The notes: generated by a model from the letters alone, not told the origin. 64,000 nt of DNA from Candidatus Enterousia sp. (GCA_045648885.1 JAZROV010000016.1:3902-67901); one strand, 5' to 3'. Counted from the stretch's first letter, positions 1 to 64,000 are shown. Translations and numbers: made by a program.

Positions 1-7851: not shown

Positions 7852-8964
7852 CTACATACGCATCGGCATCAATACGAACAACGCATCGGTGTCTTTGTCC
7901 GTAGATTTGATAATCGTCGGCGACAAAGATTCCTGCATTTCCATTTGGAATTTTTCACCTTCAACCTGGCCTGCAACATCCAACAAGAATTTCACATTGA
8001 AATTGATGTTAAATGCAGCATCACCATTGTATTCAATGTCTAATTCTTGGGTTGCAGTCCCAGCATCTGGGCTGGACGCATTCACAACCAATTTATTCAT
8101 TGAAAACGCCAATTGAACAGATTTTGTTTTATCAATGCTGGCCACAGAAACCAAATCAACCGCATTAATAAATTTCTTGCGATCCAAAATCGCGATTTTA
8201 TCGTTGCCTTTTGGAATAACAACGCGATAGTTTGGATATTGCGCATCAACCAATTTACTGGTCAATGTAGCGGCACCAACTGTGAAACGCGCTTTGGTAT
8301 CTGACAATTCAATCATAACATCATCGACAGTTGCATCTTCCAACAATTTTGACAATTCGCCAATCACACGACGCGGAATAATCACGGACGGCATACCTTC
8401 GCATCCTGCCGGTGCAGCAATCGCACACAATGCCATACGCTGGGCATCCGTTGCAACCGCAGTCAATTTACCAGTATCTTCGGATATATGGAAATAAATG
8501 CCACCCAAATGATAACGCACATCATCAGTTGGAATTGCAAATTTAGTCTGATTGATTAAATGTGCCAAATCACCAGTTGTCATTTGGAATTTAGTCGTCA
8601 AATTACCACCCGCCATAACTGGGAAATTTTCCGCAGGCAATGTTGGCAAATGGAATACAGCACTGCCACTGGAAACGACCAACTGATCCCCAGATTGTTT
8701 AAAATTGATTTCTGCATCATCTGGCAATTTACGAACAATATCATATAACAACTGAACCGGCACAGTTGTTTTGCCAGCCAAAGTGATATCTGCACCGACA
8801 TGTTCAACCAATTCCAAATCGACATTGGTCGCAGACAAAACCAAATCATCTGCCACTTCTATTTTAACATTGACCAAAATCGGCAAAGTAGCCCGCTTTT
8901 CAACAATAGACTGCATATGCCCCAGCGCACGTATTAAAACCTGACGAAACACTGAAAATTCCAT
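7852..8964 (-). CDS. dnaN: DNA polymerase III beta sliding clamp
   Basis: 370 aa with typical N-terminus MEFSV.R..L...L..MQSIVEKR.TLPIL and C-terminal LMPMRM. Confidence 0.95.
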   Translation of the reverse strand: MEFSVFRQVLIRALGHMQSIVEKRATLPILVNVKIEVADDLVLSATNVDLELVEHVGADITLAGKTTVPVQLLYDIVRKLPDDAEINFKQSGDQLVVSSGSAVFHLPTLPAENFPVMAGGNLTTKFQMTTGDLAHLINQTKFAIPTDDVRYHLGGIYFHISEDTGKLTAVATDAQRMALCAIAAPAGCEGMPSVIIPRRVIGELSKLLEDATVDDVMIELSDTKARFTVGAATLTSKLVDAQYPNYRVVIPKGNDKIAILDRKKFINAVDLVSVASIDKTKSVQLAFSMNKLVVNASSPDAGTATQELDIEYNGDAAFNINFNVKFLLDVAGQVEGEKFQMEMQESLSPTIIKSTDKDTDALFVLMPMRM

Positions 8965-9058
8965 GATATTTCTCCTGTTTATCTTTTGTTTTTCTTATTT
9001 CCTAAGGCTTAGTCTACCAAAAAACACCGATTCGGTGCAAGTGTAAATCTTCAGATTA

Positions 9059-11146
9059 TCAGTCGACAGAATTTAACAATGGTTCGCCCAATTCTTTGGC
9101 TGAAAAACGGAACCATTCTGGATCATCACGTTTGATTGGCGCCCCACGTTCCATAGCGGTATTATACGGATGGTCGTCTGCCAACCAACCTTCTAATAAA
9201 TCACCCGCCAACAAGCCTGCGACCAGACCGCCCGCCAGACTAAGTCCCCCAGTCAAAGGTGACAACAACAAACCCAATCCAACGGCCGAACCAACTTTGC
9301 CTGCAATCGCCGCGCCATTTATTTTAAAATCTGGTTCTGCCAAATTCCCCGAAATTTGCAAAGAATTGACCAAATTCCCAGACAAAGATAATTTCAACCC
9401 GCGCACCGGCACAGTCGCCAAAGATAAATCAATAGTTTCTTTGCCTAAATCTAATGTACCTGCCAGACGTAAATTGATAACATGGGTTTCAACCGCTACG
9501 CCGTTTTTGGTTTCAATCAAACCATTACGCAATTTAACATTCGCAATCGCACCATCAATTTGAATCATATCACGTTTGTTGCCTGTAAATAAATCTTCGA
9601 CATTATGACGCAGCGAAGTTAAAAAATCACCGCCATACATATATTCAACCAAATCTGCATGGGCATAACCTTGGTCCACAGAATACACAATTACCGGCCC
9701 AGTAATAGTCTGCATAATTTCAGACATATCTTTGCCGTTTGCACGAACATATAATTCGAGATCCAGTGGCAATCCAGATATAACATCATGCACATAAATT
9801 TGTCTTAAAATTTCCCCAACATGAATACTTTGACCACGCGCTGCCCCTGTCATAATGTAAAGCCCATCCGGGGTTATATCAGAATCGACAACCGCGTCTA
9901 TTTTTCCGCCACCGATACCCACAGTGGCATCTGCACGCAATTTATGATTTTTTACCTTTAATTTCAAATTTGAATTATCCAAATCTAACGAACGATAAAC
10001 TATGAAATGTTTTATGTTCGCATCTAATTCAACATCTGAATTATAAAGCACATCTCCAAACAAAGGCATATCATAAAAAACATTCAAATCACGATTTGGA
10101 TGTATCCATTCAACACCCGCCCCAAACCATTCTGGGAACGATTTATAAATATCTAATCTTCCAGATGAAATTTTAGCACGAACAAACGGAATATTTTTTG
10201 ACCAATCATATGTCCCCGAAAAAGTTATATCAGAATTTCCAAATTTAACAGATGATTTGCGAAAAGATATTTTCTTTCTGTCCATATTCATCGCAATATC
10301 AACATTCATAGACGGCACATTAAATAAATTCAATTTAAACCAATCGCCTGATTTTTTCAGATTTGGAATATCTCCACGAACAATTATATCGATTGGTAAT
10401 TTGCTGGTTCCTTCTAATGCGATATCTGCAATCAAAGCCCTGGCCCCGGTTGCAAATGCAATTTGCACAGGATAAATTTTACGTTCACCGTTATATTCAG
10501 AAAATTTTATTACAAACGGTAAATTCGTATCATATGGTTTTACCCAACCACTGTATTCTACATTTTCATCATGCACATAATTATGGATACCAAAGCTGGA
10601 CATCAAATATTTGTTTCCATAAATATTTGCAGTAATTTTTTGAATTTCTAATCCTGAAAAAGGCAAAGGTCTTACCGGATATTTTTCAATTTTTGTTTCA
10701 TTGTTATCTGATTTACTTTCATTATCTGTCGATTCGATTCTGACAATTGAATCTTGACCATTCGCATTTTTTTCCAGATTGATTTTCGCATCAAAAATTT
10801 TGATATAACGAATCACTGGTTTCGGACGAAACAAAGAAAATAAATCTAAACGAACATCTATTTTTTCTGCTGAAAACAAATTTTTATTTTTCGCCCACTC
10901 TGCATTTGGCACACGCACATTGTTCAATTCTATCTGAGGACGCAAAGAAAATTTCCAAGAAATATCACCGTCTATCTCAATTGGCATATTTGTCGCGTCA
11001 CGCAGACCTGACAAAATATTTCCACGCAATGTTTCTAAATTTATTTGATGTAACGCGATACCAACTGCAACAGCCAACCCCATGAAAAAAAGTGCGATTA
11101 TTCGCAACAACCAAATATAACGTTTATAAAACGTATAAATAAACAT
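9059..11146 (-). CDS. AsmA-family outer-membrane biogenesis protein
   Basis: N-terminal TM anchor, then AsmA-like start (LR.DATNMPIEIDGDISWKFSLRPQIELNNVRVPN), a long beta-rich body and a Gly-rich C-terminus. Assigned by pattern only. Confidence 0.55.
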   Translation of the reverse strand: MFIYTFYKRYIWLLRIIALFFMGLAVAVGIALHQINLETLRGNILSGLRDATNMPIEIDGDISWKFSLRPQIELNNVRVPNAEWAKNKNLFSAEKIDVRLDLFSLFRPKPVIRYIKIFDAKINLEKNANGQDSIVRIESTDNESKSDNNETKIEKYPVRPLPFSGLEIQKITANIYGNKYLMSSFGIHNYVHDENVEYSGWVKPYDTNLPFVIKFSEYNGERKIYPVQIAFATGARALIADIALEGTSKLPIDIIVRGDIPNLKKSGDWFKLNLFNVPSMNVDIAMNMDRKKISFRKSSVKFGNSDITFSGTYDWSKNIPFVRAKISSGRLDIYKSFPEWFGAGVEWIHPNRDLNVFYDMPLFGDVLYNSDVELDANIKHFIVYRSLDLDNSNLKLKVKNHKLRADATVGIGGGKIDAVVDSDITPDGLYIMTGAARGQSIHVGEILRQIYVHDVISGLPLDLELYVRANGKDMSEIMQTITGPVIVYSVDQGYAHADLVEYMYGGDFLTSLRHNVEDLFTGNKRDMIQIDGAIANVKLRNGLIETKNGVAVETHVINLRLAGTLDLGKETIDLSLATVPVRGLKLSLSGNLVNSLQISGNLAEPDFKINGAAIAGKVGSAVGLGLLLSPLTGGLSLAGGLVAGLLAGDLLEGWLADDHPYNTAMERGAPIKRDDPEWFRFSAKELGEPLLNSVD

Positions 11147-11170
11147 ATATCGCCATCCATTGATATATTT

Positions 11171-12136
11171 TTATGGTAATTGAAATTCAAAAAATTTCAA
11201 GACCGAATGCATAAATTCAGGCACTTCGGCCCGCAAAGTAATCGTCTTGCGCGTTGACGGATGAACAAAAGTGATTTTATAGGCAAACAAAAATAAATTT
11301 TTGCTTTTTATAATTGAATTTAACATCTCTGATTTTTTGCCACGCGTTATACCGTACAAATCATCACCAACTATCGGCGCCCCCAGGCTGTACGCGCTGT
11401 GCAACCTTAACTGGTGTGTCCGACCAGTCTTTGGCGAAAACCAAACCCATGACAATAAATCATTGGTCGTCCCCAACACACGATATTCAGTAATTGCCCG
11501 TTGGGCATGAACATCATCTGGAACATTTTCAATATTTTCATAAACTGCGCCTTTGACAATATGATTATCGATTGTTCCACGTTTCTCAGAAACAACGCCG
11601 TTTAACAGCGCAACATATTCTTTATGAGCGGTCTTATTTTGAAATTGTTTTGATAATTCTTGGGCTGCACGTTGATTTTTTGCAACAATCAACAAACCAC
11701 TGGTTTCTTTATCGATTCGATGCACCAATGAAATTTTATCATACGGGAACATCATCGCCGCCATTTTATCAACAGACTTTTTTATCCCTGTTCCACCCTG
11801 GACCGCCAGACCAGCCGGTTTATTAAACACAACGATATCATTGTCACTGTGAATTATACACTTGCGTAAATCTTCCAGATCAGACAAAGAAAACTGTTCG
11901 CCACTTTCGCTATGTTTTTTAACAACCTTATAAGATTGAATTGTTGGCGGAATACGAACAACATCACCTGCTCGTAAAATTTCGATTCCACGAACCCGCG
12001 AAGAATTCAAACGAATTTGCCCCCCACGACAAAGTTTATAAAATTCACGTTGAGGCATTCCCGGAAAAACACGAAGGAACCAGCGCAAAAGCCTGGTTCC
12101 TTCATCAACTTTCGAAATTGTAATAAATTCAGCCAA
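11171..12136 (-). CDS. rluC: RluA-family 23S rRNA pseudouridine synthase (RluC/D type)
   Basis: S4 domain at the N-terminus, HRIDKETSGLLIVAK catalytic motif, GRTHQLRLH. Confidence 0.85.
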   Translation of the reverse strand: MAEFITISKVDEGTRLLRWFLRVFPGMPQREFYKLCRGGQIRLNSSRVRGIEILRAGDVVRIPPTIQSYKVVKKHSESGEQFSLSDLEDLRKCIIHSDNDIVVFNKPAGLAVQGGTGIKKSVDKMAAMMFPYDKISLVHRIDKETSGLLIVAKNQRAAQELSKQFQNKTAHKEYVALLNGVVSEKRGTIDNHIVKGAVYENIENVPDDVHAQRAITEYRVLGTTNDLLSWVWFSPKTGRTHQLRLHSAYSLGAPIVGDDLYGITRGKKSEMLNSIIKSKNLFLFAYKITFVHPSTRKTITLRAEVPEFMHSVLKFFEFQLP

Positions 12137-12141
12137 TGCCG

Positions 12142-12663
12142 TTATTTACCATCACCAAATGTAATTGTCAATTTCGTACCATTGCAAGCTGATTCACCAC
12201 CATTTGCCCATGTTCTTTGTGCCAAACCAGAACAAGTCGCAGCGGTATCTGTATTGAACGAAATTTGGAAATATGGACAATCTGCATCCGTGCTTGCACA
12301 TGCGGTATAACTTGCGCCGTTTTTCTTTGCAGCACTGATTGTATATGTATCATCAGTTCCATATGCAGGTTTCACATTGTCAAAGCCCAACACTTTCAAT
12401 GTATTTGCAGATGTAGCAGTCACAATTCCTTTGAACCCACCAGCATCAGCACTGTTGTTATACAGCAAACGAACACCCGCGGCCAACGCAGCGATATCAT
12501 CATCGGCACGACTTAATTTCTGAGAACGCATTGCAGACGTAATCAACACGAACGCCGCAGCGGTGATTAAACCCATAACAGCCAACACGCCGACCATTTC
12601 AATCATTGAACGGCCAGATTCTTGTTTTTTGTTTTTCATTTGTTTTTTAATTTGTTTTTTCAT
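12142..12663 (-). CDS. type IV pilin-like protein, paralogue 1 (longest leader, own promoter)
   Basis: Basic leader, then ESG|RSMIEMVGVLAVMGLITAAAFVL (Glu at +5 from the conserved Gly). C-terminal C..L....W......C pair. AAGGAG RBS. Confidence 0.75.
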   Translation of the reverse strand: MKKQIKKQMKNKKQESGRSMIEMVGVLAVMGLITAAAFVLITSAMRSQKLSRADDDIAALAAGVRLLYNNSADAGGFKGIVTATSANTLKVLGFDNVKPAYGTDDTYTISAAKKNGASYTACASTDADCPYFQISFNTDTAATCSGLAQRTWANGGESACNGTKLTITFGDGK

Positions 12664-12693
12664 TTATTTTTCTCCTTGCTTTCGCTGTTTTAC

Positions 12694-12722
12694 ATTTTAT
12701 CAGATAAAAGCTTTGTCGTCAA
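12694..12722 (-). promoter_or_regulatory. promoter TTGACG-N17-TAAAAT with TG extension (minus strand)
   Basis: Read on the reverse complement: TTGACG acaaagcttttatcTGA TAAAAT, about 30 nt upstream of the paralogue 1 ATG. Confidence 0.6.
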
Positions 12723-12777
12723 ATAGATTAAAAAAACTTTTATCAAATTTTTATTTACGGCATGTCACTTCCGGCAT

Positions 12778-13227
12778 TTATTTTCTGAAATAAATATAAA
12801 CTATACCGCTGTCGCATGACGCGTCCACTGCCTCCGACCATGTTCTTTGAGATAACGCCATACAATCTTCTTCTTCCAAACCGCGCATTTGAACCAGAAA
12901 GTCTGCATGATCACTGTTATCTCTTATTACACTGTACGTCGTGTTGCTGCCAAACGGTGTTGTCGTTGTTATGCGCAAAGAATTTAAAAATTCTATTCCA
13001 CTTTTATAATCAGTAGACAAAGCCCCCATATTTTCGGCTTCTGAATAAACATCACGAATCGTTGCAACAATATTTGCAACCTCAGCAGATGTGCGATTAC
13101 GTCTTTGCGAAGCCAAACCACTTCGTATCAAAACAAACGCGCCAGCGGTGATTAACCCCATAACAGACAACACACCGACCATTTCAATCATTGAACGACC
13201 GGATTCATGTTTTTTATTTTTTTTCAT
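12778..13227 (-). CDS. type IV pilin-like protein, paralogue 2
   Basis: MKKNKKHESG|RSMIEMVGVLSVMGLITAGAFVL. C-terminal EDCMAL...W....C motif. Confidence 0.75.
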   Translation of the reverse strand: MKKNKKHESGRSMIEMVGVLSVMGLITAGAFVLIRSGLASQRRNRTSAEVANIVATIRDVYSEAENMGALSTDYKSGIEFLNSLRITTTTPFGSNTTYSVIRDNSDHADFLVQMRGLEEEDCMALSQRTWSEAVDASCDSGIVYIYFRK

Positions 13228-13242
13228 TCTTTTCTTCCTTTG

Positions 13243-13749
13243 TTATTTTGCATATTGTATTGAAAAATCACAATTGGTTGCAGTACTGGCGCACGCAGTC
13301 GTGTCGTTATCCACAGTCAAACATGTTGCACTATTTGCGACTGCATCTGCCCACGCACTGGCCTTTAACGCTTTGCAATCTGTTGCTTCTAATTTTTTAA
13401 TTTTCACAGTGAAGCGATTCGGTGTTGCAGACGCATAGCGAATCGTATAATAACTATCCCCACCAAATGGTGTCGCCGTTGATATACGCAAATTACCTAA
13501 CAAAGTTTTACCTGCAGCATCAGACGCACCATCTGTGGCCAGATTGCTGAATGTATCACTACCTGCGGACAATGTTCGAATTGTTGACACAATATTTGCG
13601 ACTTCATCTTGGCTGCGGTTACGTTTTTGGGACGCCATACCACTTCGCATCAACACGAAAGCCCCCGCTGTAATCAAACCCATCACCGCCAACACACCGA
13701 CCATTTCAACCATTGAACGGCCTGATTCATGTTTTCTTGTTTGCTTCAT
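13243..13749 (-). CDS. type IV pilin-like protein, paralogue 3
   Basis: MKQTRKHESG|RSMVEMVGVLAVMGLITAGAFVL. C-terminal DCKALKASAW...C, plus an extra Cys pair. Confidence 0.75.
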   Translation of the reverse strand: MKQTRKHESGRSMVEMVGVLAVMGLITAGAFVLMRSGMASQKRNRSQDEVANIVSTIRTLSAGSDTFSNLATDGASDAAGKTLLGNLRISTATPFGGDSYYTIRYASATPNRFTVKIKKLEATDCKALKASAWADAVANSATCLTVDNDTTACASTATNCDFSIQYAK

Positions 13750-13799
13750 TTTAAATATCTCCTTTCATTAGTTTTCCAAGATTATATCACAATATTATT

Positions 13800-14261
13800 C
13801 TATTTGGCAAATAAAATAGATACAACCCCATCTGCGCATACTGCCTGTCCATGTGAATTTGGCCATGCAGTCGCAGCCAACGCTTTACAATCTTCCTGTT
13901 CCAAACCGATCATTTTTACGTAAAATTTAGAATTATCACTGCTGTTTTTGACAACACTATAAACCGTGTTCTGTCCAAACGGGGTTATAGTATTCAGATA
14001 TAACGCATCTATCAATGTTGTTCCATCAGTTGTATTATCTGTCAATTCACTGAAACCTTCACTGTCTGCGTACAAACCACGCACATTTTCAGCAATAACA
14101 GAAACCTCGTCCACCGCACGACTTCGTTTCTGGGCCGCAGCCCCACTGCGAACCAACACAAACGCCCCCGCAGTAATCAATCCCATAACCGCCAACACAC
14201 CGACGATTTCGACCATCGAACGTCCCGATTCATGCTTTTCAAAAAACTTATTCTTTCTCAT
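13800..14261 (-). CDS. type IV pilin-like protein, paralogue 4
   Basis: Start moved to the ATG at 14261 (MRKNKFFEKHESG|RSMVEIVGVLAVMGL). The longer ORF-track version would overlap paralogue 5. Confidence 0.75.
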   Translation of the reverse strand: MRKNKFFEKHESGRSMVEIVGVLAVMGLITAGAFVLVRSGAAAQKRSRAVDEVSVIAENVRGLYADSEGFSELTDNTTDGTTLIDALYLNTITPFGQNTVYSVVKNSSDNSKFYVKMIGLEQEDCKALAATAWPNSHGQAVCADGVVSILFAK

Positions 14262-14283
14262 ATAAAAAACCTTTCTATCAAAA

Positions 14284-14739
14284 TTATTTGTCATAGGTAA
14301 TAGAGATTTTGTAATTCCCCCCAGCAGTACAATTGGATGTTCTTGACACTGCCTCAGGCCATGTTTTCGACGCCAACACAGTGCAATCTCTGGCTGGTAA
14401 ATTTTCAATTGTGACAACAAATCTTGAACTATTTGTCGTATCTAAATCCACAGAATAAACAGTATCTTCATATGGCCCGCTGTTACTGATTTCCATTGCA
14501 GCCATTGCATCATTGCCCTTGTTTTTCAATTCACTTAAATCATCGTATTCGGCATAAAGCGTTCGAATACCGGTCACTATTTTCGAAACATCATCAATAA
14601 CCGTATTGCGTTTCTGGGTTGCCATACCATTACGAATTAAAACGAACGCACCCACTGTCATCAACCCCATCATAGCCAACACGCCAATAATTTCAATCAT
14701 TGATCGCCCAGATTCTTTTCCTTTATAGATTCTTGACAT
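14284..14739 (-). CDS. type IV pilin-like protein, paralogue 5 (first gene of the 4-gene block)
   Basis: MSRIYKGKESG|RSMIEIIGVLAMMGLMTVGAFVL. C-terminal RDCTVLASKTW...C. Confidence 0.75.
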   Translation of the reverse strand: MSRIYKGKESGRSMIEIIGVLAMMGLMTVGAFVLIRNGMATQKRNTVIDDVSKIVTGIRTLYAEYDDLSELKNKGNDAMAAMEISNSGPYEDTVYSVDLDTTNSSRFVVTIENLPARDCTVLASKTWPEAVSRTSNCTAGGNYKISITYDK

Positions 14740-14766
14740 AATGCCCCCTTGATTTTTAACAATTAT

Positions 14767-14795
14767 ATTTTATCATGAAACCTATGGACATTCAA
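14767..14795 (-). promoter_or_regulatory. promoter TTGAAT-N17-TAAAAT with TG extension (minus strand), overlapping the uvrC start codon
   Basis: The reverse complement reads TTGAAT gtccataggtttcaTGA TAAAAT. It has the same TGATAAAAT as the paralogue 1 promoter and lies inside the first codons of divergent uvrC. Confidence 0.5.
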
Positions 14796-16211
14796 TTCAA
14801 AGATTTAATAAAAAACACACCTCTGTCACCCGGAATTTATAAAATGTATGACGATTCGGGGAATTTGTTGTATGTCGGCAAAGCAAAAAATTTGTTTAAC
14901 AGATTAAATCAATACATTGATATTTCGAAACTGGAAACACACAAACAAATCATGCGCACATTGGTTCGACGTGTTGAATGGGAAATTACACCAAACGAAT
15001 CAGAGGCTTTGATTTTGGAACAAAAACTTATAAAAACATTAAAGCCTAAATATAACATCATGCTGACAGATGGAAAAATGTACCCAATGTTGGCATTAAC
15101 AAAACATGAATTTCCACGACTGTTAAAATTTCGCGGCAAAATATCGCAAAAAAAAGATATCTATGGTCCATATCCGTCTGTGTACGCATTGAACGAAACA
15201 ATTAAAACTATTCAACGCGTATGCCAATTACGCACATGCAACGATACTTTCATGCGCAATCGATCACGTCCATGTCTGCTTTATCAAATTGGACGGTGCA
15301 GTGCACCATGCTGTATCCCACAAAATAATTACGATAAAAATGTACAATTGGCACGTCGTATTTTAACCGGGGACAGTGAACCGATAATTTCTGATTTAAC
15401 AAAAATGATGAAAGATTTTTCAGACAAAATGGATTTTGAAAATGCTGCAATTATACGTGATAAAATAACTGCACTGACCAATACTACAAATCGCGGTATA
15501 CGACAGAAACCGTCGTATAACACGAATTTTGATTGGGATAAAAACGTTTCAGATTTGGAAAAATGGTTAAACATAAAAATCAATTGTGCCGGTGTATTTG
15601 ATAATTCACATTTGTTTGGCAAAGCGCCCGTTGGTGCAATGATAGCATTTGGTCATGATGGATTTATAAAATCATCATACCGACACTTTAAATTACACGA
15701 TGTTCAACACAGCGGTAATGATATTGCGATGATGGCAGAATTTGTCGAACGCGCTATAAACGATGGTCCAAAACTTGATTTAATTATTGTTGATGGTGGA
15801 CGCGCGCAATGGAATATTGCACATCGTATTGCGAATGGCAAAATACCCGTTTTAGGTGTGACCAAAGGTGTCGTTCGCAACGGTGATGAACACTTTATTA
15901 TGCCAGACGGTTCAGAAAACACTTCATTACCAAAAGACAGCAATCTGTTTTTACTTTTGCGCGCGGTTCGTGATGAAGCGCACAGATTTGTTATTACATA
16001 TCATCGTTTAAAACGTGCAAAACAAATGACTGCCAGTGTACTGGACGAAATAGAAGGAATCGGTCCAATTCGAAAAAAACAATTATTACAACATTACGGT
16101 TCTGTACGTGCAATTATGGATGCAGATTTAAAATCGCTTTCATTGTGTCCAGGACTTGGCAAATCTGCCGCAGAAAAAATATATGCATATTTTCATTCTG
16201 ACATGTTATAA
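14775..16211 (+). CDS. uvrC: excinuclease ABC subunit C (compact form)
   Basis: GIY-YIG (GIYKMYD...LYVGKAKNL), UVR motif (FENAAIIRDKITAL), RNaseH-like endonuclease block (FDNSH...IVDGGRAQ...RDEAHRF) and HhH (IEGIGPIRKKQLL). 478 aa versus about 600 typical. Confidence 0.9.
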   Translation: MKPMDIQFKDLIKNTPLSPGIYKMYDDSGNLLYVGKAKNLFNRLNQYIDISKLETHKQIMRTLVRRVEWEITPNESEALILEQKLIKTLKPKYNIMLTDGKMYPMLALTKHEFPRLLKFRGKISQKKDIYGPYPSVYALNETIKTIQRVCQLRTCNDTFMRNRSRPCLLYQIGRCSAPCCIPQNNYDKNVQLARRILTGDSEPIISDLTKMMKDFSDKMDFENAAIIRDKITALTNTTNRGIRQKPSYNTNFDWDKNVSDLEKWLNIKINCAGVFDNSHLFGKAPVGAMIAFGHDGFIKSSYRHFKLHDVQHSGNDIAMMAEFVERAINDGPKLDLIIVDGGRAQWNIAHRIANGKIPVLGVTKGVVRNGDEHFIMPDGSENTSLPKDSNLFLLLRAVRDEAHRFVITYHRLKRAKQMTASVLDEIEGIGPIRKKQLLQHYGSVRAIMDADLKSLSLCPGLGKSAAEKIYAYFHSDML

Positions 16212-16243
16212 TAAACACAAATAAACCAAAGGAGAAAAAATAA

Positions 16244-16843
16244 ATGAAAATATTTGTAAACTTTCTGTCTGCATTCCGCATAGCAGCGGCTTTTGCAATC
16301 ATTCCAACAATCATGTTCGGTCTGTATTGGACAACATTCATTATATATGTATTGGCTGCAGCCTCAGATTGGTTTGATGGATTTTTGGCACGCAAATATG
16401 ATTGCTGTTCAAAATTGGGTGGTGTAATGGATCATATTGGCGATAAATTATTGGTATGCAATTCATTGATTATGTTGACAATTTTGATGCCAGTTTGGTT
16501 CATCGTGATTCCTGTGATAATTATGATTGCACGCGAATTGTACATCAGTGGTCTGCGCGAATTCTTGGGCACACAAAAAATAGAAATGCCTGTACCGAAA
16601 GCACGCTTTTCGATGGGCAAAATAAAAACAACAATTCAAATGATTTCAATCGCGGCATTCTTTTTGTTGATGTCGATTGGTTCGTCTGTCACCCAAAACA
16701 CGACCAGCAGTATTGTATTTTATATGATATATACCCTGCCCCAGATTGGCATCTTTTGTTTATGGTTTGCATTGGCCGCATCTATCATCAGTGCGATTCA
16801 ATACACAATTACATTTTCACAAAAATTAAAGAAAATAAAATAA
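16244..16843 (+). CDS. pgsA: CDP-diacylglycerol--glycerol-3-phosphate 3-phosphatidyltransferase
   Basis: CDP-alcohol phosphatidyltransferase motif DWFDGFLARKY...GGVMDHIGDKL. Multi-pass membrane protein. Confidence 0.9.
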   Translation: MKIFVNFLSAFRIAAAFAIIPTIMFGLYWTTFIIYVLAAASDWFDGFLARKYDCCSKLGGVMDHIGDKLLVCNSLIMLTILMPVWFIVIPVIIMIARELYISGLREFLGTQKIEMPVPKARFSMGKIKTTIQMISIAAFFLLMSIGSSVTQNTTSSIVFYMIYTLPQIGIFCLWFALAASIISAIQYTITFSQKLKKIK

Positions 16844-16870
16844 ACAAAACGCAAAAAAATATAACAACTG

Positions 16871-16896
16871 AAAAAACCGCCTTTACGGCGGTTTTT
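16871..16896. terminator. bidirectional rho-independent terminator
   Basis: A6-CCGCC-TTTAC-GGCGG-T5 between convergent pgsA and parE. Confidence 0.8.
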
Positions 16897-16915
16897 CTCG
16901 CACAAACAGATTTTG

Positions 16916-18880
16916 CTATACAAACAAATCTTTTACGAATTGGGCATGTTCAGTAATAAATTTAAATCTGAATTCTGGTTTTTTACCCATCAAATCATAA
17001 ACCAACGCTTTTGTTTTTTCAGTGTCTTCTAAGCCCTCTTCTGTCTTTGGGGGTAAATCAACCCGAATCAAACGACGCGTCTTGGCAGACATAGTAGTTT
17101 CTTTTAATTGATTCGGCATCATTTCACCCAACCCTTTGAATCGAGAGATTTCAATTTTTTTGTTTTTATATTTATTATTTTTTAATTCTTCTAATTCTTC
17201 GTCTGTATCGACATAAAACGATTCGGTTCCACATGTCAATTTGTACAACGGCGGACACGACAAATACAAATGTCCCCCATAAATCAATTGCGGCATATAT
17301 TGATAGAAAAACGCCATCAACAATGATGCGATATGACTGCCATCGACATCAGCATCTGTCATAATAATAATTTTTTCATAGCGCAATTTTGCATCGTCCC
17401 AATCTTTTGCAGTTCCCGCACCAATAATATCAATCAAATCATTTAATTCACGATTTGCGCTGAATTTTTCATCGGAATTAGACAACACATTCAATACTTT
17501 TCCACGCAACGGCATAATCGCCTGGGTTGCCCTGTCCCGCGCCTGTTTAGCAGTTCCACCGGCCGATTCACCCTCTACAATAAACAATTCGGTACCTTCG
17601 ATTCCGTGTTTAGAACAATCTGCCAATTTCGCAGGCATACGAATTCGTTTGGTTGGTGTTTTGCGCGCAACATCTTTGACCTGTTTTGTTTTAATACGCG
17701 CATTCGCTAAATTGATAACAAATTCCAACAGCGCATTTGCAGTTTTCGGATCAGACGCCAAAAACATTTCCCATGGATCTTTGATTGCGTTTTCTGTATA
17801 CCGTGCAATCTCAGGATTCGATAATTTTTCTTTGGTTTGACCTAAAAATTGTGGTGTTTTGTAAAACACAGATACAATCGCAGCAACCGAATCGAACACA
17901 TCTTCACTGATAATCGACGCAGCAGATTTATTATTTATCTTTTCGCCGTACGCTTTTAACCCTTTGGTAATTGCAGCCTTGAATCCGGCTTCGTGTGTGC
18001 CACCATCGATTGTCGCGATAGTATTGCAATACGATGCAAAAAATCCATCATCAGACGCAGCGCCATTTTCATCGGTCAAAACATTCAACGCCCATTCTAC
18101 ACGCCCCATATCATCAGGAAAATCTATCGCGCCAGAAAATATCTTTGGCAAAATATGCGGTTTAGATTCTGTTTTTTCGCTGACAAAATCTGCGACACCA
18201 TTTGGATAATAAAAAACTTTATCCGATTCGATGTTCATACCTTCGGTAACCAACGCCGGATTACAATGCCATTCAATTTTCACCCCACGTGACAAAAACG
18301 ATTTAGCCCGCGCCATACGATAAATCTTAACTGGCTTAAACACTGCGTTTTCACCAAAAATTTCATCATCAATAGTAAATCTGATTTTTGTCCCGTGCGC
18401 TTTGGTTTCAATTCCACGCATAATCGGCGAAATAGCCTTGCCACGTGAAAAGCTTTGATGCCATTCATACCCATCGCGTGAAATCACAACATCCATATTT
18501 GAAGATAACGCATTTACAACCGCACTGCCAACGCCATGCAGCCCGCCACTGGTTTTATAAACATTATTATTAAATTTACCGCCCGAATGTAGTGTAGTCA
18601 AAATAACCTCAAGTGCAGATTTACCCGGATATTTTGGATGTTCATCAACCGGAATACCGCGTCCATCATCTGTGATTTCTATGGTCTTGGCATCTATTAA
18701 ATTCACAGTAATTTTTTTAGCAAAACCGGCCACCGCTTCATCGATAGAATTATCCATAATTTCGACCGGCAAATGGTGCCATGCTTTTTCATCTGTGCCG
18801 CCAATATACATACCCGGGCGCAAACGAACAGGCTCTAAGCCTTCCAGCACTTGAATATCTGATGCATCATATTTGTTCAT
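16916..18880 (-). CDS. parE: DNA topoisomerase IV subunit B
   Basis: GHKL ATPase N-terminus (LEGLEPVRLRPGMYIGGT), Toprim (EGESAGG, DADVDGSHI). The 654-aa length fits ParE rather than the ~800-aa GyrB. Confidence 0.85.
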   Translation of the reverse strand: MNKYDASDIQVLEGLEPVRLRPGMYIGGTDEKAWHHLPVEIMDNSIDEAVAGFAKKITVNLIDAKTIEITDDGRGIPVDEHPKYPGKSALEVILTTLHSGGKFNNNVYKTSGGLHGVGSAVVNALSSNMDVVISRDGYEWHQSFSRGKAISPIMRGIETKAHGTKIRFTIDDEIFGENAVFKPVKIYRMARAKSFLSRGVKIEWHCNPALVTEGMNIESDKVFYYPNGVADFVSEKTESKPHILPKIFSGAIDFPDDMGRVEWALNVLTDENGAASDDGFFASYCNTIATIDGGTHEAGFKAAITKGLKAYGEKINNKSAASIISEDVFDSVAAIVSVFYKTPQFLGQTKEKLSNPEIARYTENAIKDPWEMFLASDPKTANALLEFVINLANARIKTKQVKDVARKTPTKRIRMPAKLADCSKHGIEGTELFIVEGESAGGTAKQARDRATQAIMPLRGKVLNVLSNSDEKFSANRELNDLIDIIGAGTAKDWDDAKLRYEKIIIMTDADVDGSHIASLLMAFFYQYMPQLIYGGHLYLSCPPLYKLTCGTESFYVDTDEELEELKNNKYKNKKIEISRFKGLGEMMPNQLKETTMSAKTRRLIRVDLPPKTEEGLEDTEKTKALVYDLMGKKPEFRFKFITEHAQFVKDLFV

Positions 18881-19049
18881 AACTTTCCCATCTTTAACAC
18901 CATATTATTATAACATTTTCGTATTTTGTGCAAGGTAAAACTGACGAAATCAGCACAAAAAACCGCTAAAAATATAGTTATTATCAGACTTGATTTTTGT
19001 TTAAATATAACTATATATTTATCAACAATAATAAATTGGTGAATAAAAA

Positions 19050-20180
19050 ATGAATAAAAATCCTTATGAAGTTTTGGGTGTCGCCAAAGATGCCACTGAT
19101 ACCGAAATTAAAAAAGCTTATCATAAATTGGTTTTAAAATATCACCCTGATAAAAACCCGGGCGACAAATCTGCCGAAGAAAAATTTAAAGAGGTCAACA
19201 ACGCATTTGATATATTGAAAGATCCGCAAAAACGCGCTGCATATGACCGATTTGGCGATGCTGCATTCGCAGGTGGCAATGGTGCCGGCGCAGGTTTTGG
19301 CGGCGGGAATCCTTTTGGCAACGGCACATTCCATTTCAATATGGGCGGTGGCGACATGGGCGGAATGGAAGACATTTTACGCGAAGCCATGCGTGGTTTC
19401 GGATTTGGCGGTGGTTTTGGTAGCGGTGGCCAACAAGGTGCGCAACAACACGGCCGCGATTTACTGGACGAAATCGTCATTGATTTAAAAGATGCTTTTT
19501 TTGGTAAAACACACACCGTAAAATTCACCAGTGCGGTCAAATGTGAAAAATGTAACGGCAACGGCACCGCTGATGGAAAACCTGCCCCAACATGCAAAAC
19601 ATGTGGTGGCACAGGATATGTTCATGCACGCCAGGGATTTTTTGCGGTTGAAACCCCATGTCCAGATTGTCATGGACTGGGTAAAAAAATTGATAAAAAA
19701 TGCAGCGCCTGCGACGGCAGTGGCATGGTGAATAAACAAAGAACATTGGACGTAAAAATTCCTGCCGGCATCCAAGATGGCGCACGATTACGGCTAAGCG
19801 GTATGGGCGAAGCGGCCCCGAACGGTGGCATTCCTGGTGATTTTTATCTGGATGTTCACATTCGTCCAAACAAAACATTTGAACGAATCGGGGATGATTT
19901 ACTGATGCATCGTGATTTAGACTTCACAACTTTGGCCATGGGTGGCGAAACAGAAATCGAAACAATAGATGATAAAAAATTGTCTGTAAAAATACCGTCT
20001 GGAACCCAGGTTGGCGAAAAATTACGCGTCCGCGGGCATGGTATGCCAAACGGCCGCGGTGGCTTTGGTGATCTGTACATAGAAATCGGAATTGTCATAC
20101 CGAAAAAATTGACCGAAAAACAGAAAAAAGCCTTAACCGAATTCGCCGGCATAAAATCAGACAAAAAAGGTTGGTTTTAA
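19050..20180 (+). CDS. dnaJ: molecular chaperone DnaJ
   Basis: J domain (HPD), G/F-rich linker and four CxxCxGxG zinc motifs. Confidence 0.95.
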
Positions 20181-20190
20181 AATTATGATT

Positions 20191-20226
20191 AAAAAAACAC
20201 CGCCCGTCTGGGCGGTATATTTTTAT
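20191..20226. terminator. bidirectional rho-independent terminator
   Basis: A7-ACCGCCC-GTCT-GGGCGGT, then a T-rich tail. Sits between convergent dnaJ and dnaA. Confidence 0.75.
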
Positions 20227-20235
20227 TAAAAAACT

Positions 20236-21522
20236 TTATTTGCAGATTTTTATTAAATCGTCTATTTCTGCATTCAAAATTAAATCTGATGCTTTCTGAT
20301 TTTCAATTTGACTTAACGCATAAACAACGGTTGCATGATCACGTCCACCACAAACATTACCAATCTCAGTCAAAGATAAATTCGTCACGCACTTTAACAC
20401 AGACATCATTATCTGGCGCGCACGAACCAAACAACGCGCACGAGAATTGCCGCAAATTTCATCGTATGCAACACCCATCTTTTCACACATAGATTTTACC
20501 ATCATCATTGGTGTTTTGTTTTTATTCAATATGTCACCCAATAAACGTCCGGCAACATCCATATCAACCGATTCGCCCATCAATTCTTGGTATGTTTTGA
20601 TTTTGTTTATAACACCATTTACCAAATGACCGTCTGCCCCAATACGTTTTGACAATTCGTCTGCAACGATTCCATTTATACCCGCACGATTTAACATATT
20701 ACGACGCACAAACGCATTCGGCGCAACAACATCAACGACCAAGCCTGACGCAAACAAAGACTGCATACGTCTGTCGAATCCCGTCAACGCATTTGGTGCA
20801 ACATTCCCAGTCAACACAACGCGTTTACCAGCATTACGCAAATCTGTTAATAATTGTAAAAATTCATCCATTGTTGCGCGTTTGCCAGACAGCGCACACA
20901 CATCATCCAATATGAACATATCACAATTACGACAAAAATCTTTGAAAGAAAATACAGTCTTATCACGCAACGAACGTGCAAAATCAGAAACAAATTGACC
21001 ACCCGACATCATCACAACACGACCGTCAAACGAAGAACAAATGCAATTTGCCAACAAAGTTTTACCACAACCCGCTGCACCACAGATGAACAATTGAGAA
21101 AACGAAGCGCCACCCGTTGCAATTTTTTTACATGCAGCCACCGCAAACATATTGTCATCAGACACAACAAAATCATCAAACGCATTATGTTTTGTTTGTT
21201 TAACAACATCATGTTGGTTTGGAGTATAGGCACAAACAACATTATCATTCGCAGATACATTGACAGTATTCATATTGCCACGCACAAACATATTGAAATT
21301 CAAAGAAAAATCCGCCGCAATCTCTTGAATGATGTTTCCATACACTCTCTTGACATAGTCGGCGGAAAATTGATTGTGTGCAACAACATTTAAACAATCA
21401 TTTTTTATTTCGAATTGCAACGGCATAATCCAGGCAGTGAACCCCGCAGAATCTATCTTGGCAGCAACCGCCGTTTTTATTGATTCTGCATTTACATTTT
21501 GTTTTGCTGTCGCTAATTGCAT
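20236..21522 (-). CDS. dnaA: chromosomal replication initiator DnaA
   Basis: AAA+ Walker A GAAGCGKTLL, and a C-terminal DNA-binding helix (GGRDHATVVYA). Start placed at the ATG at 21522, preceded by AAAGGAG. Confidence 0.95.
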   Translation of the reverse strand: MQLATAKQNVNAESIKTAVAAKIDSAGFTAWIMPLQFEIKNDCLNVVAHNQFSADYVKRVYGNIIQEIAADFSLNFNMFVRGNMNTVNVSANDNVVCAYTPNQHDVVKQTKHNAFDDFVVSDDNMFAVAACKKIATGGASFSQLFICGAAGCGKTLLANCICSSFDGRVVMMSGGQFVSDFARSLRDKTVFSFKDFCRNCDMFILDDVCALSGKRATMDEFLQLLTDLRNAGKRVVLTGNVAPNALTGFDRRMQSLFASGLVVDVVAPNAFVRRNMLNRAGINGIVADELSKRIGADGHLVNGVINKIKTYQELMGESVDMDVAGRLLGDILNKNKTPMMMVKSMCEKMGVAYDEICGNSRARCLVRARQIMMSVLKCVTNLSLTEIGNVCGGRDHATVVYALSQIENQKASDLILNAEIDDLIKICK

Positions 21523-21793
21523 ATCGTTTGCTCCTTTCCCTTCCATTAAAAAGAGTTGCATTTTTTTCAGGTGTAAAGAACCCCTGTGCATAAACGTTAA
21601 ATTCTCTTGAACCCAAGAATTTAAAATTTATGTTGCCCCACTCTTTTATACATTCTTTGATTGATGTTTTATCAATCGTTTGGATACAGAAAACAATTTA
21701 TAAGATTTATTTCTGTTTGCAACCAAATGTTCAAATTTTTTTAAACATTTATTTTTTGACAACGATTCGTTTTTTCCCTGGATTTTCGCACAT

Positions 21794-21814
21794 TGTATAT
21801 ACACTGTATATACA
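21794..21814. promoter_or_regulatory. two tandem copies of the 10-bp palindrome TGTATATACA
   Basis: TGTATATACA-C-TGTATATACA read directly from the sequence. It lies between the dprA stop and the dnaA upstream region. Confidence 0.3.
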
Positions 21815-21823
21815 TACAAAAAA

Positions 21824-22837
21824 TCAATTCAAGACATAACCAGTATCAACTTTTCTTATTAAACCTTGCAATTCTAACATCACCAAATCAGCCTTGATTT
21901 CCGGAACCGTTTTTTTGACAAGTTTTGCCAATACACTTTCAGACACAGGAATCATTCCTATTTTATCCAAGACATCATTTTCGACCGCTGAATTTTTTTT
22001 ATGATTTTGTTCTTTTTCTTCATCAAAAAAATCTTTAGCAGACATACACAATGTTGCCAGCCCATTTTTTATCAAAGAATTTGGCCCAACACTGCGCGGG
22101 TCGGACGGATGTCCAGGCACCGCGAACACAGGCTTTCCATAATCAATTGCGAATCGGGCAGTGGTCATACTGCCTGATTTTGCATCTGCTTCGCCGATAA
22201 TCAATAAATCTGCCAATGCTGCAACCCAATGATTTCTTTGTATAAAATTACTGGCAACCGGATTGGTTCCAACCGGCATTTCACTGATTAAGACGCCACG
22301 TTCCATAATTTCATAATAAAGACCTTCATTTTCCAACGGCCAAATATAGTCAACACCACCGGCCAACACGGCGACTGTTTGCGAATCGCTCTCCACACGC
22401 AAAGCCCCACTATGTGCGGCAGAATCAATTCCCATCGCCATACCAGAAACAACTGCAAAATCATGCCCAGCAAACGCAGTTGCCAAATCTGACATAAAGC
22501 CCATTCCTGCAGCAGTTGCATGACGTGTTCCAACCATAGCCACCATTTTTTTCTTTAATGTATCAACATTCCCACGCACAGAAATAACTGGTGGATGATT
22601 TTTTATATCTAATAAATTTTTGGGGTATAACGAATCATCATCGCAAATATATTTAATTCCTAAATCATTCGCCCTGTCGATTTCACGTTTCACAGAATCA
22701 ACATAATCTGAATCTAAATTTAACGAATCGACAACAGACGCCACATCGCCGTATTCTTCCAATAATTTATTATAGCGTACCGCCCCTACCCCCGGCATGC
22801 GCAATATCAAAAGTTTATTTAACAACATATCATCCAT
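21824..22837 (-). CDS. dprA: DNA-processing protein DprA (Smf)
   Basis: Rossmann-like DprA core VGTRHATAAG...GMAMGIDSAAH..., 337 aa. Confidence 0.9.
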   Translation of the reverse strand: MDDMLLNKLLILRMPGVGAVRYNKLLEEYGDVASVVDSLNLDSDYVDSVKREIDRANDLGIKYICDDDSLYPKNLLDIKNHPPVISVRGNVDTLKKKMVAMVGTRHATAAGMGFMSDLATAFAGHDFAVVSGMAMGIDSAAHSGALRVESDSQTVAVLAGGVDYIWPLENEGLYYEIMERGVLISEMPVGTNPVASNFIQRNHWVAALADLLIIGEADAKSGSMTTARFAIDYGKPVFAVPGHPSDPRSVGPNSLIKNGLATLCMSAKDFFDEEKEQNHKKNSAVENDVLDKIGMIPVSESVLAKLVKKTVPEIKADLVMLELQGLIRKVDTGYVLN

Positions 22838-22899
22838 AACAAAAAAGATTGTAGAACAAATCTACAATCTTTCGAAAGGAAAAAAATCATATAAAACCG

Positions 22900-23751
22900 T
22901 TATTTTCCAAATTCTTCCAACAAAGATGCATATTTATCACAATCGAAATCATCATCTTCTATCAATTGAGCATCACATGCTTTTCTGATGGTTCTTAAAT
23001 TTTTTACATATTCTTGATATTGACTTGGGTTTTTATCCTTTAACGTCAACAACTGGGATCTGTACACCTGGACATCAGATAAATTTTTATTTTTCTGACC
23101 TTCTACTTTGCCACCAATCAATCTATTACCAAACAATTCCATCGCACCAACACCAAGAGCCGCCCCACCAACAGAAGATGCAACTATACCTGCGATACGG
23201 TTCCCCTTTTTGGCATCCAAAATACGTTGTTCCAAATCGGCTTTATTTGCCCAGCTGCCACATTCAATATTTTCACCCCACATAAAATACCGTGGCGCAA
23301 TATCAGCAACAGAAACACGCGATTCGTCATCAGATTTTAATTCCACACGAACAAAGCAAACATTATTCTGCGGATTTACAACATCTTCCACCATACCAGA
23401 ATAATTGTTTGTATTACTGTAACGTGATGCCCAAACAAAAGTATTACCAATTCCAATATTATTATTTATACATGCGTTTCTTTCAGCTTCACGCATATCG
23501 ATTTGTGGTGTTGTCACAATTTCACGTTCATCACTGAAAACCGTAACATGCGCATCAGTCGTGTCGTTTGTCACATTGGTTGTATTCGTCACATTTGTAG
23601 ATGGTGCCATCGCGCCATTTAATTGATTAATCGATGCAGTATAACGTGGCGCAGCCATGATTTTATTAGACATTGCCGGACGACCACTTTGCGCTGCAAC
23701 CGCGTCAAACGCGACAAAAGACAAAACAAAAATCGATAAAAACCGTTTCAT
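22900..23751 (-). CDS. hypothetical secreted protein with C-terminal glycine-zipper segment
   Basis: Signal peptide (AVAA|Q), an N/T-rich low-complexity stretch, and NRIAGIVASSVGGAALGVGAMELF resembling a segment of the 53557-55590 product. Confidence 0.6.
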   Translation of the reverse strand: MKRFLSIFVLSFVAFDAVAAQSGRPAMSNKIMAAPRYTASINQLNGAMAPSTNVTNTTNVTNDTTDAHVTVFSDEREIVTTPQIDMREAERNACINNNIGIGNTFVWASRYSNTNNYSGMVEDVVNPQNNVCFVRVELKSDDESRVSVADIAPRYFMWGENIECGSWANKADLEQRILDAKKGNRIAGIVASSVGGAALGVGAMELFGNRLIGGKVEGQKNKNLSDVQVYRSQLLTLKDKNPSQYQEYVKNLRTIRKACDAQLIEDDDFDCDKYASLLEEFGK

Positions 23752-23818
23752 GTAAAATCCCTCTCTTCGTTATGGCATTATACCACAAAATCGCCACAAA
23801 AACAATACTAAATATATT

Positions 23819-24406
23819 TTATTTCTTCCACTTCCATTCGATTTTTGATTCTTTTCCTTGAATCAACCGCACAATATTTTCACGGTGACGAACCAAACAG
23901 AGCAAAGAAATCGCCAACAGTGCGAAACCGACGCTTTTCCCAACCAAAAAGCCAAAAACAGGCAAAGTCATAAATACAAACAAAGCGCCCAACGAAGAAT
24001 ATCCAGATATCAATGCTGCAACCAACCACTCGGCACCTAAAACCAAAAACCACAACGGATTTCCTACGAACAACATTCCAAACAACACAGAAACCCCCTT
24101 GCCCCCGTGGAATTTCAACCATATTGGAAAACAATGCCCAACAATAGCAGCAAAACCGCACCAAATAGAAAACACGCCGCCAACCAAAAATCCGCCCACC
24201 AGCACGGCTGCAATACCTTTTAACATATCCAATATCCAAACCAGTCCTGCCAAACGCAGCCCCCCGACACGCATAACATTGGTTGCACCGATATTGCCAC
24301 TGCCAACCTTACGTAAATCGACATTTTTAGAAAGTTTCGCCACTATTACCCCGAAAGGAATAGAACCCAATAAATAAGAAATTATTATACATATTATATA
24401 TATCAT
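23819..24406 (-). CDS. plsY: glycerol-3-phosphate acyltransferase PlsY
   Basis: GSGNIGATNVMR motif, five or more TM segments, 195 aa. Confidence 0.9.
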   Translation of the reverse strand: MIYIICIIISYLLGSIPFGVIVAKLSKNVDLRKVGSGNIGATNVMRVGGLRLAGLVWILDMLKGIAAVLVGGFLVGGVFSIWCGFAAIVGHCFPIWLKFHGGKGVSVLFGMLFVGNPLWFLVLGAEWLVAALISGYSSLGALFVFMTLPVFGFLVGKSVGFALLAISLLCLVRHRENIVRLIQGKESKIEWKWKK

Positions 24407-24417
24407 GTCATTTTTCC

Positions 24418-24445
24418 TTGATTTTATGTTTGTTTCTTATACAAT
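24418..24445 (+). promoter_or_regulatory. promoter TTGATT-N16-TACAAT
   Basis: Counted directly. Lies 35 nt upstream of the rpsT GTG start. Confidence 0.45.
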
Positions 24446-24479
24446 AGCATAAACCTGATGAAAATAAAAGGAAAATAAA

Positions 24480-24740
24480 GTGGCTAATCATAAATCATGT
24501 GATAAAAGAATTTTGGTAACTGCGAAAAAGAACGCAATCAATACTGCACGTCGCAGTGCCGTTAAAACCGCAACCAAGAAAGCGTTAACCGCTATCGAAT
24601 CTGGGGACAAAGCCGCCGCCGTTGCAGCAGCACGCGCCGCAGAAAGCAAAATCATGAAAGCAGCGGGCAAAACAATGCCAAAGAAAACTGCTTCACGTAA
24701 GGTTGCACGTCTGGCAAAGAAAGTTGCTAAAATCGCATAA
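24480..24740 (+). CDS. rpsT: 30S ribosomal protein S20
   Basis: MANHKS..KR......R.N....S..KT.IKK pattern, highly basic, 86 aa, GTG start after AAGGAAAATAAA. Confidence 0.9.
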   Translation: MANHKSCDKRILVTAKKNAINTARRSAVKTATKKALTAIESGDKAAAVAAARAAESKIMKAAGKTMPKKTASRKVARLAKKVAKIA

Positions 24741-24754
24741 GAATCTTTTATCTT

Positions 24755-24783
24755 AAAAAACCGTCCGATTGGACGGTTTTTTT
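24755..24783 (+). terminator. rho-independent terminator of rpsT
   Basis: CCGTCC-GATT-GGACGG followed by T7. Confidence 0.8.
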
Positions 24784-24801
24784 GATAACAAAATTACATT
24801 T

Positions 24802-24829
24802 AAAAAACCGGTTTCTCAACCGGTTTTTT
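24802..24829 (-). terminator. rho-independent terminator of the secretin operon
   Basis: AACCGGTT-TCTC-AACCGGTT flanked by A6/T6, 5 nt from the secretin stop codon. Confidence 0.75.
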
Positions 24830-24834
24830 ATTCT

Positions 24835-26463
24835 TTAATTCAATGGCGCACCCCAATTCTGTTGAATGTTCCGTTCTGCATCCATCGGGCTGACCAAAAC
24901 ATTCGGAGTCAAGATAACAACCAAAACTTCACGTGTTCCTTTGGCATCGCGAGAGCCCGACAACGCCATAAAGTCCGCATCGCCCAAACCGTATCTGGTA
25001 TCATCGTTCGTCTGTTTTTCAAATCCAGACACGACCAGCATTTGACCAGATTCCATAATAACTTCCTGCATAAACGAACGTTCTTCAACTTCTGGTAATT
25101 GCAGAGTAAAGCCTGAATCACCACCAATCTTTTGAGTATTCATTCTGACCAATTCGCGCACATTCATTTTAAACAACAACAATATCTTGCCGCTTTCCAA
25201 AATATTCGGCAATAATTGTAATGAAAAACCAGTTTCCAAATCAGACTGTTCAACAGTGCTGGTTTCGACCGTTGTGAAATTACGAGATTCCAAACGTTTG
25301 ATATATCCCGTGGTTTTAGTATTATTCACCGGCGCAACACGATTATTACGTGTTGTCACACCAACATTCGTCACCAAAGACACTTTACCCTGCTTTGCCA
25401 AAGCATCTATCAACGCCCCAGATCCCGCAATACGAGAATCGTTTATTTGTGCATCAGTATATGCACCCGCTACAACATTACCACTGCTGTCCAGATGGGT
25501 TGCGCCTGTCGTAGCAGACAACGCATTACTTAACACCGCAACGCTCAAAGAACTGGCACCTGCAACTTCTGGATGCGATGGACTGGCAACAATATTCAAT
25601 CCCGATGCAGAATTCACAGCCGCTGCCAAATTCAAACCAAACGCAGATTCATTTGACAAAGACACTTGAAGCACTTTGACATCAATCGTGACCAATTGTG
25701 ACAAACGTTTATTCTGACGCGCGATATATTCAGCAACACGGTTCAACACAGACGGTGACGCCGTGACAGTAATTGTTCCCAAACTGCGTGATACTGTAAA
25801 TTGAGCATTTTTTACCCCGCTGACAATAGATGTTATTGCCGCTTCTATTTCGTCCCATTCATTCAAATTAGATTCCAAAGAAACCGCATTTCCATCATTT
25901 GATTGCACAGATGATTGATATGACACGTCGGTCCCCAGCGCAAACAAAGTATACGTCCGTGTTTCTGTTTCATAGAAAACGATTGCGCCTTTGTCATAAT
26001 ACCAAAGCAAATCTAAATCTGTCGCAATTTGAGATAACAAACCTGACAATTTTCCAGTATAAGCGACATCAACCGTTCTCTTTAATTTTTCAGTATCAAT
26101 CTGACTATCTATTTTCACAGGAATACCAGTGATAGAATTTATGTCATTTGCCAATGCTTGAAGCGTGACCGGTTCACTTAATAAAATAGTCACCCCAGAA
26201 TCAGTTTCATATTTTGACGGCAAATTATTTTTATGTTCCAATAACATTGATTTATTACCCAACCAAACACCTTCGGACATAGAAACCGTATCACCACCGG
26301 CAACTTTTGCACGCGGGCTTTTGGACAATTCAAACATTTCATGGGCATTCACAAAATCTTTATCTACAGCTGCAGACACTTTGGCAGATTCACGCAACGT
26401 GCATCCAGACATAGCCAACCCTGCAACCAAACCCAAAATACAAACATAAAAACGATTTGCCAT
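24835..26463 (-). CDS. lipoprotein secretin (type IVb pilus PilN/TcpC-like)
   Basis: Lipobox AMSGC. C-terminal secretin domain pattern (LQLLPNILESGKILLLF...MESGQMLVVSGFEKQ...REVLVVILTPNVL). Confidence 0.75.
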   Translation of the reverse strand: MANRFYVCILGLVAGLAMSGCTLRESAKVSAAVDKDFVNAHEMFELSKSPRAKVAGGDTVSMSEGVWLGNKSMLLEHKNNLPSKYETDSGVTILLSEPVTLQALANDINSITGIPVKIDSQIDTEKLKRTVDVAYTGKLSGLLSQIATDLDLLWYYDKGAIVFYETETRTYTLFALGTDVSYQSSVQSNDGNAVSLESNLNEWDEIEAAITSIVSGVKNAQFTVSRSLGTITVTASPSVLNRVAEYIARQNKRLSQLVTIDVKVLQVSLSNESAFGLNLAAAVNSASGLNIVASPSHPEVAGASSLSVAVLSNALSATTGATHLDSSGNVVAGAYTDAQINDSRIAGSGALIDALAKQGKVSLVTNVGVTTRNNRVAPVNNTKTTGYIKRLESRNFTTVETSTVEQSDLETGFSLQLLPNILESGKILLLFKMNVRELVRMNTQKIGGDSGFTLQLPEVEERSFMQEVIMESGQMLVVSGFEKQTNDDTRYGLGDADFMALSGSRDAKGTREVLVVILTPNVLVSPMDAERNIQQNWGAPLN

Positions 26464-26495
26464 ATTTTATCTCCTACAAACCTTTGATTTCCAGA

Positions 26496-27446
26496 TTATT
26501 CGTCCAGCGTTGATATCACCAGAACACGATTCCCCTTGTAAAATTTTGCATACGGTGCCGGCGCAGCCCGTTCAAAATTACGAACCAACGCAGAAGCGAC
26601 ATCAACAAAGCGCCCTTTGAATACAGCACTGGCTTCGATTGGATATTCACGTGGTGTTGTCCAAACCAAATCCCAACCTTCTTTGTCACACCATGCCTTT
26701 AACACATCCTGCAAAGTCTGGCCAGACGCAACCACCCAAGAACGCACTTCGTTATCAACAAACGCAGGCACCTGGTCATCAACATCATCATTTACATTTA
26801 TAACCGCAGTATTACCAGCCACATTCTGACCAGATATTTCTGGAGTTTTTTCAGCCACAAAACCCGCCCGTTCTGCGAACGCCATATACGCATCCGGTTG
26901 TTTATTGCAAACGCGACGTGCACTGCGAGACATAGACAAAACCGTTCCGCCATCATCTTCCATCATTTCGCGCTGCAACAAAGGCATTTCTGCATTATTT
27001 ACACATTCATAGTCAAAACCAGCCGGAATTTGGCGACCATTATCAATACTGGGGCCACCAGACCACCCAGTACCACGAACGCCGCCCATATTTATATTAT
27101 TTTCTATAACCAGCCCCGAACCTATTTTCGACACGATTTTCATATCGCCATCGGAACAGCCCGCGTCTTTACAACTGATTTGGAAATCAGCATCAGTCCC
27201 CACCAATGGCCAAACAGGAATACGCTCTGTCACGTTGGCCATTTGAACAGGTTCATAATTGTTTGTTTGGATATATCTTTGTTCAACAACAGTGTCTTCT
27301 ACGACGTCATCTGCCCGATCCATATCATCATATTCATCATAGTCATAGAACACTTCTGAAGTCACAATTTGTTGTGGCATATCCGCCGCAAACGCAGTCC
27401 CACCCAGCAAAACAGGCAATAAAAACAAACAAAATTTGTATGACAT
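26496..27446 (-). CDS. TcpQ/PilL-like pilus biogenesis protein
   Basis: Signal peptide. C-terminal WVVASGQTLQDVLKAWCDKEGWDLVWTTPREYPIEASAVFKGRFVDVASALV matches the TcpQ-type domain pattern (recalled). Start at the ATG at 27446 after GGAAAGGAAAAG. Confidence 0.65.
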   Translation of the reverse strand: MSYKFCLFLLPVLLGGTAFAADMPQQIVTSEVFYDYDEYDDMDRADDVVEDTVVEQRYIQTNNYEPVQMANVTERIPVWPLVGTDADFQISCKDAGCSDGDMKIVSKIGSGLVIENNINMGGVRGTGWSGGPSIDNGRQIPAGFDYECVNNAEMPLLQREMMEDDGGTVLSMSRSARRVCNKQPDAYMAFAERAGFVAEKTPEISGQNVAGNTAVINVNDDVDDQVPAFVDNEVRSWVVASGQTLQDVLKAWCDKEGWDLVWTTPREYPIEASAVFKGRFVDVASALVRNFERAAPAPYAKFYKGNRVLVISTLDE

Positions 27447-27476
27447 AATTCTTTTCCTTTCCATTTATTATATATG

Positions 27477-27505
27477 ATTATATCAATTCCACCGAATCAG
27501 TGCAA
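27477..27505 (-). promoter_or_regulatory. promoter TTGCAC-N17-TATAAT with TG extension (minus strand)
   Basis: The reverse complement reads TTGCAC tgattcggtggaatTGA TATAAT, about 30 nt upstream of the 27446 start. Confidence 0.5.
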
Positions 27506-27576
27506 GACTTAAAAAACACAAATTTAAATAAAATCGAAAAATCTGCAAAGATAAAATCGCACGAATCGATAAAACG

Positions 27577-27585
27577 TGTTATACT
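27577..27585 (+). promoter_or_regulatory. extended -10 element TGTTATACT
   Basis: TGnTATACT lies 24 nt upstream of the ATG at 27609. Confidence 0.4.
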
Positions 27586-27608
27586 GATTTCCAAGAAACA
27601 ACAAAAAG

Positions 27609-28163
27609 ATGGATAAAAACATGGAAAACACTATATTTTTAATTCTGATTTCGGTATTGGCAGTATTAAATATTATCTGCATTTTCTTTGCGTTAAATTC
27701 GAACAAACACATACGCAATATTTCAAAGACTTTGACACACCAATACAATTTGATTGTAAAAATTCAAAATGTTTTAAAAAACAGAATTTCTGTCAATGAC
27801 ACAACAGACAAAGCAGAAATAATCTACCAAGATCTTTTACAAGATTTAATTCCAATCATGGCATCAATAGATGTTATGCCACGCAGTACATCTGAACATC
27901 CGCTTTGGCGGGCATTGGGCGGCATTATGGACGAATATGCAAAAAACCCGTTTGTGTTGGAAAAATTGCGTCGTGCGATAAAATTAGATTCTACAATCGC
28001 CCGTAATATCAGTCATTATTTAACACGCGCAAATATGTTTTTACAACACATGGCAACGACTGATACAGACGGCATATTGGCAACAACATTCACAGACGGC
28101 TTGTTGGGACAATCTTTGACATTTTTTGCCCAGGCACAAGCCCTGGCCACACCAGATAAATGA
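27609..28163 (+). CDS. hypothetical membrane-anchored protein, translationally coupled to sufB
   Basis: One N-terminal TM segment. The stop overlaps the sufB ATG (ATGA). No recognisable domain. Confidence 0.55.
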   Translation: MDKNMENTIFLILISVLAVLNIICIFFALNSNKHIRNISKTLTHQYNLIVKIQNVLKNRISVNDTTDKAEIIYQDLLQDLIPIMASIDVMPRSTSEHPLWRALGGIMDEYAKNPFVLEKLRRAIKLDSTIARNISHYLTRANMFLQHMATTDTDGILATTFTDGLLGQSLTFFAQAQALATPDK

Positions 28164-29500
28164 AACGGTTAAACGAAGAACTTGTTAAAGAAATATCACG
28201 CCAACGCGACGAACCAGAATGGCTTTTGTCATGGCGGCTGGCTGCTTTTGATGCATGGAAAAAAATGTCTGAACCACATTGGGCAAAAATAAATTACGAA
28301 CCGATTGATTATGATGGGTTGAATTATTATAACGAACAAAAACAAATTGATAATTCCCAATTAAAATCTACATATGAAAAAATGGGATTGCCTGAATCTG
28401 AACAGCGCGCACTGTTGGGGATGGCGACCGATACCGTCATCGACAGTAAATCTGTGCATACTTCATATTCAGACGAATTGAAAAAATTAGGCATAATATT
28501 TTTACCGTTATCAACCGCGGTTATTCAATATCCAGATTTAGTGCGCGAATATCTGGGCAGCGTCGTTCCAAACAATGACAATTTCTTTGCCGCGTTAAAT
28601 GCCGCTGTGTTTTCAGACGGAACATTTGTTTATATTCCACCAAACACAAAATGCCCTATTGATTTGGCCAGTTATTTTCGCATAGAAACCGCAAAAATCG
28701 GGCAATTCGAACGAACGCTGATAATTGCAGACGCCGGTTCAACCCTTTCGTATATGGAAGGATGCAGCGCCCCACGTCGTCCAAATCATCAATTACACAG
28801 TGGCGTTGTTGAAATCATTGTAAAAGATAATGCATATGTAAAATATTCTACGGTTCAAAACTGGTATGCGGGAGATTTTAACGCACAAAACGATTCTGAG
28901 ATGCAAAAAAATGGGATATTAAATTTCGTTACTAAACGTGGAAAATGTTTTGAAAATGCTGGTCTTGATTGGACCCAGATTGAAATCGGTTCTGCAATGA
29001 CATGGAAATATCCATCAACGATTTTACAGGGCAATAATTCGCACAGTGATTTTTATTCATTGTCTATAACGCGCGGCGCACAACAAGCAGACACCGGAAC
29101 AAAGATGATTCATTTGGGCGACAAAACAAAATCAAACATTGTTTCTTATGGTGTTGCAATGGATAAATCTTGCCAAACATTTCGCAGTACTGTTTTATTT
29201 TCAGGACACGATGGTAAAAACGCGTGTAAATGTGACAGCCGTCTTTTGGGCGACGACGCGACTGCAAATACAATTCCAACAATAATTCACAACAACGCAA
29301 CCAATGAGCAATCTCACGAAGCAACCACTGGGACATTGGACGCGGCGTCATTACTTTATCTGGAACAAAGCGGTATTGATTCAGATGACGCGATTGCTTT
29401 ATTGATTGGGTCCATGGCATCACCGATAATATCCAGATTACCAATGGAATTTTTGGTAGAATCAAAACAACTTATACAAATGACATTAAAAAAAGAATAA
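28160..29500 (+). CDS. sufB: Fe-S cluster assembly scaffold SufB
   Basis: FERTLIIADAGSTLSYMEGCSAP...YSTVQNWY pattern diagnostic of SufB. 446 aa. Confidence 0.9.
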   Translation: MKRLNEELVKEISRQRDEPEWLLSWRLAAFDAWKKMSEPHWAKINYEPIDYDGLNYYNEQKQIDNSQLKSTYEKMGLPESEQRALLGMATDTVIDSKSVHTSYSDELKKLGIIFLPLSTAVIQYPDLVREYLGSVVPNNDNFFAALNAAVFSDGTFVYIPPNTKCPIDLASYFRIETAKIGQFERTLIIADAGSTLSYMEGCSAPRRPNHQLHSGVVEIIVKDNAYVKYSTVQNWYAGDFNAQNDSEMQKNGILNFVTKRGKCFENAGLDWTQIEIGSAMTWKYPSTILQGNNSHSDFYSLSITRGAQQADTGTKMIHLGDKTKSNIVSYGVAMDKSCQTFRSTVLFSGHDGKNACKCDSRLLGDDATANTIPTIIHNNATNEQSHEATTGTLDAASLLYLEQSGIDSDDAIALLIGSMASPIISRLPMEFLVESKQLIQMTLKKE

Positions 29501-29504
29501 AGAA

Positions 29505-30182
29505 ATGTTAGAAATAAAAAATCTTTGTGTATCAATGGATAAAAAACCTTTGTTAAAGGATATAAATCTGACGGTCCCAGATGGCGCACGTTATCGAATT
29601 GCGGGTCAAAATGGTTCTGGAAAATCAACACTGGTAAACGTTATCTCGGGAAACCCGTTGTACACAATCGATTCTGGGAAAATATTTTTCAATGGAATCG
29701 ACATAACAAACGAAAACGCAACAACGCGTGCATTGATGGGGATTTTTTTAGGCGCACAAAACGTACCTGAAATTCCAGGACTGACGATTTTAAGTTTTTT
29801 AAAACATTCTATGATTGCGCACAGACATTATGAAACAGGCCAAGATTTATCTATGGGCGAATTTCTTGAAAAATTGGAAAGCGCACGCGAACAATTAAAT
29901 ATTCCCAAAGAATGGTTAAACCGTTGTATAAATGTCGGTTTTTCAGGTGGCGAACGCAAACGTATAATGTTGCTGCGATTGATTTTAACACAACCGAAAC
30001 TGGCTATCTTAGACGAACCGGACTCTGGTGCAGATGTAAATGTTCAAAAACAAATTATCGACGTGATAAAACAAATGAAAGACACTACATTTTTGTTCAT
30101 TTCGCATCAAAACGATTTTTCATCAAAAATAGAAACCACACAAACAACTACTTTAAAAGACGGACAAATTGTGATACAATAA
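29505..30182 (+). CDS. sufC: Fe-S cluster assembly ATPase SufC
   Basis: Walker A GQNGSGKST, signature FSGGERKR, Walker B LAILDEPDSG. Confidence 0.85.
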   Translation: MLEIKNLCVSMDKKPLLKDINLTVPDGARYRIAGQNGSGKSTLVNVISGNPLYTIDSGKIFFNGIDITNENATTRALMGIFLGAQNVPEIPGLTILSFLKHSMIAHRHYETGQDLSMGEFLEKLESAREQLNIPKEWLNRCINVGFSGGERKRIMLLRLILTQPKLAILDEPDSGADVNVQKQIIDVIKQMKDTTFLFISHQNDFSSKIETTQTTTLKDGQIVIQ

Positions 30183-30210
30183 ACACATGCATAAACAAAA
30201 GGATAAAATC

Positions 30211-31086
30211 ATGCCCAAAAAAGTCACAAAAAAACCAACCACCAGAAAAAATATAAAAAAATATTCTATGAAAACATGGTTGTTTAATACGCCATTGATG
30301 TTCGCATTTACAGCATTTTTTGCTACAATTTTTGTGACATTTTTATACGCGATAATTGCAGCGATATTCAATACATCTGCATCTCAGCCATTGGCGATTT
30401 TGCTGGTTTTGACATTTGTGTGGGCGATATATTACATGATAAAAAAATTACCACACGACGATATGCATCGCGATGATTTTGTTGCGATAACAAATGGATG
30501 CAATCTGATATGTTTGATTGTCCCGTTTGTTGCATTGTCTTTGTTTGGATATAACATTGATATGTTGCAATATAAATTGACATGGCTGTATGTATTTCAT
30601 CCTGTGTTTTTATGGATTATCGGAATCTTTGGTGTGATACTTTATCTGTACGTGTTCGGTGTGGCCGTATCAAATATCTATGCTAAATTTAAACGCGCAG
30701 CACAAATTGGCATATCAAAAAAATTGATTATTGCATCTATGCCGTTTGCGTTTTTACTGATGTGGACACCGGGCTATTTGATTTCAGATAAAAAACACGA
30801 TTCGAATTTGAATATTAAATGCCGTTGGTACAAACGCTTTAATGATTGGGTTGTAAATAATGCGACAAATACGTTGGTGACATTTTTAGTATTCGTATTA
30901 TTGATGAATGTTTTCTCGGGCCCATTATCATTGTTATTAACAGGCTGTTTATTGATAATCTATGCATTATGGAATTTAAGATATAAAACAAAATTTATGA
31001 AAAACATCAATACATGGTACGCATGGACGGCGGTGGCGATAAATATCTCTGTACTGTTGGCAATCATATTACGTGCATTGATGTAA
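30211..31086 (+). CDS. hypothetical polytopic membrane protein
   Basis: Basic N-terminus followed by at least 6 hydrophobic segments. The ATG at 30211 follows AAGGATAAAATC. The ATG at 30187 is an alternative without an SD. Confidence 0.55.
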   Translation: MPKKVTKKPTTRKNIKKYSMKTWLFNTPLMFAFTAFFATIFVTFLYAIIAAIFNTSASQPLAILLVLTFVWAIYYMIKKLPHDDMHRDDFVAITNGCNLICLIVPFVALSLFGYNIDMLQYKLTWLYVFHPVFLWIIGIFGVILYLYVFGVAVSNIYAKFKRAAQIGISKKLIIASMPFAFLLMWTPGYLISDKKHDSNLNIKCRWYKRFNDWVVNNATNTLVTFLVFVLLMNVFSGPLSLLLTGCLLIIYALWNLRYKTKFMKNINTWYAWTAVAINISVLLAIILRALM

Positions 31087-31110
31087 TAAAAACAAAAGGT
31101 AAACCACGAT

Positions 31111-32157
31111 ATGCATAATTTAGTCACATTTATCGCAATAATCTTTTGCCTGTGGATTGGGCGGTCGATTTTCATTCCTTTGTTGGTTGCAACATTTTTA
31201 TGGTATTTATTAAATGCAATCGCCGCCTATTACAGACGTATAATGCCATGTTATAAATCTGGGTCATGTACATCTGAAATGGTATCGACAGGATATGATT
31301 GGTTGTCTAAGTTATTGTCTTTGTTCACATTGGTTGCGTTTTTATATTTATTTGCGACACAAATCAAACCTATGTTATGGGAACTTTATAACGCGACGCC
31401 TATTTTACAGCAAAAATTATTATCATTTTCACAATTTCTGGCAAACAAAACAGGCATTGATTTTGATTTAGATTTGATACCTAACCTGCCCCAGATTGCT
31501 GGTCATATCGGCGCATCGCTGGCAGGATTAGCGACATCCACTGGTATAGTCATAATCTATTTGATTTTTATGTTTGTAGAACAAAATTCATTTGCAAAAA
31601 AAATAGAATCTTTGCCGCTTAGCAAAAGCAAAGCAAAAAAATTGCAATACATTTTGACCAGCATTGATGAAAATATGAAAAAATATTTGTTCACAAAAAC
31701 GGCTATATCTGCCGCAACAGGACTTTGTTCTTTCATTCTTTTAAAAATCATAGGTTTGGAATATGCCGGCGTTTGGGGTTTTATATTGTTCCTGTTAAAT
31801 TACATTCCGACAATTGGTTCTATTTTGGCATGCGTCTTGCCGATTGCATACGCATTGATAAACCATGACACATGGCAGATTCCGGTATTCACAACAGTTG
31901 CATTGATATCCGTAGAAACCATATTTGGAAACATCTTGGACCCAAAATTAACTGGCAAAACATTGAATATATCGTCATTGGCGATATTGATAAATTTGAT
32001 ATTCTGGGGAATGCTTTGGGGACCGGCAGGAATGTTTTTCAGCGTTCCCATTTTGGTGGCGCTTTACGTCACAACGGCCCAATTTGAATCAACACGCTGG
32101 ATTGCAGTATTGCTTTCCACCGATGGAAAAATTCCCGACGAAACAGAACCAGATTAA
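31111..32157 (+). CDS. AI-2E family transporter (PerM/UPF0118-like)
   Basis: ~350 aa, about 8 TM, and a conserved LLNYIPTIGS...PIL pattern typical of the family. Confidence 0.6.
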   Translation: MHNLVTFIAIIFCLWIGRSIFIPLLVATFLWYLLNAIAAYYRRIMPCYKSGSCTSEMVSTGYDWLSKLLSLFTLVAFLYLFATQIKPMLWELYNATPILQQKLLSFSQFLANKTGIDFDLDLIPNLPQIAGHIGASLAGLATSTGIVIIYLIFMFVEQNSFAKKIESLPLSKSKAKKLQYILTSIDENMKKYLFTKTAISAATGLCSFILLKIIGLEYAGVWGFILFLLNYIPTIGSILACVLPIAYALINHDTWQIPVFTTVALISVETIFGNILDPKLTGKTLNISSLAILINLIFWGMLWGPAGMFFSVPILVALYVTTAQFESTRWIAVLLSTDGKIPDETEPD

Positions 32158-32600
32158 ACGCGTTTCAAAAGGCTTATCGCGTTTTCCAAAATTACAACCG
32201 CAGAACGAGAATCTAATTCGCGTTTAATTTTTCTGACGCTGGTTTTGCCCATTTCTTGTTGAGCCATAACACTGGTTAAATTTTCTTCGACAAACAAAAT
32301 CGGCAAATTGGTTTTTTCAGACAGTATTTTCGCAAAATCGCGAACATGCTGGGTTGTTTCAGAATCTTGCCCATCTGGATAAAGCGGCAAACCAATAACA
32401 ACACCAACTGCTTTTTCTTGTGTCATAATAGCCACAACATCGTCTGCCAATCCAGATTGACTTTTTACATCTATCTGGGGACGAACAAACACAAAACTGC
32501 GGTTTTCATCAGACACTGCAACACCACACCGACGCAGTCCCCAATCCAGTCCGATTATGCGTCCGAAACGCGGAAAATTCTTGTAATTATCAAAAATCAT
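32154..32600 (-). CDS. ruvX: Holliday-junction-resolvase-like pre-16S rRNA nuclease RuvX/YqgF
   Basis: IIGLDWGLRRCGVAVSD N-terminus, 148 aa. Confidence 0.85.
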   Translation of the reverse strand: MIFDNYKNFPRFGRIIGLDWGLRRCGVAVSDENRSFVFVRPQIDVKSQSGLADDVVAIMTQEKAVGVVIGLPLYPDGQDSETTQHVRDFAKILSEKTNLPILFVEENLTSVMAQQEMGKTSVRKIKRELDSRSAVVILENAISLLKRV

Positions 32601-32608
32601 TGTATAAT
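32581..32608 (+). promoter_or_regulatory. promoter TTGTAA-N16-TATAAT upstream of gatC
   Basis: Perfect -10 at 32603-32608. Lies in or next to the divergent ruvX start. Confidence 0.4.
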
Positions 32609-32639
32609 TGCCTTTGCTCTAAAAATAATAGGATTCAAA

Positions 32640-32936
32640 ATGGCATTTAGCAAGCAACAATTAAAAAAATTTGCAGATTTAATAAAAATTGAAATATCTG
32701 ATGAAAAACTGGAACAAATGAACATCGATTCCGTTGTTGAATGGTTGGATAAATTGAAAAAAATCGACACAACTGGCGTAAAACCGATGTTATCTCCGGC
32801 CGAACACAAATTGCCTTTGCGTGAAGATATAGCGCGTGAGCCAAATATGCGCGATGCGATATTGGCAAACGCACCTGATAAAACCGGTGTTTCACGCGGA
32901 TATTTTGCGGTGCCAAAGGTTATGGATGCAGATTAA
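32640..32936 (+). CDS. gatC: Asp/Glu-tRNA amidotransferase subunit C
   Basis: 98 aa. LAKL.L...E.E.......IL.....L..VDT.GV.P pattern. Start trimmed to the ATG at 32640. Confidence 0.85.
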   Translation: MAFSKQQLKKFADLIKIEISDEKLEQMNIDSVVEWLDKLKKIDTTGVKPMLSPAEHKLPLREDIAREPNMRDAILANAPDKTGVSRGYFAVPKVMDAD

Positions 32937-32959
32937 ACATAAAAGACAGGGAAAAAATT

Positions 32960-33217
32960 ATGAAATACACGATAACAGAACAGATTTCAGTAGAACCATT
33001 AAACGACAGATTAAGCAAATGCCCCAGCGAAGAGGCAACACATCAAATGGAAATTTACAAGGCTCGCGAAACCAGTAAAAAAATCTGTGTAATTAAACCA
33101 TTTAATGAAAATCAATTTTCACACTCGGTCAATTCTACTGTGCATATGGTTCCAGGGGATGTCATTAACGACGTGATATTGCCTGCATACAGAGATTTTA
33201 AAAAATATCAAAGATAA
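32960..33217 (+). CDS. hypothetical small protein inserted between gatC and gatA
   Basis: 85-aa ORF exactly filling the 303-bp gatC-gatA gap. Purine-rich stretch (GGGAAAAAA) before the ATG. No recognisable motif. Confidence 0.4.
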   Translation: MKYTITEQISVEPLNDRLSKCPSEEATHQMEIYKARETSKKICVIKPFNENQFSHSVNSTVHMVPGDVINDVILPAYRDFKKYQR

Positions 33218-33239
33218 AAAACAAAAAATAGGAAACAGC

Positions 33240-34709
33240 ATGATAAACCTGACAATAAAACAAGCGTTAAAGAAATTAAAATCTCGCGAAATTGGTGCAT
33301 TGGAACTGACGAACGCATATCTGGAAAGAATTGAAAAATTTAATTCAGAATTAAACGCGTATATCACAACCACGCCTGAACGCGCGTTAAGCGATGCAAC
33401 TGCAGCCGCAGAACGTATTGCAAACGGCACTGCGCGCGCATTAGACGGCATTCCAATCGCAATGAAAGATTTGTTTGCGACGCGTGGAATTCGTACTACT
33501 GCGGCATCACACATGTTGGAAAATTTTGTCCCAGAATATGAATCGACAATTTCACAAAAATTCATTGACAGCGGGACAGTATTGTTGGGTAAATCAAATT
33601 TAGATGAATTCGCGATGGGAACGTTTTCAAAAACATCCTATTTCGGTGCGCCAATCAATCCATGGCAACGTACACGTAAATTGACTGCCGGCGGATCGTC
33701 AGGCGGTTCTACATCTGCCGTGGCGGCGGGTTTGGCAATGGGTGCAACCGGCACTGATACTGGTGGTTCGATTCGTTTTCCCTGCTCTATTACCGGTTTG
33801 GTTGGAATGAAACCAACATATGGTCTGTGTTCGCGTTGGGGTTGCGTTGCATTCGCATCCAGTTTGGACACACCGGGACCAATCGCACGTACAGTTGATG
33901 ACGCAGCGTTGTTGCTGTCGGTTATGGCGGGTCATGATGACAAAGATTCAACCAGCGCACCAAACGCACATTTTGAAACAGATGGTGATTTAAAACCAAT
34001 TTTAGGTGATGGAAAGAAATTACGCGTTGGCATTATCAAAGAATTTAATTCTGTTCAGATTTCCGAAGACATGAAAACCCTGTTTGAAAAACGTTTGGCA
34101 GATTTGAAATCTATGGGCGCAGAAATTGTCGAAGTTTCAATTCCAAATATTCTGGACGCGTTGGCGGCATATTATATAATCGCACCAGCAGAAGCCTCTT
34201 CAAACCTGGCACGTTATGACGGAATGAGATACGGTTTGCGTGTAGAAGGCGTTGATTTAGAAGACACATACAAAAAAACTCGCGCAGCTGGTTTCGGAAC
34301 CGAAGTGCAACGCCGTATGTTGATTGGAACTGCGGTTTTATCATCTGAATCTTATGAAGTATATTTTATGCAAGCGGCACGCGTTCGTCGTATGATATCG
34401 GACAGTTTTAATGCGGCATTCAAACAATGTGATTTGATTGTTTGCCCGTCTGGCGCAGGAACTGCCCTGCCCTTGGACTCTGATTTAACACCACTGGAAT
34501 ATTATGCACTTGATTTATTCACAGTCGCGATGAATCTGGCCGGTGTGCCGGCGGTATCTGTCCCATGCGGTCTGGCGACAAACGGTTTACCATTGGGGAT
34601 GCAGGTTGTTGGCCCACGCTTTGCCGATATGCAGGTATTACAATTGGCAAAACACATTGAAACCGCGGCCGACGTCGATAACCGCCCAACAACAATTATG
34701 GGTGAATAA
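33240..34709 (+). CDS. gatA: Asp/Glu-tRNA amidotransferase subunit A
   Basis: Amidase signature GGSSGGS...GTDTGGSIR, 489 aa. Confidence 0.95.
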   Translation: MINLTIKQALKKLKSREIGALELTNAYLERIEKFNSELNAYITTTPERALSDATAAAERIANGTARALDGIPIAMKDLFATRGIRTTAASHMLENFVPEYESTISQKFIDSGTVLLGKSNLDEFAMGTFSKTSYFGAPINPWQRTRKLTAGGSSGGSTSAVAAGLAMGATGTDTGGSIRFPCSITGLVGMKPTYGLCSRWGCVAFASSLDTPGPIARTVDDAALLLSVMAGHDDKDSTSAPNAHFETDGDLKPILGDGKKLRVGIIKEFNSVQISEDMKTLFEKRLADLKSMGAEIVEVSIPNILDALAAYYIIAPAEASSNLARYDGMRYGLRVEGVDLEDTYKKTRAAGFGTEVQRRMLIGTAVLSSESYEVYFMQAARVRRMISDSFNAAFKQCDLIVCPSGAGTALPLDSDLTPLEYYALDLFTVAMNLAGVPAVSVPCGLATNGLPLGMQVVGPRFADMQVLQLAKHIETAADVDNRPTTIMGE

Positions 34710-34774
34710 CACCTGGCGGTGTGCAATCTAAAAAAGAGAAACGCTTATGTTGGAAAAATTGAGCAAAATAAAAA

Positions 34775-34850
34775 TGGTGGCCAGAAGTGGAATCGAACCA
34801 CTGACACAGGGATTTTCAGTCCCTTGCTCTACCAACTGAGCTATCTGGCC
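34775..34850 (-). tRNA. tRNA-Phe (GAA), CCA encoded
   Basis: Cloverleaf parsed by hand: acceptor GGCCAGA/TCTGGCC, D arm GCTC/GAGC, anticodon arm AGGGA-CTGAAAA-TCCCT, T arm AGTGG-TTCGATT-CCACT, A73, CCA. Confidence 0.95.
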
Positions 34851-34906
34851 ATCCGTGGGACACATAATAAAATACAAAGAACTAAAAAGCAAGGGAAAAA
34901 AGAAAA

Positions 34907-36433
34907 ATGTTTACTATCAAAGGCAAAACAACAGAATGGGAAGTCGTAGTAGGATTGGAAACACATATCGAAGTCCTGTCCAACAGTAAAATTTTCAGCG
35001 GCGCATCAGCCGATTACAATCCGACGGTTGCCCCAAACACCCAGGCATGCATGGTCGATGTCGCTATGCCGGGGATGTTGCCTGTATTAAATAAATACTG
35101 TGTTGAACAAGCAATAAAATTCGGTTTGGGTATAAACGCAGAAATTTCACGTCATTCAAAATTTGCCCGTAAACAATATTTTTATCCCGACCTGCCCCAG
35201 GGATATCAAATCTCTCAACCTGCCGAAGAATCGCCGGTTGTTGGTCGCGGCTGGGTTGAAATTATGGGTGACGACGGTAATCCTAAAAAGATTTTAATTG
35301 AACGCGCACATTTGGAACAAGATGCAGGAAAATTAAAACACGACATGCACCCAATGAAATCTTTCGCGGACTATAACCGCACAGGCGTCACTTTGTTGGA
35401 AATCGTATGTTATCTTGATTTAAACGATCCTGAAAACCGTTCATATATTACTTCCCCAGATGAAGCGGAACGCTATCTGCGTCAAATTCGCGAAATCGCT
35501 CGCGCATTGGGTGTATCAAAAGCAAACATGGAAGAAGGCTCTATGCGTGCCGACGTCAATGTTTCTGTTCGTCCAGTCGGCGCAAAATATTTCAACGAAA
35601 GATGCGAAATTAAAAACATGGTATCTTTCAAATTTATTAAAACGGCAATTGAATACGAAGCGCGCCGCCAAATTGAAATTTTAGAAAACGGCGGAAAAAT
35701 TGAACGTTGCACGATGCGCTTTAACCAGGGCGACGGTACAACATCCATAATGCGCAGCAAAGAAGACGCCCTTGATTATCGTTATTTTCCAGACCCTGAT
35801 TTGTTGGAATTGGAAATATCGGACGAAGATATAGAACGCATTCGCAAAACTATGCCAGAATTGCCAACTGCGACACGCGCACGTTATATGAATGAATACG
35901 GTTTATCTGAATATGATGCCACGCGTCTGACAGAAACAGTTGATATTTCACACTGGTACGATACGGCGGTCGCCGGCAAAAAAGAACGCGCAAAATCTAT
36001 CGCAAATTGGATGATATCTGAATTGTTCGCGCATCCTGAAAATTTCAATATTACAAATGAAAAACGCGAAAATGCTGATCCAGATGCACCGCGCATTATA
36101 ACCCCTGAAACGTTGGCTGAATTGGTCGATATGATTGCATCAAACGAAATCAACGGCAAACAAGCCAAAGAAATCTTTATCAAAATGTTAGACGGTGAAC
36201 GTGGCACAATTCATGAAATTGCAGATAAATACGGTATGAAACAAATAACTGATACATCGGCAATTGAATCTGCAGTGGACGAAGTCATCAAAAACAACCA
36301 GGCTCAGGTTGAACAGTATAAATCTGGCAAAGTTGGTCTGTTGGGGTTCTTTGTTGGAAATGTTATGAAAGCGACACACGGTCAGGCGAACCCTGCAATG
36401 GTCAGTGATTTATTAAAACAAAAACTGGGATAA
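34907..36433 (+). CDS. gatB: Asp/Glu-tRNA amidotransferase subunit B
   Basis: WEVVVGLETHIEL..., DANRAG-type region and C-terminal YqeY/GatB domain, 508 aa. Confidence 0.95.
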   Translation: MFTIKGKTTEWEVVVGLETHIEVLSNSKIFSGASADYNPTVAPNTQACMVDVAMPGMLPVLNKYCVEQAIKFGLGINAEISRHSKFARKQYFYPDLPQGYQISQPAEESPVVGRGWVEIMGDDGNPKKILIERAHLEQDAGKLKHDMHPMKSFADYNRTGVTLLEIVCYLDLNDPENRSYITSPDEAERYLRQIREIARALGVSKANMEEGSMRADVNVSVRPVGAKYFNERCEIKNMVSFKFIKTAIEYEARRQIEILENGGKIERCTMRFNQGDGTTSIMRSKEDALDYRYFPDPDLLELEISDEDIERIRKTMPELPTATRARYMNEYGLSEYDATRLTETVDISHWYDTAVAGKKERAKSIANWMISELFAHPENFNITNEKRENADPDAPRIITPETLAELVDMIASNEINGKQAKEIFIKMLDGERGTIHEIADKYGMKQITDTSAIESAVDEVIKNNQAQVEQYKSGKVGLLGFFVGNVMKATHGQANPAMVSDLLKQKLG

Positions 36434-36435
36434 TT

Positions 36436-36810
36436 ATGGATACTATTTTTGTTTTTCTTCCGCACGATTTAGAAATGGCTGCAATTGATTTGCTTCGTAT
36501 GCACCAAATGCAAAACAGCATTCCGAATACAACAATTATAATTTGCGAAACACCGACCAAGGAACAAACCATGACCGTCCAAGAATTGGCTGAAATACTG
36601 GTGAAAGAAACAATTGAAGAAGTTAATGAATTAAACATACAAAAATTCGTAATTCCTCCACGTGTTGAAGTTGAACCAGCACCTGAAATACCAGACGAGA
36701 ATCAAAAAAACAAACACAGACAAAATCTTTTACGCCAAAGCATGAAGCGTTTTAATATTGTAAACCAATATCGCAAACAAACTCTTTTTAACAGAACGAA
36801 ACATAAATAA
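36436..36810 (+). CDS. hypothetical protein
   Basis: 124-aa ORF starting 3 nt after the gatB stop. Acidic centre and basic C-terminal tail. No recognisable domain. Confidence 0.4.
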   Translation: MDTIFVFLPHDLEMAAIDLLRMHQMQNSIPNTTIIICETPTKEQTMTVQELAEILVKETIEEVNELNIQKFVIPPRVEVEPAPEIPDENQKNKHRQNLLRQSMKRFNIVNQYRKQTLFNRTKHK

Positions 36811-36830
36811 AAAACAAAAGGAAAAATAAA

Positions 36831-37022
36831 ATGTCTAAACAATATACTATGAAAATTGTGACAATTATCGAAAATGATCCGATTTTAGGTGTTAAATACG
36901 GCGAAAAAGAAATCACTTTGTCGGACAAAGATATCAACAGAATGAACCATATCAACAGATATTTGTCTATCAAAGCACGCAATAACTATATGTTAAACAA
37001 AAACCGTACAACACAAAAATAA
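36831..37022 (+). CDS. hypothetical small protein
   Basis: 63-aa ORF with AAAGGAAAAATAAA RBS. Ends 12 nt before the miaB ATG. Confidence 0.4.
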   Translation: MSKQYTMKIVTIIENDPILGVKYGEKEITLSDKDINRMNHINRYLSIKARNNYMLNKNRTTQK

Positions 37023-37034
37023 CGATTGACGATT

Positions 37035-38336
37035 ATGCGGACGTTTTTCATTCAAACTTTTGGTTGTCAAATGAATGTATATGACGGTCAACGAATCGCC
37101 GCTATGTTAAAATCACGCGGTATGGTTGAAACCGATAATGTTGCAGATGCAGATTTAATAATATTAAACACCTGCGCCGTTCGTGAAAAGGCAACCAACA
37201 AAGTATATTCTGCATTGGGACGAATACGTCGCGCAAAGAAAGAATCTGCCCTGTTCGGCATTGTCGGTTGTGTCGCACGCGAATCGGGCGCTGACGCATT
37301 CAAACGCATTCCAGAATTAAATTTTGTCTTGGGTCCGCAAAGTTATCATAAACTGCCTGAAATCATAGACAACCCAAACACAAAATTATTAAACATAGAT
37401 TTAACAGGTCTTGAAAAATTCGACGAATTACCACGTATGACACAAACACCAACGGTTGCATATATTCCTGTCCAAGAAGGCTGTAATCATTGTTGCACAT
37501 ACTGTATTGTTCCATACACCCGCGGACGCGAAATATCACGTCCTTTTCAAGATGTGATAAATGATACAATAAACGCTTCAAAAACTGGTGCAATCGAAAT
37601 TTGTTTTTTAGGTCAAAATGTAAACGGATATAAATATTCAGACGACCAAGGAAAAACATATCGCCTGTCTGATTTAATTCGCGAAACGGCGAAACTGCCT
37701 GAAATCCAACGTATACGCTTTACATCCAGTTATCCCACAGAAATGTCTGATGATTTAATTGAGATATTTGGCATCGAACCAAAATTATTACCATTTTTAA
37801 ATATGCCAATTCAAAGTGGTTCGCCACGTATATTAAAATTGATGAATCGACCAGACGATATAAATGTGTATAAAACAATCGTGGAAAAATTAAAAAACAT
37901 TCGCCCAGACATTCAAATTTCATCTGATTTTATTGTTGGTTTTCCCGATGAAACAGATGAAGATTTCGAACAAACTTTAAATATTGCTCGTGAAATAAAA
38001 TATATAAATTCGTATTCTTTCAAATATTCGCCCCGCCCCCACACAGCGGCCGCATTGATGAAGAATCAAATCAGCGAACAAATTAAATCTGTTCGGTTGC
38101 AAAGATTGGATGCACAATTAAATGAAAATCAACGCGAATTTAATATGTCTTGCATTGGACGTGAAATGGTATGTCTTTATGAATCCGTGGATAAAACCGG
38201 TAAAAACTTGGTTTTTCGCACACCTTATATGCAACAGTGTATTGTTGAAAAACCAGACTTTGAAATATCAAATCTTCAAAAAATAAAAATAACAGACGCG
38301 AATAAATCGTGCCTGCATGGTGAAATAATAAAATAA
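37035..38336 (+). CDS. miaB: tRNA-2-methylthio-N6-dimethylallyladenosine synthase
   Basis: UPF0004 N-terminal domain (FIQTFGCQMN), radical-SAM CNHCCTYC motif, C-terminal TRAM. Confidence 0.9.
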   Translation: MRTFFIQTFGCQMNVYDGQRIAAMLKSRGMVETDNVADADLIILNTCAVREKATNKVYSALGRIRRAKKESALFGIVGCVARESGADAFKRIPELNFVLGPQSYHKLPEIIDNPNTKLLNIDLTGLEKFDELPRMTQTPTVAYIPVQEGCNHCCTYCIVPYTRGREISRPFQDVINDTINASKTGAIEICFLGQNVNGYKYSDDQGKTYRLSDLIRETAKLPEIQRIRFTSSYPTEMSDDLIEIFGIEPKLLPFLNMPIQSGSPRILKLMNRPDDINVYKTIVEKLKNIRPDIQISSDFIVGFPDETDEDFEQTLNIAREIKYINSYSFKYSPRPHTAAALMKNQISEQIKSVRLQRLDAQLNENQREFNMSCIGREMVCLYESVDKTGKNLVFRTPYMQQCIVEKPDFEISNLQKIKITDANKSCLHGEIIK

Positions 38337-38353
38337 AAAATTTGTTATTTTTT

Positions 38354-39895
38354 TCAGAAAGAAAATTTTACATCAAACATCGCACGATAATTCATTGCAA
38401 AATTATCTTTGAACATCCCGACACTTATTGCGACGCCTACCCTGTCTATCACCGAATCAAAACCTATACGCGCGACACCGAATAAATCACCATTTGAAAC
38501 CGCGCCGCCGTACAGACCGTATTCATATTTTATACCATCAATCGTGAAACCGTATTTGACCGCCGTCCCAGCACGTAAATTCAATGTCAAATCATTATCA
38601 TTCAATATATTATAATTGTGTATATTCCACCCAACAAACGGTGTTAAATAAATATTTTCAGAAATTACATAATTATAAAACCCGTCCATTCCGCCGTACA
38701 GAGAATATCCAAATGGATTGTTTTTAACATCCCCATCAACATAAATATGATCTGCTGTAAAATCGACCAAATTAAAACCAAAATATCCTTTGACAATAAA
38801 ATTATCTATTTTGTGCATTCCGTTTACATCTGCACCATATGATATCCCACTGAAAACATTTAAATTATCTTCATAATTAAATTTATTCAAACGCAAATTA
38901 AACCGCAGTGCTGATTTTTCATTATCCACCACGTTTCCATATAAATACACACCACGATTGTTCATATATTTCGAACCAACATACACAGGAACTACCCCAC
39001 CCCCAATCCCAGTGTCCCAAAACAAAGCATCCATCATCGCGAAATTATCCAATGCGACAATCGGACGCATCAAAATATCTGCATTGAAACGATACGAAGA
39101 ATTCATAATATCGCGCAATTCATTTATATCATGCGCCCCATTCATTACCAACAACAATTTATCGTTTGGATTAGTGTTCTGAATATCTTGCAACATCGCA
39201 CCCTGGACATCATTAAAAAGCCGGTCATAATCAGTCTCTGACACAATATTCACCGTTGGATCTTGACCTGTGTAATCAATATACGGTTTATTAAAACCGT
39301 CGTTATCCAAAACTTCGACAATAATACCATAATCTGGTAAATGATTCAGATTTATCCCGGAAACGATGTCTTCTGATGCATTGATAGACAAAGTATTTAT
39401 CCCAGACCAATCAATATCAACATTCCAATCTTGCCAATTTGAAATGTCATCAACAATAATTCGCGAATTTCGAAATCTGACATGGTTCGGATTTAATGAT
39501 TGGATATCGTTCAGATTCACACCATCAGAAAAATTATTTATTGCGATTGTATAATCACTGGTTTGAATATCCAAACCGCCAAACACAACATCAGGTGTCA
39601 TAACCTGAATAACACGCGGTGCAATAATTTGACCAGACACATCCCCATAATTGTAAATTTGAATCAAAGTATTATCATCTGCGAACAACCCCGCATTTAT
39701 AGTCCCATAATTTATTATACTGGTCGAATCAATAACCGATATATTCGTCCCAGAAACAGGATTTAAAACTGCACCTGATTCAATTAAATTCTCATCCCCA
39801 GACAGTTCTGAAATCGTATTATTTCCAACCCAAACCTGGGCAAAAACATTTGCACATATACAAAAACTAAAAAACACACCCAGGAATATTTTCAT
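38354..39895 (-). CDS. autotransporter-like outer membrane protein
   Basis: Signal peptide (NVFA|Q), N/D/I-rich passenger, C-terminal ~250 aa of alternating-hydrophobicity strands ending in ...FDVKFSF (terminal Phe). Confidence 0.55.
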   Translation of the reverse strand: MKIFLGVFFSFCICANVFAQVWVGNNTISELSGDENLIESGAVLNPVSGTNISVIDSTSIINYGTINAGLFADDNTLIQIYNYGDVSGQIIAPRVIQVMTPDVVFGGLDIQTSDYTIAINNFSDGVNLNDIQSLNPNHVRFRNSRIIVDDISNWQDWNVDIDWSGINTLSINASEDIVSGINLNHLPDYGIIVEVLDNDGFNKPYIDYTGQDPTVNIVSETDYDRLFNDVQGAMLQDIQNTNPNDKLLLVMNGAHDINELRDIMNSSYRFNADILMRPIVALDNFAMMDALFWDTGIGGGVVPVYVGSKYMNNRGVYLYGNVVDNEKSALRFNLRLNKFNYEDNLNVFSGISYGADVNGMHKIDNFIVKGYFGFNLVDFTADHIYVDGDVKNNPFGYSLYGGMDGFYNYVISENIYLTPFVGWNIHNYNILNDNDLTLNLRAGTAVKYGFTIDGIKYEYGLYGGAVSNGDLFGVARIGFDSVIDRVGVAISVGMFKDNFAMNYRAMFDVKFSF

Positions 39896-39932
39896 ATCAA
39901 AATTATGCCAACATAACACGATAAAACGCAAT

Positions 39933-39958
39933 AAAAAAATCCCGTAAAACGGGATTTA
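39933..39958 (-). terminator. rho-independent terminator
   Basis: ATCCCG-TAAAA-CGGGAT, followed by T7 on the minus strand. Confidence 0.75.
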
Positions 39959-39979
39959 TAGACAAAATTTTGGAAAGAA

Positions 39980-40594
39980 TTAGAACTTATAACGAATGCC
40001 AACATCCGCACCGAAATTATGCATTCCAGATGCAACATCAACATAGTTATATCGGGCGGCTACGTCAACTGAATAGCAGCCAAAAGGCATATCCAATCCC
40101 AAAGTCACCATACCAGACAATTTTGTATGTTCTTTGCTGTGTGAATATCCTGGGAAAGATTCCTTGGTTTCAATAAACGCCATACCCAGACCTAAACCTG
40201 CGAATGGTTGAATATATTTGAAATGTCCGATATTCATATAGGTATTCGCCATCAATTCGATATTAGAATTCGAAATTTCTACATTATCAATTGATCCAAA
40301 ATCTTTCTTGTCTTTACCCTTTGTAAAGAAAGAGCCTTCGATTTCAAGACGCGCAGTTTCATACATAGACAAACCCAACGCAGCACGAACCTGATACATG
40401 TTTTGGGACACGCTTTCTTTTGAATCATTGAAACTATAATTCAAATTAGCATAGGTTGCGCCACCACGCAAAGCGACATATGGCAAAATATCCCAACCCA
40501 TAAAGTTAGTAGTTTCTTGTTTATACATTTGCCCACCCGCGAACGCTGGTGTTGCTAATAATACTGCCATTGATCCGGCAATAACTTTTTTCAT
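39980..40594 (-). CDS. small outer-membrane beta-barrel protein (OmpA-like/Omp25-type barrel)
   Basis: Signal peptide (PAFA|G), alternating beta-strand pattern, C-terminal GIRYKF. AAGGAG RBS before the ATG at 40594. Confidence 0.65.
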   Translation of the reverse strand: MKKVIAGSMAVLLATPAFAGGQMYKQETTNFMGWDILPYVALRGGATYANLNYSFNDSKESVSQNMYQVRAALGLSMYETARLEIEGSFFTKGKDKKDFGSIDNVEISNSNIELMANTYMNIGHFKYIQPFAGLGLGMAFIETKESFPGYSHSKEHTKLSGMVTLGLDMPFGCYSVDVAARYNYVDVASGMHNFGADVGIRYKF

Positions 40595-40727
40595 AAGTTT
40601 TCTCCTTTTGTTGCTGATTAATCTCAACAATCACATTCTATCAAACAATATATGATATTTATACAGGCATGTATTCTTATAGGAAAAAAGTCTTATATAC
40701 GGCTATTTCTGCCGTATAACGCGTTTT

Positions 40728-41402
40728 TTACTTTGATAATTTTTTAATAACAAAATCTGCAAGCATTAAACCGAAAGTTCCCGTCACAGTAATAATTGAA
40801 CCAAATTCACGACCACCGTTTTTTTGTGGCGCAGCATTTTCAATAGAATATACCACCGGAAAATCTTTCAGTTTTAAATCACGAACTAATTTTCGTATCT
40901 TGGATGCCAATGGGCACACCGTCGTCTTAGATATCTTATCAATTTTAATTTTTGTTATATCTGTTTTTCGCGCCGCCCCCATACTGGATATAAACGGAAT
41001 ATTTTTATCCGTACACCATTTATAAAGCGCGATTTTAGATTGAACCGTATCTATGGCATCAATGACAAAGTCAGGCCTTACATCTATATTTGTATTGTCA
41101 TCAAAAAACATATTATATGCATCAACCAATATATCTGGATTTATATCATGTATCCGACTTTGTGCGATATCAACTTTGTTTTTTCCAATTGTGGAATCTA
41201 ATGCAAACAATTGACGATTTATATTTGATTCTTCAACAACATCAAAATCTATTAAAATTAAATGGCCAACACCACTGCGTGATAATGCTTCAATTGCAAA
41301 AGAACCAACCGCACCACAACCAACAACCATTACCGTTGATTGACGCAAATTATCAACACCTTTTTTTCCAATCAACAAAGATATACGATGTAATCTATCC
41401 AT
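40728..41402 (-). CDS. tcdA: tRNA threonylcarbamoyladenosine dehydratase (ThiF/MoeB-family)
   Basis: VVGCGAVGS nucleotide-binding loop, DFDVVEESNINRQ, 224 aa. Confidence 0.75.
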   Translation of the reverse strand: MDRLHRISLLIGKKGVDNLRQSTVMVVGCGAVGSFAIEALSRSGVGHLILIDFDVVEESNINRQLFALDSTIGKNKVDIAQSRIHDINPDILVDAYNMFFDDNTNIDVRPDFVIDAIDTVQSKIALYKWCTDKNIPFISSMGAARKTDITKIKIDKISKTTVCPLASKIRKLVRDLKLKDFPVVYSIENAAPQKNGGREFGSIITVTGTFGLMLADFVIKKLSK

Positions 41403-42087
41403 TTTTTAAAATCTTCTTGGTATTATTATATATAATATTTTGTGCATTGGTATCGTTTTTTATTATCGACATTTTATTTACAACATCGATTAAATTTACA
41501 TCTTTGTCACCATCTGATTCAACCAAAATTTTATCAATCGGAATTTGCGTTATACGGCGGTTTCTGTCGTATAACGCATTTTTACCAAATGAAAAATATA
41601 TATTATCTTTATAATTTTTTAACAAATTATTCAATATATTTTCACTGCCATTAAACGCATGAAAAACTATATCTGGCAATTCTGATTTTTTATATTGTTT
41701 TAATACATATAAAATTTTATCCCATGCACCAACACAATGTATAAACACCGTTCTTTGCAGACGAATCGCCAAATCAAATTGATTTGTAAAAATTTCAATT
41801 TGTTTTTCCATATTCGGTTTATATTTATCCAAACCAATTTCACCCACCATAAAATTTCGATTCGTTTCTAAAAATTCTTTCAATCGTACATCATACCCAT
41901 CAATCACAGAATCAACAAACCAAGGATGAACCCCAAACGCACCATAGATACAACCATCACCATTTATTAAATCAATTAAATTTTGCCATTGAGATTCATT
42001 GGTTGTACAAACAACAGTCCCGACAACATCGTGTTGTATTTTATGTGTTAAATAATCAATATGACTGTGCGAATCAATAATCTTCAT
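41395..42087 (-). CDS. tatD: TatD-family metal-dependent DNase/hydrolase
   Basis: MKIIDSHSHID start, with later H/D/E metal-ligand blocks (FIHCVGAW, VFHAFNGS, LVESDGD). The ORF-track N-terminal extension is a translated tRNA. Confidence 0.8.
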   Translation of the reverse strand: MKIIDSHSHIDYLTHKIQHDVVGTVVCTTNESQWQNLIDLINGDGCIYGAFGVHPWFVDSVIDGYDVRLKEFLETNRNFMVGEIGLDKYKPNMEKQIEIFTNQFDLAIRLQRTVFIHCVGAWDKILYVLKQYKKSELPDIVFHAFNGSENILNNLLKNYKDNIYFSFGKNALYDRNRRITQIPIDKILVESDGDKDVNLIDVVNKMSIIKNDTNAQNIIYNNTKKILKNG

Positions 42088-42098
42088 AAGAAAAATCG

Positions 42099-42174
42099 TG
42101 GTGGACGCACAGGGACTCGAACCCTGGACCCACTGATTAAGAGTCAGTTGCTCTACCAACTGAGCTATGCATCC
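42099..42174 (-). tRNA. tRNA-Lys (CTT), CCA encoded
   Basis: Hand-parsed: acceptor GGATGCA/TGCGTCC (one G-U), D arm GCTC/GAGC, anticodon arm ACTGA-CTCTTAA-TCAGT, T arm CAGGG-TTCGAGT-CCCTG, A73, CCA. Confidence 0.9.
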
Positions 42175-42338
42175 AGAACCTTTAAACTTTGGCAATTATA
42201 GAATATTTTATGTAAAAAGCAAGTCTTTTGCCCAATTTGCAGATTTTACATTACATCCTAGGCATTCAAACCTGACGATATTTTAAATACTTTCATATAC
42301 AATATTTACGAACCATAAACAAACCAAAGGAGACATAA

Positions 42339-42899
42339 ATGAAAACTAAAACTTTCGCGGTTTTAACATCGCTTTGCACACTAACGTTATTGACCAGTGC
42401 ATGTACGACCTGCCCCATGAAACCGCACGACGGCTATGGCCACCAAGAAGAACACCATAACCAACATAAAAAACATGATAAAAAAATGCATGGGAACGCC
42501 CCTGTCGTTTTCCAACAAAATTACGATTCATCTGACATAACAAAAGTCAAAGCAAACATGTCCACACGTGCTTCTGGCGGTGGAACAGCAGAAATGGGAA
42601 CAATCTGGTTCAAAGAAACACCAGACGGATTAAAAATGATTGTTGATTTGGTATATTTACGTCCAAACAAGACATACACAGCCGAAATCTATCAATGTGG
42701 CGCATGCAACGATAATACATGCTGTGCAGTGGAAGCAATGTCTGTAGATTTACCTCAATTAAAAGTAAGCAACAAAGACGAAAATCTGAAACAATCTTAC
42801 ATAGTCCGCGGTTTAACAGCAACCCAATTAAACAATGCTAAAATAATATTAACACGTGACGGCGGATACAAAGCTGCCTGGGGCACATTAAAACAATAA
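42339..42899 (+). CDS. His-rich lipoprotein, function unknown
   Basis: Lipobox LTSAC, then HDGYGHQEEHHNQHKKHDKKMH, then a ~110-aa beta-rich domain with a CGAC...CC cluster. Confidence 0.6.
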   Translation: MKTKTFAVLTSLCTLTLLTSACTTCPMKPHDGYGHQEEHHNQHKKHDKKMHGNAPVVFQQNYDSSDITKVKANMSTRASGGGTAEMGTIWFKETPDGLKMIVDLVYLRPNKTYTAEIYQCGACNDNTCCAVEAMSVDLPQLKVSNKDENLKQSYIVRGLTATQLNNAKIILTRDGGYKAAWGTLKQ

Positions 42900-42922
42900 A
42901 AATATTATTTATAAAACGAATC

Positions 42923-42950
42923 GGGGGTGCAGCACGCGCCCCCTTTTTTT
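42923..42950. terminator. bidirectional rho-independent terminator
   Basis: GGGGGTGC-AGCA-CGCGCCCCC (one mismatch) followed by T8. Confidence 0.75.
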
Positions 42951-42956
42951 TAACAA

Positions 42957-44465
42957 TTATTTCTTCAAATATGTTATCGGATTATAGGCTTTGGTGCCTT
43001 TGCGAATTTCAAAATGCAATTGCGGTGTATCAACCTTTCCTGTTTTTCCAATTTTGCCAATTTGTTGCCCCACCACTACTTTGGTTCCGCGACGCACCGA
43101 CATAGAATCCAGATGCGCATAAACCGTCATCCACCCATCACTGTGTTGTATAATTACCAGATTTCCCATTCCTTTGACTTCATTTCCTGCATATGCAACA
43201 ACACCGTTTTCAGCCGCTTTGACCGCCGTTCCCAGGTTTGCAGAAATATTAATACCATCATTAAACAAACCACCTTTCTTGGCACCGTATTGAGACAAAA
43301 TTTTCCCACGCACAGGCCACGAAAATTTACTGGCTGAACGCGCTGCAATTTTTAGCGATTGTTTTTGCACCCCAGATGAAGTTTTGGTCGATTGTGCATT
43401 TTGTTTTGATTTTGCACCAGGCATTGGTACGGCCTGTGATTTTTTCTCTGATTTTTTTTGCGCGTTTTTCTGATCTGTCTTTTTGTTGGTTACAGCATCT
43501 TTTTTCTCTGGCGCTTTCTTTGGCTCAACCTTTTTCACTGACGCATCTGATTTAATTTGTTTTATTTCTGAATTTGATTTGGTTTCCACAGTGTCTAATT
43601 TCGGAACCTTTAATTTTTGCCCCACAGACAACGTAAACGGGCTCGAAATTTTATTCATGACCGCCAAATCATTCACAGGTATTTCATATTTACGCGACAA
43701 AGAATAAAGTGTATCACCAGGCGCAACAGCAATCTCTTGAACGGCAACGCGTTTAGTGTTGTTTGGTTTTACTTCGACCGGCTGGACAGATTTTGCATGT
43801 TCAATTGGTTTAACAATTGGTTGCGATGGCGTTTCTTTGATCTTTGTTATTTCTTTCGGTTCTTCGGGCGCTTTATTTGTATCGGGTTTTAATTTTAATT
43901 TTTGCCCAACGCGTAATGTGTATGGTTCAGTCAAAGAATTTATTCTGGCCAATTCTGAGACAGTTGTATTATTCCCACGCGCGATTGAATAAAGCGTATC
44001 ACCACGTGCCACCACTATAACATCAGCATCTATTTTTTCGACTTCTTTCATTGGTGCTGGCTGAACATATTTCGGCACAGATAAATAATCTTCAATTTCC
44101 GGTTCGGCCGGTGTAACGATTTTCACCTCTTCTGATTTTTTTGGGGTCGCTTCAACAATCTTTGGCTCTGGTTTTTCATCATTTGGTGTTAAAACATAAT
44201 CATCAACACTGGCGTACAAAACATAATCATCGATATTTCCAGAACCATATAATTCAGGCGATGCATAAACCCCATAATCTGTCACCGCAGAATTATAAAT
44301 TTCAGGTTCTTTTTCTGGGTCGGCCAACAACGCTGGATAACGCGTCGATATAAAATCACCAATACTGTCTGGAATAGATGCAATTTTCGGCTGTAAATCA
44401 CAGCCCCATAACGCGACCGCGCCGCATAAAGATATGCCAAGAAAACAAATTCTATTCAAATTCAT
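42957..44465 (-). CDS. nlpD: LysM-domain / degenerate M23 (LytM) lipoprotein, NlpD-like
   Basis: Lipobox LWGC, two LysM repeats (GDTLYSIA..., GDTLYSLS...), Lys/Pro-rich linker and a C-terminal M23 fold with FNDGINI and PQLHFE in place of HxGxD and PHLHFE. Confidence 0.8.
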   Translation of the reverse strand: MNLNRICFLGISLCGAVALWGCDLQPKIASIPDSIGDFISTRYPALLADPEKEPEIYNSAVTDYGVYASPELYGSGNIDDYVLYASVDDYVLTPNDEKPEPKIVEATPKKSEEVKIVTPAEPEIEDYLSVPKYVQPAPMKEVEKIDADVIVVARGDTLYSIARGNNTTVSELARINSLTEPYTLRVGQKLKLKPDTNKAPEEPKEITKIKETPSQPIVKPIEHAKSVQPVEVKPNNTKRVAVQEIAVAPGDTLYSLSRKYEIPVNDLAVMNKISSPFTLSVGQKLKVPKLDTVETKSNSEIKQIKSDASVKKVEPKKAPEKKDAVTNKKTDQKNAQKKSEKKSQAVPMPGAKSKQNAQSTKTSSGVQKQSLKIAARSASKFSWPVRGKILSQYGAKKGGLFNDGINISANLGTAVKAAENGVVAYAGNEVKGMGNLVIIQHSDGWMTVYAHLDSMSVRRGTKVVVGQQIGKIGKTGKVDTPQLHFEIRKGTKAYNPITYLKK

Positions 44466-44504
44466 ACATTGAATTATATCATAAAAACACGACAAATAAA
44501 ACGA

Positions 44505-45215
44505 CTATCCATCACGCCGCATGAACAAAAGACTTATCTCGAACAGCCCCCACATAGGCGCCGCCAATAAAATCTGGGACACTATATCTGGCGGGGTTAA
44601 AACGGCAGCAATAATGAAAATCAGTACAATTACATATTTGCGACTATGCACCGCAGTCGCCCTGGATAAAACACCTGTTCTGTTTAATAAAACCAACACC
44701 AAAGGCAATTGAAAAGCAATTCCAAAAACTTTTAATAAATCGATTGCAAACGCCAAATATCCACGTACAGACGGAATTAAAACGACTGGCAAAGACCCAG
44801 ATTCATTCAAATCCAAGAAAAATTTAAATACTATTGGAAACAAAACATAAAATGCAAACGCCGCCCCAGACAAAAATAAAATCGGCGATAATAAAAATAT
44901 AGGCAACGCAAATTGTTTTTCTTTCTTGTGCAAACCCGGTGCGATATACGCCCATATTTGCCACATTAAAACCGGCACAGTTATAATCAAAGCAACCAAT
45001 GTCGCCAACGAAAATTGTATCATCAATCCGTCTGATAACCCAGTATAAAGCAACGCGGCATCATGCCACACATTTATCAGAGGTTGAACCAAAAACGATT
45101 CGACGAACGGCGCGACGACCCACCCCAAACCAAAAGCAAAAACGAATACAACCAGTGTCCATAAAATCCTGCGACGCAATTCGGAAAAATGTTGCATCAA
45201 AGTCATATTTTTCAT
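44505..45215 (-). CDS. tatC: twin-arginine translocase subunit TatC
   Basis: HF.ELRRR.L N-terminus, 6 TM, 236 aa. Confidence 0.9.
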   Translation of the reverse strand: MKNMTLMQHFSELRRRILWTLVVFVFAFGLGWVVAPFVESFLVQPLINVWHDAALLYTGLSDGLMIQFSLATLVALIITVPVLMWQIWAYIAPGLHKKEKQFALPIFLLSPILFLSGAAFAFYVLFPIVFKFFLDLNESGSLPVVLIPSVRGYLAFAIDLLKVFGIAFQLPLVLVLLNRTGVLSRATAVHSRKYVIVLIFIIAAVLTPPDIVSQILLAAPMWGLFEISLLFMRRDG

Positions 45216-45487
45216 TTTTTACGAACCGTTTTTTTTGATTTCTTAGAGATTGTTTTTTTACCGAAAATTTCATTACTGGCCCCAACGATTAAATCATCGA
45301 TTGGTTTTTCGAGTTCTATACGTTTTTGAACATCTTCAGAAAAATCAGATATTTTCCAAACAATTTCGCGAATATATTTAAACGCGCGTGCAAAGAAACG
45401 AATCACCTCAGACCAATTTTTCACAGGAACAACACAAAGTGCGACCAATAAAATTACTAAAAATTCAGTCCAACTGATTCCTAACAT
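45212..45487 (-). CDS. tatB: twin-arginine translocase subunit TatB-like
   Basis: N-terminal TM plus amphipathic helix, overlapping the tatC start. Diverged (lacks the GP hinge). Confidence 0.55.
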   Translation of the reverse strand: MLGISWTEFLVILLVALCVVPVKNWSEVIRFFARAFKYIREIVWKISDFSEDVQKRIELEKPIDDLIVGASNEIFGKKTISKKSKKTVRKK

Positions 45488-45495
45488 ATTAAACC

Positions 45496-46110
45496 TTAAT
45501 CATAAAAATCGTCACCATCATTTGTAGACACAGTCTTATGCCGCGACAATTGAAAATAATATTTTCCAAAATCTGTTTTTGGTTTTAAATCATTGAATAT
45601 AACATCTGTTTTATTAGACGTTGCATCCACCACAGACCACGATTTTAACGCGACCGGCTTTTTGTTAAACACAACCGTCATATATCCCAAACCTTCTTGG
45701 TCGCGCAGATTCATCTTCAAAGAAAATGTATCTTTGTCATCTTTGGTTTCAGACACATTTATATCTGCATTTTGCAAATCAATATGACGACGAACCAAAA
45801 TCCCCGCAGGCGTACTGGTCAACGGCACAGTAGTAATTTGATCCAACGATTTATCATAAAAATACAAATCTTTGCCGTCTGCAATCAGTTGAATCGGGGC
45901 ATTTTTGTAATCTAATCTGACACGTCCCGGACGCAGCATTGAAAACGCACCACGTTCTTTTTTGCCGTTTGCAATCTGGATGAAATCACCTTGGATACCT
46001 GTGATAGAATTTAAATATTGTTCCGCACTGTTCACCAATTTTTTATCCACAGCACCGAACCCAGAAAAACAAACAAACATTCCCAAAATACAAAAAAATA
46101 TTTTTTTCAT
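45496..46110 (-). CDS. lolA: outer-membrane lipoprotein carrier LolA
   Basis: Signal peptide. GDFIQ...G.FSMLRPGRVRLDY..P.QLIADGKDLYFYD pattern. Confidence 0.75.
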   Translation of the reverse strand: MKKIFFCILGMFVCFSGFGAVDKKLVNSAEQYLNSITGIQGDFIQIANGKKERGAFSMLRPGRVRLDYKNAPIQLIADGKDLYFYDKSLDQITTVPLTSTPAGILVRRHIDLQNADINVSETKDDKDTFSLKMNLRDQEGLGYMTVVFNKKPVALKSWSVVDATSNKTDVIFNDLKPKTDFGKYYFQLSRHKTVSTNDGDDFYD

Positions 46111-46114
46111 CTCT

Positions 46115-47065
46115 CTACATCCCTTTGAAAGCCTTAATAATATTTTCATGAACGTTGTCAAAACTGTCCATCACAACCGCCCCGGCAGCACATAAATGTC
46201 CGCCACCCCCAAACGATTCTGCGATATGATTGATTGGTGTATTTTTGCTGCGAATCGAAATACCAATCTGATTTTCTTTCTGTTCTTTCAACAGAACGAC
46301 AAATTCAACACCACAAATTTGCCCCAGCAAACTTAAAACCAATTCACCACGTCCATCTAATTTTTTATAATCGCTCTGACGTATAGCAGCAATTACCAAG
46401 CGACCTTTCATATAAAATTCTGCATTCGCAACCGCGCCAGATTCCACCAAAACGGTCTTTTTATCCCTGTTGTATAATAAATTCACCAAACGGGTTATAT
46501 TTGCACCTGAATCAACCAAATCAGCAGCCGTACGCAACACATCGCTTTGTCTGACGAATTTGAAATTACCAGTATCGGTTATAATACCTATTGTCAACAA
46601 ATCGATAATCTCTGAATCAATTTTAAAATTCGCAGCCCGTGCAACATCGTAAATAATTTGAGTTGCGGACGCCTTGGTAGGATCATCGAAACAAAGATTG
46701 GCGACAACATCGTCATTAAAATGGTGATCAAATTCAATTACAAAATCAGCAGCCGATATAAACTTTTCCGCCCCACCCAAATGTAATCTGGTTCCATAAT
46801 CAACCAATATATACAAATCGAATTTTGAATCTTCTGGGATATTTCCAAAATAATGCACACGTTTACGTAACGGCAAACGCTCTAAATCACGTGGGATACT
46901 GCCGTCATAAATCACCGTCGCAGTTTTATCAAAATTCAATTCGATAATCTTCATCAACGCCAACGCAGAACAAACAGAATCTCCATCTGGATTTTTATGT
47001 CCAGATATAGCAATTGATTTTGCGTTTTTTATTTTTTCTATTAAAACATCTATATTTTCCATCAT
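46115..47065 (-). CDS. nrnA: DHH/DHHA1 phosphoesterase (NrnA-like oligoribonuclease/pAp phosphatase)
   Basis: ISGHKNPDGDSVCS, EFDHH, GGGHLCAAG motifs. 316 aa. Confidence 0.75.
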   Translation of the reverse strand: MMENIDVLIEKIKNAKSIAISGHKNPDGDSVCSALALMKIIELNFDKTATVIYDGSIPRDLERLPLRKRVHYFGNIPEDSKFDLYILVDYGTRLHLGGAEKFISAADFVIEFDHHFNDDVVANLCFDDPTKASATQIIYDVARAANFKIDSEIIDLLTIGIITDTGNFKFVRQSDVLRTAADLVDSGANITRLVNLLYNRDKKTVLVESGAVANAEFYMKGRLVIAAIRQSDYKKLDGRGELVLSLLGQICGVEFVVLLKEQKENQIGISIRSKNTPINHIAESFGGGGHLCAAGAVVMDSFDNVHENIIKAFKGM

Positions 47066-48816
47066 AATGCAATATCTTCCAATGTAAATTGCGCGCTGAC
47101 GCGGCCGTTATATTCGTTTTCTTTCAATTTGCCCAACATCATTATTTTAGTATTTGTATTCGCATCGTCCAGTAAAAAATCACCAACGGGCGTTCCAACC
47201 AAATTAAAGCCTACAAAATTTAATTGGCCACCATTACTGGTGACAATGGCCCCACGCAAATGCGAACCGTTTCCCATAGTCGCAGCAAATTTCAATACCC
47301 CACCACACAAAACCAACGTCGGTTCTGGATTACATTGGCCAAACGGTGCCAACACAGACAATTTTTTTACCAAATTCATATTTGCCCCCCCAGAATCAAC
47401 CATGGCATCGACCACGATTTCAGATACAGGCTTTTCCCCATTCAATTGCGTTCGCACTGCGTTTTCTAAAAATTCACAAAAATCATTTTCATGTGCGGCA
47501 TCCAACGTAAAACCCGCAGCAGTGGCATGCCCGCCGCCTTCTGATAAAATGCCGGCAGCCATCGCATCATGAATTATTTTTCCCAAATCGATTTCAGGAA
47601 TCGACCGTCCAGACCCATTTATTACGCCATCCAATTTGGTTGCGACACATGTCGGCAGATTATATCTGTCTTTCAATCGACCTGCGATAATTCCCATAAC
47701 ACCACCATGCCAATTATCACCGCAAACAAACAAACTGCATTTACCAGATTTACAACATTGTTCAGCCTTTTGCGCAGCATCCACCATAATAGCATTTTGA
47801 ATATCAATTCTGTCTTGGTTCATCTGGTGCAATTTTTTTGCCAAATCTTCTGCAATCAAAACATTATCCGTCAACAACAATTCCAATGCAGGTGCTGCAG
47901 AATCTAAACGTCCTGCTGCATTCAAACGTGGCCCCAGCGCAAATCCAACCGCATACACAGATGGATTTTTTATTCCTGCTATGTTCATCAAAGTCTTTAA
48001 ACCCAAATTTTGCCGCAACCCCATAACTTTCAAACCAGTGGCAACAAAAGCGCGATTTAATTCAATCAACGGCATTGTATCGCAAATAGTCCCCAACGCG
48101 ACCAAATCAACATAGTTCAACAAATTCACATGATTTAATTCATTATTAAAAAATCCGCGTCTTTTTAATTCACGATTTAAAGACACCAATGTTAAGAACG
48201 CGACACCTACCCCGGCCAGATAATCCAAATTTGATGTATCATCTGAACGTTTTGGATTCACGACCGCATCGGCATTCGGCAATACAGTATCCGGAGAATG
48301 GTGATCAGTTATAACAACCTTTAATCCCAATTGTTTTGCGAATTCAACCTCTCGAATTCCACTGATTCCGCAATCTACCGTTATCAATAAATTCACACCA
48401 CTTTGTGCGATTTGTTCAATTGCAGAAATATTTAAACCGTATCCTTCGCCTTCACGTGTAGGTAAATGCCACGAAACATCAACACCCAATGCGGTTAAAT
48501 ATTTCACGAACACCGCAGTGGAAGTAATTCCATCAACATCATAATCGCCATAAATTGCTATTTTTTGACCGCTGCAAATTGCATCTGCAATAACATTGGT
48601 CGCCACATCCATATCTTTCAACACGCACGGATCAGGCATATATTCTTTCACAGACGGTTGCAAAAATTTTTCGATATCTTTGTCATTTGAAATTCCACGA
48701 GACAATAAAATATCCCGAACCAGCGCATCTGGGTCATTAAAATTTTTATTCAGATTATAATCATCCGATATTGTCCATACTTTGCCCAGCATGGACTTTT
48801 CAACTATTCTACGCAC
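47062..48816 (-). CDS. recJ: single-stranded-DNA-specific exonuclease RecJ
   Basis: YGDYDVDGITS, VITDHH, GGGHATAAG motifs. 584 aa. Confidence 0.9.
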   Translation of the reverse strand: MRRIVEKSMLGKVWTISDDYNLNKNFNDPDALVRDILLSRGISNDKDIEKFLQPSVKEYMPDPCVLKDMDVATNVIADAICSGQKIAIYGDYDVDGITSTAVFVKYLTALGVDVSWHLPTREGEGYGLNISAIEQIAQSGVNLLITVDCGISGIREVEFAKQLGLKVVITDHHSPDTVLPNADAVVNPKRSDDTSNLDYLAGVGVAFLTLVSLNRELKRRGFFNNELNHVNLLNYVDLVALGTICDTMPLIELNRAFVATGLKVMGLRQNLGLKTLMNIAGIKNPSVYAVGFALGPRLNAAGRLDSAAPALELLLTDNVLIAEDLAKKLHQMNQDRIDIQNAIMVDAAQKAEQCCKSGKCSLFVCGDNWHGGVMGIIAGRLKDRYNLPTCVATKLDGVINGSGRSIPEIDLGKIIHDAMAAGILSEGGGHATAAGFTLDAAHENDFCEFLENAVRTQLNGEKPVSEIVVDAMVDSGGANMNLVKKLSVLAPFGQCNPEPTLVLCGGVLKFAATMGNGSHLRGAIVTSNGGQLNFVGFNLVGTPVGDFLLDDANTNTKIMMLGKLKENEYNGRVSAQFTLEDIAL

Positions 48817-48857
48817 TTCTATCTCTTTTTTATTATCAAGAATATTATAATCTAAAT

Positions 48858-50522
48858 TTATTCAAATAGCAATGGCATGATTCCATCCAAAATTGCCCCT
48901 GCCGTCGGCACCGCATTCCATGCGGCCGTTTTCCAATTTCCAGACTCTTTGGTTCCCTGGGGTTCGTCTAACATAACGATAATAATATATTGCGGTGCAG
49001 ACACCGGAAACACACCGGTAAATACGGTCACATTTCGATTCACATCAACACGACCGTCCGCTCCGCGCTTTTCCGCAGTCCCCGTTTTACCACCAATTTC
49101 GATTCCTTTGACTCGCGCTTTACGTGCGGTTGTTTCTTCTGCGATATTAAACATAATTTTTCGAATATTTTCTGAAATCTGGGAATCTATGACACGTTCC
49201 CCACGCACCGCCCCGATACTGCGTTTTAACAATGTTGGGAAAATATAGAAACCACCGTTCGTGACTGCGTTAACCGCCAACAACAAATGCATAGGCGTCA
49301 CTGCTATACCATGCCCAAACGCCGCGGTTGCACGTTCTGTCGGTCCCCAATTTTTATATGTGATTGCTTTTTCAGTTTTTCCGAATTCCAACGACAACGG
49401 TTTATCTAAATTCAACCGATGGAAAAATTCTCTTTGTGCGCCATCTGGTAAATCTAATGCGATACGCGCACTGCCCACGTTACACGAATGCAGCATTATC
49501 TGGGGTGCTTTTAATTTACTGATACCTTTCTTTTTTATAACATCACGTTTGAACGACGCAACATCATCAATTGGTTTTCGCAACGCCCGACGTCCGAATT
49601 TATCATAAATCATCAACGGTTCATCGACTTTGTAATCTTTATCTTGCAAACCATTTTCATATGCCAACACAGTATTAAATATTTTGAAAATAGACCCCAT
49701 TTCAAAATTATCACGCAACAATTTAAAGCGCCGTGTTTTTGGCGAAACCGATGTGGCATTATTCGGATCAAAATCAGGCAATTGCACCATCGCTATCATT
49801 TCACCCGTTGAAGAATTCATCAACATACCCATCGCACCACGCGCCCGATATTTATTCATAGCAATCGTTAATTGTTCGTGGAAAATATTTTGCACACGCG
49901 AATCGATTGATAATTTCAAAACATCTTTGTTGTCGCGCAGATATTCATCATATGTGTATTCGACACCTTCCAGACCCGCATCTTTCCCCGCAAACCCAAC
50001 CACATGAGCAAACACATTGCGTTGCGGATAACGCCGTACAGTGAAAACTTCTATTTCAAAACAATCGTATTTTTTATTGGCGTCGCGAACAAATTTAATT
50101 TGTTCTTCACTGGCACGTTTTTTTATGTACACGCCAGATTTTCCCGATTTAATCAAATTCAGCGCATCTTCTACACTGTAATCTATCGGTGCAATTTCAT
50201 GAACAATACGCGCAACATCATCAATATTTTTATCTTTGACACGTGGCGGATATAATTTTATATTGCCCATTTCAACGCTTTTTGCCAATACAATACCATT
50301 CCGGTCAACAATATCTGCACGACGATCGATTTCGGCGCCATTCAACAGAGATTGTCTGTAATCACTGTGTTGTACCCCCAATTGAACGGTCCGCACAATG
50401 AAACAAAAAAACAACCCCATAAAAACAAATTTTATCAACCTCAGCCGATTCGCACTTTCGCTGTTAAAGACTGAACCTTTATATTCATGTGGTAAAATAT
50501 CTTTGCCGATATTAAATTTCAT
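48858..50522 (-). CDS. ftsI: peptidoglycan D,D-transpeptidase FtsI (PBP3)
   Basis: N-terminal TM, SIFK (SxxK), SCN (SxN) and KTGTA motifs. Confidence 0.9.
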   Translation of the reverse strand: MKFNIGKDILPHEYKGSVFNSESANRLRLIKFVFMGLFFCFIVRTVQLGVQHSDYRQSLLNGAEIDRRADIVDRNGIVLAKSVEMGNIKLYPPRVKDKNIDDVARIVHEIAPIDYSVEDALNLIKSGKSGVYIKKRASEEQIKFVRDANKKYDCFEIEVFTVRRYPQRNVFAHVVGFAGKDAGLEGVEYTYDEYLRDNKDVLKLSIDSRVQNIFHEQLTIAMNKYRARGAMGMLMNSSTGEMIAMVQLPDFDPNNATSVSPKTRRFKLLRDNFEMGSIFKIFNTVLAYENGLQDKDYKVDEPLMIYDKFGRRALRKPIDDVASFKRDVIKKKGISKLKAPQIMLHSCNVGSARIALDLPDGAQREFFHRLNLDKPLSLEFGKTEKAITYKNWGPTERATAAFGHGIAVTPMHLLLAVNAVTNGGFYIFPTLLKRSIGAVRGERVIDSQISENIRKIMFNIAEETTARKARVKGIEIGGKTGTAEKRGADGRVDVNRNVTVFTGVFPVSAPQYIIIVMLDEPQGTKESGNWKTAAWNAVPTAGAILDGIMPLLFE

Positions 50523-50809
50523 TGTGCCACCATTGGTATATCATTTATATTCACAGTCTTACTGAACGACACAGTCTCGGCCTTTGGGTTGATACCCACA
50601 ACAGATCCACGCAAACTGTCCGCCGACGACAGCGCAGAAAAACGCGTCTGGGCGATTGCATATTCTTGGCGTGCAACATCCATTGAATGACGAATGCTTT
50701 TTAAATTATTACTTTGTTCACGATAACACACCTGAAGAAAAACTATCAGGCACACCATGCCAAACGCCATCACCATTCCCAGATTAAACATTTTTTCATC
50801 ATCGCGCAT
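50519..50809 (-). CDS. ftsL: cell division protein FtsL-like
   Basis: 96-aa bitopic protein overlapping the ftsI start. Assigned by position and topology only. Confidence 0.5.
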   Translation of the reverse strand: MRDDEKMFNLGMVMAFGMVCLIVFLQVCYREQSNNLKSIRHSMDVARQEYAIAQTRFSALSSADSLRGSVVGINPKAETVSFSKTVNINDIPMVAQ

Positions 50810-50839
50810 AAAGATTTAACCCCTTTCCTGAGTATTTTA

Positions 50840-51202
50840 TCATAAATTCTGAAAAAAACTAATCATAGATTGAATACCATTCAAACGCGCCGCACCAAAA
50901 TTTAAATTCAAACTGTTAAATTCCCCGATAAAATCGATTTTTTTAATTTCTTCAACACTTTTTCCATCAACCAAAGACAACATTATTGCGACGATTCCAC
51001 GCACCATGGCTGAATCTGCCACGCCGTAAAATTTATTTCCATGACGACATATTTTTACAAATGATGTACAACCTAAAATTTCAGAGCAATCAGCATCATC
51101 TGGGACGTTTTCCAAAGATCTCCCAAAATCCATAACCATTTCCAATTTTTCAACTGGATCTTCAACCAAAGACAATGCGTTTTTAATTTCATTAAATTTC
51201 AT
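50840..51202 (-). CDS. sufE: cysteine desulfuration protein SufE
   Basis: LGCTSFV...ADSAMVRGIVA...AARLNGIQSM pattern, 120 aa. Confidence 0.8.
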   Translation of the reverse strand: MKFNEIKNALSLVEDPVEKLEMVMDFGRSLENVPDDADCSEILGCTSFVKICRHGNKFYGVADSAMVRGIVAIMLSLVDGKSVEEIKKIDFIGEFNSLNLNFGAARLNGIQSMISFFQNL

Positions 51203-51206
51203 TGTG

Positions 51207-51518
51207 TTACCATCCCTGCTCTGTTAAATCTAATTCGACACGCGCAGCATCTGACATTCGCGACACATCCCACACAGGCTCCCAAACCAATTTCACATCA
51301 ACACTTCTGCCACCGGCCACAGATTCAACATTTTCACGAACCTGGGTTAAAATATCTTCCATCATGGGACATGTCGGACTGGTGAAAGTCATTTCTATAA
51401 CGATATTTTTATCTGTTACGCCGATATTATATATCAAACCCAAATCCCATATATTTACCGGAATTTCTGGGTCATATACTTTTTTAATTTCATCAATAAT
51501 CTGGTCACGTATATCCAT
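51207..51518 (-). CDS. DUF59/MIP18-family Fe-S assembly protein (SufT-like)
   Basis: VYDPEIPVNIWDLGLIY...TFTSPTCPM motif. Confidence 0.8.
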   Translation of the reverse strand: MDIRDQIIDEIKKVYDPEIPVNIWDLGLIYNIGVTDKNIVIEMTFTSPTCPMMEDILTQVRENVESVAGGRSVDVKLVWEPVWDVSRMSDAARVELDLTEQGW

Positions 51519-51519
51519 A

Positions 51520-52638
51520 TTATTTCACCAATTTGCGAATCGTTTCAACAACGTATTCTGCATCAGCCATTGTATTCCACGGCCCCACAGACAAACGAAT
51601 CGACCCATTTATATTTAATTTCTTATGTATCCACGACGCACACATATTACCAACACGAATACAGATATCATTCGCACCCATTAATGCACCGAAATCTAAT
51701 GGATGCATTCCATCAACAACAAAAGTCAACATACACGCATCACGCATTGATAACATTTTTATTTTATCAATTTTCGATAATTCATCATACATATAATGTA
51801 TTAAATCAGTTCCACCCGACCATTTTTGCAATTCATCTATGGCGTGCGACATACCGACTATCTGGGTCAACGGCAAAGTGCCCGCTTCGAATTTTTGTGG
51901 TGCATCATTCAAAATCCAATTTGAATCATCAACAATTTTATTCACCATTCCACCACCAAATTTATCAGGATAATATTTATCCACATCACGAATATACATT
52001 ACCCCAACCCCAGTATCTGCGCCAATTTTATGTCCCGAAAACACCAAAAAATCACAGTCCCATTTTTTAACGTCTATTTTTTCGTGTACGATATATTGTG
52101 ACGCATCAACAACAGTTATCACTTTCGGATTTTTATCACGCGCGGCGCGAATAATCGCACCAACATCTTGGGCCATTCCCAACACATTAGACATAGCAGT
52201 TATAATTAAAATATCACTACGAGGAATCGAATCGATTTTAATATTGTTGTTTTCATCCAAATCACAAACGAATATTTGCCCTGCTTTGCCTGTGCGTTTT
52301 AACGCTTCCCATGGCATACGCGCACTGTGATGGTCCAAATCAGACACTGTTATCGTTGACCGTATATTATATTCCGGTTGGGATGATATAATATTCACAA
52401 CACGGTTTAACCCATCAGTTGCCCCCGATGTCCAAACTATGTTTTTCGGCCCAGCCCCAATAAAATCAGCCACTTTGCGCCGTGCATTTTCAACCATAAC
52501 ATCAACTGCGCCTGCGCGTTCACAAACCCCACGACCGGCATTTGCATAATGATTTGACAAAAAATCAACCTGGGATTCAATCACAGATTGTGGTTTCAAC
52601 CAACTGGCAGCAGCATCCATATAAACGTTTTTTTTCAT
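51520..52638 (-). CDS. sufS: class V aminotransferase, cysteine desulfurase SufS-like (compact)
   Basis: PLP lysine block SGHKIGADTGVGV. Catalytic Cys in RVGNMCA. 372 aa. Confidence 0.8.
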   Translation of the reverse strand: MKKNVYMDAAASWLKPQSVIESQVDFLSNHYANAGRGVCERAGAVDVMVENARRKVADFIGAGPKNIVWTSGATDGLNRVVNIISSQPEYNIRSTITVSDLDHHSARMPWEALKRTGKAGQIFVCDLDENNNIKIDSIPRSDILIITAMSNVLGMAQDVGAIIRAARDKNPKVITVVDASQYIVHEKIDVKKWDCDFLVFSGHKIGADTGVGVMYIRDVDKYYPDKFGGGMVNKIVDDSNWILNDAPQKFEAGTLPLTQIVGMSHAIDELQKWSGGTDLIHYMYDELSKIDKIKMLSMRDACMLTFVVDGMHPLDFGALMGANDICIRVGNMCASWIHKKLNINGSIRLSVGPWNTMADAEYVVETIRKLVK

Positions 52639-52717
52639 ATAGTTTTTCTCTTGCTTTTTGCTATGATTATAATAAACTCAATTGAAATATCAATAGCAAC
52701 CAAAGGAGAAAAATATA

Positions 52718-53038
52718 ATGTCTTTGAAACACGCTAATGATGAAACATTTGAATCTATGATTTCTGATGGATTGACATTGGTTGATTTTTGGGCATCATG
52801 GTGTGGACCATGCCAGATGTTTGGTCCAATATTTGAAGAAACGTCTGAATCTGAAACGGACGTCAATTTTGTTAAATTTGAAATTGACGAAACGAACAGA
52901 CGCATTCCTGCAAAATTCGGCATACGCAGCATACCAAGTGTTTTAGCGTTCAAAAACGGCGAATTAAAGGAAGCACGCACTGGTTTAATGGATTCTGACA
53001 CCCTTAAACAATGGATTGACGAATTAAAGGTATCATAA
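52718..53038 (+). CDS. trxA: thioredoxin
   Basis: WASWCGPCQ active site, 106 aa, AAAGGAG RBS. Confidence 0.95.
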   Translation: MSLKHANDETFESMISDGLTLVDFWASWCGPCQMFGPIFEETSESETDVNFVKFEIDETNRRIPAKFGIRSIPSVLAFKNGELKEARTGLMDSDTLKQWIDELKVS

Positions 53039-53039
53039 A

Positions 53040-53474
53040 ATGGCAAAAAAAGATTTTAAAAAAATAGAATTAGATTCTAAATATGTTCCAAAAAAATCAG
53101 AACCATATATGTGTCCTGAACAACTGGCATATTTCTATAACATTTTAACGGCGCAACGCGAAGAATTATTAAACGGACGCAATGATGTTTTAAACGATGT
53201 TCGCATGGCGGAAAAATCTGAAAACGCCGGTGTTGGCGACGAACAGGACCAGGCGTCCGCAGAACAAGAAATCACAATGAATCTGCGTATGTCAGAACGC
53301 ACTGACAATCTGTTGCGCAAAATCAATGCGGCAATTGAACGCATTGAAAACGGCACATACGGATACAGTGTGATATCTGGTGACGAAATTGGCCTGCAAA
53401 GAATGTTGGCGCGCCCATTGGCCACCATGACAATCGAAGAACAAGAAGAATACGAACAAAACAAAAAAGAATAA
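53040..53474 (+). CDS. dksA: RNA polymerase-binding factor DksA, Cys-less variant
   Basis: Coiled-coil tip DEQDQAS (DxxDxA). C-terminal GTYGYSVISGDEIG...ATMTIEEQ aligns to the E. coli C4 zinc finger with all four Cys replaced. Confidence 0.8.
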   Translation: MAKKDFKKIELDSKYVPKKSEPYMCPEQLAYFYNILTAQREELLNGRNDVLNDVRMAEKSENAGVGDEQDQASAEQEITMNLRMSERTDNLLRKINAAIERIENGTYGYSVISGDEIGLQRMLARPLATMTIEEQEEYEQNKKE

Positions 53475-53526
53475 CGTTTTCTTCTTTGGGGATTTATTGT
53501 CCATCTTGACAAGCTTTAACACATCT

Positions 53527-53558
53527 AAAAAAAACACCGCTTTTGGCGGTGTTTTTTT
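53527..53558. terminator. bidirectional rho-independent terminator
   Basis: A8-ACACCGC-loop-GCGGTGT-T7 between convergent genes. Confidence 0.8.
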
Positions 53559-55590
53559 ATAACCCATTTAATAAATTTAAATTTGATTCACCCAAAAAGT
53601 CGCCGAACGAAGATATAAAACTGGTCTTGTTTGAAGTGTTTAATATATCCAGCGCACTTTTGCCTTTTAAATCACCGGACATTCGCGTAAAATCTATTTT
53701 ATCCATCACACTGCTCAACGCGCTTAAATCGAGGTTCGAAAAATCTAATTTATTTATATCTTTGACACCTGCATTTTTCAATGCGGTCTTAATTTTACTA
53801 ATAACATCTTTGTTTGCACGATTGTTCGCAGCGTTGCCTTTGGCCTCTTTTATCAATTCACCCAATTTTCCGTTGATTGCACTGTTCCCGACCAGCCCAC
53901 CAACAACACCAACGCCAGCCGCAATCGCGCCGTATTTCATACGATTGGCAGATTTGGTCGCATCTTCTTCTATCTTGGTTTTATCGGTTTCACTGTTCAA
54001 CATTTTTGCACGATAAAGCGATGAATATGAACCGTTTTCAATACCAACATTTTCTTGGTCATATAAACCCATATTGGCTTTATCTAATATAACTTCGCTT
54101 TCTATACCCGGCATTAACCCCAGCGATTCTTTTCTGATCTTTAAACTGTCGGCCAGTGCAAAATATTCACTACGTAAATTCATTAAATTTTCATCATTAC
54201 CACCCGGTAATTCGATAGGGTCCTTGCTTGCTGTGACATTTCCGTCATTACCATATGTGCAACGGAATTTTTCAATGTATGCTGTCATATCCTCATCCGC
54301 AGCCTTGTCGGCCCGTTGTTCAGCTAACCCACGTGCAAATTCCATGGCACCGATACCGGTCGCAGCAGTTGTCGCCGCAGTCAAAATACGATTGGCCGAA
54401 GATTGCTCTTTTTCTTTGGCGGAATCATACGCAGATTGTTTCGTCTCTAAATCTTTTGCTTTTTGTTCAGGTGTACGCAAATCGGGTTTTTCACAAGTCT
54501 TTTTATTGTAATTAAATTCCTTACCATTTTCATTACAAAAACATTCGTTTGTTTCTTCATCCCACCAAGCGATTTTATTCGCATCCATACACATTTTAAA
54601 TCTATCAGACGTCCCCGCCTCTTCACAGCGTCCTATACTTTTTTCCCACACTTTACCATCTGGACAATTGCATGTATCTTCACTATCCAACCATGTACCA
54701 GCATTAGATTTTGATTCACACAACGATTTATACATATTTTGTTGTGGACTGAGAGCCAATTCCGTTTTTTCTTGTGTATTTATCAAACCAGCAGATTTCA
54801 TCTTGAATTCATCAGGAGCCTTATCAATAACATCAACACTATCCAACCTCTGATTACTAACACTCACCCCACTTTCATCTTCATCCACATTTTCACCTTT
54901 TAATGTGGCACGATTACCACCACCCGACGAACCAGCAGTTTCATTAAAATAGCAATACCCACGGGCCAAACGAAAACCATCTTTACAACTTAATGCTTTG
55001 CAAGAGTATGTCGCCTTTCCGCTTCTTATCTCTGGCGTTGTCGGATCTGTCCATTCTGCAACAGAATTTCTTGATTCTGATTCATTTGTTCGCATATTAC
55101 AATTTTTAACATATTCCTGCCACGCGTCATAGGCTGCATTACCAAATTTTATCACCCCGTCTTTAACCGTCACAGACGAACCCAACACCCCAATATAACT
55201 ATATTCTTTGAAAGCGGAAACCACTTCATCAATTTTTTTTTGTTCTTTTTGAGTCTCGATGTCGCTTTTTTCAGATGCCCCACAACTAGAATTTCTTATT
55301 AACGCATACGTACGCTCATCGGTGTCATTTGGCATGCCATAGGTTCCGATATTATAACAATCAGCGTGCACACGAAAATTATAAGATTTTGGCAAATCAC
55401 AACTAAACTTTCCATCTATACCACTTACACAGTCGCTGTCCCTAATATTACCACCAACTCCTATAAACGCGCCAACAACCGGCGAACGCGTTTCTGAATC
55501 AACAAGGATGCCACTAACAACATTCCCCCATGAACAAAACGGCATCAGAAAAAACAAACCGATAAAAATCTTTAAAATATTATTTTTCAT
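53557..55590 (-). CDS. large secreted Cys-rich protein with glycine-zipper segments
   Basis: Signal peptide, N-terminal beta-sandwich-like segment (GILVDSETRSPVVGA), multiple CxC / C-x-C-x-DGK Cys clusters, ATGIGAMEFA and AAGVGVVGGLVG Gly-zippers. Confidence 0.6.
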   Translation of the reverse strand: MKNNILKIFIGLFFLMPFCSWGNVVSGILVDSETRSPVVGAFIGVGGNIRDSDCVSGIDGKFSCDLPKSYNFRVHADCYNIGTYGMPNDTDERTYALIRNSSCGASEKSDIETQKEQKKIDEVVSAFKEYSYIGVLGSSVTVKDGVIKFGNAAYDAWQEYVKNCNMRTNESESRNSVAEWTDPTTPEIRSGKATYSCKALSCKDGFRLARGYCYFNETAGSSGGGNRATLKGENVDEDESGVSVSNQRLDSVDVIDKAPDEFKMKSAGLINTQEKTELALSPQQNMYKSLCESKSNAGTWLDSEDTCNCPDGKVWEKSIGRCEEAGTSDRFKMCMDANKIAWWDEETNECFCNENGKEFNYNKKTCEKPDLRTPEQKAKDLETKQSAYDSAKEKEQSSANRILTAATTAATGIGAMEFARGLAEQRADKAADEDMTAYIEKFRCTYGNDGNVTASKDPIELPGGNDENLMNLRSEYFALADSLKIRKESLGLMPGIESEVILDKANMGLYDQENVGIENGSYSSLYRAKMLNSETDKTKIEEDATKSANRMKYGAIAAGVGVVGGLVGNSAINGKLGELIKEAKGNAANNRANKDVISKIKTALKNAGVKDINKLDFSNLDLSALSSVMDKIDFTRMSGDLKGKSALDILNTSNKTSFISSFGDFLGESNLNLLNGL

Positions 55591-55633
55591 CTCTCTCTCA
55601 AAAACACGCGCAGGGACGCGCAAGAATCACAAA

Positions 55634-55825
55634 TTATTTTGCTTTCTTAGCGACCGCTTTTTTGGTGTTTTTCTTTACTGGCTTTGCCGGTTTTTCTTTG
55701 ATTTCTTTCTTAAACACCTTTACCCCGTCTGCGATATTTTTCATCATAGACGGTATTTTGGCAGACCCAAACAAAATCACAACCAACACGACAATTAAAA
55801 TAATTTCCCAAAAACCCCATCTCAT
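55634..55825 (-). CDS. tatA: twin-arginine translocase subunit TatA
   Basis: WEIILIVVLVVILFGSAKIP...GVKVFKKE pattern, 63 aa. Confidence 0.85.
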   Translation of the reverse strand: MRWGFWEIILIVVLVVILFGSAKIPSMMKNIADGVKVFKKEIKEKPAKPVKKNTKKAVAKKAK

Positions 55826-55838
55826 ATCAATATCCTTT

Positions 55839-56630
55839 TTATTTTGTCACATAGCAATCTAGTCCATCAGATTTCGCATTTCTGCAAAAACCATTGGCGT
55901 CATTATTAGAATTGAACGCGATACGCAATCTGTATATAGTCTTACCGTTCACTTCAGCCGCCAAAATCACAAACTGTTTACCACTGAATAAACTTTGATG
56001 CGATGCGCGAATCTTATGTTCCGCAGCATTCGCCAATTCACGTGTACTGTACGAACCAAACTGAACATAAATATTGCCATTTGTCGCAGTCGCCACAGGT
56101 TTCGTTGCTGGCGGAGTAATTTTTTTCACAGGCTTTGCCACCGGTGCAGGCTTTGCCTTTGGTTTTTCAACAGGTTTTGCCACTGGCGCATCTGGGTTGA
56201 AAGTGACTTCTTTTCTGTCTTCTATGACACGAATCGGTGCACCGTTATTTTCAGGAACTGGCGCCACCACAGGTTTTGGCTCTACCATTGGTTTTGGTGC
56301 TTCGACCGGACGCGGGGCTGCATCTGGCATTGGTTTTGGCGCAGCATCAACCGGTTTTGGCGGAACATTCAAATCTGCAACAGGTTGTGCCGGAACATCA
56401 ACCGAAACAACCGGCGTATCTAAATCAACGCTAAGCGATGTTCCCGAATCGCCCCCAACCCGCGCGATGATTATCCAGGTAGCCAGCACGATTACCGCAA
56501 CACCCAGTGCCATCAATAACCATGGTCTTTTCGGACGTGGCACGGAAAAAGGCGCAGCCTCTGGCAATGTGTCAACTTCGCCATTATCATCTAAATCTAA
56601 TAAATCTAAATTTTCATCTTGGTCGTTCAT
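55839..56630 (-). CDS. SPOR-domain peptidoglycan-binding protein
   Basis: Acidic N-terminus, one TM, Pro/Lys/Val-rich linker, C-terminal SPOR pattern (YVQFGSYST...A......YRLRIAF......A...C). Confidence 0.75.
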   Translation of the reverse strand: MNDQDENLDLLDLDDNGEVDTLPEAAPFSVPRPKRPWLLMALGVAVIVLATWIIIARVGGDSGTSLSVDLDTPVVSVDVPAQPVADLNVPPKPVDAAPKPMPDAAPRPVEAPKPMVEPKPVVAPVPENNGAPIRVIEDRKEVTFNPDAPVAKPVEKPKAKPAPVAKPVKKITPPATKPVATATNGNIYVQFGSYSTRELANAAEHKIRASHQSLFSGKQFVILAAEVNGKTIYRLRIAFNSNNDANGFCRNAKSDGLDCYVTK

Positions 56631-56702
56631 GGATATTCCCTCTTTATATATACGGATACATTATATCATAAAAAAACACTATTACCAAGAAATCGTTTTA
56701 AA

Positions 56703-64000: not shown

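What the first reader, a model, noticed from the sequence alone, without database searches (positions are those of the whole stretch)
12142..14795. Five tandem type-IV-pilin-like paralogues with a non-canonical G|RSM(I/V)E prepilin motif
All five ORFs (149-173 aa) begin with a short basic leader of 10-17 aa. This is followed by the invariant block ESGRSM[IV]E[MI][VI]GVL[AS][VM]MGL[IM]T[AV][AG]AFVL. Aligned to the classical G|FTLIE class III signal, the Gly and the Glu at +5 are conserved, but the +1 residue is Arg rather than Phe, Met or Leu. The C-termini are divergent but keep a C..L....W.....C pair, as in the pilin disulfide (D) region. No minor-pilin set, assembly ATPase, platform protein or prepilin peptidase is adjacent. 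The array sits between rluC and uvrC. Two promoters with the identical extended -10 TGATAAAAT are readable, one for paralogue 1 and one for the 5-4-3-2 block. The second overlaps the uvrC start codon.
Basis: partly seen in the sequence, partly recalled or inferred. Interest (0 to 1): 0.7.

Follow-up and report, generated by a model that had tools for sequence, protein, structure and literature searches.

The report
Arg-first type IVb pilin gene array
Five neighbouring genes in an uncultured small-genome gut alphaproteobacterium encode small type IVb pilus subunits whose mature end is predicted to start with arginine, an unstudied variant of a well-known adhesion pilus.

Summary
Five minus-strand genes between uvrC and rluC encode 149-173 aa proteins. 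Each has a 10-17 aa basic leader, the invariant block ESG-RSM(I/V)E, a hydrophobic helix and a C-terminal Cys pair.

They are type IVb pilins. A family profile hits TcpA (E 1.5e-9), CofA and BfpA. The AlphaFold model (pLDDT 84) best matches TcpA and CofA in their filaments. The TcpA alignment puts Arg at +1, Ser at +2 and Glu at +5.

This pair is specific to type IVb pili.

The organism belongs to Candidatus Enterousia / order Rs-D84, gut bacteria with genomes under 1 Mb. The uvrC-rluC pilin slot is conserved in about 64 of 79 species and holds 1 to 8 copies.

In sister lineages, G|RSM pilins end complete operons: TcpQ, secretin, PilO, ATPase, platform, pilins.

Not settled: no ATPase, platform or prepilin peptidase was found in the window or near any Enterousia locus. 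The whole genome could not be searched, and cleavage at G|R is inferred.

Verdict: a new variant of a known kind, moderately interesting.

The parts
14284..14739 (-). par5: prepilin, 151 aa, leader MSRIYKGKESG then RSMIE. First gene of the array, and the type closest to the single pilin that most related species carry in this slot.
   Evidence: ORF and sequence. AlphaFold model pLDDT 83.6 with helix 14-61 and four strands. Foldseek top hits are TcpA 8uhf and CofA 9iuf. Best window match for 59 of 64 single-copy loci.
13800..14261 (-). par4: prepilin, 153 aa, leader MRKNKFFEKHESG then RSMVE.
   Evidence: Positional orthologue in L080 is 71% identical. Sub-threshold Bundlin PF05307 hit, E 0.013.
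13243..13749 (-). par3: prepilin, 168 aa, leader MKQTRKHESG then RSMVE. Four Cys in the mature part.
   Evidence: Orthologue in L080 is 77% identical.
12778..13227 (-). par2: prepilin, 149 aa, leader MKKNKKHESG then RSMIE.
   Evidence: The gene at the same position in L080 is only 47% identical, so this slot has turned over.
12142..12663 (-). par1: prepilin, 173 aa, 17-aa leader then RSMIE. The most divergent paralogue within the window (31-44% to the others), and it has its own promoter-like site. Its stop codon lies 5 nt from the rluC start.
   Evidence: Orthologue in L080 is 82% identical.
14767..14795 (-). Promoter-like site upstream of par5: TTGAAT-17-TAAAAT with TG. It shares one base with the uvrC start codon.
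   Evidence: A consensus match only.
13781..13810 (-). Promoter-like site upstream of par3: TTGCCA-18-TATAAT with TG, 11 of 12 matches.
   Evidence: A consensus match only.
12694..12722 (-). Promoter-like site upstream of par1: TTGACG-17-TAAAAT with TG.
   Evidence: A consensus match only.
24835..26463 (-). Lipoprotein secretin of the PilN / type IVb family, 542 aa. The signal peptide ends in a lipobox, ...GLAMSG-C.
   Evidence: Pfam Secretin E 7e-14. NCBIfam TIGR02520, PilN-family type IVB secretin, E 1.8e-75 and 254 bits, just under the 288-bit cutoff. Relatives are 74-100% identical across more than 120 clusters. It is 31% identical (E 3e-81) to the secretin of the complete operon in L091.
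26496..27464 (-). Secretin partner, 322 aa, with a signal peptide and a C-terminal TcpQ domain. It is the counterpart of TcpQ and BfpG.
   Evidence: Pfam TcpQ PF10671 E 3.3e-18. The domain is 52% identical to TcpQ of operon L091. The TcpQ-then-secretin gene order is the same as in the Thalassospira plasmid pil operon.

Best explanation
The five genes encode prepilins of a previously undescribed branch of the type IVb pilin family (the TcpA / CofA / bundlin kind). The host is a Candidatus Enterousia-like (order Rs-D84) gut alphaproteobacterium.

Proposed mechanism:
1. Each protein inserts into the inner membrane through its hydrophobic N-terminal helix.
2. A prepilin peptidase removes the 10-17 aa basic leader after the invariant Gly. 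The mature subunit then begins Arg1-Ser2-Met3-Ile/Val4-Glu5.
3. The 132-156 aa subunits have a helix of about 50 residues without Pro22. Their small alpha/beta head is stapled by a Cys-x17-20-Cys disulfide.
4. The subunits polymerise into a filament. It leaves the cell through the PilN-type lipoprotein secretin and its TcpQ partner, encoded 10 kb away.
5. Arg1 lies one helical turn from Glu5. It probably pairs with Glu5, within one subunit or between neighbours, and so neutralises that buried charge.

The array grew from one ancestral gene of the par5 type. The copies evolve faster than their housekeeping neighbours, as expected for exposed subunits used as alternative or mixed building blocks.

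The most likely role is attachment to partner cells, host surfaces or each other.

Shown: homology, predicted fold, motif register, secretin and TcpQ, conserved synteny, and linkage of G|RSM pilins to full type IVb operons in sister lineages.

Inferred: cleavage at G|R, filament assembly, the Arg1-Glu5 pairing and the biological role.
For: Homology and fold
- The profile of 124 family members hits TcpA at E 1.5e-9, CofA at 6.7e-4 and BfpA at 5e-3. The alignment runs from residue 3 of mature TcpA to its first D-region Cys.
- The AlphaFold model has pLDDT 83.6, with helix 14-61 and four strands.
- Foldseek top hits are TcpA in the TCP filament (E 3.5e-5, probability 1.0, TM about 0.6) and CofA.

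Conservation of the motif
- G-1, R+1, S+2 and E+5 are near-invariant in 124 aligned relatives.
- 130 of 139 further 50%-identity representatives have Arg at +1.
- Paralogues inside related arrays read G|IAMLE and G|LSVLE. This fixes the register of the motif.

Machinery
- A type IVb secretin and a TcpQ partner are in the window. A lipoprotein secretin with a TcpQ/BfpG partner is specific to type IVb pili (PMC12531336).
- In an Enterousia sp. (L034) a G|RSMVE pilin gene lies directly downstream of TcpQ-secretin.
- In sister lineages G|RSM pilins close complete operons: TcpQ, Secretin, PilO, T2SSE ATPase (Walker A GPTGSGKS), T2SSF, pilins. 79 further loci were recovered through that ATPase, and most with enough flanking sequence show the same TcpQ-secretin-PilO-ATPase-platform order.
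- The longer relatives in those lineages pass Pfam Bundlin and PilS.

Selection and inheritance
- The pilin slot between uvrC and rluC is conserved in about 64 of 79 species.
- The secretin is at least 74% identical across more than 120 clusters.
- Pilin orthologues are 47-82% identical, against 80-98% for flanking genes.
Against: - No GspE/PilB-type ATPase, GspF-type platform, PilO or A24 peptidase is encoded in the 64-kb window.
- None lies within 10 kb of 79 related pilin loci in reference genomes.
- The metagenome scan with the sister-lineage ATPase recovered no ATPase next to an Enterousia-type secretin.
- A published genome survey of Rs-D84 reported type IV pilus genes only for another lineage (PMC12306168).
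- No A24 peptidase lies within 6-10 kb of the complete sister operons either. The enzyme that would cut G|R is therefore unidentified.
- The window proteins miss the prepilin N-methylation models PF07963 and TIGR02532, and reach Bundlin only below threshold.
- A charged side chain at residue 1 has to cross the membrane and sit in a hydrophobic filament core. I know of no characterised precedent (my own knowledge).
Confidence: 0.72

Rival explanations
1. The proteins form a short periplasmic pseudopilus (endopilus). It drives protein secretion through the secretin, as in type II secretion or TcpF export by TCP, and is not a long surface pilus.
For: - There are five tandem pilin-like genes, the same number as GspG-K.
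- The N-termini give weak, sub-threshold hits to GspH and XpsH.
- Database pipelines name some relatives PulG or GspH family.
- Type IVb systems are known to export proteins as well (established knowledge for TCP and CFA/III).
Against: - All five keep Glu5, have similar sizes and are 31-55% identical to each other. GspG-K differ from one another far more than that.
- Copy number in the slot varies from 1 to 8 between species, so it is not a fixed five-part set.
- Fold and profile point to major type IVb pilins, not pseudopilins.
- There is no T2SSG Pfam hit.
- The secretin is of the PilN type, not GspD.
Confidence: 0.1
2. The genes are leftovers of a type IVb system whose motor has been lost during genome reduction. 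They now act as membrane-anchored or periplasmic proteins, or they are assembled by another machine such as the type IV secretion system.
For: - No ATPase, platform, PilO or peptidase was found in the window or in about 1.4 Mb of related Enterousia-type loci.
- The Rs-D84 genome survey did not report type IV pilus genes.
- In Enterousia the operon is visibly broken. TcpQ-secretin is followed directly by a pilin or by housekeeping genes, where sister lineages have PilO, ATPase and platform.
- A VirD4-type coupling protein is in the window.
Against: - These genomes are under 1 Mb and about 90% coding, with no pseudogene build-up (PMC12306168).
- The secretin is nonetheless 74-100% identical across many species.
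- Gly-1, Ser2 and Glu5 matter only for processing and assembly, yet they are near-invariant in thousands of sequences.
- Only about 7% of the genome was visible, so absence was not tested.
Confidence: 0.1
3. The filament is a DNA-uptake (competence) pilus or a conjugative thin pilus of the R64 kind, not an adhesin.
For: - dprA lies 2-3 genes from the secretin locus.
- The secretin is of the PilN (R64 thin pilus) family.
- The nearest plasmid system sits beside Dot/Tra-type transfer genes.
- A VirD4-like coupling protein is in the window.
- Organisms that lack biosynthetic pathways could use imported DNA as a nutrient (inference).
Against: - dprA sits next to dnaA in a conserved origin-proximal block, so the proximity may be coincidental.
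- The pilins resemble TcpA, CofA and bundlin, not R64 PilS, whose Thalassospira counterpart begins G|WGIGS.
- No shufflon or PilV-type adhesin was seen.
- The system is chromosomal and vertically inherited, not on a mobile element.
Confidence: 0.08

Closest known systems
Toxin-coregulated pilus of Vibrio cholerae (TcpA, with the TcpC secretin and TcpQ)
   Same: - Best sequence hit (E 1.5e-9) and best fold hit (8uhf).
- The N-terminal helix shares Ser/Thr2, Glu5, Gly at 14 and 19, and no Pro22.
- The first Cys of the disulfide region aligns.
- It has a lipoprotein secretin and a TcpQ-domain partner.
   Different: - Mature TcpA starts with Met, here Arg.
- The TcpA leader is about 25 aa, here 10-17 aa.
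- TcpA is 199 aa with a loop of about 65 residues between its Cys residues. Here the mature subunit is 132-156 aa with 17-20 residues between them.
- TCP genes form one operon on a pathogenicity island with ATPase TcpT, platform TcpE and peptidase TcpJ. Here the genes are scattered near the chromosomal origin and those three were not found.
- TCP has one major pilin gene, here five.
CFA/III and Longus pili of enterotoxigenic E. coli (CofA/LngA), and the bundle-forming pilus (BfpA, BfpB-BfpG)
   Same: - Second- and third-best profile and fold matches.
- Relatives of the window proteins pass Pfam Bundlin.
- The BfpB-BfpG lipoprotein secretin and partner correspond to the pair in the window (PMC12531336).
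   Different: - Residue 1 is Met or Leu.
- They are plasmid-borne virulence operons with a dedicated peptidase.
- Their heads are larger.
- BFP also has a retraction ATPase.
R64 / ICE-type thin pilus (PilL-PilV)
   Same: - The secretin falls in the PilN family (TIGR02520, E 1.8e-75).
- The gene order TcpQ-domain protein, secretin, PilO, PilP-like, ATPase, platform, pilin matches the Thalassospira plasmid operon and the sister-lineage operons.
   Different: - Only 26-28% identity to plasmid PilN proteins.
- The pilins are not PilS-like at the N-terminus.
- There is no mobile-element context and no shufflon adhesin.
Type IV pili of Saccharibacteria and other Patescibacteria (functional analogy only)
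   Same: Both are reduced-genome organisms thought to depend on partners (PMC12306168 draws the comparison for Rs-D84). In such organisms pili are the obvious contact organelle.
   Different: - They are unrelated lineages, and the Patescibacteria pili are of the type IVa kind.
- No experimental link exists here. The analogy rests on my own knowledge.

Membership tests
Type IV pilin superfamily (class III signal peptide) | Short basic leader ending in Gly at -1 | tested here: met
   Leaders of 10-17 aa rich in Lys and Arg, all ending ESG. Gly is near-invariant in 124 relatives.
Type IV pilin superfamily (class III signal peptide) | Glu at +5, Ser/Thr at +2, then about 20 hydrophobic residues | tested here: met
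   R-S-M-I/V-E, then MVGVLAVMGLITAGAFVL. The register is fixed by the HMM alignment to TcpA residues 3-5.
Type IV pilin superfamily (class III signal peptide) | Hydrophobic or aromatic residue at +1 (Phe, Met, Leu, Val, Trp) | tested here: not met
   Arg in all five genes, in 117 of 120 close homologues and in 130 of 139 further representatives. Rare paralogues have Ile, Leu or Ser.
Type IV pilin superfamily (class III signal peptide) | Match to the prepilin N-methylation site models PF07963 / TIGR02532 | tested here: not met
   No hit even at E<=10.
Type IV pilin superfamily (class III signal peptide) | Cleavage by an A24 prepilin peptidase, with or without N-methylation | not testable with these tools
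   No A24 peptidase in the window, nor within 6-10 kb of related operons. The rest of the genome could not be read.
Type IV pilin superfamily (class III signal peptide) | Long N-terminal helix packed on an antiparallel sheet (lollipop fold) | tested here: met
   A prediction only: helix 14-61 and four strands, pLDDT 83.6. The top Foldseek hits are all pilins.
Type IVb pilins (TcpA / CofA / BfpA / PilS) | Detectable sequence homology to characterised type IVb pilins | tested here: met
   Profile against PDB: TcpA 1.5e-9, CofA 6.7e-4, BfpA 5e-3. The window proteins alone reach Pfam Bundlin only below threshold, at 16-17 bits against a 22.3 cutoff. Longer relatives pass Bundlin and PilS.
Type IVb pilins (TcpA / CofA / BfpA / PilS) | No Pro22; variable residue 1 | tested here: met
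   Position 22 is Val. The criterion is quoted from PMC10710030.
Type IVb pilins (TcpA / CofA / BfpA / PilS) | Long leader and a mature size around 200 aa | tested here: not met
   Leaders are 10-17 aa and mature proteins 132-156 aa, which is in the type IVa size range.
Type IVb pilins (TcpA / CofA / BfpA / PilS) | C-terminal disulfide-bounded region | tested here: inconclusive
   Two conserved Cys lie 17-20 residues apart, and the first aligns with Cys120 of TcpA. The bond itself was not shown.
Type IVb pilus system | Lipoprotein secretin with a TcpQ/BfpG-type partner | tested here: met
   Window 24835-26463 (TIGR02520, E 1.8e-75; lipobox) and 26496-27464 (PF10671, E 3e-18).
Type IVb pilus system | Assembly ATPase, platform protein and PilO-type inner-membrane parts in the same genome | tested here: inconclusive
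   Absent from the window and from 81 related Enterousia-type loci. Present next to G|RSM pilins in the sister-lineage operons L087, L091 and L092, and in most of the 79 further loci recovered through the ATPase.
Type II secretion pseudopilins (GspG-K) | One major and four distinct minor pseudopilins, the tip subunit lacking Glu5; GspG (T2SSG) domain | tested here: not met
   All five keep Glu5 and are mutually 31-55% identical. There is no T2SSG hit, and GspH is only sub-threshold. Copy number varies between species.
Tad / Flp pilins | 40-60 aa, no globular head, G|xxxxEY motif | tested here: not met
   Mature proteins of 132-156 aa with a predicted head, and residue 6 is Met or Ile.

The most novel reading that the evidence does not exclude
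Arg1 marks a type IVb filament class with its own maturation chemistry.

- The peptidase that cuts G|R is not the operon-encoded A24 enzyme of classical type IVb systems. None lies near any of the roughly 80 operons examined.
- In Enterousia the motor genes have left the locus, or have been lost.
- The subunits may therefore be processed or assembled by an unrecognised or borrowed machine.
- The expanding pilin arrays (1 to more than a dozen copies) would be the contact organelle of a partner-dependent gut alphaproteobacterium with a genome under 1 Mb.
Probability: 0.12. Interest if true: 0.8.

Novelty: new variant of a known kind. Interest (0 to 1): 0.5.

Why it matters
Type IVb pili have been studied almost only as plasmid- or island-borne virulence factors of enteric pathogens. 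This finding changes that picture in three ways.

- **A large unstudied branch.** It is chromosomal and vertically inherited, and its operons recur in human-gut and rumen metagenomes. Its hosts are uncultured Alphaproteobacteria, including Candidatus Enterousia. Those genomes are under 1 Mb and lack respiration and standard transporters. They have been proposed to depend on partners, and a recent survey reported no pilus genes for them.
- **A testable question about pilin chemistry.** The invariant Arg at mature position 1 bears on how the buried Glu5 charge is neutralised. It also bears on what prepilin peptidases and N-methylation tolerate.
- **A candidate contact organelle.** If the pilus mediates contact with a partner or host, it gives a handle on the lifestyle, enrichment and cultivation of these bacteria.

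Tried and rejected
1. **Motif scans for the machinery.** I looked for GspE-type Walker A and the A24 GxGD(V/F)K motif in the window and in 79 reference-genome loci. Nothing was found.
2. **tblastn with two complete pil operons.** All proteins of the Thalassospira plasmid operon and of operon L087 were run against the window and every fetched locus. Only TcpQ and the secretin hit.
3. **Homologue search with the secretin, to reach relatives with intact operons.** The 120 listed hits were all Enterousia-type at 74-100% identity with the same context.
4. **Metagenome scan with an ATPase alignment, to find the Enterousia motor.** It returned 79 sister-lineage loci, most with the full operon. None had an ATPase beside an Enterousia-type secretin. 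L163 (GC 0.376, 5.8 kb) is too short to assign.
5. **orf184 (27609-28163), the conserved gene divergent from tcpQ, as a possible inner-membrane part.** It is lineage-restricted with no Pfam or NCBIfam hit. The all-helical model has pLDDT 71 and no Foldseek match. This was a dead end.
6. **Text search of papers for GRSMIE, GRSMVE, GRSMLE and GRSLIE.** No papers hold any of them.
7. **Supplements of the Rs-D84 genome paper, and its reference 17.** Neither is held.
8. **Recent gene conversion between paralogues.** Rejected: the 5' blocks are only 66-79% identical at the DNA level.
9. **Reading the five genes as a GspG-K-like fixed set.** Rejected, because copy number varies between species and all five keep Glu5.
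10. **A pilin remnant between plsY and the secretin in the window.** None is there, only an S20-like ORF that L034 also has.


Full report

Yes. Five minus-strand ORFs fill the interval between uvrC and an RluC-type pseudouridine synthase:

| Gene | Coordinates | Length |
|---|---|---|
| par1 | 12142-12663 | 173 aa |
| par2 | 12778-13227 | 149 aa |
| par3 | 13243-13749 | 168 aa |
| par4 | 13800-14261 | 153 aa |
| par5 | 14284-14739 | 151 aa |

- Each is preceded by a purine-rich ribosome-binding stretch.
- Each starts with a Lys/Arg-rich leader of 10-17 aa.
- The C-terminal C..L....W is invariant. The second Cys comes 7-9 residues after the Trp, not 5.
- At the DNA level the five 5' ends are 66-79% identical. 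These are old paralogues, not recent copies.

Both TGATAAAAT elements exist, at 12694-12702 and 14767-14775 on the minus strand, within promoter-like sites. A third and better site (TTGCCA-18-TATAAT, 13810-13781) precedes par3. The 9-mer itself is common in the window, with 14 copies against 3.9 expected. The stop codon of par1 is 5 nt from the rluC start, and the only terminator-like hairpin in the region lies inside the par1 coding sequence.

**2. What are the proteins?**

The curated prepilin-site models do not see them. There is no PF07963 or TIGR02532 hit. Bundlin scores only 16-17 bits, below its cutoff, and GspH/XpsH hits are also sub-threshold.

A profile of 124 family members does find type IVb pilins in the PDB:
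- TcpA, E 1.5e-9
- CofA, E 6.7e-4
- BfpA, E 5e-3

The TcpA alignment starts at mature residue 3 and runs to Cys120. It puts R-S-M-I/V-E on M1-T2-L3-L4-E5.

The AlphaFold model of par5 has pLDDT 83.6. It shows a 48-residue helix, four strands, and a short helix that carries the first Cys. Its best PDB matches are TcpA in the cryo-EM TCP filament (E 3.5e-5, probability 1.0) and CofA in the ETEC filament.

Like TcpA, the helix has Ser/Thr2 and Glu5 and lacks Pro22. These are the features PMC10710030 gives for type IVb pilins, together with 'a variable residue at position 1'.

The proteins are therefore small type IVb-class pilins. Arg occupies the known variable position, and I know of no characterised example with a charged residue there.

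**3. Machinery in the window**

Ten kilobases away are two relevant genes:
- A 542-aa lipoprotein secretin at 24835-26463. Pfam Secretin gives E 7e-14. NCBIfam TIGR02520, the PilN-family type IVB secretin, gives E 1.8e-75.
- Immediately upstream, a 322-aa secreted protein with a C-terminal TcpQ domain at 26496-27464, E 3.3e-18.

A lipoprotein secretin with a TcpQ/BfpG-type partner is particular to type IVb pili (PMC12531336).

The window holds no GspE-type ATPase, no GspF-type platform, no PilO and no polytopic A24-like protein.

**4. Whose genome, and how widespread?**

Relatives come from gut and rumen MAGs named Candidatus Enterousia or 'Alphaproteobacteria bacterium'. Enterousia belongs to order Rs-D84. 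Its genomes are under 1 Mb and lack the TCA cycle, respiration and standard transporters. They have been proposed to be partner-dependent. That survey mentions type IV pilus genes only for a different lineage (PMC12306168).

Findings on distribution:
- The uvrC-[pilin]-rluC-AsmA-dnaN arrangement recurs in about 64 of 79 species-level loci.
- The slot holds 1 gene in most species (L051), 5 in the window and L080, and 8 in L018. L074, in a different genomic context, carries 15 or more pilin genes.
- The single-copy gene is closest to par5 in 59 of 64 cases, so par5 represents the ancestral gene.
- Positional orthologues between the window and L080 are 82, 47, 77, 71 and 64% identical for par1 to par5. 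Flanking genes are 80-98% identical.
- The secretin is 74-100% identical in more than 120 clusters.
- The family has 4907 representatives at 50% identity with E<=1e-3, and 928 with E<=1e-10. Of 139 newly listed ones, 130 have Arg at +1.
- Rare paralogues within arrays read G|IAMLE or G|LSVLE, which confirms the register.

**5. Link to a complete machine**

In one Enterousia species (L034) a G|RSMVE pilin gene sits directly after TcpQ-secretin.

A second subgroup of the family begins GRSM(I/V)EMLGVLAIIGVLSVGG and is about 190-240 aa long. It passes Pfam Bundlin and PilS. In three contigs (L087, L091, L092) this subgroup closes a full operon:
- TcpQ
- Secretin
- PilO
- an unassigned protein of about 520 aa
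- T2SSE ATPase (Walker A GPTGSGKS)
- T2SSF platform
- one pilin-like gene without the motif
- up to three G|RSM pilins
- a second, shorter ATPase nearby

The window's TcpQ domain is 52% identical to that operon's, and its secretin 31% (E 3e-81). This is closer than to the best plasmid system, in Thalassospira, at 28%.

A metagenome scan with the operon ATPase returned 79 more loci. Many come from human-gut assemblies. Most with enough flanking sequence show the same TcpQ-secretin-PilO-ATPase-platform order.

G|RSM pilins are therefore subunits of a canonical type IVb motor in sister lineages. In Enterousia the operon has been split: TcpQ-secretin remains, the pilins moved to the uvrC-rluC slot, and the motor genes are somewhere I could not see, or are gone.

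**6. What remains open**

- I could read only about 7% of the genome. None of the searches open to me could be restricted to this lineage.
- No A24 peptidase lies within 6-10 kb of the complete sister operons either. Classical type IVb operons carry their own peptidase (TcpJ, BfpP, PilU), and the Thalassospira operon does too. The enzyme that cuts G|R is unidentified.
- Cleavage, methylation and filament formation are all inferred.

**7. Mechanism proposed**

The steps are standard for type IV pili:
1. Membrane insertion.
2. Leader removal after Gly.
3. Extraction and polymerisation by the ATPase and platform.
4. Exit through the secretin-TcpQ complex.

The specific suggestion concerns Arg1. 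In known filaments Glu5 pairs with the N-terminal amine of the next subunit (PMC10191384, PMC10710030). Arg1 lies one helical turn from Glu5. It can offer a second, stronger partner for Glu5, in the membrane-embedded monomer or in the filament core. This is inference and can be tested by modelling and mutagenesis.

The fast-evolving, copy-number-variable array fits exposed subunits under diversifying pressure, used as alternatives or mixed. Attachment to partner cells or host surfaces is the most likely role, given the reduced metabolism. Secretion, DNA uptake and mating-pair functions are not excluded.

**8. Verdict**

It is better framed as a new, very large and unstudied branch of type IVb pilins with Arg at position 1. 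This branch belongs to a chromosomal type IVb system that is split up in Enterousia. It is a new variant of a known kind and moderately interesting. It would be considerably more interesting if the motor or the peptidase proved absent or unconventional.

Noticed in passing
window 61247-63505 (+): A 752-aa VirD4/TraG-type type IV secretion coupling protein (PF02534, E 8e-52). It stands alone beside rsmE, rluB and a TPR protein, with no other T4SS gene in view. This suggests a chromosomal, scattered T4SS as in Rickettsiales.
   Followed up: partly
window 5741-7744 (-): A 667-aa leucine-rich-repeat protein. Its LRR region resembles those of SspH2/SlrP effectors and internalin J (NCBIfam E 1.7e-26, far below cutoff). 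A 66%-identical homologue is in L003. It could be a host- or partner-interaction protein.
   Followed up: partly
window 27609-28163 (+): A 184-aa single-pass membrane protein, divergent from tcpQ. It is restricted to this lineage and very conserved (74-94% identity in 120 clusters). It has no family hit and no structural match.
   Followed up: yes
L074 (JAZQXL010000018.1), whole 16.8-kb locus; L018 6259-10480: Extreme pilin gene expansion. L074 carries 15 or more G|RSM pilin genes on both strands. L018 has 8 in the uvrC-rluC slot, one of them with Ile at +1.
   Followed up: partly
L067, L068, L071, L072, L073, L076, L079 (match starts near 10000 in each): Modular pilins of 280-650 aa. A G|RSMVE pilin module is followed by long Cys-rich repeat regions, which may be adhesin tips. 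They come from other uncultured gut Alphaproteobacteria.
   Followed up: no
L070 4049-7918 (-): Three consecutive large (404-452 aa) pilin-like genes with G|MLVE, G|ASMTE and G|NFLLQ. The last lacks Glu5, like a tip subunit. They lie next to a G|RSMIE pilin and have no homologue in the window or the other loci.
   Followed up: partly
L087, L091, L092 and most of L097-L175: No A24 prepilin peptidase lies within 6-10 kb of these complete type IVb operons, unlike the TCP, BFP and R64 operons. Each operon begins with a protein of about 585 aa and contains one of about 520 aa, both without any Pfam family.
   Followed up: partly
window, whole: TGATAAAAT occurs 14 times against 3.9 expected from shuffles, mostly on the minus strand and often inside genes. 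It may be a common extended -10 or a compositional word in this AT-rich genome.
   Followed up: no
window 14775-16211 (+): UvrC is only 478 aa here and in relatives. By my recollection UvrC is usually about 600 aa. The UVR domain hit is weak in the syntenic locus. This may be a shortened protein in a reduced genome.
   Followed up: no
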